A stretch of 12,446 nucleotides of DNA from positions 1-12,446 of the IMG/VR virus record IMGVR_UViG_2875718163_000001. The stretch is one strand, 5' to 3'. The notes below the pieces were generated by a model, which worked only from the letters and a program-made list of their open reading frames with translations, searched no databases and was not told the DNA's origin. Shown here one piece after another: positions 1 to 12,446 of this stretch. The position numbers and the translations under genes are program-made. Positions within the stretch are counted from its first letter, which is position 1. The number at the start of each line of letters is the position of its first letter. The DNA is from a virus (taxonomy: Duplodnaviria; Heunggongvirae; Uroviricota; Caudoviricetes).

Positions 1-1164
1 TTACGCCTTCTTTATATCCTCCATAATTTCAGAGTGGGACATATTTGGGACATTATCACCAAAAATGTCGTCTATTTTCCTCGCATGCTCTGTCAAATGA
101 TTAGGCGCAAGGTGAGCATACCTACGAACCATTTCTATGGACTCCCATCCGCCCATTTCCTGAAGCACTGATAATGGGACGCCTGACTGAATCAGCCAGC
201 TTGCCCAGGTGTGTCTGAGGTCATGGAAACGGAAATCTTCAATTCCTGCACGACGACAAGCTGATAGCCATGATGTCTTGCTGTCGATGCGCATCTTCCT
301 GACCGCAGGCGTTGATGTTCCATCTGCTCGCTTAGCCGCCTTGGTATGTACAAACACCCATTTGTGATGCTTGCCTATTTGATCACGCAACACTTTACAG
401 GCGGTATCGTTCAGCGCCACACCAATGGCGCGGTTTGATTTGCTCTCTTCTGGATTCACCCAGGCAACTCGTCGCTGCATGTCGATTTGTTGCCATTCCA
501 GATTTATGATGTTCGACTTTCTCAGACCAGTTGCCAGCGCAAACTTGACGACAGATTTCAGTGGTTCGGGGCACTCATCAATAAGGCGTTTTGCTTCCTC
601 CTTTTCCAGCCATCTGACTCGCTTGTTTCTGACCGCTGGTATCTTGATGACAGGCGCTTTTTCCAGCCACTTCCAGTCGCGTTCTGCAGCACGGAGAATG
701 GCCTTTATCATGGCAAGATGCTTTGCCTTTGTCTGAGTTGATACTGGCTTTGGTTCATAAACAGGCAGTTCTTTACCTTTCCTGATGGCGGCCTGAACTT
801 TCTGTTTCCATATTTCTTTCGTCTTTCTGTTATGCATTCTGCTTACAGCAGAGTAAATCTTTGCCTCCGAGATATCTTTAAGCCTTATACCCTCAAAATG
901 TTCAAGCCAGAACTCAATCCGGCTTTTATCTGAATCGAGAGATTTTTTATCAGCTTTTTCCTCAAGCCATCTTAGGCAGGCCTCTTCAAAAGTGACATCA
1001 GGTAAATCCCCTAGCTTTTCTACTCGCCAGAGTTCTGCTTTTCGCTTGTCGTGCAACTCCTGAGCTTGCCGTTTGTCCTTTGTGCCAAGAGATTCCTTAA
1101 TTCGTTTCCCGCCCGGGAGCGAATACGAGGCATACCATATTTCATTTCTGCGGAAGAGTGACAT
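1..1164 (-). CDS. intD: Phage-type tyrosine integrase (site-specific recombinase), apparently intact
   Basis: 387-aa minus-strand ORF whose stop is the complement of 1-3. Translation carries the tyrosine-recombinase boxes (...GLRKSN..., ...HDLRHTWAS..., ...VRRYAHL...). N-terminus [14 protein letters not shown]... matches Rac/DLP12-type prophage integrases as I recall them. Symbol assigned from the DLP12-like context. Confidence 0.92.
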
Positions 1165-1283
1165 TTTCTTTCCTCTGTTATGCCATCACCCGCGCTCACC
1201 TGGACAGTATGCAGCGGAGACTGAAGCGCCGCAATGCAGGCTTGCCGTGTTGTGAGGTACCCGGATATTATCGTGAGGATGCG

Positions 1284-1547
1284 TCATCGCCATTGCTCCC
1301 CAAATACAAAACCAATTTCAGCCAGTGCCTCGTCCATTTTTTCGATGAACTCCGGCACCATCTCGTCAAAACTCGCCATGTACTTTTCATTCCGCTCAAT
1401 CACGACATAATGCAGGCCTTCACGCTTCATGCGCGGGTCATAGTTGGCAAAGTACCAGGCATCTTTTCGCGTCACCCACATGCTATCTGGCACCTGGGCC
1501 ATGTAAGCCGATTTTATTGCCTCGAAACCACCGAGCCGGAATTTCAT
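1284..1547 (-). pseudogene. exoD: C-terminal fragment of lambda-type exonuclease (Exo/RedAlpha); 5' part of gene deleted
   Basis: 87-aa minus ORF ending ...[48 protein letters not shown], which I recognise as the lambda Exo C-terminus. Similarity continues a few codons upstream of the ATG (..[12 protein letters not shown]) and is then lost, consistent with a deletion endpoint near 1560. Confidence 0.7.
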
Positions 1548-1636
1548 GAAATCCCGGGAGGTACGAGTATTGCCGGAAGCGTGGCCTGTATCCGGATGCA
1601 GAGTCTTATCCGTGGAAATCGAACGCGCATTACTGG

Positions 1637-1873
1637 TTGGTTACCAACTTGTACCAGAACATGCGGGCCAATGCGCTGGCTGACGCGGAATTACGGCGCA
1701 AGGCTGCCGATGAACTGACCTGTATGACAGCGCGAATTAACCGTGGTGAGACGATACCTGAACCAGTAAAACAACTTCCTGTTATGGGCGGTAGACCTCT
1801 AAATCGTGCACAGGCTCTGGCGAAGATCGCAGAAATTAAAGCTAAGTTCGGACTGAAAGGAGCAAGTGTATGA
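1637..1873 (+). pseudogene. peaD: C-terminal fragment of lambda replication protein P; N-terminal ~2/3 deleted
   Basis: ORF ends ...LNRAQALAKIAEIKAKFGLKGASV, recalled as the lambda P C-terminus. Its stop overlaps the next ATG (ATGA at 1870-1873), as P/ren do in lambda. No ATG before codon 9; first in-frame start is TTG. Confidence 0.6.
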
Positions 1874-1962
1874 CGGGCAAAGAGGCAATTATTCATTACC
1901 TGGGGACGCATAAGAGCTTCTGTGCACAGGACGTTGCCGCGGTAACAGGCGCAACCGTAATC

Positions 1963-2390
1963 TGATCTTACCCAGCAATAGTGGACACGCGGCTAAGTGA
2001 GTAAACTCTCAGTCAGAGGTGACTCACATGACAAAAACAGTATCAACCAGTAAAAAACCCCGTAAACAGCATTCGCCTGAATTTCGCAGTGAAGCCCTGA
2101 AGCTTGCTGAACGCATCGGTGTTACTGCCGCAGCCCGTGAACTCAGCCTGTATGAATCACAACTCTACAACTGGCGCAGTAAACAGCAAAACTTTCATTC
2201 GCTGAAAGTGGAATGTATCCATGGAGAACACTTTATCAGCCGGGAAATAATGCGGGCAACGGTGTTTAATTATATCGAATGTGATTACAATCGGTGGCGG
2301 CGGCACAGTTGGTGTGGCGGCCTCAGTCCGGAACAATTTGAAAACAAGAACCTCGCTTAGGCCTGTGTCCATATTACGTGGGTAGGATCA
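1963..2390 (+). mobile_element. IS3-family element with a large internal deletion (428 bp retained), both terminal inverted repeats present
   Basis: Left end TGATCTTACCCAGCAATAGTGGACAC; right end reverse-complements to TGATCCTACCCACGTAATATGGACAC (imperfect terminal IRs). Internal ORF is IS3 OrfA N-terminus fused to OrfB C-terminus. Flanking triplets are ATC (1960-1962) and ACC (2391-2393), so a clean 3-bp target duplication is not seen. Confidence 0.88.
2028..2360 (+). pseudogene. In-frame fusion of IS3 OrfA N-terminus (HTH region) to the last ~50 aa of the OrfB transposase; catalytic domain absent
   Basis: [55 protein letters not shown] | [55 protein letters not shown]; junction near 2190-2193. 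Track ORF starts at an upstream GTG (2019); ATG at 2028 is the IS3 orfA start. Confidence 0.65.
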
Positions 2391-2670
2391 ACCAGCATAA
2401 ATCAGGCTGCGGCTAAAATGGCGCGGGCAGGAATCCTGGTCGTTGATGGTAAGGTCTGGCGAACGGTGTATTACCGGTTCGCTACCAGAGAAGAATGGGA
2501 AGGAAAGGTGAGCACGAATCTGATTTTTAAGGAGTGTCGCCAGAGTGCCGCGATGAAACGGGTATTGAGGGTATATAAAAGAACATCAATGGGAACACAA
2601 TGATGAAACAGGTGAGTTGAGTTCAAACTGTAGTACAATTCTCTCCAGTTTGAACAGGAAAGAATATGCT

Positions 2671-3003
2671 ATGAACCCTTATATTTATCTTGGTGGTGCA
2701 ATACTTGCAGAGGTCATTGGTACAACCTTAATGAAGTTTTCAGAAGGTTTTACACGGTTATGGCCATCTGTTGGTACAATTATTTGTTATTGTGCATCAT
2801 TCTGGTTATTAGCTCAGACGCTGGCTTATATTCCTACAGGGATTGCTTATGCTATCTGGTCAGGAGTCGGTATTGTCCTGATTAGCTTACTGTCATGGGG
2901 ATTTTTCGGCCAACGGCTGGACCTGCCAGCCATTATAGGCATGATGTTGATTTGTGCCGGTGTGTTGATTATTAATTTATTGTCACGAAGCACACCACAT
3001 TAA
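2671..3003 (+). CDS. emrE: Small multidrug resistance (SMR) efflux transporter EmrE
   Basis: 110-aa ORF MNPYIYLGGAILAEVIGTTLMKFSEGFTRLWPSVGTIICYCASFWLLAQTLAYIPTGIAYAIWSGVGIVLISLLSWGFFGQRLDLPAIIGMMLICAGVLIINLLSRSTPH, recognised as EmrE. Four hydrophobic helices with the conserved membrane Glu (..LAEVIG..). AGGA 12 nt upstream of ATG 2671; the track ORF from 2617 is an upstream extension. Confidence 0.93.
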   Translation: MNPYIYLGGAILAEVIGTTLMKFSEGFTRLWPSVGTIICYCASFWLLAQTLAYIPTGIAYAIWSGVGIVLISLLSWGFFGQRLDLPAIIGMMLICAGVLIINLLSRSTPH

Positions 3004-3033
3004 AATAATTTGTTTCTAAACGACTAAAATATG

Positions 3034-3074
3034 GAGGCTCTTATATTTATATGAGCCTCGTTTTATGCTTTTTG
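3034..3074 (+). terminator. Probable intrinsic terminator after emrE
   Basis: GAGGCTC (3034-3040) / GAGCCTC (3053-3059) perfect 7-bp stem with a 12-nt loop, followed by GTTTTATGCTTTTTG, 30 nt after the emrE stop. Confidence 0.5.
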
Positions 3075-3257
3075 TTAATGTCTTTATTTTTTATGTATTC
3101 TTTTGTGCTTTCAAGATTATGGCGTAAGAAAATTGCAATACGATTATTGTTGTATATTCAAGATAATGTGACCTTAATTGTCTTTTTAAATAAAAAATAA
3201 ACAAAAATTATATCCCACCACTAAGGTTTATAAAAGCATACGTTAGCAGGTGTCACC

Positions 3258-4784
3258 ATGAAAAAAGCCATAGCATATATGCGATTTTCATCACCAGGTC
3301 AGATGTCTGGCGACTCATTAAACCGACAGAGAAGACTTATTGCTGAATGGTTAAAGGTAAATAGTGATTATTATCTTGATACCATAACATATGAAGATTT
3401 AGGATTAAGTGCATTCAAAGGAAAGCATGCACAATCAGGAGCTTTTTCGGAATTTTTAGATGCTATAGAGCATGGTTATATATTGCCAGGAACTACATTG
3501 TTAGTTGAAAGTCTGGACAGACTTTCAAGAGAAAAAGTCGGTGAAGCGATTGAACGTCTGAAATTGATTTTGAATCACGGTATTGATGTTATAACTCTTT
3601 GCGACAATACAGTCTATAATATTGACTCTTTGAATGAGCCATATTCATTAATAAAAGCCATACTTATAGCACAAAGGGCAAATGAAGAAAGCGAGATAAA
3701 GTCAAGTCGGGTTAAATTATCATGGAAGAAAAAACGGCAGGATGCACTGGAATCAGGTACGATTATGACGGCGTCTTGTCCGAGATGGCTCTCCTTAGAT
3801 GACAAAAGAACGGCTTTTGTTCCAGACCCCGACAGGGTGAAAACTATTGAGCTAATTTTTAAACTCAGGATGGAAAGGCGCTCATTGAATGCAATAGCCA
3901 AGTATTTAAATGATCATGCTGTAAAGAATTTCTCAGGAAAAGAAAGTGCATGGGGACCTTCTGTAATTGAAAAATTATTAGCGAATAAAGCTCTGATAGG
4001 TATTTGCGTACCTTCATATCGTGCAAGAGGGAAAGGGATAAGTGAAATCGCTGGCTATTATCCCAGAGTCATATCAGATGATTTGTTTTACGCTGTACAG
4101 GAAATTCGGTTGGCACCTTTTGGTATTAGCAATAGTAGCAAGAATCCTATGCTAATAAATCTACTTCGAACAGTTATGAAGTGTGAGGCTTGTGGTAATA
4201 CCATGATTGTTCATGCGGTATCTGGAAGTTTGCATGGCTATTATGTTTGTCCGATGAGAAGATTACATCGATGTGACAGGCCATCAATAAAAAGAGATTT
4301 GGTTGATTATAATATCATTAATGAATTGCTTTTTAATTGTAGCAAAATTCAACCAGTTGAAAACAAGAAAGATGCTAATGAAACTTTAGAGTTAAAAATT
4401 ATTGAGCTTCAGATGAAAATTAATAATTTAATCGTTGCATTGTCTGTCGCGCCTGAAGTTACCGCTATAGCAGAGAAAATAAGACTATTAGATAAGGAAT
4501 TACGAAGGGCTTCGGTATCATTGAAAACTTTGAAGAGTAAAGGTGTAAATTCATTCAGTGATTTTTATGCTATTGACTTAACCAGTAAAAATGGACGAGA
4601 GTTATGCCGTACACTTGCCTATAAAACATTCGAAAAAATCATAATTAATACGGATAATAAAACCTGTGATATCTATTTTATGAATGGCATTGTTTTTAAA
4701 CACTATCCTTTAATGAAAGTAATATCCGCCCAGCAGGCGATAAGTGCTCTCAAATATATGGTTGATGGTGAGATTTATTTCTAA
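3258..4784 (+). CDS. ybcK: Large serine recombinase (resolvase catalytic domain + recombinase domain + zinc ribbon + coiled-coil tail)
   Basis: 508-aa ORF. N-terminal AIAYMRFSSPGQ (nucleophilic Ser context) and ..VESLDRLSR.. resolvase motifs; Cys cluster CEACGN...C..C..HRC; C-terminal Leu/Ile-rich heptad-like stretch. Visibly AT-rich codon usage unlike flanking phage genes. AGGTG 6 nt upstream of ATG. Confidence 0.9.
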   Translation: MKKAIAYMRFSSPGQMSGDSLNRQRRLIAEWLKVNSDYYLDTITYEDLGLSAFKGKHAQSGAFSEFLDAIEHGYILPGTTLLVESLDRLSREKVGEAIERLKLILNHGIDVITLCDNTVYNIDSLNEPYSLIKAILIAQRANEESEIKSSRVKLSWKKKRQDALESGTIMTASCPRWLSLDDKRTAFVPDPDRVKTIELIFKLRMERRSLNAIAKYLNDHAVKNFSGKESAWGPSVIEKLLANKALIGICVPSYRARGKGISEIAGYYPRVISDDLFYAVQEIRLAPFGISNSSKNPMLINLLRTVMKCEACGNTMIVHAVSGSLHGYYVCPMRRLHRCDRPSIKRDLVDYNIINELLFNCSKIQPVENKKDANETLELKIIELQMKINNLIVALSVAPEVTAIAEKIRLLDKELRRASVSLKTLKSKGVNSFSDFYAIDLTSKNGRELCRTLAYKTFEKIIINTDNKTCDIYFMNGIVFKHYPLMKVISAQQAISALKYMVDGEIYF

Positions 4785-4982
4785 ATAATGATCTCGGATT
4801 TTAAGTTATGCTATGGTGATAAAGTGCAAGACAGAATTAATTATCTTTGACGAAACTTAATGGGTAATTACTTTGTTTGCTCCCACAAGCGAGTTTTGTA
4901 CGGCTGTATTGGGGTAGTAAATGAGCTATACAATCTTAATCATTTGTTAGGTGAGAACTCTTGGTCGCAGATTCAAATACTG

Positions 4983-5032
4983 AAAATACGTGACAAATTA
5001 TTATGAGCAAAATGGTGTATGTCACGTATTTT
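4983..5032. repeat. Perfect 13-bp inverted repeat with 24-bp spacer (AAAATACGTGACA / TGTCACGTATTTT)
   Basis: Arms at 4983-4995 and 5020-5032 are exact reverse complements; read directly from the sequence. Lies ~200 bp downstream of ybcK and ~215 bp upstream of ybcL. Confidence 0.85.
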
Positions 5033-5248
5033 GAATGGTAGGTTAAAAAATAACACCGACTTTCGTAGGTGTTACTAATAATAAAGCAGAGTTTTTAGAT
5101 AGTATCAATGTGCTTTGTGTATATTGTGGCAAATAATTGGGTTGGGGGTACAATTGTGATTGCTTTTGCATGAACATTGCGCCTTTATGCATAATGAGAT
5201 AAAGGAATATCAAATAAAATAACGATAGGTCATAACAAAGAGGTTTTT

Positions 5249-5800
5249 ATGAAAACACTTATCGTTTCAACTGTATTGGCATTCATAACATTTTCTGCGC
5301 AGGCTGCAGCATTTCAGGTCACTAGTAATGAAATAAAAACAGGAGAGCAACTTACAACGTCTCATGTCTTTTCTGGATTTGGGTGTGAAGGTGGTAATAC
5401 ATCGCCCTCATTAACCTGGTCTGGTGTTCCTGAAGGTACCAAAAGCTTTGCCGTAACTGTATATGATCCAGATGCACCTACAGGCAGTGGTTGGTGGCAT
5501 TGGACTGTTGTTAATATTCCAGCAACAGTAACATATTTGCCCGTTGATGCAGGGAGACGTGATGGAACAAAACTGCCGACTGGTGCTGTTCAAGGCCGAA
5601 ATGATTTTGGCTATGCTGGGTTTGGTGGCGCATGTCCTCCTAAAGGAGATAAACCACATCATTACCAGTTTAAAGTATGGGCTCTAAAAACTGAAAAGAT
5701 TCCTGTAGATTCTAACTCCAGCGGAGCGTTAGTTGGTTATATGCTTAATGCTAATAAAATCGCAACCGCTGAGATAACACCAGTTTATGAGATAAAGTAG
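5249..5800 (+). CDS. ybcL: Periplasmic PEBP/RKIP-family protein (phosphatidylethanolamine-binding protein homologue)
   Basis: 183-aa ORF with signal peptide MKTLIVSTVLAFITFSAQA and PEBP signature VYDPDAPTGSGWWHWTVVNIP...GYAGFGGACPP..HHY. GAGG 5 nt upstream of ATG. Confidence 0.9.
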   Translation: MKTLIVSTVLAFITFSAQAAAFQVTSNEIKTGEQLTTSHVFSGFGCEGGNTSPSLTWSGVPEGTKSFAVTVYDPDAPTGSGWWHWTVVNIPATVTYLPVDAGRRDGTKLPTGAVQGRNDFGYAGFGGACPPKGDKPHHYQFKVWALKTEKIPVDSNSSGALVGYMLNANKIATAEITPVYEIK

Positions 5801-5809
5801 GGTGAGAGT

Positions 5810-6607
5810 ATGCTGGCAAGAGGTAAGACTAACTTAAAGATCGAAGAAATACGGATGCATAAACATCATGAGATTCATAGGGTTAAGCCTCTTATGCCAG
5901 CTTTGTGTCGTATCCGTCAGGGAAAGAAAGTTATCAATTGGGAGACGCATACTTTAACTGTTGATAATAATCAAATAATATTATTTCCTTGTGGTTATGA
6001 ATTTTATATTGAGAATTATCCTGAAGCAGGGCTTTATCTTGCAGAAATGCTTTACTTACCCATTGATTTAATTGAGAGTTTCCAAAAACTTTATACGGTA
6101 ACTGATCAAATACGTAACAAAACAAGTTTCTTTTTACCTCAGAATCCTGAGTTAATATATTGTTGGGAGCAACTAAAAACATCTGTTTCCCGAGGCTTCT
6201 CAACTAAAATTCAGGAGCACTTAGCAATGGGCGTTCTACTTTCGTTAGGAGTGAATCATGTTAATCATTTACTTTTATCATATAGTAAACAATCATTGAT
6301 AAGTCGTTGTTATAACCTGCTGCTATCCGAACCCGGCACAAAATGGACAGCAAACAAGGTTGCTCGATATCTCTACATTTCTGTTTCTACATTACATCGC
6401 CGTCTAGCAAGCGAGGGGGTAAGTTTCCAAAGTATACTGGACGATGTGAGGTTAAATAATGCGTTGTCTGCTATACAAACGACGGTAAAACCTATAAGCG
6501 AGATTGCCAGAGAAAATGGTTATAAGTGTCCTTCTCGTTTTACTGAAAGATTTCATAATCGTTTTAATATAACACCAAGAGAGATAAGAAAAGCTTCCAG
6601 AGAGTAA
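5810..6607 (+). CDS. ybcM: AraC/XylS-family transcriptional regulator
   Basis: 265-aa ORF with C-terminal double-HTH AraC domain (..[44 protein letters not shown]...[25 protein letters not shown]). Starts 9 nt after the ybcL stop, so probably co-transcribed. Confidence 0.88.
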
Positions 6608-6671
6608 AAGTGTTTTAAGAAGGAGCAATTCTATCGATTTTGATTTTGGGAAATCAACACGGCATAATTAT

Positions 6672-6700
6672 GTCACCGGAGCCTGAACAACTCCGGTGAC
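6672..6700 (+). terminator. Strong hairpin (10-bp perfect stem GTCACCGGAG / CTCCGGTGAC, 9-nt loop); possible terminator or boundary element
   Basis: Read directly. Lies 65 nt after the ybcM stop and ~120 nt before the NinB-like gene, where lambda places tR2. The trailing sequence TTCTGCGCT is only weakly U-rich, so the intrinsic-terminator call is uncertain. Confidence 0.4.
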
Positions 6701-6723
6701 TTCTGCGCTAAACGGGGACGTTT

Positions 6724-6825
6724 ATGCGCACATACAATCCAAACTCTCTTCTCCCTTCACAGATGCAGAAATGCACCTGCAATTCTTTGCATCTAGCGTT
6801 TGACCTCTGCGGAGGGGAAGCGTGA
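6724..6825 (+). CDS. ylcH: Small ORF (33 aa) immediately upstream of and overlapping ybcN start
   Basis: ATG 6724 ... TGA 6823-6825 encodes [33 protein letters not shown]; its stop overlaps the ybcN GTG (GTGA). Matches the size and position I recall for ylcH; no independent coding support. Confidence 0.3.
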
Positions 6826-7277
6826 ACCTCTCACAAGACGGCATCAAATTACATCGCGGCAACTTCACCGCTATCGGTCGGCAGATCCAGCCTTATCTGG
6901 AGGAGGGCAAATGCTTTCGCATGGTGCTTAAACCGTGGCGTGAGAAACGCAGTCTTTCCCAGAATGCACTCAGCCACATGTGGTACAGCGAAATCAGTGA
7001 ATACCTCATCAGCAGGGGTAAAACGTTCGCCACTCCAGCTTGGGTAAAAGATGCTCTCAAACACACATATCTCGGTTATGAAACCAAAGACCTGGTTGAT
7101 GTCGTAACCGGTGATATCACCACTATCCAGTCGTTACGCCATACCTCCGATCTTGATACCGGAGAGATGTATGTCTTCCTGTGTAAGGTTGAAGCCTGGG
7201 CGATGAATATTGGTTGCCACCTGACTATTCCACAGAGCTGCGAGTTCCAGCTGCTGCGCGACAAGCAGGAGGCGTAA
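6822..7277 (+). CDS. ybcN: NinB-like (lambda Orf/NinB family) recombination-associated protein
   Basis: 151-aa ORF with GTG start preceded by GGAGGGG. Motif ..[18 protein letters not shown].. resembles the lambda NinB ..RSLDQN..LW.. region. First gene of a tightly overlapped nin-type operon. Confidence 0.85.
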
Positions 7278-7447
7278 TGGCTACACCGCTTATTCGTGTC
7301 ATGAACGGACACATCTACAGAGTACCAAATCGTCGTAAGCGTAAACCTGAGCTGAAGCCATCCGAAATACCAACACTGCTCGGATATACCGCCAGCTTGG
7401 TTGATAAAAAATGGTTGCGACTGGCAGCAAGGAGGAGTCATGGCTGA
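7277..7447 (+). CDS. ninE: NinE-family small protein
   Basis: 56-aa [62 protein letters not shown] overlaps the ybcN stop (TAATG). The track ORF from 7214 is an upstream extension. Confidence 0.8.
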   Translation: MATPLIRVMNGHIYRVPNRRKRKPELKPSEIPTLLGYTASLVDKKWLRLAARRSHG

Positions 7448-7730
7448 TTTGAGAAAAGCAGCGCGTGGTCGGGAATGCCAGGTAAGAATCCCTGGCGTAT
7501 GTAATGGCAACCCTGAAACGTCTGTACTGGCACATATCCGGCTGACTGGATTGTGCGGCACCGGTACGAAACCGCCAGACCTGATTGCCACCATTGCATG
7601 TTCTGCCTGCCACGACGAAATCGACCGCCGCACGCATTTTGTTGACGCTGGATATGCAAAAGAATGCGCGCTGGAAGGTATGGCGAGAACACAGGTTATC
7701 TGGCTGAAAGAGGGGGTTATTAAGGCGTGA
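7440..7730 (+). CDS. ybcO: Cysteine-rich nin-region protein (DUF1364-like, putative nuclease)
   Basis: 96-aa [26 protein letters not shown]...CSACHDEID.. with AGGAGG upstream. Overlaps the ninE end by 8 nt and its stop overlaps the rusA GTG. Confidence 0.8.
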
Positions 7731-8089
7731 ATACCTACAGCATCACATTACCCTGGCCTCCGAGCAATAATCGCTATTACCGCCATAATCGCGGGCGCAC
7801 GCACGTCAGCGCAGAGGGGCAGGCATACCGCGATAACGTCGCCCGAATCATTAAAAACGCAATGCTGGATATCGGCCTGGCTATGCCTGTGAAAATCCGC
7901 ATTGAGTGCCACATGCCGGATCGCCGTCGCCGTGACCTGGATAATCTGCAAAAAGCCGCTTTTGACGCACTCACTAAAGCAGGTTTCTGGCTGGATGATG
8001 CTCAGGTCGTTGATTACCGCGTTGTGAAGATGCCTGTTACCAAAGGTGGGAGGCTGGAACTGACCATCACCGAAATGGGGAATGAATGA
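7727..8089 (+). CDS. rusA: RusA Holliday-junction resolvase (endodeoxyribonuclease)
   Basis: 120-aa [123 protein letters not shown], recognised as RusA with the acidic catalytic residues (..DRRRRDLDN.., ..DD..). GTG start overlapping the ybcO stop. Confidence 0.9.
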
Positions 8090-8226
8090 TGTTTGAGTTT
8101 AATATGGCAGAACTTCTTCGCCACCGCTGGGGGCGTCTGCGCTTATATCGTTTCCCCGGTTCTGTTTTGACCGATTACCGAATACTGAAGAATTACGCCA
8201 AAACCCTGACAGGAGCAGGAGTATGA
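8086..8226 (+). CDS. ylcG: Small nin-region ORF (46 aa)
   Basis: ATGATG start overlapping the rusA stop; encodes [46 protein letters not shown]. Below the ORF-track length cut-off; supported only by position and coupling. Confidence 0.5.
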
Positions 8227-8311
8227 AGTCAGAGATAACAATCAACTAATACTGTTTTGTTGATTTTTGCTTGTAATTGGCGTTCTGGTCTGATTTTTGT
8301 GGAGTAAGTTG

Positions 8312-8695
8312 ATGCGTGATATTCAGATGGTTCTTGAGCGTTGGGGAGCGTGGGCGGCTAATAATCATGAAGATGTGACCTGGTCGTCCATTGCCGCCGG
8401 TTTTAAGGGATTAATTACTTCAAAAGTAAAATCTCGCCCGCAATGTTGTGACGATGACGCGATGATCATTTGCGGGTGCATGGCCCGTCTGAAAAAGAAC
8501 AACAGCGATTTGCACGATTTATTAGTAGATTATTATGTAGTCGGTATGACATTCATGTCACTGGCAGGTAAGCATTGCTGCTCTGATGGTTATATCGGGA
8601 AAAGGTTACAGAAGGCTGAGGGCATAATTGAAGGGATGTTAATGGCATTAGATATCCGGTTAGAGATGGATATCGTTGTTAATAACTCTAATTAA
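8312..8695 (+). CDS. quuD: Late-gene antiterminator Q homologue (phage 82/21 Q type)
   Basis: 127-aa [25 protein letters not shown]... with Cys-rich region (..[18 protein letters not shown].., ..HCCSDG..). GGAG 8 nt upstream of ATG 8312; the track ORF from TTG 8297 is an extension. Sits where lambdoid Q genes sit. Confidence 0.85.
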
Positions 8696-8834
8696 TATGC
8701 CAATTGTTTACTAAAAATTATTAAAAATGGGGCGTTGAGACGCCCCCAAAAATAAAGGGTAATATATAACAGAAGGTTTATATAGTTAGAAGCAAGGTTG
8801 TGCTTCTAAAGGAAGTGGCTTGAGGGAGCCACTT

Positions 8835-8876
8835 ATATGTTGGGGAGGCAACGCCTCCCGCAACATATCTTTTTCG
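8835..8876 (+). terminator. Intrinsic terminator: long hairpin followed by CTTTTTCG
   Basis: ATATGTTGGGGAGGC (8835-8849) pairs with GCCTCCCGCAACATAT (8853-8868), with a 7-bp perfect GC-rich core, a 3-nt loop and one bulge, then a T-run. 140 nt downstream of quuD. Confidence 0.6.
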
Positions 8877-8884
8877 TAATCAGA

Positions 8885-8944
8885 TTAGAACTGGTAAACC
8901 AGACCTACAGCAACGATGTCATCAGTGCTTACACCGAGTGCTTT
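8885..8944 (-). pseudogene. nmpC: 3' stub (~19 codons) of an OmpC/OmpF-family porin gene
   Basis: Minus-strand reading gives ...KALGVSTDDIVAVGLVYQF-stop, the characteristic porin C-terminus ending in Phe. Porin-like sequence is lost upstream of this, so only the gene tail survives. Confidence 0.5.
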
Positions 8945-9095
8945 AGGGAAGGTGCGAATAAGCGGGGAAATTCTTCTCGGCTGACTCAGTCATTTCATTT
9001 CTTCATGTTTGAGCCGATTTTTTCTCCCGTAAATGCCTTGAATCAGCCTATTTAGACCGTTTCTTCGCCATTTAAGGCGTTATCCCCAGTTTTTA

Positions 9096-9395
9096 GTGAG
9101 ATCTCTCCCACTGACGTATCATTTGGTCCGCCCGAAACAGGTTGGAAAAAATGCCAGAGACTCCGCTGAAGTGGTGGAAACCGCATTCTGTACTTTCGTG
9201 CTGTCGCGGATCGCAGGTGAAATTGCCAGTATTCTCGACGGGATCCCCCTGTCGGTGCAGCGGCGTTTTCCGGAACTGGAAAACCGACATGTTGATTTCC
9301 TGAAACGGGATATCATCAAAGCCATGAACAAAGCAGCCGCGCTGGATGAACTGATACCGGGGTTGCTGAGTGAATATATCGAACAGTCAGGTTAA
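9096..9395 (+). pseudogene. nohD: C-terminal fragment of terminase small subunit Nu1; N-terminal DNA-binding half missing
   Basis: From ~9147 the ORF reads [82 protein letters not shown], recalled as the lambda Nu1 C-terminus. Upstream codons are unrelated and the frame is closed by TAG at 9093-9095. The 26-nt overlap with the following A start is as in lambda. Confidence 0.75.
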
Positions 9396-10113
9396 CAGGC
9401 TGCGGCATTTTGTCCGCGCCGGGCTTCGCTCACTGTTCAGGCCGGAGCCACAGACCGCCGTTGAATGGGCGGATGCTAATTACTATCTCCCGAAAGAATC
9501 CGCATACCAGGAAGGGCGCTGGGAAACACTGCCCTTTCAGCGGGCCATCATGAATGCGATGGGCAGCGACTACATCCGTGAGGTGAATGTGGTGAAGTCT
9601 GCCCGTGTCGGTTATTCCAAAATGCTGCTGGGTGTTTATGCCTACTTTATAGAGCATAAGCAGCGCAACACCCTTATTCCAGCTGGCTTCGTGGCTGTTT
9701 TCAACAGTGATGAGTCATCGTGGCATCTCGTTGAAGATCATCGGGGTAAAACGGTTTATGACGTGGCTTCCGGCAACGCGTTATTTATTTCTGAACTCGG
9801 TCCGTTACCGGAAAATGTTACCTGGTTATCGCCGGAAGGGGAGTTTCAGAAGTGGAACGGTACAGCCTGGGTGAAAGATGCAGAAGCAGAAAAACTGTTC
9901 CGGATTCGGGAGGCGGAAGAAACAAAAAACAGCCTGATGCAGGTAGCCAGTGAGCATATTGCGCCACTTCAGGATGCTGTAGATCTGGAAATCGCAACGG
10001 AGGAAGAAACCTCATTGCTGGAAGCCTGGAAAAAATATCGGGTGTTGCTGAACCGTGTTGATACATCAACTGCACCTGATATTGAGTGGCCTACGAACCC
10101 TGTCAGGGAGTAA
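9370..10113 (+). pseudogene. tfaD: Chimeric ORF: terminase large subunit A N-terminus (~103 aa) fused in frame to the C-terminal ~145 aa of a tail-fibre assembly protein (Tfa)
   Basis: [33 protein letters not shown]...[12 protein letters not shown] is lambda gpA as I recall it. From [29 protein letters not shown]... to ...[13 protein letters not shown] is Tfa family. Junction at about 9678/9679. Confidence 0.8.
9949..10089 (+). repeat. Direct repeat copy 1 (~141 bp, Tfa C-terminal coding segment)
   Basis: AGTGAGCATATTGCGCCACTTCAGGATGCTGTAGATCTGGAAATCGCAACGGAGGAAGAA... recurs at 10996-11136 with scattered substitutions. Confidence 0.8.
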
Positions 10114-10127
10114 TCATTGGGATTATG

Positions 10128-10177
10128 CCGCAGCACGTCTTAAGCAAGAACATGCTGCGGTTGGATGCTATTTTTTT
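10128..10177. terminator. Hairpin between convergent genes (possible bidirectional terminator)
   Basis: CCGCAGCA (10128-10135) / TGCTGCGG (10153-10160) 8-bp stem with a 17-nt loop, followed by a T7 run at 10171-10177. Located between the Tfa-fusion stop and the ybcY stop. Confidence 0.4.
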
Positions 10178-10752
10178 CCTGAAGCGGAAAACATTACTAC
10201 AGTACCTTGAACCTTGGTTTTAACATTCTCGAAATGCTCTGAGAGTATATGTGTTAAGCCTTCTTCGGAATCTTTTGTGTTTGAAAAGATGCCTTTCTGA
10301 TTGTAAATGCGCATCAGTTTTTGACCGAAGCTATTGTGCACAACTCCATCGCCAAGAATTGTGGCTCCGTATAGAGTTCCATCGTCAGTTAAGGCCTGCG
10401 CCGCATTGCGTATTACACAGCTTTTTGTAGATATATTTCCAGGCAGGCAGTGAAGAAGGTAAGACATGGAAATGGAATCAAATTGACCATGTAACGCCGC
10501 GGGATAAGGTTCAAAAACATCATGGCTAATTTTATGTTTAATTTTTGATTCCCCAGCCCTTGTAGATGCCGCGTTCAGGCTAGCTTCGTTCAAATCCATT
10601 AAAGATATCAGACTACTCTCAGGTACGTGAGTAAGGTAAAACCCAGTTCCAACACCAATATCCAGATGGTTGTTACCTAAATGTTCCAGAAAGTGTGGAA
10701 GAAGGTGTTCCTTTGTAGGACATCCCCATGCAAGCCGATTTGATACTCCCAA
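10168..10752 (-). pseudogene. ybcY: Class I SAM-dependent methyltransferase, apparently lacking its native start
   Basis: 194-aa minus ORF with SAM motif ..HLDIGVGTGFY... The frame stays open 23 codons upstream to a stop with no ATG or GTG; the only in-frame start is the TTG taken by the track. Suggests N-terminal truncation. Confidence 0.7.
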
Positions 10753-10890
10753 AACCCACCAGTCATAAAGCTTTAGGGTAAGTGGTGTGTAAATTCTAGC
10801 CCCATCATCTGTGTTTTTTTATTAATTTCACCATGTTATAGTTTTATTTGTGAATTAAATCAATTATGGCAATGAATTACAAGGGGTTAA

Positions 10891-11151
10891 ATGCTGCCGC
10901 AGCATAGCGATATTGAAATAGCCTGGTATGCTTCAATACAGCAGGAGCCGAATGGCTGGAAGACCGTCACCACACAGTTCTACATCCAGGAATTCAGTGA
11001 GTATATTGCGCCACTGCAGGATGCTGTAGATCTGGAAATCGCAACGGAGGAAGAAAGATCGTTGCTGGAAGCCTGAAAAAAGTATCGGGTGCTGCTAAAC
11101 CGTGTGGACACTTCCGTAGCACCAGATATCGAGTGGCTTATTCAACCATAA
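10891..11151 (+). pseudogene. tfaX: Tail-fibre assembly (Tfa)-like gene with in-frame premature stop
   Basis: [64 protein letters not shown](11074-11076)[24 protein letters not shown]. The stop sits where copy 1 has TGG (Trp in ..LEAWKKY..). AAGGGG upstream of the ATG. Confidence 0.7.
10996..11136 (+). repeat. Direct repeat copy 2 (~141 bp, Tfa C-terminal coding segment)
   Basis: See copy 1 (9949-10089). Carries the TGG->TGA difference at 11074-11076. Confidence 0.8.
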
Positions 11152-11696
11152 TAAACAGTATGTATATCATAGGTTATTAATTGTGAGTTTTTTCGGTGTG
11201 TTATTTGTTTGTTTGATGTTATGCTTTTGCGCCCCAAAAGGTTGTTTAGATGTATTTTATCAATTGATTTTCAATATCGTTTAATAAAGAAAAATTAAGC
11301 AAGCTGGATGTTGGTTTTTTGTTAATTGAATGGTTCTAATAATGTTTTTTTACTGTTGTTGAATGTGACTTGATAAGAAATGCAAGTAAAAATGATACTC
11401 TTTTTATTTTAAATTCAAACGGTTGACATATATATAGCAAGAGGTTTCAGGTGCGTTGTAGTGAGTTTATGTTAATAAAAAGCATAGTAAGCGTTGAAAA
11501 ATGTAACTTTGAAATAAGTTAGAATAAAAAACAACATACATATAATAATTTAATCTTAAATGAAATTTATTAAAATTTGCAAACTATAATTTTGTGTATA
11601 AAAATATAAATGCACATCATCCTGATTATGATTGTGTATTTAATTGGTTGTTATTTGACTACTATCAACTTGTTTTAATTTTATGATAGGTGCAAG

Positions 11697-12446
11697 ATGG
11701 ATTATGTTTGCTCCGTAGTTTTCATCTGTCAATCATTTGATTTAATTATAAACAGGAGAGTTATCTCGTTCAAAAAAAATTCATTGTTTATTGTAAGCGA
11801 CAAAATTAGAAGGGAGTTACCAGTATGCCCCTCTAAACTAAGAATTGTTGATATAGATAAGAAAACATGTTTATCCTTTTTTATCGACGTGAATAATGAG
11901 CTGCCTGGCAAATTTACTCTTGATAAGAATGGCTATATTGCTGAAGAGGAACCTCCATTATCGCTTGTTTTTTCTCTGTTTGAAGGGATTAAAATAGCAG
12001 ACTCACACTCCCTTTGGTTAAAAGAAAGACTATGTATATCCTTACTTGCCATGTTCAAAAAACGCGAAAGTGTAAATTCATTTATACTAACAAATATAAA
12101 TACATTTACCTGTAAAATTACTGGAATAATCAGTTTTAATATTGAGCGGCAATGGCATTTAAAAGATATTGCGGAATTGATTTATACGAGTGAAAGTTTA
12201 ATAAAAAAAAGATTAAGGGATGAAGGAACGTCATTTACTGAAATATTGAGAGATACTAGGATGAGGTATGCAAAAAAACTCATAACTTCAAACTCTTATT
12301 CTATCAATGTCGTAGCCCAGAAATGTGGCTATAACAGTACTTCATATTTCATATGTGCATTTAAAGATTATTATGGTGTCACGCCATCTCATTATTTTGA
12401 GAAAATAATCGGCGTCACAGATGGAATAAACAAAACAATTGACTGA
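11697..12446 (+). CDS. appY: AraC-family transcriptional activator AppY
   Basis: 249-aa [44 protein letters not shown]... with C-terminal AraC HTH (..[39 protein letters not shown]...[24 protein letters not shown]), recognised as AppY. AGGTG upstream of ATG; AT-rich, low-complexity codon usage; preceded by ~545 bp of very AT-rich DNA. Confidence 0.9.

Follow-up and report, generated by a model that had tools for sequence, protein, structure and literature searches.

A deletion scar joining remnants of exo and P in the cryptic prophage DLP12 of Escherichia coli K-12

DLP12, its relatives, and the window

Like DLP12, Rac and Qin are defective lambdoid remnants with partial gene sets in the Escherichia coli K-12 chromosome. 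Rac and Qin retain immunity-region genes, such as racR and dicA/dicC, whereas neither tblastn analysis nor the Pfam families listed for its open reading frames gave any immunity-region gene for DLP12. A textbook defective prophage, DLP12 was reportedly characterized by Lindsey et al. in 1989. Of 638 Escherichia and Shigella genomes, 74% are reported to carry it at its locus (PMC6379469), and its excision has been measured at <1 per 100,000 cells (Wang et al. 2010, PMC3105296).

Phage ev243 (NC_049955), which was deposited as a complete phage, resembles DLP12 in carrying int, the 3' part of xis, exo, P, ren, rusA, ylcG, and Q in the same order. Unlike DLP12, ev243 has complete xis and P genes, the genes lying from xis to exo, and bet, gam, kil, N, rexAB, cI, cro, cII, and O; its nin region differs in being without the emrE-ybcK-ybcL-ybcM cargo of DLP12. 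In DLP12, ybcK is located in a cargo block, emrE-ylcJ-ybcK-ybcL-ybcM, that takes the place of the nin region. We also observed an uninterrupted P-ren-emrE arrangement (window counterpart 2391-3003) in ~1,007 of 5,426 E. coli genomes, and emrE is therefore cargo positioned just downstream of ren in prophages whose P is still intact rather than a peculiarity of the K-12 remnant.

The window is the whole stretch of DNA that we analyzed, 12,446 nucleotides of IMG/VR record IMGVR_UViG_2875718163_000001, and it is the cryptic lambdoid prophage DLP12 (qsr') of E. coli K-12. Megablast of positions 1-2700 and then of the full window against 5,426 complete E. coli genomes matched K-12-type chromosomes at 99.9%. 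Comparison with K-12 positions 564815-584430 gave 99.9 to 100% identity in three colinear blocks, with equal gene order from intD to appY:

Block 1: window 1-2191, K-12 NC_000913 564815-567005
Block 2: window 2192-9145, K-12 NC_000913 567836-574789
Block 3: window 9147-12446, K-12 NC_000913 581131-584430

The window is bounded by the stop codons of intD and appY and falls within the RefSeq feature "cryptic prophage DLP12." A tRNA-Arg gene is found 15 bp from int in every matched genome; the window begins at the int stop codon, with the att site outside. The integrase gene and the interrupted ren gene, the latter listed as renD::IS3 (b0542) in RefSeq, occupy the following positions:

1-1164, minus strand, intD (b0537), P22-type tyrosine integrase of 387 amino acids (RefSeq K-12 annotation)
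1870-1962, plus strand, renD fragment 1, ren codons 1-30 (tblastn with lambda Ren residues 1-30, E 4e-15; K-12 annotation)
1963-2390, plus strand, IS3 inserted in ren (comparison with K-12 566777-568034; Pfam HTH_Tnp_1 and rve_2)
2391-2603, plus strand, renD fragment 2 (tblastn with lambda Ren residues 25-92, E 2e-35; K-12 annotation)

Deletion joints and the missing immunity and replication genes

A first-pass annotation made from the sequence of the window had placed a deletion junction at 1548-1640, between the tail of exo on the minus strand and the tail of P on the plus strand, and had set the two fragments about 90 bp apart. Our blastn, tblastn, Pfam, and PHROG analyses bore out that a minus-strand C-terminal piece of Exo adjoins a plus-strand C-terminal piece of P, with the joint inside this interval. 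Alignment to lambda exo and P, the check that had been suggested, placed the breakpoint at 1562/1563, where the fragments are in direct contact and have two nucleotides, TA, in common rather than being separated. The 90-bp figure arose because it was taken from the limits of open reading frames (a minus-strand ATG at 1547 and a plus-strand TTG at 1637). The earlier observation is in this way partly confirmed, as real but mis-measured, and its interpretation is partly supported, as essentially right save for a correction concerning xis that is given below. The features at this joint, which we refer to as joint B, are as follows:

1284-1563, minus strand, exoD pseudogene (b0539), lambda Exo residues 135-226 plus stop codon, 96% nucleotide identity to lambda exo
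1562-1563, no strand, deletion joint B, TA overlap in GGGAGG-TA-CGAGT, exo codon 134/135 joined to P codon 131
1562-1873, plus strand, peaD pseudogene (b4508), lambda P residues 131-233 plus stop codon, first in-frame start TTG at 1637

Three-way alignments with lambda, ev243, POCJ13, and SfI resolved joint B (...CCCGGGAGG-TA-CGAGTATTGCC...) at the base level, with the left parent matching through 1563 and the right parent from 1562. By blastn, window 1258-1563 corresponds to lambda 31322-31627 (96.1% identity, E 3e-142) and window 1562-1960 to lambda 39972-40370 (92.2%, E 1e-166); in lambda coordinates, exo spans 31348-32028 on the minus strand and P spans 39582-40283. Identity to ev243 was 96.7% for the exo block and 96.2% for the P block, and phage SfI matched the P-ren portion at 100%.

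Both fragments are partial genes. The exo remnant matched the exonuclease family phrog_149 (E 2.5e-20) and lambda Exo by tblastn (E 1e-56), the latter match starting at residue 108, past the nucleotide homology, which ends at 1563; RefSeq gives the limits of exoD as 1284-1547. Residues 135-226 alone remain of a functional lambda Exo (YqaJ), and PF09588 scored below its cutoff, covering the last 25 profile positions only. The remnant is without the catalytic part of the enzyme, whose catalytic residues in lambda Exo are D119, E129, and K131. The P remnant is 96% identical to lambda P (E 6e-65) and 99% identical to ev243 P by tblastn, and it matched PF06992 (E 4e-18) at positions 95-162 of 162 and the P-like helicase loader family phrog_109 at positions 131-233 of 236. 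Only residues 131-233 of the PF06992 helicase loader are present rather than a complete protein, and the N-terminal 130 residues and the start codon are gone. PGAP annotation of a sibling genome likewise reads 1284-1562 as an exonuclease missing its N terminus and 1562-1873 as replication protein P missing its N terminus. A scan of 1000-2100 for expression signals returned two weak promoter-like sites and no terminators, with no excess over shuffled sequences, and thus provided no evidence that either fragment is expressed.

With a 120-nt joint-centered query at 100% identity, we found joint B base for base in 306 of the 5,426 complete E. coli genomes, including MG1655; among the matches listed, all are K-12-type strains with the joint at the DLP12 locus. 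The scar itself is already known, with xisD, exoD, peaD, and renD::IS3 all present in the K-12 reference annotation, and by itself it adds nothing new to this textbook prophage. Its value is as a base-resolved example of prophage fixation, in which the DNA-binding half of Xis and the immunity and replication block were lost and int was kept.

Relative to ev243, joint B accounts for a loss of 8,299 bp (29825-38121, with the shared TA allowed for) and, relative to lambda, of 8,346 bp. The missing ev243 segment contains the 5' part of exo, bet, gam, kil, an ea10-like gene, ral, sieB, N, rexB, rexA, cI, cro, cII, O, and the 5' part of P. Neither lambda 31628-39971 nor ev243 29825-38121 had a match anywhere in the window by blastn with a word size of 7, and the bet, gam, kil, cIII, N, rexAB, cI, cro, cII, and O products of lambda and ev243 gave no tblastn hit below E 0.1 in the window. 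In a Pfam scan of 52 window open reading frames of at least 45 amino acids, no CI/Cro-type helix-turn-helix family was among the 25 of 31 matched families listed; the helix-turn-helix families listed were of the AraC type (ybcM and appY) and that of the IS3 transposase. The window accordingly contains none of the lambdoid immunity and replication module (CI, Cro, CII, N, O, and ori). The earlier claim that the whole immunity region is absent held in each of these analyses, within the Pfam families listed, as did the tblastn check proposed with it, in which CI, Cro, N, and O gave best E values of at least 0.1. We observed directly what the fragments are, where exactly the joints lie, and that the immunity genes are missing.

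The left end of the element required one correction. The integrase start at 1164, the exo remnant stop at 1284, and the intervening 119-bp gap are all as the first-pass annotation had described, and no intact xis is present, in line with its statement that no xis-sized open reading frame lies between int and exo. However, an 81-codon Xis-like remnant is present at 1020-1265, and the single deletion junction recognized earlier is accompanied by a second one, joint A, located within the 119-bp gap at 1258/1259:

1020-1265, minus strand, xisD pseudogene (b4633), 3' remnant of 81 codons of a P22-type excisionase gene overlapping int (RefSeq 1044-1265)
1258-1259, no strand, deletion joint A, TA overlap, xis codon ~43 joined to codon 10 of an orf60a/DUF1317 homologue
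1258-1287, minus strand, remnant of the orf60a/DUF1317 homologue, first 10 codons (lambda orf60a 31169-31351, minus strand; aligned block 31322-31627)

Lambda Xis as a tblastn query has no match in the window, and P22-type Xis, whose gene overlaps the 5' end of int by ~145 nt, is the proper comparison. In POCJ13 and ev243, a 123-amino-acid Xis open reading frame (MESYSLTLDEACQFLKISRPTATNWIRTGRLQATRK...) extends through the int start, and the xisD remnant aligned to residues 74-154 of the POCJ13 Xis open reading frame with 90% identity (E 6e-46, tblastn). The translated remnant matched 138 phage records, and the stretch is annotated as excisionase in several of them (P22, SfI, SfIV, and ST64T). 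Full-length ev243 Xis contains Pfam HTH_17 at residues 6-36 and matches the excisionase family phrog_2907 from end to end. In xisD, only positions 45-117 of 117 of phrog_2907 are matched, there is no Pfam hit, and HTH_17 is missing, so that xisD has the C-terminal part of a P22-type excisionase rather than the complete protein. A Xis-like coding sequence had been named in advance as a finding that would speak against the earlier reading, and xisD is formally such a sequence, but with HTH_17 deleted the functional conclusion still stands.

At joint A (...GTGTTGTGAGG-TA-CCCGGATATT...), window 1-1259 corresponds to ev243 26905-28163 and window 1258-1563 to ev243 29519-29824, with 1,357 bp missing relative to ev243. 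IntD matched PF00589 at positions 1-171 of 172 (E 5e-47) and aligned to ev243 Int over 387 of 387 amino acids with 99.5% identity, and it is predicted to be an intact tyrosine integrase. Excision by this P22-type integrase class requires Xis. The earlier proposal that the integrase is intact but probably unable to excise the element efficiently fits both a full-length IntD and the published excision frequency of <1e-5.

The window differs from public K-12 genomes at four places, none of which affects joint B. In IS3, 830 internal bp are missing at 2191/2192 relative to K-12, resulting in a 113-amino-acid InsE-InsF fusion open reading frame at 2019-2360. At 9145/9147, a stretch of 6,341 bp that begins within IS5 and ends within nohD is missing, with one extra A at the joint and with loss of the rest of IS5, nmpC, essD, rrrD, rzpD, borD, ybcV, ybcW, ylcI, and the 5' part of nohD. 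At 1485-1490 in the exo remnant, ATCTGG replaces GTACTG, the same six letters scrambled, changing Exo QYS to PDS at a site that reads GTACTG in K-12, lambda, and ev243 alike. Finally, tfaD contains five clustered substitutions at 9765-9775 relative to K-12, mostly synonymous. Searches of the 5,426 complete E. coli genomes and of the two K-12-type representatives in GTDB turned up neither of the two gaps and neither of the two substitution clusters. We also observed a further DLP12 scar at 9675-9677, where codon ~103 of the terminase A gene (lambda 1018) is fused with a TAT overlap to a tail-fiber-assembly gene (lambda 22119), yielding a 247-amino-acid chimeric open reading frame at 9370-10113 (aaaD'/tfaD).

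Alternative decay states and the origin of the scar

Joint-centered and anchor-based searches for variant loci recovered elements in several other states of decay. In ev243 coordinates, the joints of K-12 and of these variants are as follows:

K-12 (window): left joint 28163/29519, central joint 29824/38122
TB06053 (Galapagos water): left joint 28204/29519, central joint 31124/38380
Strain 41 (beef): left joint 28204/28985, central joint 29825/38513
13P484A and H2: left joint 27310/29519; farther right, a larger IS1-bounded loss
WL164 and IMG/VR locus L178: single left/central joint, xis' at 28204 fused to IS3 nucleotide ~531-534
IMG/VR loci L179 and L180: single left/central joint, xis' at 28204 fused to P at 37828

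These natural variants, together with EC7518, share with K-12 the argU site and the same int. They have lost the immunity region or, in 13P484A and H2, have the larger IS1-bounded loss adjoining it, and several contain K-12 breakpoints, but their deletion endpoints differ from those of K-12. TB06053 (10803-14059) has kept exo, bet, and a fragment of gam, and the fusion places this gam fragment ~50 bp upstream of a ren gene that is intact. In strain 41 (7772-10128), an exo remnant almost as long as that of K-12 is fused to a ren remnant. A truncated int is fused to the right endpoint of K-12 joint A in 13P484A and H2, and WL164 (3180-5156) shows the arrangement xis'-IS3'-ren'.

K-12 has kept P residues 131-233 and has lost the 5' part of exo, bet, and gam, whereas TB06053 has kept exo, bet, and the gam fragment, with P reduced to its last 54 nt. 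Because these two deletions overlap and neither is nested in the other, neither is derivable from the other. As read from these alignments, the immunity region was lost at least twice, independently, from a resident prophage in which xis was already truncated, and the K-12 joint is one among several decay outcomes of one element. That the region was lost more than once from one resident prophage is a modest addition to what is known of DLP12.

Considering all of these data, position 1562/1563 is almost certainly a nonfunctional deletion scar in DLP12 that leaves the element fixed in place, probably formed by illegitimate end-joining in a descendant of an ev243-like ancestor. We infer the following model for what the ancestor was, in which order events took place, and how the ends were joined. 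The ancestor would have been an ev243-like phage at argU with P22-type int-xis, red genes of the lambda type, O-P-ren, Q, an immunity region, lysis genes, and a cargo-bearing nin region. A single illegitimate end-joining event between breakpoints that have only the dinucleotide TA in common would have removed ~8.3 kb, connecting exo after codon 134 to P before codon 131 and taking out the 5' part of exo, bet, gam, kil, N, rexAB, cI, cro, cII, the operators, O, the origin, and the 5' part of P. A separate small deletion at 1258/1259 would have cost xis its DNA-binding half and eliminated the genes separating xis from exo. The element would thereby have been left without repressor, lytic regulation, replication initiator, or origin, and with an intact int, no excisionase, and rare excision. 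With no repressor, operators, N, O, or origin, neither induction nor replication would be possible. These likely consequences are drawn from lambda and P22 biology together with one published measurement. The ancestral content is taken from a relative because ev243 is only 96 to 97% identical to DLP12 in exo and P, and no direct undeleted ancestor of DLP12 was among the genomes examined.

Two other origins for the exo-P joint were weighed against deletion within the prophage. Lambdoid phages are highly mosaic and the best relatives of the two arms differ (lambda and ev243 at 96% for exo, SfI at 100% for P), as would be expected if the joint had been inherited as a mosaic product from an already defective or satellite-like phage. 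We consider such an origin very improbable, since both breakpoints fall in the middle of genes and leave nonfunctional fragments without start codons, and since siblings at argU retain either an intact exo-bet-gam (TB06053 and 13P484A) or a longer P (L179 and L180). Furthermore, at least 80% of the ev243 int-to-gam stretch is found in one place in 685 genomes, and joint B is confined to K-12-type chromosomes (306, with all listed examples at the DLP12 locus). The two gaps and two small substitution clusters that set the window apart from complete E. coli genomes and GTDB representatives might raise the suspicion that joint B is an artifact of assembly or construction, but its base-for-base identity in 306 independently assembled complete genomes, MG1655 among them, leaves this explanation a negligible chance. 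Illegitimate end-joining within a resident prophage is the reading that we retain. A 2-nt overlap alone does not identify the joining mechanism, and the G-TA-C signature and reused breakpoints described below may indicate that the event at joint B was not random illegitimate recombination.

A TA motif at deletion joints of DLP12-type prophages

The TA overlap at joint B recurred in an all-against-all comparison of joints across ~100 DLP12-like loci, which took in 80 IMG/VR loci selected by IntD similarity alone. GTDB representatives added two K-12-type loci, with other integrase relatives being too distant for joint calling. We found TA at ~14 of ~35 distinct clean deletion joints, with a product consensus of GG-TA-CC, in a sample that came in part from joint-centered queries, with the ascertainment bias this brings, and in which events are phylogenetically nonindependent. 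The loci showing the signature, besides the window joints, are L007 to L011, L017, L053, L072, L076, and L177 to L180, and both window joints fall in the TA class (GAGG-TA-CCCG at joint A and GAGG-TA-CGAG at joint B). In joints simulated on the same sequence, TA accounted for 3.7% of exact 2-nt overlaps, a flanking G or C being present in 39% of these TA overlaps, and GTA occurs at 1.1% of positions. Breakpoints were also reused. Position 28204 of ev243 has four partners (28985, 29519, 37828, and IS3 nucleotide ~531-534), position 29519 has three (27310, 28163, and 28204), and 31123/4 and 37828-30 were each found in both roles, one time on the left side of a joint and one time on the right. 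Since the intact phage itself carries the GGTA and TACC halves, they are not insertion sequence footprints. As nonrandom sequence patterns, the TA signature and breakpoint reuse in DLP12-type joints suggest a lead rather than a result.

One reading of this pattern is that the exo-P joint is one product of sequence-selective breakage and joining across E. coli DLP12-type prophages, carried out by a recombinase or by a nuclease producing TA cohesive ends at (G)GTA/TAC(C) that repeatedly erodes these elements. The excess of TA at clean joints over the simulated 3.7%, the common GAGG-TA-C of joints A and B, and the reuse of breakpoints with different partners and in opposite directions all point in this direction. 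Against it, some joints do not conform (microhomologies of 8 to 11 nt, TT, AAG, and a blunt joint in TB06053), joint-centered queries supplied and so biased some of the variants, the events are not phylogenetically independent, and no inversions were seen at such sites, those found with TA-type boundaries being IS related. Some of the reuse could also stem from slippage, at a later time, between short repeats that contain an earlier joint, with candidates in the steps from strain 41 to TB06053 via TACC, from TB06053 to K-12 via GTA (41 bp), and from K-12 to 13P484A via GGTA. On balance, we regard a selective process at joint B as possible but rather doubtful, and illegitimate end-joining of the ordinary kind remains our preferred explanation.

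If a selective process were nevertheless at work, the product GTAC would be a better substrate than the parent sites, so that old joints would become new breakpoints, and an enzyme activity so far unrecognized would be shaping prophage decay. Possible enzymes are YbcK, a GTAC-type restriction activity acting at near-cognate sites, a TA-overhang nuclease, or an IS transposase. The signature across DLP12 variants is the only possibly new part of this work and, if upheld, would suggest a specific mechanism of prophage erosion. The product of ybcK (3258-4784) is a 508-amino-acid large serine recombinase (Pfam Resolvase, Recombinase, and Zn_ribbon_recom) and is a candidate for deletions with a TA crossover.

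None of the enzymes considered has a known specificity that fits the joints, and searching the literature for hotspots of TA joints among prophage deletions returned nothing relevant. Tyrosine recombinases use overlaps of 6 to 8 nt, unlike the 2-nt TA. Secondary-site recombination by Int is also unlikely, as the 47-bp att core has neither GTA nor TAC. Judged by consensus sequences, break positions or parental sequences did not fit pseudo-end use by IS1, IS3, or IS5, an IS1 excision footprint, a TTAC cut of the IS608 type, gix-like sites of Hin or Gin, gyrase with its 4-nt stagger, or RusA cutting 5' of CC. Scans for alternative partners gave 0 hits for breakpoint 28204 in metagenomes and 0 hits for the exo arm in viral contigs.

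The region around breakpoint 29519 also contains an insertion in one locus, L017. On the reverse complement of this locus, an IS629-like element of 1,310 bp with a 3-bp duplication (GAT) occupies 1928-3263, 6 nt to the right of ev243 29519, and the same locus carries two more deletions, 28586/29271 and 30418/31123.

Follow-up and report, generated by a model that had tools for sequence, protein, structure and literature searches.

An IS3 copy of only 428 nt, with both of its ends in place and a single fused reading frame between them, interrupts the gene renD in the DNA analysed here. The question raised by this locus is whether such an element exists in an organism, as a miniature transposable element or as the relic of a deletion, or whether it was produced when the sequence was put together. 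The window, that is, the whole stretch of 12,446 nt under analysis, was identified from its ORFs and from annotated K-12 records as the defective lambdoid prophage DLP12 of Escherichia coli K-12, and the genes intD, exoD', P', renD, emrE, ybcK to quuD and nohD' to appY were recognised in it. Position 1 is the final base of the intD stop codon, and the last position, 12446, closes that of appY. Such limits suggest a prophage call cut at gene boundaries and not an arbitrary genomic slice. A BLAST comparison with the K-12 chromosome NZ_CP026361.1 gave two colinear blocks, 1–2191 (99.9% identity) and 2192–9145 (100%), between which K-12 alone has a further 830 nt, the interior of the renD IS3 copy. 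The single-copy DNA at 2391–8940 was found at one place per K-12 genome and was 100% intact.

Two small groups of differences from K-12 were also observed. At 1485–1490, in the exoD pseudogene, GTACTG of K-12 is replaced by ATCTGG in the window, a six-base scramble that leaves composition and length unchanged; it was present in 0 of 5,426 complete E. coli genomes, with a best match of 98.6%, and is private to this record. At 9765–9775, where terminase and tail-fibre-assembly pseudogenes meet, five substitutions are clustered at 3-nt spacing. Four of them (9765–9774) are the bases of the Qin paralogue tfaQ. These Qin-type bases recur in a handful of assemblies of laboratory strains (J53-hybrid, TOP10, XL1-Blue, XL10-Gold and Origami2), and they could stem from paralogue read mixing or from gene conversion. 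The fifth, G to A at 9775, occurred in none of the 5,426 genomes and is private. The changes at the two places would agree with an imperfect consensus sequence and equally with true gene conversion accompanied by point mutation, and they do not settle how the window came about.

Anatomy of the 428-nt element

The element is colinear with the 1258-nt IS3 of K-12 renD. IS3 nt 1–229 correspond to window positions 1963–2191 and nt 1060–1258 to positions 2192–2390, with 100% identity and no mismatches in both retained parts (Table 1). The prefix of 229 nt and the suffix of 199 nt add up to 428 nt with an overlap of 0, leaving one clean internal deletion of 830 nt (IS3 nt 230–1059); the first-pass annotation had read the element in this way, and the alignment agrees. 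The junction is blunt, with a microhomology of 0 nt. IS3 nt 229 is an A, so the junction is equally readable as nt 228 followed by one filler A. Both terminal inverted repeats had been described as retained, and both are identical to those of IS3: their arms of 39 nt are imperfect (72% complementary), starting with TG and ending with CA, as in the IS3 family. The insertion point and its flanks are the same as in K-12, where a full-length IS3 occupies this very position in renD, so the statement that K-12 has such a copy in ren was right. Phage PhiR70_1 shows the uninterrupted site in its ren gene, GTAACCAGC. The bases flanking the IS3 are ATC and ACC, which would make a 3-bp target duplication off by one base, and K-12 is identical there.

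Table 1. Features of the renD IS3 remnant and of the second junction, in window coordinates
Feature	Position	Strand	Remarks
renD 5' fragment, IS3-interrupted	1870..1962	+	identical to K-12, annotated 'protein ren, missing C-terminus'
Putative left target-duplication copy ATC, imperfect	1960..1962	+	last 3 nt of renD 5' fragment
IS3 remnant, nt 1–229 + 1060–1258	1963..2390	+	100% identity to K-12 renD IS3
IS3 left inverted repeat (IRL)	1963..2001	+	IS3 nt 1–39
IS3 right inverted repeat (IRR)	2352..2390	+	IS3 nt 1220–1258
Deletion junction, IS3 nt 229/1060	2191..2192	.	blunt, no shared bases
Fusion ORF, 110 aa	2028..2360	+	OrfA 1–55 (HTH part), then OrfB 234–288 (rve_2 tail)
renD 3' fragment	2391..2603	+	first 3 nt ACC (2391–2393) would be the right target-duplication copy
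First 199 nt of IS5 (interrupts nmpC in K-12)	8947..9145	.	rest of IS5 and 5.3 kb beyond absent
Second junction: extra A (9146), then nohD	9146..9147	.	232 nt from right edge of 244-nt nohD/nohA repeat

The ORF runs from an ATG at 2028 to a TAG at 2358–2360, giving 110 aa, or 113 aa when read from a GTG at 2019. The frame of OrfB is kept behind residues 1–55 of OrfA because the loss of 830 nt compensates the natural −1 offset of orfB. The product had been described as OrfA' joined in frame to 'OrfB and lacking the DDE catalytic core, which holds: the frames align and the rve domain is deleted. The OrfB tail is kept as well, at 55 residues (234–288) where about 50 had been given. With Pfam, the fusion matched a truncated HTH_Tnp_1 at residues 12–54 (27.2 bits, cut-off 24.1) and rve_2 at 56–109. 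The corresponding matches in the intact IS3 were HTH_Tnp_1 at 12–78 of OrfA and, in OrfB, HTH_21 at 53–102, rve at 126–222 and rve_2 at 231–287. The fusion is thus predicted to retain the N-terminal HTH of OrfA regulators (HTH_Tnp_1, 12–54). Missing from it are OrfA 56–99, the frameshift region, HTH_21, the rve core and all three DDE residues; the catalytic E, in the motif VESFF, is encoded 7 nt upstream of the right breakpoint and so is deleted. Of the characters of the IS3 family, the element lacks the orfA/orfB pair with its −1 frameshift and the DDE (rve) transposase. In IS911, OrfA contains a leucine zipper needed for multimerisation and for dimeric binding of the ends (PMC2909936), and by homology with IS911 the missing OrfA 56–99 would be the leucine-zipper half of the protein (PMC2909936). 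The fusion has no such region after its HTH.

The orfA promoter-proximal region was also said to have been preserved. The native 65 nt upstream are kept, by identity, and a consensus scan of the retained left end found no sigma-70-like promoter. The deleted interval, IS3 nt 230–1059, matches no ORF or element boundary (orfA occupies 66–365, and orfB ends at 1228).

Position of the breakpoints and occurrence elsewhere

The window contains a second blunt deletion relative to K-12, at 9145/9147, where 6,341 nt (~6.3 kb) are absent and one extra, untemplated A stands at 9146. The absent DNA extends from IS5 nt 200 through nmpC, essD, rrrD, rzpD, bor, ybcV, ybcW and ylcI into the 5' part of nohD. 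On the nohD side, the breakpoint lies in a stretch of 244 nt that DLP12 nohD and Qin nohA share exactly and that is the longest exact run of a 1,080-nt, 97% repeat. All four breakpoints of the two deletions are therefore located in multi-copy DNA. Counted from the retained single-copy side, they lie 229 nt (left) and 199 nt (right) deep in IS3, 199 nt deep in IS5 on its left side and 232 nt deep in the nohD/nohA repeat. The middle block, 2192–9145, begins and ends with exactly 199 nt of repeat, and each long exact repeat in the region (IS3, IS5 and nohD/nohA) is broken. By simple arithmetic, random placement would put all four breakpoints in these repeats with a probability of 3.6e-4, and all four at 195–235 nt from the facing edge with one of about 1.5e-9 (order 1e-9).

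Nothing inside IS3 would single out position 229 or position 1060, because the K-12 copies of IS3 are internally identical. A copy-specific SNP was considered as the reason why the left arm measures 229 and not 199 nt and was rejected: the yaiT and eaeH copies equal the renD copy, apart from the initial 3 nt in eaeH.

The shortened allele was then sought in other sequences. Megablast against 5,426 complete E. coli genomes, with 30,276 IS3-matching places, found the 428 nt uninterrupted in none, and all 302 of the 302 genomes with matching flanks had a full 1258-nt IS3. Exact look-up of the 110- and 113-aa products gave no match for either among ~15 billion proteins or at 153 billion gene positions. 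None of the GTDB representative genomes, the JGI metagenomes or IMG/VR contained the 41-mer spanning the IS3 junction. Likewise, the second junction was not found in complete E. coli genomes or in IMG/VR, and exact look-up of the ORF that crosses it gave no match. No IS3 remnant shorter than 600 nt with both ends was found in the best 30 of 41 query-covering places. Short-span hits of 432, 552 and 746 nt were discarded as candidate mini-IS3 elements, each being made up of the adjoining ends, right and left, of two neighbouring full IS3 copies; the hits of 525 and 580 nt carried two transposase annotations. K-12 relatives have five full-length IS3 copies.

A homology search with the fusion protein returned other in-frame OrfA'-'OrfB fusions, each a singleton with breakpoints of its own, so that these proteins form no conserved family. 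In the K-12-like chromosome CP022466.1, the IS3 in eaeH consists of nt 1–268, a literal N and nt 1001–1258. The N, position 1704 of the interval 440054–443485, is an explicit scaffold gap, and the 143-aa product, which NCBI and UniRef list as 'IS3 family transposase', is a database artefact. In CXWS01000059.1, a contig of a short-read draft, IS3 nt 1–297 are joined bluntly to nt 1137–1258. Genuine shortened copies occur in finished genomes: strain I4 (NZ_CP195978.1) has an IS3 of 786 nt, made of nt 1–558 and about 1026–1258 with a 3-nt overlap, and P276M (NZ_CP044293.1) one of 1119 nt, in which nt 1–263 are followed by 72 unrelated nt and nt 475–1258.

Origin of the shortened IS3

We favour the reading, with a probability of roughly 0.6, that the 428-nt element is the renD IS3 of K-12 DLP12 whose middle was lost when two contigs were joined directly over a collapsed repeat. 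It is preferred because all four breakpoints lie about one read length inside multi-copy repeats; the long repeats of the region are hit and the single-copy DNA at 2391–8940 is intact, the distribution that characterises collapsed repeats. From this distribution, together with the anatomy of the element, the uniqueness of its junction and the analogue with an explicit gap, we infer that assembly was the cause. The record would have been built from short reads, with contigs anchored in single-copy DNA reaching ~200–230 nt, about one read length, into IS3, IS5 and nohD/nohA. The contig ends would then have been abutted with no gap or with a one-base filler. On these assumptions, the in-frame OrfA'-'OrfB ORF would be a one-in-three accident of where the contigs ended, and the organism itself would carry a normal 1258-nt IS3 in renD. 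The blunt first junction, the second junction, blunt apart from one untemplated A, and the occurrence of these junctions in no other sequence searched also argue for assembly, and both junctions are compatible with a one-base A filler, which we offer as a suggestion only. By analogy, CP022466.1 and CXWS01000059.1 point in the same direction, as may the Qin-type bases at 9765–9774 if they came from paralogue read mixing.

Several observations stand against an assembly artefact. No N or other gap marker is present within the window. The four depths of 199, 199, 229 and 232 nt are unequal, and a simple k−1 rule therefore fails. Also absent are the 5.3 kb of single-copy DNA that separate IS5 from nohD, so that a dropped contig or a real deletion is needed in addition. 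Finally, finished genomes do contain IS3 copies with real internal deletions, as in strain I4.

A real, private deletion is the rival that deserves most weight, although we consider it rather unlikely. On that account, illegitimate recombination or end-joining spontaneously removed IS3 nt 230–1059 in a K-12 derivative and left behind, at the parental site, a dead, non-autonomous remnant that still has both inverted repeats; the ORF would be a by-product without selected function. The given sequence does contain the deletion and has no gap marker, the copies of I4 (786 nt) and P276M (1119 nt) demonstrate that IS3 can be shortened internally in finished genomes, and in-frame OrfA'-'OrfB fusion proteins turn up sporadically in public data. 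Yet the junction has 0 nt of microhomology, against 3 nt in I4, the allele was found nowhere else among the collections searched, and a two-ended IS3 remnant of less than 600 nt was likewise missing from the best 30 of 41 places. The second blunt deletion, whose ends are also ~200–230 nt inside repeats, would have to have arisen alongside, and there is no biological reason for such a pattern. A rearrangement mediated by the IS3 transposase was rejected as a cause, since both ends of the element are intact and both breakpoints are internal. Deliberate engineering or editing, for instance to knock out the IS3 transposase in frame and remove part of the DLP12 lysis genes, or a later alteration of the sequence, appears improbable. 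Two blunt junctions would suit it, and so would a deletion that is in frame, as is common in designed knockouts, as would the scramble at 1485–1490 and the lone substitution at 9775, found in 0 of 5,426 genomes. However, the breakpoints respect no ORF or element boundary and are accompanied by no scar or cassette, targeting one among five identical IS3 copies is impractical, and a designed deletion that begins 199 nt into IS5 makes no sense.

The first-pass annotation had gone further and proposed a derived biological allele of the K-12 insertion, in effect a MITE-like mini-IS3, that full-length IS3 copies could mobilise in trans and whose HTH fusion could inhibit transposition. The derived allele is not supported, and we regard the functional reading as very unlikely. 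Neither the inverted repeats nor the OrfA HTH is damaged, and the five full-length IS3 copies of K-12 relatives could serve as a source of transposase. Against mobilisation, no second copy was found, and the sole copy sits at the parental site between parental flanks, with no sign of movement. The IS911 transposase prefers to act in cis, which would further limit mobilisation in trans. Inhibition has a precedent in that IS3 OrfA and OrfB are reported as inhibitors of transposition (Sekine et al, 1997, as cited in PMC5771124), but the idea is weakened by the loss from the fusion of OrfA 56–99, the leucine-zipper region required for multimerisation by IS911 homology (PMC2909936). Analogous fusions, moreover, are all singletons with differing breakpoints. 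The element itself is probably not real: with a junction known from no other sequence and four breakpoints about one read length into repeats, the description of a biological 'miniature IS3' allele is probably wrong. That the deletion is real and also gave a K-12 derivative a functional, mobilisable mini-IS3, its chimera occupying IS3 ends and damping transposition, seems barely credible, and the prospect of any function for the 428-nt element or its ORF is very slight.

Contig ends abutted across collapsed repeats thus call for caution, as they can yield a 'miniature IS' with a tidy in-frame transposase fusion, and such ORFs enter protein databases as 'IS3 family transposase', as happened with CP022466.1. 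If the deletion is real after all, the element would still be no more than the dead relic of an insertion known from K-12 and would illustrate at most the decay of IS3 by internal deletion, which is already evident from finished genomes.

Comparison with known elements

The closest known relative is the renD IS3 of K-12 (insE/insF; IS3 family, IS3 group), with which the window has the insertion site, the flanks, the 39-nt inverted repeats and the start of orfA in common. Relative to that copy it is without nt 230–1059, encoding the C-terminal half of OrfA, the −1 frameshift region, HTH_21 and the rve core. Residues 1–55 of the fusion are identical to the N-terminal HTH_Tnp_1 segment of IS3 OrfA; compared with the OrfA regulators of IS3 and IS911, the leucine-zipper half has been exchanged for a 55-residue rve_2 tail of OrfB.

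Like MITEs and other non-autonomous IS derivatives, the element has terminal inverted repeats, no transposase and a length of a few hundred bp. MITEs, in contrast, are present as multiple dispersed copies with their own target duplications, whereas the element in the window is a single copy at the parental site; it shares with them two ends without a transposase and not the several dispersed copies with independent target duplications. The element also resembles those of CP022466.1 and CXWS01000059.1. As in these two, both IS3 ends are found at a genuine insertion site, the interior is gone, ~120–300 nt remain on each side, and the result is a singleton with a probably accidental in-frame OrfA'-'OrfB ORF called as a protein. 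The breakpoints differ from case to case, and the junction is marked by an N in CP022466.1 but unmarked at both places in the window.

Follow-up and report, generated by a model that had tools for sequence, protein, structure and literature searches.

Lambdoid phages carry, between conserved backbone genes, AT-rich genes unrelated to growth, the so-called morons or lysogenic-conversion cargo (such as bor and lom of lambda, or PD-lambda-1-type cassettes), and Rousset et al. have reportedly described hotspots of variable, often antiviral genes in P2/P4-type prophages. Large serine recombinases (LSRs), in turn, often lie terminally in the element that they move, and for transposons such as Tn4451 and Tn5397 conserved element ends and dinucleotide-flanked junctions are expected. 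The stretch of 12,446 nucleotides analysed here (the window) corresponds to the Escherichia coli K-12 prophage DLP12, from intD to appY, with 99.9-100% identity, and holds an LSR gene, ybcK, amid cargo of this kind. The comparisons reported below make it probable that this block is accessory (moron) cargo at a ren/ninB hotspot of DLP12-like (Bievrevirus/lambda-like) phages, moved without the help of YbcK, which would be a passenger.

The cargo block of DLP12 and its junctions

The block is the known DLP12 cargo emrE-ylcJ-ybcK-ybcL-ybcM, a set of annotated K-12 genes placed between the C-terminal remnant of ren and orf33/ybcN (6724-7277) (Table 1). The earlier note on this DNA had recognized four non-phage genes, emrE, ybcK, ybcL and ybcM, all of which are present, but had overlooked a fifth, ylcJ. 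It had also pointed out a sharp AT-rich shift between the ren remnant and the nin genes, and a check of G+C and codon composition across the block bears this out, with 36% against 48-49% G+C (36.3% over 2577-6638, 48.8% in the left flank and 47.7% in the right flank), and a third-position G+C (GC3) of 0.26-0.35 in the cargo genes vs 0.50-0.60 in ybcN, ybcO and rusA. Purifying selection acts on all cargo genes (dN/dS 0.02-0.16; 0.02 for emrE relative to its fli-locus allele, 0.12 for ybcM, and 0.07-0.16 between ybcK alleles), and none of the five cargo proteins matches a PADLOC defence model.

Table 1. Features of the ren/ninB region in window coordinates
Feature	Position	Strand	Evidence
ren (renD) C-terminal remnant	2385..2603	+	K-12 record annotation; pairwise BLAST
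Hairpin just upstream of emrE ribosome-binding site	2621..2655	+	inverted repeat; -13.4 kcal/mol, z -2.8
emrE, SMR multidrug efflux pump	2671..3003	+	Pfam Multi_Drug_Res E 2e-35; PHROG 1395, category 'moron'
ylcJ-ybcK indel, 2,083 bp, 34% G+C (ylcJ, ybcK and 309-bp tail)	3011..5093	+	BLAST vs L012
ylcJ, 49-aa hydrophobic ORF	3051..3200	+	RefSeq annotation; Pfam YlcJ E 7e-36
ybcK, intact 508-aa large serine recombinase	3258..4784	+	Resolvase + Recombinase + Zn_ribbon_recom; PHROG 95 integrase E 4e-120
Short post-ybcK tail, common (diverged) to forms C and D	4785..4845	+	three-way alignment
Tail exclusive to full-block genomes (form B)	4846..5093	+	675 genomes, all form B
ybcL promoter, GTGGCA-17-TACAAT	5127..5155	+	Genomic SELEX table in PMC3946193; consensus scan
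ybcL, periplasmic PEBP/Raf-kinase-inhibitor-like protein	5249..5800	+	Pfam PBP E 3e-42
ybcM, AraC-family regulator	5810..6607	+	Pfam HTH_18 and HTH_AraC
nin-operon leader, conserved backbone rather than cargo	6639..6825	+	homology to four other-cargo phages; phage 82 record features; promoter-like match; fold
Putative nin-leader promoter	6640-6668	+	phage 82 record; promoter-like match
orf33 in nin leader	6724-6825	+	nin-leader feature

Pairwise BLAST against lambdoid phages with other cargo served to define the junctions. On the left, pairwise homology to the phages Perceval, PhiR30_1, PhiR5_1 and PhiR26_1 stops inside ren, at 2567-2576, and on the right it restarts at 6638/6639 in all four, which places a block that is real at ~2568/2577 to 6638, rather than at the limits of 2604-6620 first given to it. 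Between both junctions, these phages harbor unrelated cargo, namely a hydrolase, an acyltransferase with a lipoprotein, Rha, or PD-lambda-1 (a known defence gene, which fills the slot in PhiR26_1), and one further genome has an inverse autotransporter and a hydrolase at this position. At least five alternative cargos occupy the same junctions in the same backbone, the pattern of a moron hotspot, and the atypical composition of the block is accompanied by transcription signals of its own (ybcK and ybcL promoters, emrE terminator hairpin), as in morons. A precise empty junction between ren and the nin leader was found in none of 5,426 complete E. coli genomes; the cargo is thus seen to be replaced, but the whole block is not seen simply inserted or lost.

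Strong hairpins had been reported at both edges of the block. Both do fold (z -2.8 on the left, z -4.6 on the right), but the right one (6672-6700; -18.3 kcal/mol) falls beyond the right junction, in backbone that phages with other cargo also conserve, and the phage 82 record labels this inverted repeat as a 'possible regulator-binding site' behind the putative promoter of the leader. The left one accompanies emrE in all forms of the array (A to D), and falls within the homology of 2595-3010 to a ybcK-less copy at the fli locus; it is not a repeat marking the block end. The sequences of both hairpins show no relation to each other.

Distribution of the pieces

At least three pieces, exchangeable independently of one another and each of them AT-rich, make up the patchwork of the block: emrE with its leader hairpin, ylcJ-ybcK, and ybcL-ybcM. 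The second is delimited as an indel relative to an emrE-ybcL-ybcM array devoid of ybcK (window 2595-3010 corresponds to 9001-9418 of this sequence, L012, and 5094-6814 to 9423-11143), where only four unmatched bases occupy the empty site. The clean intergenic boundaries of this indel would fit site-specific insertion too.

The full block (form B) is present in 671-675 of the 5,426 genomes, and emrE-ylcJ-ybcK in 1,399, ybcK always standing at one site with emrE; in about half of these, what follows downstream is other cargo or none. Some 700 genomes hold ybcK without ybcL-ybcM, and in forms C (Perceval) and D (O157) the latter genes are replaced by other cargo or by none. Reciprocally, emrE-ybcL-ybcM without ybcK, at 90-95% identity, occurs in ~2,300 genomes (counted by identity bands), and adjoins fliE in all three that were inspected. 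This copy is bordered on the left by a remnant of an integrase region, and on the right by the nin leader, which reaches window 6814, together with a fragment of the Q region and an nmpC-like porin. It is itself a decayed, fossil lambdoid prophage, so that a phage with emrE-ybcL-ybcM but without ybcK must formerly have existed. The ybcL gene of DLP12 is 97% identical to the fli-locus allele, and its promoter falls in the part common to the ybcK-less form. The occurrence of these genes apart from ybcK, and of ybcK with other or no cargo, speaks against the proposal that this recombinase moves or inverts emrE and/or ybcL-ybcM. As for the suggestion that the block is a distinct functional or mobile unit, exchangeability stands, given the same junctions around unrelated cargo, but movement of the neighbours driven by YbcK is unsupported.

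On the right of ybcK, forms B, C and D diverge from one another at ~4836-4850 in a three-way alignment, and as they are alike for only ~60 bp after the stop codon, they have no common right end. In the tail exclusive to form B there are a small hairpin (5051-5074) and a perfect palindrome of 13 bp whose arms are 24 nt apart (4983-5032; -18.7 kcal/mol, z -5.3); the palindrome, the only strong one, is missing from forms C and D, both of which retain ybcK. In Perceval, ybcK is followed by what is left of the 3' end of a Rha/P22AR-type gene, then by 38 nt copied from the end of emrE, and then by a hydrolase module. On the left, the terminator hairpin of emrE (3034-3059; -13.8 kcal/mol) is overlapped by ylcJ.

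Neither direct nor inverted repeats bound the block, and no long inverted repeats surround any of its genes. Dyad symmetry at reconstructed attP, attB, attL and attR sites does not exceed that of shuffled controls at any candidate junction, and the imperfect dyad of ~40-50 bp with a 2-bp core that is typical of LSR att sites is not seen at the element junctions. Since 671 of the 675 full-block genomes match colinearly, in one place and on one strand, no inversion isoforms are seen; without such isoforms or flanking inverted repeats, the block does not resemble a segment inverted by Gin/Cin/Pin/Hin-like enzymes.

Regarding expression, each of ybcK and ybcL is preceded by a sigma-70 promoter of its own, and H-NS binds upstream of both genes in K-12, including at the ybcK promoter (PMC3946193). 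A Rho-dependent terminator lies in the 5' untranslated region of ybcK (PMC4150792). The effect of YbcL on neutrophil migration, mentioned in the earlier note, is confirmed by a review (PMC4810123).

YbcK and its relatives

Domains, residues and selection agree with the initial description of ybcK as an intact serine recombinase gene with catalytic and zinc-ribbon motifs. The translation contains YMRFSSPGQ (with R9 and S11), ESLDRLSRE (84-92), the zinc-ribbon cysteines C309, C312, C331 and C339, and a coiled-coil stretch (~370-430), with all motifs invariant across a 17-member family alignment. The catalytic domain matches Pfam Resolvase (E 5.5e-19), with R9, S11, D87, R88 and R91 invariant in the 17 homologues, and the C-terminal part matches Recombinase (191-284) and Zn_ribbon_recom (302-357), with the four invariant cysteines. 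The family profile also aligns to residues 143-469 (RD-ZD-CC) of SPbeta SprA (E 2e-5). Judging from its sequence, YbcK is a genuine, functional-looking LSR retained by selection.

The position of the gene is not that of an LSR phage integrase, as ybcK is found mid-prophage (ren-ninB), with intD at the end of DLP12, and Perceval encodes a tyrosine Int and Xis of its own. Viable phages are among the carriers of the block or of its ybcK half (PhiR34_1, PhiR68_2, PhiR70_1, Perceval, 4A7 and others). Relatives with 42-60% identity are lone genes in accessory positions of mobile elements that possess their own mobility genes: in the nin region of Pantoea and Atlantibacter-like prophages, after tail-fibre genes in Atlantibacter, Ewingella, Erwinia and Yersinia prophages, in a Citrobacter plasmid/ICE-like region, and in tyrosine-integrase islands and plasmids. 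Homology between a nin-region and a tail-end copy is limited to the ORF and 68 bp upstream, and no family-wide conserved DNA was found upstream or downstream of ybcK-type genes.

What moves the cargo?

An LSR gene in an AT-rich block whose two edges have hairpins close by could suggest an integrative or invertible element ending at the two hairpins, with ybcL-ybcM and/or emrE as cargo. This model, put forward in the earlier note, is already largely refuted by the comparative data, and very improbable: emrE-ybcL-ybcM is found in ~2,300 genomes that lack ybcK, and ybcK in ~700 that lack ybcL-ybcM, the right hairpin is nin-leader backbone, the left one goes with emrE, they differ in sequence, and ~675 full-block genomes display no inversion. 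If anything, nesting would be the reverse, with the ylcJ-ybcK piece as an indel inside the emrE-ybcL-ybcM array. Could this 2.08-kb piece be, or have been, self-mobilising via its own LSR, inserting between emrE and ybcL, with the family spreading likewise? The clean indel with four unmatched bases, the low-G+C units of ~2-3 kb that surround the recombinase gene in four other genera, the many unrelated contexts of the family, the intact catalytic residues under purifying selection, and the presence, at 4 of 24 family loci, of diverged partial duplicates of a neighbour gene on either side of the recombinase all go in this direction. It nevertheless seems quite unlikely, because ybcK is never without emrE nor at another site in 1,399 E. 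coli genomes, the three ybcK-bearing forms lack a common right end, candidate junctions are devoid of dyad symmetry above shuffles, and no flanking DNA is conserved on either side of the gene across the family. Moreover, the duplicate at one family locus (L021) is part of a separate extra cassette, absent from its close relative L024, a similar one (nin-leader sequence) surrounds a recombinase-free cassette in PhiR26_1, and the emrE-end repeat of Perceval covers both sides of the putative crossover at 3011.

Alternatively, YbcK may act in trans on a non-adjacent site, such as a host locus, a site in some competing element, or a second attachment site that would offer the phage another way to integrate, and be kept because its activity benefits the carrier. 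That purifying selection is strong and the catalytic motifs intact, in phages already endowed with a tyrosine integrase, is consistent with this, as is the unit common to distant contexts, i.e., the bare gene with ~70 bp; in four genera no further phage gene separates it from host DNA, a position where an integrase could sit too. No candidate site was found, however, no PADLOC defence model was matched, and in K-12 Rho and H-NS keep ybcK silent (PMC3946193, PMC4150792), making such a role unlikely. Under the favoured moron reading, pieces would be gained, lost and stacked through recombination between co-resident lambdoid phages, as the junction patterns suggest, by homologous exchange in the conserved sequences on either side (P/ren to the left and, to the right, the nin promoter/leader from 6639), complemented by illegitimate joins where genes end. 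This pattern can apparently be accounted for without site-specific recombination by YbcK; the protein would be neither phage integrase nor mover of its neighbours, and its DNA substrate may lie elsewhere, or be unrecognisable from sequence. Passive cargo leaves unexplained why a recombinase without a visible substrate is intact and under selection. Taken together, the locus amounts to an ordinary phage cargo mosaic, plus one orphan recombinase worth testing.

Comparison with known systems

YbcK shares with the LSR phage integrases (SPbeta SprA, phiC31, Bxb1, A118/LI integrase) the order of catalytic, recombinase and zinc-ribbon domains with a coiled coil, the catalytic Ser and Arg, and, for SprA, a profile match. 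In contrast to them, its gene lies away from the prophage end in a phage with its own tyrosine Int/Xis, and neither an attP-like site beside ybcK, nor a directionality-factor candidate, nor att junctions were found. Like the Tn4451/Tn5397 transposases (TnpX, TndX), it is an LSR harboured by another mobile element, and might move a small unit to which its own gene belongs, but the ends and junctions expected of such transposons were not found at ybcK, and the 1,399 E. coli genomes give no sign of recent ybcK movement. The ren/ninB slot recalls the P2/P4 hotspots by its fixed flanks and highly variable content, PD-lambda-1 included, but belongs to a lambdoid backbone, and the cargo proteins of DLP12 lack a PADLOC match. 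The lambdoid morons resemble the block in all the traits mentioned at the outset, in their own promoters (here those of ybcK and ybcL), and in the unrelated cassettes found at the same junctions in sister phages; unlike them, the DLP12 block stacks three sub-modules rather than one gene, and includes a full-length site-specific recombinase, which is atypical for morons.

Identity and composition of the cargo block

The K-12 prophage DLP12, from intD to appY, matches the entire window at 99.9-100% identity. Relative to the K-12 records, the window lacks 830 bp inside IS3 (join 2191/2192), leaving a fused 113-aa ORF at 2019-2360, and 6.3 kb that run from within IS5 into nohD (join 9145/9147), with the loss of nmpC, bor, ybcV, ybcW and the lysis genes; neither gap reaches the cargo block. 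All of the best 20 genome matches listed for the window need 3-4 aligned pieces, and its non-colinearity with K-12 could stem from a real deletion derivative or from the way in which the window was made.

Annotated features in and around the cargo block (window positions); genes are taken from RefSeq annotation carried over from the K-12 record and from Pfam scans
Feature	Position	Basis
ren remnant	2385-2603	RefSeq K-12 annotation / Pfam
Left hairpin	2621-2655	
emrE	2671-3003	RefSeq K-12 annotation / Pfam
ylcJ	3051-3200	RefSeq K-12 annotation / Pfam
ybcK	3258-4784	RefSeq K-12 annotation / Pfam
Palindrome	4983-5032	
ybcL	5249-5800	RefSeq K-12 annotation / Pfam
ybcM	5810-6607	RefSeq K-12 annotation / Pfam
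Putative promoter	6640-6668	Phage 82 record
Right inverted repeat (hairpin)	6672-6700	Phage 82 record
orf33	6724-6825	RefSeq K-12 annotation / Pfam
ybcN	6822-7277	RefSeq K-12 annotation / Pfam

The genes of the block are textbook K-12 annotation and already known. The block is AT-rich, as the earlier note had claimed, with a G+C content of 36.3% versus 48-49% on both flanks, and the cargo genes have a third-position G+C of 0.26-0.35 versus 0.50-0.60 for the nin genes. The four genes listed in that note (emrE, ybcK, ybcL and ybcM) are present, with ylcJ to be added, and a distinct block does exist, its proposed limits of 2604-6620 giving way to comparative junctions at 2567-2576 and 6638/6639. 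Both hairpins described as block edges fold better than shuffles, the right one belonging to the nin-leader backbone rather than to an edge, and the reported effect of YbcL on neutrophil migration is backed by a review (PMC4810123). Because the features of the large serine recombinase (LSR), the composition, the hairpin folds and this review all agree, the original observation stands in amended form. The ylcJ product is a very hydrophobic 49-aa peptide with its own Pfam family; the start of the gene overlaps the emrE terminator hairpin, and in E. coli ylcJ always accompanies ybcK. An Rfam search of 2300-7000 returned no RNA element at E <= 1. None of the five cargo proteins matched a PADLOC defence model, and membership of a defence system was accordingly rejected for all five.

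A cargo site between ren and the nin leader

The entire block is present in the viable lambdoid phages PhiR34_1, PhiR68_2 and PhiR70_1 (99.4-99.5% identity), and sister phages in the same collection share the backbone with other content in its place. In pairwise BLAST, homology with four of these (Perceval, PhiR30_1, PhiR5_1 and PhiR26_1) stops within the 3' end of ren (2567-2576) and is regained by all four at 6638/6639. The cargo carried between these points among the four phages consists of emrE-ybcK with a reverse alpha/beta hydrolase (Perceval), an acyltransferase with a lipoprotein, Rha with small ORFs, or PD-lambda-1 with Rha (PhiR26_1), and one E. coli genome carries an inverse autotransporter with the hydrolase in this slot. 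The right junction falls exactly at the -35 box of the putative promoter, followed by the right inverted repeat, both of them already annotated in the phage 82 record of 1996. Since it lies beyond the junction and is annotated in phage 82, the right hairpin is conserved nin-leader backbone; the left one is the emrE leader, and goes wherever emrE goes. When 5,426 genomes were queried with a chimeric sequence, no exact empty junction of ren with the nin leader turned up, and a match in strain C8 that seemed to span it was rejected as a chance match of 11-17 nt.

The ren/ninB slot is a well-defined cargo site with junctions known at the base-pair level, which could be mined for accessory or defence genes. 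Defence-type proteins occur in the replication-to-nin interval, with PD-lambda-1 in PhiR26_1 (L005 1963-3465) and a SIR2_2-domain protein in another prophage (L021 5755-7695). PhiR26_1 also carries the nin-leader sequence twice (3708-3862 and 5643-5800, 80% identity) around a Rha-containing cassette without a recombinase, a doubling that looks like the scar of cassette stacking at a hotspot.

Composite make-up in E. coli and a fossil copy beside fliE

When 5,426 complete E. coli genomes were searched with the block, they fell into three coverage classes. The full block (form B) occurs in 671-675 genomes, and emrE-ylcJ-ybcK in 1,399, form B included, the remainder being either of the Perceval type with the hydrolase downstream of ybcK (form C) or of the O157:H7 type with nothing between ybcK and the nin leader (form D). 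Approximately 2,300 genomes carry emrE-ybcL-ybcM in 1,957 bp without ybcK, at 90-95% identity (form A), compared with which the window has an extra 2,083 bp (3011-5093) that hold ylcJ, ybcK and 309 bp of tail. Agreement among forms B, C and D ends at about 4836-4850, and 4846-5093 is found in form B only; across the 1,399 genomes, ybcK is never without emrE on its left. In Perceval, ybcK is followed by what remains of the 3' part of a Rha/P22AR-type gene, then by 38 nt copied from the end of emrE, which cover both sides of the putative 3011 junction, and then by the hydrolase module. These remnants, together with the doubled leader of PhiR26_1, are scars of repeated general recombination in the region. 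An isolated 86-bp piece in E. coli LR-50 (NZ_AP025551.1 3395229-3395314), where no gene is annotated, is identical to window 4760-4845, that is, the last 25 bp of ybcK plus 61 bp of tail, and is probably a deletion remnant.

Form A adjoins fliE in all three genomes inspected (L012 8734-11253, L175 and L176). A phage integrase region is matched by the DNA that separates fliE from the form A islet. The islet itself begins with the final 9 bp of ren, takes in the nin leader and stops at window 6814; a Q-region fragment comes next, and in one strain (L176) an nmpC-like porin lies beside yedK. Judged by this gene order, the fliE-yedK locus is a fossil DLP12-like lambdoid prophage. The UPEC-type ybcL, a virulence-associated allele, is thereby given a phage origin, because it lies with emrE and ybcM in this fossil, which occurs in a large share of E. 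coli. In the genome search, the UPEC strain NU14, placed by its emrE identity, matches at the ybcK-less level only.

Does YbcK move its neighbours?

According to the earlier note, ybcK might move or invert emrE and/or ybcL-ybcM, and this is contradicted by the comparative genomes, in which the pieces occur apart (forms A, C and D). Serine-recombinase signatures were sought at the block, and none was found. Direct and inverted repeats over 2300-7000 are short chance-level pairs, none of which bounds the block or the 2,083-bp piece, and att-like repeats at the block edges were rejected on this ground. Local alignment of the form A empty site with the ybcK tail is no better than with shuffles, and the dyad symmetry of attP, attB, attL and attR sites reconstructed at the E. 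coli locus and at three further loci of the family stays at shuffle level throughout. Nearly all full-block genomes are colinear, hence there is no inversion polymorphism. The palindrome was rejected as a YbcK site. Its two perfectly matching 13-bp arms, separated by 24 nt, reach z -5.3 when folded as RNA and lie some 100 bp ahead of the ybcL promoter; the structure is confined to form B and missing in forms C and D that keep ybcK. A scan of viral contigs for the 13-24-13 architecture returned only DLP12-like copies or matches without a nearby recombinase. The palindrome may be either an operator or a relic.

The best-supported reading, and a likely one, takes the block as accessory cargo that DLP12-like phages carry at their ren/ninB hotspot, with separately exchangeable pieces joined by ordinary phage-phage recombination. 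In a weaker version of the original idea, the ylcJ-ybcK piece would itself be a small serine-recombinase element; it is this piece that distinguishes the window from form A, but it bears no att signature, and such an element is improbable. A role of YbcK in trans is unlikely too, if slightly less so, and would represent an unusual use of this enzyme class.

YbcK and its relatives

YbcK has the three LSR domains, a coiled-coil stretch, the ESLDRLSRE motif, both catalytic residues (Arg and Ser) and the four Cys of the zinc ribbon, and every one of these features is invariant in 17 homologues. Among the DLP12, Perceval and O157 alleles, the dN/dS of ybcK is 0.07-0.16 (0.02-0.12 for the other cargo genes), its 90% protein cluster holds >6,000 sequences, and viable phages keep it together with a tyrosine Int/Xis. 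This purifying selection, cluster size and retention in viable phages indicate that YbcK is very probably an active protein, for which the searches described above turned up no substrate. In K-12, H-NS binds ybcK, which has a promoter of its own (PMC3946193), and a Rho-dependent terminator in the leader keeps its expression low (PMC4150792).

Full-length relatives (42-61% identity) are limited to Enterobacterales. They lie in the nin region of lambdoid prophages with their own tyrosine integrase or replication module (in Pantoea dispersa and Ca. Pantoea alvi, and in two of Atlantibacter type); as the last gene after tail-fibre/assembly genes, adjoining host DNA, in Atlantibacter (DHIB01000016), Ewingella (JALCNN010000002), Erwinia (JAGGMP010000001) and Yersinia (DANMWH010000013); beside a pilV-like gene in a plasmid/ICE-like region of Citrobacter; and in islands or plasmids with one particular tyrosine integrase in Pantoea, Enterobacter and Pluralibacter. 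At four loci (L031, L032, L034 and L035, two of them plasmids), homologues of 42-43% identity lie within 0.2-6 kb of this tyrosine integrase, which is 61-89% identical from locus to locus, with varying spacing and orientation. The recombinase sits in a low-G+C stretch of about 2 kb at three loci (L006, L008 and L010); the Pantoea copy L011 is not AT-rich.

Homology between a nin-region and a tail-end copy covers the ORF and 68 bp upstream only, and the DNA beside the gene holds no motif conserved family-wide or between genera, so that what travels is apparently the gene alone. In 4 of 24 family loci (L021, L039, L040 and L015), the recombinase stands between diverged partial copies of an adjacent gene. 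These copies were rejected as an "icd-like" mark of target-restoring integration, since comparison of L021 with its close relative L024 places the left fragment in a separate extra cassette and PhiR26_1 shows the same scar without a recombinase. It is conceivable, if rather doubtful, that the family consists of orphan LSRs, bare genes in prophage, plasmid and island hotspots of Enterobacterales, under selection and acting on a non-adjacent DNA site; such an enzyme might give its carrier phage a second, hidden way to integrate, might attack a competing element, or might belong to a cryptic self-mobilising cassette.

Two family loci show repeats of their own. On a Citrobacter koseri contig (L015), about 19 tandem CTTGTTT heptamers (9652-9826), which could be a phase-variation tract, stand at the 5' end of a pilV/shufflon-like gene divergent from the YbcK homologue, and pieces of another pilV-like gene are present across the recombinase from it. 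Downstream of the homologue in Pantoea coffeiphila (L040), ORFs of 208, 89, 142 and 104 aa, without Pfam match, recur at 9740-10625 and 10991-11876 with a 1,251-bp offset, as if a set of genes had been duplicated in tandem.

Comparison with known systems

Lambdoid phage genomes have long been viewed as mosaic, and the block fits this picture; as its genes are also known, nothing fundamental is changed and the finding is of modest interest. Only the orphan recombinase, intact and conserved in the best-studied bacterium and easily testable, deserves laboratory work. Direct phmmer comparison of YbcK with PDB chains gave no match; SprA, the LSR integrase of phage SPbeta, was reached only by the family profile, which aligns with its RD-ZD-CC part.

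Follow-up and report, generated by a model that had tools for sequence, protein, structure and literature searches.

The nin region of phage lambda contains the terminators tR2-tR4, and morons typically bring their own promoter and terminator. These are among the closest described counterparts of an inverted repeat and an adjacent second hairpin (hairpin 2) that we have analysed in a lambdoid prophage of Escherichia coli, between ybcK, the gene of a large serine recombinase, and the genes ybcL-ybcM. The repeat resembles tR2-tR4 and the two-way intrinsic terminators of E. coli in that complementary tracts of A and U flank its hairpin, so that both strands read as a stem followed by a U-run. It also shares with the lambda nin terminators its position at a module boundary between ren and Q of a lambdoid genome. 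It departs from both in its stem, which is rich in A and U, in its short U-tract and in its loop, which is far above the usual 3-8 nt.

The surroundings of the repeat are reminiscent of lambdoid moron cassettes, in that ybcL-ybcM has its own promoter and regulator, the content of the slot varies among prophages and the hairpins sit at the upstream edge of the cargo. In moron boundary elements, however, the expected place is downstream of the moron, whereas here the hairpins are upstream of it, and an island adjacent to fliE carries the moron without them. A further parallel is offered by the lambda sib/tI retroregulator, which is likewise a stem-loop a few hundred nucleotides downstream of a phage recombinase gene (int in lambda, ybcK here). 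By analogy with sib/tI, termination at the repeat would leave the transcript with a shorter helix, whereas read-through would give one of 15 bp with one mismatch, extended by a 6-bp inner helix, that could be a substrate for RNase III. The repeat differs from sib/tI in having neither an RNase III site nor sequence similarity, and the likeness in the control of ybcK is an analogy only.

Geometry, folding and strand preference of the two structures

The window, that is, the whole stretch of 12,446 nt analysed here, is the left portion of an E. coli DLP12-type lambdoid prophage. It comprises intD (1-1164, minus strand), remnants of exo, P and ren, emrE (2672-3003), ylcJ (3051-3200), ybcK (3258-4784, plus strand), ybcL (5249-5800) and ybcM (5810-6607), downstream of which follow, in that order, ylcH-ybcN-ninE-ybcO-rusA-ylcG-quuD. 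In the region of the repeat, a window position x corresponds to position x + 565,644 of NC_000913.3. The IS3 copy within ren (1961-2389) shows, relative to K-12 MG1655, an 830-bp internal deletion with its joint at 2191/2192, and the InsE-InsF fusion ORF at 2019-2360 is the product of this deletion. The match between the window and MG1655 ends after 9145, near an annotated IS5 of MG1655. Rfam IS009 (RF02111) matches at 9872-10070 with 227.8 bits, which exceeds the gathering score, and a second match at 10914-11117 falls just under it (110 vs 117).

The repeat begins 199 bp past the ybcK stop codon. Its arms, AAAATACGTGACA at 4983-4995 and TGTCACGTATTTT at 5020-5032, are each 13 nt long, 100% complementary and separated by 24 nt, as a previous sequence-only reading of this DNA had described; if one mismatch is allowed they extend to 15 nt (4981-4995 and 5020-5034), as seen on the identical locus L003. 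The left arm consists of an outer AAAAT, which is the A-tract, and of the stem core ACGTGACA, and the right arm carries an outer ATTTT, which becomes the U-tract of plus-strand RNA and is followed by GAAT. The 24-bp spacer (4996-5019) lacks dyad symmetry. The earlier judgement that such a repeat is improbable by chance is borne out by simulation, since, when the 464-bp intergenic region was shuffled 2000 times with its dinucleotides preserved, a perfect inverted repeat of at least 13 nt with a spacer of 3-40 nt arose only twice (P ~0.001). The repeat is also the longest perfect inverted repeat of the entire 12.4-kb window. Among the second-longest class of perfect repeats is a 10-bp one at 2621-2655, GTTCAAACTG-N15-CAGTTTGAAC, which flanks a TACAAT hexamer just upstream of emrE and could be an emrE operator or leader hairpin. 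Hairpin 2, also noted previously, was recovered as TAACACC (5051-5057), 10 nt and GGTGTTA (5068-5074). The repeat and hairpin 2 are real and non-random. To our knowledge, the arms fit none of the resolvase half-sites, CRP, PhoB, attC or REP elements in spacing or orientation.

The region 4970-5090, for which RNA folding had been recommended, folds with a z-score of -3.5 as plus-strand RNA and of -4.6 as minus-strand RNA. For the repeat itself, the predicted energies are -18.7 kcal/mol (z -4.2) on the plus strand and -14.9 kcal/mol (z -5.6) on the minus strand. The spacer is organized differently in the two RNAs: on the plus strand, 4999-5004 pairs weakly with 5012-5017 through A-U and G·U pairs only, closing a 7-nt loop, and on the minus strand it forms an open 24-nt loop.

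Hairpin 2 had been presented as strand-neutral, but it is convincing on the minus strand alone. Read in this direction, 5045-5076 is shaped like an intrinsic terminator pointing leftward, with a 9-bp stem (5076-5068 paired with 5057-5049), an inner 2-bp step and a GAAA loop. The run UUUUUU follows directly, originating from the plus-strand A run at 5045-5050, and two of its U's belong to the stem. On the plus strand, the hairpin is followed by CUAAUAAUAAAG. The K-12 allele folds with -8.9 kcal/mol (z -3.0) on the plus strand and -11.7 kcal/mol (z -3.8) on the minus strand. A common natural variant, G5071A, is present in all six sampled non-window sequences, including a phage and an O157 strain; it introduces a C·A mismatch in plus-strand RNA and a G·U pair in minus-strand RNA, and the corresponding values are -2.7 kcal/mol (z -0.1) and -9.8 kcal/mol (z -2.8). 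Since G5071A spares the minus-strand fold only and the six U's are on the minus strand, hairpin 2 is meaningful, if at all, in the leftward direction.

The intergenic segment, its mosaic joints and the control region of ybcL

RefSeq E. coli genomes carry no annotated feature in the ybcK-ybcL intergenic region (4785-5248, 464 bp). A known RNA family was rejected, as Rfam 15 gives no covariance-model match within 4785-5248 at E <=1. One phage record annotates a 48-aa hypothetical ORF at 4860-5006, whose stop falls within the repeat spacer. This plus-strand ORF and the small minus-strand ORFs of the surrounding segment have no relatives in PHROG or by tblastn, on which ground a coding role of the segment was rejected as well, and by eye they lack a Shine-Dalgarno sequence. 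One of the small ORFs encodes a hydrophobic peptide of 29 aa with a superficial likeness to type I toxins. An alternative pairing of 4934-4952 with 4988-5006 (19 nt, 79% complementary) could compete with the left arm; together with the stop of the 48-aa ORF in the repeat loop it would permit an attenuator-like switch, which nothing supports.

The repeat and hairpin 2 are contained in a DLP12-specific non-coding segment of 268 bp (4826-5093). Copies of it occur in 675 of 5,426 E. coli genomes, exclusively in DLP12-type lambdoid prophages and always between ybcK and ybcL, and also in three sequenced, apparently complete phage genomes. All copies are at least 98% identical. The 64 nt around the repeat are unchanged in 670 of the 675 genomes, and those around hairpin 2 are unlike K-12 in 342. 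No diverged homologue of the segment was found in E. coli genomes, phages, plasmids or IMG/VR, and 39 of 40 viral-contig matches are the same sequence. The odd match (L109), with a 16-nt spacer, follows an unrelated ORF, has no recombinase in its vicinity and was discarded as probably due to chance.

Comparison with other E. coli loci places mosaic joints at 3005/6, 4825/6, 5093/4 and 6637/8. The block ren-emrE-ylcJ-ybcK is common to many lambdoid prophages up to 4825 and homology returns at 6638; prophages having these two joints include O157:H7 FRIK2455, NCCP15648, 2016C-3878 and AGR4587. The cargo of DLP12 is 4826-6637, the 268-bp non-coding segment followed by ybcL-ybcM. In the same slot, O157:H7 FRIK2455 has 280 bp of non-coding DNA, NCCP15648 and 2016C-3878 have a P22AR C-terminal fragment with a hypothetical gene, and AGR4587 has an alpha/beta hydrolase. 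In the chromosomal island adjacent to fliE (loci L002 and L083), emrE (2595-3005) is joined almost directly to 5094-6814. This island contains ybcL-ybcM and their promoter region, and it lacks ylcJ, ybcK and the 268-bp segment. The resulting emrE-ybcL-ybcM arrangement without the repeat occurs in ~2,627 of the 5,426 complete E. coli genomes. As to ybcK, it is present in 1,423 E. coli genomes, 671 with the segment and ~750 without. Being missing from other ybcK-bearing prophages and from the fliE island alike, the segment is part of neither neighbour's conserved module.

The "empty" arrangement of ETEC1749/HH45 prompted the idea of a ybcK element inserted between emrE and ybcL. This was rejected as a simple story on two grounds: the fliE island has phage backbone at either end (2595-3005 and up to 6814), and other prophages have ylcJ-ybcK without 4826-5093. 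Over ~60 bp past the joint, the island is only ~70% identical to DLP12, against 97-99.5% in its flanks. Since the joint shares only AATAAT and is followed by this divergent stretch, a precise att-like junction is undefinable.

The control region of ybcL (5126-5248, plus strand) is situated outside the repeat and hairpin 2. In a Genomic SELEX study, GTGGCA-17-TACAAT was reported as a sigma-70 promoter within the ybcK-ybcL spacer, and binding of H-NS was noted (PMC3946193); this inferred promoter corresponds to window 5126-5154. In the portion of the Cappable-seq data covered here, the plus-strand transcription start site (TSS) of ybcL is at 570,094 (U00096.2), equivalent to window ~5227, and no plus-strand TSS is listed from window ~3670 to ~5227 (PMC4782308). 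ChIP-exo of YbcM gave one peak, at 570,015-570,048 (U00096.2) with a signal/noise of 357, equivalent to window ~5148-5181 (PMC8464067); we infer the U00096.2 numbering of this table from the location upstream of ybcLM that the paper gives for the site and from the other sites listed. The peak is ~115 bp rightward of the repeat. Both proposed ybcL promoters are at 5126 or beyond, and promoters and TSS are ~95-195 bp downstream of the repeat.

Promoter, TSS and YbcM site are all to the right of 5094, in the part common to the island that lacks the repeat. As the island keeps this control region without the repeat, the repeat is neither the leader of ybcL nor the operator of YbcM. Two of the roles put forward in the sequence-only reading are affected. 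An operator for a regulator of ybcL is unsupported for the only known one, the AraC-family protein YbcM: occupancy is at ~5148-5181 instead, and the site fails to accompany the promoter in the ~2,627 genomes with the ybcL-ybcM promoter and no repeat. The proposal of a long RNA stem-loop survives in one of its two forms. A ybcL leader was rejected, because the TSS at ~5227 in the Cappable-seq data covered is downstream of the repeat, whereas a stem-loop in the ybcK 3' UTR is the best supported of the three suggested roles, in view of the folds on both strands, the A- and U-tract flanks and the position at a module joint.

Terminator-like hairpins at module joints

Based on the above data, we tentatively propose, as the most plausible of the readings considered, that the repeat and hairpin 2 are RNA stem-loops and insulate transcription where, in the nin region (ren to Q), the module emrE-ylcJ-ybcK meets the moron ybcL-ybcM. 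The 13-bp repeat can be described as an 8-bp stem core (ACGUGACA/UGUCACGU) with complementary A and U tracts outside, the A-tract (4983-4986) and the U-tract (5029-5032) being located within the outer 5 bp of the arms. Owing to these complementary tracts, RNA made in either direction would form a hairpin with AUUUU behind it, the arrangement of two-way intrinsic terminators. In the rightward direction, the repeat would end or stabilise transcripts derived from ybcK or PR ~250 nt past the ybcK stop, and would leave ybcLM under its own YbcM-bound promoter. In the leftward direction, hairpin 2, with its stem and U6, and then the repeat would halt antisense transcripts arriving from the ybcL side before they enter ybcK. 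That termination or RNA stabilisation actually occurs at the two structures is our inference.

The stem of the repeat, with 13 perfect base pairs including 5 G-C pairs, corresponds to the stable stem of an intrinsic terminator (~5-14 bp, G/C-containing). Its loop, compared with the usual 3-8 nt, has 24 nt on the minus strand and attains 7 nt on the plus strand only with the help of the weak 6-bp A-U/G·U helix. In plus-strand RNA the stem is followed by AUUUUGAAU, in minus-strand RNA by AUUUUCAGUAUUU, and the four U's can also pair with the A-tract. The long loop, the A/U-rich stem and the short U-tract (AUUUUGAAU) set the repeat apart from canonical terminators. Hairpin 2, on the minus strand, does present a stem-loop followed by a U-run. 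A simple terminator scan flagged neither of them.

Adams 2021 supplementary file 2, the one table of 3' ends covered here and apparently the Rho/bicyclomycin-sensitive set, contains no end at the repeat (PMC7815308). Nor did other published transcript-end and sRNA data, within the parts of the supplements covered, show anything at this site. The same file has a plus-strand 3' end at NC_000913.3 568,940 (window ~3296), 38 nt into ybcK (PMC7815308), which suggests early Rho-dependent termination of ybcK transcripts. The region is bound by H-NS (PMC3946193) and is presumably poorly expressed.

Hairpins are present at other module joints of the window too. One of them (3034-3059), just past emrE and overlapping the start of ylcJ, is followed by GUUUUAUGCUUUUU; it is likely to be the emrE terminator, at the left boundary of the stretch that the fliE island lacks. 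With this hairpin on one side and the repeat and hairpin 2 on the other, the segment missing from the island is bracketed by terminator-like hairpins oriented to block inward transcription. A perfect 10-bp hairpin at 6672-6700, GTCACCGGAG-N9-CTCCGGTGAC (-18.3 kcal/mol), is located in the conserved backbone upstream of ylcH and is kept in all prophage variants, in which only its loop changes. In another ybcK-bearing prophage (L139), a canonical plus-strand terminator is found ~325 nt past ybcK.

Relic, operator and recombination site as alternatives

That the repeat hardly varies may be due to nothing more than the young age of the segment. In one alternative explanation, the two structures have no selected function. 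The segment would then be a relic of earlier cargo or of the 3' end of a leftward gene, with a quasipalindrome perfected by template switching and with hairpin 2 as the orphaned terminator of a lost leftward gene. The segment is indeed confined to a single young lineage with identities of at least 98%, so that conservation carries little information, and it occupies a cargo slot that varies freely between prophages. Its ORFs have no homologues, there is no present-day leftward gene for hairpin 2 to terminate, and Adams 2021 supplementary file 2 and the covered portion of the Cappable-seq data (plus strand) report no transcript ends or starts there. We nonetheless consider a relic rather unlikely: a perfect 13-bp repeat is expected by chance only about once in 1000, its sequence is constant in nearly all of the 675 genomes next to 64 nt that vary in half of them, and the variant of hairpin 2 keeps its pairing on one strand.

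The repeat might also act as DNA rather than RNA, as an operator at which a dimeric or tetrameric repressor of phage or host origin binds the 13-bp half-sites and controls a leftward promoter for RNA antisense to the ybcK 3' end. The best promoter-like match of 4600-5400, a candidate sigma-70 promoter on the minus strand (4997-5025; -35 GTGACA at 5025-5020, 17 bp, -10 AATAAT at 5002-4997; 10/12), is situated inside the repeat, with the -35 in the right arm and the start point in the left arm; half-sites over -35 and +1 represent a classic repressor layout. Promoter-like matches are, however, about as frequent as in shuffled sequence (5 found vs 4.0 expected), and the half-sites are 37 bp apart from centre to centre, or 3.5 helical turns, which places them on opposite faces of the DNA. 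The sole mapped regulator of the region, YbcM, binds elsewhere, and a coherent downstream transcription unit or terminator was not found. Such an operator is thus improbable.

The remaining alternative, already raised from the sequence alone, is a site for the neighbouring recombinase. In its most explicit form, the ~50-bp repeat would be an attP-like site bound by a YbcK dimer, the arms contacting the zinc-ribbon domains and crossover taking place at 5007/5008. YbcK combines the domains Resolvase, Recombinase and Zn_ribbon_recom, the complete architecture of a large serine recombinase, and its PHROG match is family 95 (integrase). Full-length orthologues from Atlantibacter, Yersinia, Pantoea, Ewingella, Citrobacter and others are 40-61% identical. 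The Atlantibacter orthologue (59% identical) is the last gene of its prophage and is separated by 540 bp from the 3' end of ssrA, the tmRNA gene, which indicates that the YbcK family includes real, working prophage integrases. The orthologue contexts in question, L132 5001-7432 and L131 4673-8249, are this Atlantibacter prophage end and the nin region of a metagenome contig. In the latter, the orthologue has an 81-aa fragment of DUF1367 on one side and a full-length DUF1367 gene on the other, which gives the impression of a small recombinase cassette inserted into that gene.

In size and place the repeat is akin to the attP of large serine integrases such as those of phiC31, Bxb1 and A118: it spans 50 bp (13-N24-13), has symmetric outer arms and an asymmetric core, a layout that phiC31 attP resembles, and lies 199 bp from the recombinase gene. 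It differs from them in the absence of a partner site in the window and of recombination footprints, in not being linked to ybcK across genomes and in its central dinucleotide. A search of the window for a second copy of the half-sites, which would have been the partner, yielded matches at the level expected by chance. Each of the 675 copies of the segment is of full length, none is broken at the dyad centre, and the mosaic joints are elsewhere. About half of the ybcK-bearing genomes (~750 of 1,423) do not have the segment, and no related motif or comparable repeat was found alongside the recombinase gene at 23 orthologue loci. The centre of the site, G5007-C5008, is the palindromic dinucleotide GC, which would abolish polarity. 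What stands of this earlier proposal is a 50-bp dyad 199 bp past ybcK; we find no positive support for the repeat as a recombination site of YbcK, and regard that function as improbable. The bolder idea that ybcK and the repeat, as its attP-like site, constitute a working recombination module within lambdoid phages, with the slot downstream as a recombinase-serviced platform for cargo exchange and the whole resembling an integron built on a serine recombinase and housed in the nin region, is highly improbable.

The mosaic map shows that the repeat lies outside both the ybcK and the ybcLM modules, and that a variable cargo slot is situated directly downstream of a phage serine recombinase. If the repeat and hairpin 2 do insulate transcription, two unannotated terminator/insulator hairpins would be added to the E. 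coli K-12 map. They would be useful for annotation and for the engineering of DLP12, and would represent an unsurprising, well-known kind of element. Insulation at this joint would also explain why H-NS-silenced ybcK and the YbcM-controlled stress/virulence moron ybcLM are separate transcription units.

Follow-up and report, generated by a model that had tools for sequence, protein, structure and literature searches.

We propose that the hairpin-rich stretch following the Q antiterminator gene quuD is the structured 3′ untranslated region (3′UTR) of the porin gene nmpC/lc on the minus strand, apparently the known ipeX RNA, and not a late promoter unit, a reading to which we assign a probability of about 0.8. 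The stretch lies in a window of 12,446 nucleotides, the whole piece of viral DNA analyzed here. The complete 3′UTR comprises 162 nt (8723–8884, minus strand), beginning one base past the stop of the porin gene and finishing at the RNA 3′ end mapped by Term-seq. We take 8723–8884 to be ipeX, understood as the non-coding RNA segment of qsr′/DLP12 that runs from the stop codon of nmpC/lc to a Rho-independent terminator. An element of this kind, a phage-porin 3′UTR regulator, is already known. The label ipeX is used in none of Rfam 15, RefSeq NC_000913.3, the Term-seq tables and the RIL-seq tables; the 3′ end is catalogued in the latter two as ‘antisense to ybcQ’ or as an intergenic (IGR) node.

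The whole window corresponds to the cryptic prophage DLP12 (qsr′) of the E. coli K-12 type, with a match that spans intD to appY. The 249 bases at 8696–8944 are 100% identical to K-12 DLP12, to the lc record of phage PA-2 (J02580), and to the hybrid phage 434B. On one side lies quuD (8312–8695, plus strand), annotated in RefSeq, which encodes a 127-aa Q antiterminator of the Q21/Q933W family (Pfam PF06530, E 3.5e-53) with a distant match to Q21 structures and a stop codon at 8693–8695. On the other side lie the last 19 codons and stop codon of nmpC (8885–8942, minus strand; gene fragment 2, annotated at 574529–574586 in NC_000913.3), which end in ...YQF and a stop at 8885–8887. The first-pass annotation had placed the two stops at 8695 and 8885–8887, and both positions were verified.

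That annotation had also described four perfect hairpins between the two genes. All four are present, and an inverted-repeat search recovered 100% complementary arms for hairpin 1 (8729–8735 and 8740–8746, 7 bp), hairpin 2 (8786–8794 and 8801–8809, 9 bp) and hairpin 3 (8813–8820 and 8827–8834, 8 bp). Hairpin 4, in contrast, is bulged: its outer arms (8835–8842 and 8861–8868) and inner arms (8843–8849 and 8853–8859) form 15 bp interrupted by G8860. It had been drawn as extending to 8876 with a T run; the T run is present, but the stem stops at 8868, and the CTTTTTCG tail occupies 8869–8876. A fifth, weak hairpin composed of A/T only is found at 8763–8784 (about −1.2 to −1.3 kcal/mol). Folded singly, hairpins 1–4 have energies of −12.5, −9.7, −12.4/−10.4, and −20.8/−22.2 kcal/mol, and the 162-nt 3′UTR has a minimum free energy of −62.9 kcal/mol. 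Folding of both strands, a check that had been suggested earlier, gave a structure far more stable than expected for 8696–8890, with z = −6.1 for the plus strand and z = −8.0 for the minus strand, and 0 of 200 dinucleotide shuffles equally stable.

To describe conservation, we compared 26 distinct haplotypes drawn from phages, prophages and viral contigs. Among them, the stem of hairpin 1 and the outer stem of hairpin 4 are invariant, while the loops vary. In hairpin 2 (8786–8809, 9-bp stem), 14 of the 15 non-Watson–Crick cells form G–U pairs in the minus-strand RNA only, a pattern that favours that strand. Hairpin 3 (8813–8834), which we list on the minus strand with its 8-bp stem, has few variants with a slight plus-strand lean and no clear strand preference, and hairpin 4 likewise carries no clear strand signal. 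Conservation is of limited power here, because all homologues of the hairpin block are close relatives. Across E. coli genomes and phages, the hairpin sequences were found solely alongside the porin gene, and since they are restricted to this locus, we rejected a repeated element of the REP/ERIC type. Rfam searches at gathering and permissive thresholds yielded no family that fits the region, with matches at chance level only (E 1.4–7), and a tRNA scan found none. Older records place a plus-strand open reading frame at 8837–9055 (‘ORF1’ of PA-2, CPT_434B_68 of 434B), whose ATG at 8837 falls within hairpin 4; its length ranges from 12 to 72 aa across variants, and it is probably not a gene.

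The RNA 3′ ends mapped in MG1655 place the transcript on the minus strand. We used the curated Term-seq tables of Adams et al. 2021, in which the listed sequence extends 10 nt beyond the 3′ end; coordinates in NC_000913.3 equal window coordinates plus 565644. Minus-strand ends at 574367/574366 (window 8723/8722, ...GGGGCGUCUCAACGCCCCAUUUUU(A)) lie 6–7 nt past hairpin 1. Together with a terminator scan, they identify hairpin 1 and its A-UUUUU tract (8723–8746, minus strand) as the intrinsic terminator of the porin/ipeX transcript: a 7-bp stem with six G–C pairs is followed by AUUUUU, with the RNA end within the tract, although the U tail has just five U. Behind it, a Rho-dependent termination region at approximately 8677–8697 on the minus strand (Adams et al., Supplementary file 2, 574331 = window 8687) is antisense to the 3′ end of quuD and forms a backstop. 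A further minus-strand 3′ end, 574476 (window 8832), lies 3 nt past hairpin 4. Hairpin 4 (8835–8868) caps this stable 3′ end on the minus strand. On the plus strand it is followed by CTTTTT at 8869–8874 and has the sequence features of a terminator. Judged from these letters, a role as plus-strand terminator for quuD read-through is plausible. Of the convergent terminators offered earlier as the simpler explanation, the one at hairpin 1 is verified and the one at hairpin 4 plausible; a regulatory role of the block as a 3′UTR had not been anticipated.

Published work agrees with transcription in this direction: in K-12, minus-strand transcription from PnmpC passes through IS5 (PMC11677980). In the same study, a terminator placed in this spacer had no effect, which the authors credit to existing intrinsic terminators. 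Two Hfq RIL-seq data sets contain the node ‘insH-2.ybcQ.IGR’ in chimeras, represented by 322 and 121 chimeric fragments, respectively; its sRNA-likeness in a RIL-seq re-analysis is 0.019, unlike an sRNA. The locus is unmentioned in an Hfq CLASH table and an EPEC RIL-seq table. Because a second stable 3′ end sits just past hairpin 4, the data suggest that the distal ~109 nt (8831 to 8723) may be separable from the porin mRNA.

The description of ipeX fits this locus. Castillo-Keller, Vuong and Misra (2006, J Bacteriol 188:576) are reported to have located ipeX after nmpC in qsr′/DLP12, with an identical sequence after lc in PA-2. In that work ipeX reportedly reduced OmpC and OmpF post-transcriptionally, left OmpA unaffected and acted on ompC without requiring Hfq; the authors reportedly found no complementarity of ipeX to ompC, which conflicts with the present computation. 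Host OmpC is the receptor of PA-2. In later literature, IpeX is cited as an sRNA that targets ompC mRNA (PMC5745476, PMC3333887).

Hairpins 2 and 1 are separated by a segment (8749–8783, minus strand) that hardly varies, is mostly free of structure and is complementary to ompC. The segment is unpaired except for the weak A/U hairpin and is the best-conserved part of the locus, with 97–100% identity where the porin coding sequence has 85–93%. Its minus strand pairs with positions −32 to −2 of ompC, including the Shine–Dalgarno sequence, through 27 bp (26 Watson–Crick and one G–U) at −26.7 kcal/mol. None of 1000 dinucleotide shuffles paired as well (z = −4.65), nor did any of 6662 windows from 50 kb of MG1655 (best −22.3) or any of 38 annotated initiation regions (best −17.4). 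Computed identically, the established pair MicF–ompF reaches −27.4 kcal/mol. In the ranking of predicted duplexes, ompC is followed by ompF at −18.8 kcal/mol and ompA at −11.4 kcal/mol; ompA is at background, as is the phage’s own lc leader. The ompF duplex has a 10-bp core on the Shine–Dalgarno sequence, but 59 of 1000 dinucleotide shuffles were as good, and since it is indistinguishable from these shuffles we make no claim for it. Shuffling tests of long duplexes, in which the entire 109-nt fragment was set against porin leaders, were uninformative.

Like MicF and MicC, the RNA thus offers an accessible segment with extended complementarity to the initiation region of a target, in this case ompC. 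The plus strand of 8750–8782 aligns to the ompC 5′UTR, so that the segment resembles an ompC leader that was captured in inverted form. These properties suggest plain antisense action of ipeX on ompC, and long, near-perfect pairing would fit the Hfq-independence that is reported for ompC. The complementary patch could also be a functionless remnant derived from a leader like that of ompC. That IpeX works by direct antisense pairing that occludes the ompC Shine–Dalgarno sequence, and that this is still unpublished, is a joint proposition that we advance tentatively and regard as possible rather than probable.

We hypothesize the following sequence of events. The porin gene, its own promoter and its tail would constitute an accessory cassette, or ‘moron’, inserted in reverse orientation between Q and the genuine late promoter. 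Transcripts initiated at the porin promoter would run past the stop codon, hairpins 4, 3 and 2 and a ~39-nt open segment, and would end at hairpin 1 and its U tract, where Term-seq maps the 3′ end. The tail would be ipeX, lowering OmpC and OmpF but not OmpA. It would act as an antisense RNA, its open, invariant segment pairing with the ompC leader and Shine–Dalgarno sequence and blocking translation initiation. Hairpins 2–4 most likely stabilize the RNA, a property to which the terminator may also contribute. On the plus strand, hairpin 4 and its short T run would probably stop unmodified transcription leaving quuD.

To locate the late control unit that QuuD would be expected to serve, we read the sequence 3′ of the Q stop codon in QuuD relatives, taking one genome per species. 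In ~24 related loci, which represent seven genera (Shigella/Escherichia, Trabulsiella, Pantoea, Citrobacter, Xenorhabdus, Providencia, and Morganella), a conserved promoter/leader/terminator unit begins 0–50 bp 3′ of Q. It comprises a palindrome TTTACGWWCGTAAA(A) overlapping the −35 hexamer, a −10 hexamer (TAYnnT), the initial transcribed sequence GWTAAGAGTGRT, a stem-loop in the leader, and a terminator hairpin followed by a T run. Covariation is seen in the leader stem, where 86% of cells are paired compared with 25–46% in slid controls and AU/UA exchange occurs, and the terminator shows compensatory changes. The invariant signature TTTACGWWCGTAAAA of the QuuD family occurs once, downstream of Q, in 35 of 42 loci. 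In the annotated late unit of phage 21 (OL657228), the −35 hexamer lies 7 bp past Q, a Q-binding element lies between the hexamers, and a pause element TAAGCTG after the start site is followed by the terminator. The layout and ~85-bp size of the conserved TTTACGWWCGTAAAA unit match this annotated phage 21 pR′ unit. The palindrome TTTACGWWCGTAAA is a candidate site for Q binding, unlike in form to the Q21 site, which is a direct repeat. In some Xenorhabdus and Morganella prophages (L032, L037, and L039 at ~4426–4440), the Q stop codon falls within the promoter palindrome, and the C-terminal tails of these Q proteins are hypervariable past an LEMD motif.

In DLP12, PA-2, 434B and other porin-carrying phages, the conserved unit is found ~2.85 kb past Q, after the porin gene and upstream of essD. 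In K-12 ER1709 (locus L001), the candidate late control unit spans 11797–11900, upstream of essD, and comprises the palindrome TTTACGWWCGTAAA (here TTTACGTACGTAAA), a −10 hexamer, a pause-like element TAAGAG, a leader stem-loop and a terminator (AAACCCGCCG...CGGGTTTTT). A published lysis-operon reporter fragment (−121 to +650) corresponds to L001 11360 to about 12130, and its start site therefore also falls in the nmpC–essD spacer. The implied start, at ~11481 of L001, precedes the Q-linked unit by ~320 bp, and transcripts from it would cross the predicted tR′ terminator. From the window analyzed here the conserved late unit has been deleted: TTTACGWWCGTAAAA and GWTAAGAGTGRT are absent, and the only match to TTTACGWWCGTAAAA, at 11466, has three mismatches and is at chance level.

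The hairpin block, in turn, appears to belong to cargo. Homology among Q genes ends near 8671, which makes the hairpins the part of the inserted porin cassette that lies nearest to Q. The gap between Q and pR′ is empty in ~24 loci and is occupied in others by the porin cassette or by unrelated minus-strand genes; in Stx2a_1447 and PhiR40_1, the conserved unit comes after such other minus-strand genes. As this gap is a cargo slot, the late unit can be displaced by kilobases. The porin cassette itself is variably present in collinear phages and has its own terminator and a defined junction, as a moron does. In Citrobacter amalonaticus (L020, 4370–4508), all that separates Q from the late unit is a 140-bp insert whose single hairpin has A and T runs on its flanks; this insert may be minimal or decayed cargo in the same slot. 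Two loci considered as cassette-boundary cases were rejected: H170 carries a secondary ISKpn26 insertion, and H169 has no annotated Q gene and is apparently a deletion.

These observations bear directly on the alternative put forward in the first-pass annotation, in which a Q-dependent promoter within 8696–8830, with QuuD loading there, would give a short plus-strand RNA ending at hairpin 4, an analogue of lambda 6S RNA. Lambda, phage 82 and phage 21 all have their late unit directly after Q, hairpin 4 does carry a plus-strand T run, and a weak promoter-like sequence, TTGAGA-19-TAATAT at 8735–8765, would yield an RNA of ~100 nt. The same annotation had seen no convincing −35/−10 pair, and rightly so: a sigma-70 scan of the plus strand of 8696–8885 was empty, and the best lenient candidate scores 9/12, with a 19-bp spacer and a −35 hexamer in the variable loop of hairpin 1. 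Against a late unit at this site also stand the lack of TTTACGWWCGTAAAA and GWTAAGAGTGRT in the window, the finding that the TTTACGWWCGTAAAA unit adjoins Q wherever no cassette is present but lies past the porin gene in both DLP12 and PA-2, the mere 21 bp that Stx2a_1447 leaves between the Q stop and a converging gene, and the occurrence of the hairpins only with the porin gene. Among the ends in the MG1655 Term-seq condition listings, no plus-strand 3′ end falls in 568708–578444, an interval that includes hairpin 4; this is weak evidence against a short plus-strand RNA, because the short leader of the predicted true late unit is undetected in the same tables. With no promoter and no TTTACGWWCGTAAAA here, and the late unit located elsewhere, we consider this alternative very improbable.

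A less extreme alternative is that the block consists of plain convergent terminators and a passive 3′UTR, in which hairpin 1 ends the porin transcript, hairpin 4 ends that of quuD, hairpins 2 and 3 are stabilizers or relics, and the RNA has no function in trans. The terminator scan, the Term-seq ends, the ineffective terminator insertion in the spacer (PMC11677980) and the low RIL-seq sRNA score are all as this alternative predicts. It does not account for the citation of IpeX as an ompC regulator (PMC5745476, PMC3333887), nor for the 27-bp match to the ompC ribosome-binding region, which exceeds all controls, and it leaves unexplained that the most conserved part of the locus is a non-hairpin segment. 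The match and its conservation make a purely passive tail unlikely. The phenotype reported for ipeX also speaks against it. The palindromes could instead be elements of the DNA itself, whether protein sites, cruciforms, or joints that recombination left behind as one cassette after another was inserted between Q and the late promoter; the Q–pR′ gap is indeed a recurrent insertion slot with differing cargo, and the C. amalonaticus insert is a lone 140-bp piece with a single hairpin. Yet the hairpin sequences are found nowhere else in E. coli genomes or phages, the RNA 3′ ends coincide exactly with hairpin bases, and the G–U substitutions of hairpin 2 preserve pairing only at the RNA level, so that a DNA-level element has very little to recommend it.

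The structured porin 3′UTR, our preferred reading, can be placed among known systems. It corresponds most closely to ipeX of qsr′/PA-2: the stretch in the window is 100% identical to the PA-2 record, with the difference that the porin body and promoter are deleted here, which makes expression doubtful. With MicF (linked to ompC, targeting ompF) and MicC (linked to ompN, targeting ompC), it shares the principle of a porin-linked antisense RNA directed against the ribosome-binding region of a competing porin, and the predicted duplexes of MicF–ompF and ipeX–ompC are of equal strength. MicF and MicC, in contrast, have their own promoters and lie divergently upstream of the porin gene, whereas ipeX is the 3′UTR of the porin mRNA itself; there is no sequence or Rfam relationship between them. 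The hairpin block resembles a lambdoid late unit (pR′, Q-binding element, sigma-dependent pause, tR′, 6S RNA) in its post-Q place, its ~180-bp size and its strong hairpins, but it has no promoter, Q-family motif or pause element, and its RNA comes from the opposite strand.

The cassette as a whole is comparable to the phage morons bor and lom of lambda in being self-contained, expressed in the lysogen, located between essential modules and closed by an intrinsic terminator. It departs from typical morons in its position between Q and the target promoter of Q, in its orientation against late transcription and in a tail with a proposed regulatory antisense segment. Similar to the 3′UTR-derived sRNAs CpxQ, SroC, DapZ, and MicL, ipeX shares the terminator of its mRNA and may give rise to a processed piece of ~109 nt between the two mapped 3′ ends. 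StxS, which comes from the pR′ transcript of Stx phages, differs in that it derives from the plus-strand late leader, while ipeX derives from a cargo gene.

For annotation, a structured region right after Q in a porin-carrying prophage of the QuuD type should not be taken for the late control unit, which is the TTTACGWWCGTAAAA module. If the pairing with ompC is real, it would provide a simple mechanism for a regulator orphaned for 20 years and would overturn the reported status of IpeX as an RNA with no complementarity and unknown mechanism. The phage porin mRNA would then itself silence the porin that serves as host surface receptor while supplying a replacement porin, and nmpC/lc–ipeX would constitute a third porin/anti-porin RNA pair beside ompC–micF and ompN–micC.

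In the window itself, the porin tail is followed by the left ~200 bp of a shortened IS5 (8947–9145, minus strand) fused to the interior of nohD. The junction, at 9145–9147, joins IS5 at about its position 200 to nohD with one extra A and no microhomology, and was found in 0 of 5,426 complete E. coli genomes. It accounts for ~6.3 kb of K-12 DLP12 missing from the window, including the remainder of IS5, the body and promoter of nmpC, the late unit, essD-rrrD-rzpD, bor, ybcV, ybcW, and ylcI. With the porin promoter and body, the late unit and the lysis genes gone, quuD and the porin tail are probably stranded remnants here. A second clean deletion internal to an IS element is present at 2191–2192, where 830 bp of IS3 (L001 1613–2442 in ER1709) are absent, likewise without microhomology. 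The remnant terminase/tail-fibre region carries a full-length match to the Rfam family IS009 (9872–10070, plus strand; 227.8 bits). Lastly, a QuuD-like protein with 85% identity to E. coli QuuD is encoded on a 2.1-kb contig binned as ‘Candidatus Nanosynbacter’ (L041, JARKOR010000135.1), which is probably a mis-binned fragment of an enterobacterial prophage.

Follow-up and report, generated by a model that had tools for sequence, protein, structure and literature searches.

The open reading frame at positions 9370 to 10113 of the window (the whole 12,446-nucleotide stretch of DNA that was analysed) joins the beginning of a lambda-type terminase large-subunit gene, A, to most of a tail-fibre assembly gene, tfa. 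The best account of this chimera, to which we assign a probability of about 90%, is that an ancestral and complete DLP12-type prophage lost approximately 22 kb of DNA and left the open frame behind as an inert scar. The chimera was already known: we confirmed that it corresponds to a pair of pseudogenes, aaaD' and 'tfaD, long annotated in the cryptic DLP12 prophage of E. coli K-12. The exact size of the deletion can be read from a relative that has not undergone it and that occupies this chromosomal locus. The locus is a textbook example of the grounding of a lambdoid prophage, in which the virion genes are lost and an open chimeric frame is left; the scar is real but ordinary, and is of little import beyond bookkeeping.

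The open reading frame joins terminase and tail-fibre assembly sequences

The frame begins with GTG at 9370 on the plus strand and closes with a stop codon at 10111-10113; the positions of this and the neighbouring features are collected in Table 1. Its first 103 amino acids are those of lambda gpA residues 1-103 (100% identity by BLASTP, E 2e-71), and at the DNA level all 308 of the 308 nucleotides at 9370-9677 agree with lambda 711-1018, an identity that is shared with the A gene of E. coli NCTC9699. Amino acids 103-247 align with residues 50-194 of lambda Tfa, where 133 of 145 positions (92%) are identical (BLASTP, E 6e-99). Judged as sequence similarities, the matches to gpA and Tfa are both far beyond chance. 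The first-pass annotation had assigned codons 1 to about 103 to the terminase, in agreement with these alignments, and had described the rest as the C-terminal two thirds of a tail-fibre assembly protein. The C-terminal origin of that part is sound, but the fraction was understated, for 145 of the 194 Tfa residues, or about 75%, are present.

The two parental proteins have not been preserved to the same extent. The Pfam family GpA_ATPase (PF05876) is matched by amino acids 47-102 of the chimera (E 4e-10) over profile positions 3-60 of 247; the ATPase domain is therefore incomplete, only its first quarter (about 24%) being present. The C-terminal nuclease and prohead-binding part of gpA has no Pfam match in the chimera, and 538 of the 641 gpA codons are gone. 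We infer that the product, if made, cannot be a terminase, because it would lack the nuclease domain altogether and have about 24% of the ATPase domain. The tail-fibre assembly domain Caudo_TAP (PF02413) lies at amino acids 125-244 (E 3.5e-45), where it covers positions 1-130 of a 131-position profile and scores 153.8 bits against a cut-off of 22.1. The native N-terminus of the assembly protein, corresponding to residues 1-49 of lambda Tfa, is missing and gpA sequence stands in its place. The other frames and the opposite strand of 9370-10113 gave no Pfam matches.

The chimera keeps the context in which translation of A starts in lambda: a GTG codon, GGGG 7 nt upstream of it, and an overlap with the preceding gene, nohD. 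The start of A and the stop codon of the nu1 homologue (9393-9395) overlap by 26 nt, as they do in lambda, where nu1 occupies 191..736 and A begins at 711. The earlier description of a 247-aa chimeric frame with a lambda-like overlap at its start was thus accurate.

Table 1. Positions of the chimeric frame, its parts and the features around it in the window
Feature	Position	Strand	Basis or comment
Chimeric ORF, 247 aa, GTG start	9370..10113	+	MG1655 aaaD' + 'tfaD; 739/744 nt identical to MG1655 and KLY
aaaD' (gpA codons 1-102 + 2 nt of codon 103)	9370..9677	+	MG1655 pseudogene b4634, 581354..581662
'tfaD, tail-fibre assembly gene, codon 50 to stop	9678..10113	+	Entire Caudo_TAP domain kept
TfaD CDS as annotated (b0561, 187 aa, UniProt TFAD_ECOLI)	9550..10113	+	MG1655 581534..582097
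Deletion junction, TAT	9675..9677	+	Common to both parent genes, same codon phase
Five differences from MG1655/KLY tfaD (9765, 9768, 9771, 9774, 9775; D138N)	9765..9775	+	Alignment
Rfam IS009 (RF02111) match	9872..10070	+	227.8 bits vs gathering score 117
ybcY, class I SAM-dependent methyltransferase	10168..10822	-	Right-hand neighbour of scar
tfaX, second, older C-terminal tfa fragment	10891..11076	+	Direct repeat with tfaD
nohD 3' part (nu1 homologue, codons 100-181 + stop)	9147..9395	+	Pfam Phage_Nu1 97-164 of 164; MG1655 alignment
Scaffold gap	9146..9146	.	N in CP022466.1; 6,341 bp of MG1655 hidden
99-aa ORF, GTG start, IS5 remnant into nohD frame	9096..9395	+	Created by gap at 9146
113-aa ORF resembling in-frame IS3 InsE::InsF fusion	2019..2360	+	Created by gap at 2191

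The two genes meet at a three-nucleotide microhomology

The trinucleotide TAT at the point of fusion belongs to both parents. In A it consists of the third base of codon 102 and the AT of Ile103; in tfa, of the third base of codon 49 and the AT of Ile50. From 9675 on the sequence is in the tfa register, and 9678 is the first base that can be attributed to tfa only. Because TAT has the identical codon phase in A and in tfa, the reading frame is preserved across the join, and tfa can be read on in its native frame as far as its own stop codon. The in-frame outcome of such a join is by itself a 1-in-3 chance. An in-frame join had been placed previously at about 9678/9679, which is right to within 1-3 nt, and it had been proposed that alignment to lambda A and Tfa be used to check for microhomology; the alignment reveals the 3-nt TAT.

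The chimera is a known K-12 locus that marks essentially a single lineage

The window aligns to positions 564815..584430 of the E. coli K-12 MG1655 chromosome, the DLP12 prophage from intD to appY, from which it differs by two gaps and at a few bases (five SNPs within tfaD at 9765-9775 and a small change near 1485-1490). The MG1655 annotation divides the frame into aaaD (b4634, a pseudogene) and then tfaD (b0561, formerly ybcX), and the annotated start of TfaD is Met61 of the chimeric frame, within the terminase-derived sequence. PGAP labels the same pieces 'terminase large subunit, missing C-terminus' and 'tail fiber assembly protein, missing N-terminus', and the protein cluster to which the chimera belongs carries the UniProt name TFAD_ECOLI. 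The junction and its neighbours in MG1655 (nohD upstream; ybcY, tfaX and appY downstream) are as in the window; the window differs from MG1655 in five clustered bases of tfaD, which correspond to the tfaR allele, and in a nohD gene that is truncated in appearance only. The ybcX/tfaD gene and an adjacent 3.5-kb patch resembling the lambda cos region have already been discussed by Poteete et al. 2004 (PMC545071).

When a 46-nt probe centred on the junction was used to count genomes, it was found in 360 of 5,426 complete E. coli genomes, with 100% identity in every match. Sixty carriers were sampled and these were overwhelmingly laboratory strains of K-12 or recipients with genomes of K-12 size, among them MG1655, W3110, DH5alpha, C600, HB101, MC4100 and J53. 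An exact scan for the junction in 185,579 species-representative genomes returned two records only, both from E. coli. The junction is essentially a marker of one lineage, and because its carriers are essentially one clonal lineage, the intactness of the reading frame carries no conservation signal.

Two apparent rearrangements, and probably a five-base patch, reflect the source assembly

The window is the sequence of GenBank CP022466.1 except at positions 2191 and 9146, where the record has N and the window has A. CP022466 is strain DS1 (hipQ), which was assembled from 2x90 Illumina reads with CLC, SSPACE, PAGIT and GapFiller and with MG1655 as guide (bioRxiv 10.1101/2020.08.28.271171). At 9145/9147 the window lacks 6,341 bp of MG1655 sequence, from the interior of IS5 to codon 99 of nohD, and has one extra base; at 2191/2192 it lacks 830 bp within IS3. 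The gap at 9146 hides the rest of IS5, nmpC, essD, rrrD, rzpD, borD, ybcV, ybcW, ylcI, cos and the 5' part of nohD. The whole of this region, full-length nohD included, is present in the parent strain KLY, and nohD is full-length in MG1655 too. The single Ns at 2191 and 9146, together with the intact KLY sequence, rule out real deletions of 6.3 kb (IS5 to nohD) and 830 bp (IS3). The truncated nohD and the IS3 'fusion' are unresolved single-N scaffold gaps at repeats and not deletions, and any feature that spans 2191 or 9146 is artefactual, as in the case of the two short frames in Table 1. The first-pass annotation had noted a nu1 fragment without a start, which is literally what the window contains but is not the biology of the locus, for 9146 is a scaffold gap. 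The missing start is therefore no ground for its expectation that the chimera might be poorly translated, nohD being complete in MG1655 and in KLY. There is a general caution here: features of the window that touch IS elements or prophage paralogues need to be checked in the source record before they are given a biological reading.

All five of the clustered differences in tfaD match the allele of the Rac paralogue, tfaR, and the patch is flanked by tfaD/tfaR identity of 83 nt on the left and 85 nt on the right. The patch was not found among the K-12 complete genomes listed; it is present in other short-read contigs and in several metagenome contigs that have an intact nohD. It may have originated in a short gene conversion or, more likely, in the mis-resolution of a repeat by short reads. 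Recoding or engineering was ruled out as its source, the patch being exactly tfaR. Elsewhere in the window, in the exoD pseudogene at about 1485-1490, the comparison with MG1655 sets GCTAT-CTGG against GCTGTACT-G, a difference that may be peculiar to the strain or may be a mistake in the assembly.

An undeleted relative at the same locus sizes the deletion

E. coli NCTC9699 (NZ_LR134228.1) has an undeleted DLP12-type prophage at the same locus, between argU and appY-ompT. On its left side are argU, intD, quuD, an intact porin gene, essD, rrrD and nohD, and on its right side are ybcY, tfaX', appY, ompT, envY and nfrA. Its A gene is full-length (1,926 nt), as is its tfa gene (585 nt). Between the two lie W, the portal and protease genes, D, E, FI, FII, Z, U, V, G, T and H, and further on M, L, K, I, J, lom and a 3.2-kb stf. 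By comparison with this prophage K-12 lacks 21,988 bp, from codon 103 of A to codon 50 of tfa, with TAT at both edges. The earlier claim that the entire head and tail gene block had been deleted is borne out by this comparison.

The NCTC9699 prophage resembles DLP12 in its integration site and flanks, in an A gene that is identical over the retained 308 nt, and in a Tfa product that ends in TNPVRE like TfaD and unlike lambda Tfa; it differs in having the 21,988 bp with all of the head and tail genes, and in having an intact ybcY. Lambda resembles DLP12 in the overlap of nu1 and A, the GTG start, the identity of the first 103 gpA codons and the 92% identity of Tfa 50-194. Lambda differs in that 21,103 bp lie between the breakpoints (the K-12 junction corresponds to an absence of lambda 1019..22121) and in that its Tfa ends in PAVPVME. 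In the region 3529000-3576500 of NCTC9699 the prophage is apparently complete, with all virion genes and an intact nmpC-type porin gene; it also holds exo/bet/gam, a repressor region and O/P, and a SIR2-family gene adjoins its immunity region. This prophage could be a live relative of DLP12.

The loss of the head-tail block has a parallel in a second lambdoid remnant of K-12, Qin, where nohA overlaps stfQ. The Qin segment (MG1655 1634310..1636367) aligns with lambda 58-719, after which the match picks up again at about 21245, in the interior of stf. Its breakpoints are unlike those of DLP12, lying about 9 nt into A and within stf rather than tfa, and Qin has kept a full-length tfaQ. The loss in Qin is independent of the DLP12 deletion and parallel to it.

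Origin of the junction and the question of a product

The comparison with NCTC9699 shows that the ancestor was a complete DLP12-type prophage, from which about 22 kb was lost between codon 103 of the terminase gene A and codon 50 of tfa. The join is as a single RecA-independent (illegitimate) deletion at the 3-nt TAT microhomology would have left it, a single event being assumed. Lost with this DNA were the rest of A, W, the portal and protease/scaffold genes, D, E, FI, FII, Z, U, V and G, and also T, H, M, L, K, I, J, lom and stf, together with codons 1-49 of tfa. The halves of the chimera have diverged to unequal extents, the A' part being 100% identical to its comparators and the tfa part about 96.6% identical to NCTC9699 tfa at the nucleotide level and 92% identical to lambda, and tfa paralogues are known to recombine readily (PMC545071). 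Both observations would suit a fusion that did not come from one deletion but was built up stepwise, or was produced when distinct prophages recombined. We regard such an origin as unlikely, given that one clean microhomology junction accounts fully for the structure and that the TNPVRE C-terminus and the ybcY-tfaX-appY segment are orthologous to those of the undeleted prophage. The unequal divergence also leaves room for mosaic recombination, which may have preceded the deletion or followed it. The chimera might also be suspected of being an assembly artefact itself, like the two gaps in CP022466.1, its source being a reference-guided short-read scaffold that is faulty at repeats. This suspicion has a negligible chance of being right and is refuted by the occurrence of the identical junction in the 360 complete genomes, including MG1655, W3110, DH5alpha and KLY.

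What the deletion left is most likely an inert remnant in a late operon that is normally silent, with the in-frame state of the join a 1-in-3 accident. In the literature on tfaD, aaaD, ybcX, b0561 or b4634 we found neither a product nor a phenotype described, although aaaD, tfaD and the b-numbers mostly match unrelated acronyms; the locus is mentioned incidentally in a transposon hit list (PMC11587861), tfa homology has been used in Red recombination (PMC545071), and antisense transcription that is suppressed by Rho crosses tfaD (PMC5909445). Residual activity of a putative product, as a chaperone or as a decoy for Nu1, is improbable. The complete Caudo_TAP domain, the alignment of the last 65 amino acids of the chimera to the Mu Tfa chain in PDB 5YVQ (the only structure matched by sequence, none being found for the gpA part) and the retention of tfaD as a CDS in the reference annotation could all be taken as signs of an exapted tail-fibre chaperone. 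In that case TfaD would be made, either as 187 aa from Met61 or as the 247-aa chimera, and would help to fold the side tail fibres (StfR, StfE, lambda Ur Stf, T4 gp37) of lambdoid phages that superinfect the host or already reside in it; lambda Tfa is reportedly able to replace T4 gp38. This is improbable when it is considered that the first 49 residues of Tfa have been replaced, that no sigma-70-like promoter was found in 8600-10400, that the late operon is QuuD-dependent and normally silent, that K-12 already has full-length TfaR and TfaQ, that carriage of the junction by essentially one clonal lineage offers no conservation signal, and that the literature on tfaD/aaaD is silent about a product or phenotype. 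A cognate stf was not found beside 'tfaD within the window, and one does exist in the undeleted NCTC9699 prophage. The gpA N-terminus could in principle bind NohD, or the Nu1 protein of a phage, and hinder the packaging of lambda-like DNA: about the first 48 residues of gpA are said to specify Nu1 binding, and amino acids 1-103 of the chimera are identical to gpA. A decoy of this type is hardly credible in K-12, the classical permissive host for lambda. It is very improbable too that antitermination of the late operon by QuuD leads to translation of the chimera, or of the form that starts at Met61, and that the protein then affects other phages in trans, whether as an additional chaperone for side tail fibres or as a decoy that binds Nu1; if this were true, the scar of a deletion would have been turned into a factor in phage-host interaction.

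Features adjoining the scar

The match to the Rfam family IS009 falls entirely within the coding sequence of tfa and has the same strand. Its region has a minimum-free-energy z score of -0.94, and 38 of 200 shuffled sequences fold at least as well, so that no folding signal stands out from the shuffles. The match probably reflects the conservation of coding sequence among tfa paralogues. To the right of the scar, ybcY is a frameshifted pseudogene in K-12 and an intact 222-aa gene in NCTC9699. Beyond it, tfaX forms a direct repeat with the 3' end of tfaD (9937-10093 and 10984-11140, 157 nt at 85% identity). The module that consists of tfa, ybcY on the opposite strand and a tfa fragment was matched in 4,417 of the 5,426 E. 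coli genomes, and many of these matches lie in other prophages. A 45-aa open reading frame on the plus strand (10086..10223), which overlies the end of tfaD and part of ybcY, is labelled 'nucleocapsid protein' by PGAP (WP_071592174.1); no Pfam family supports this label, and the call is probably spurious.
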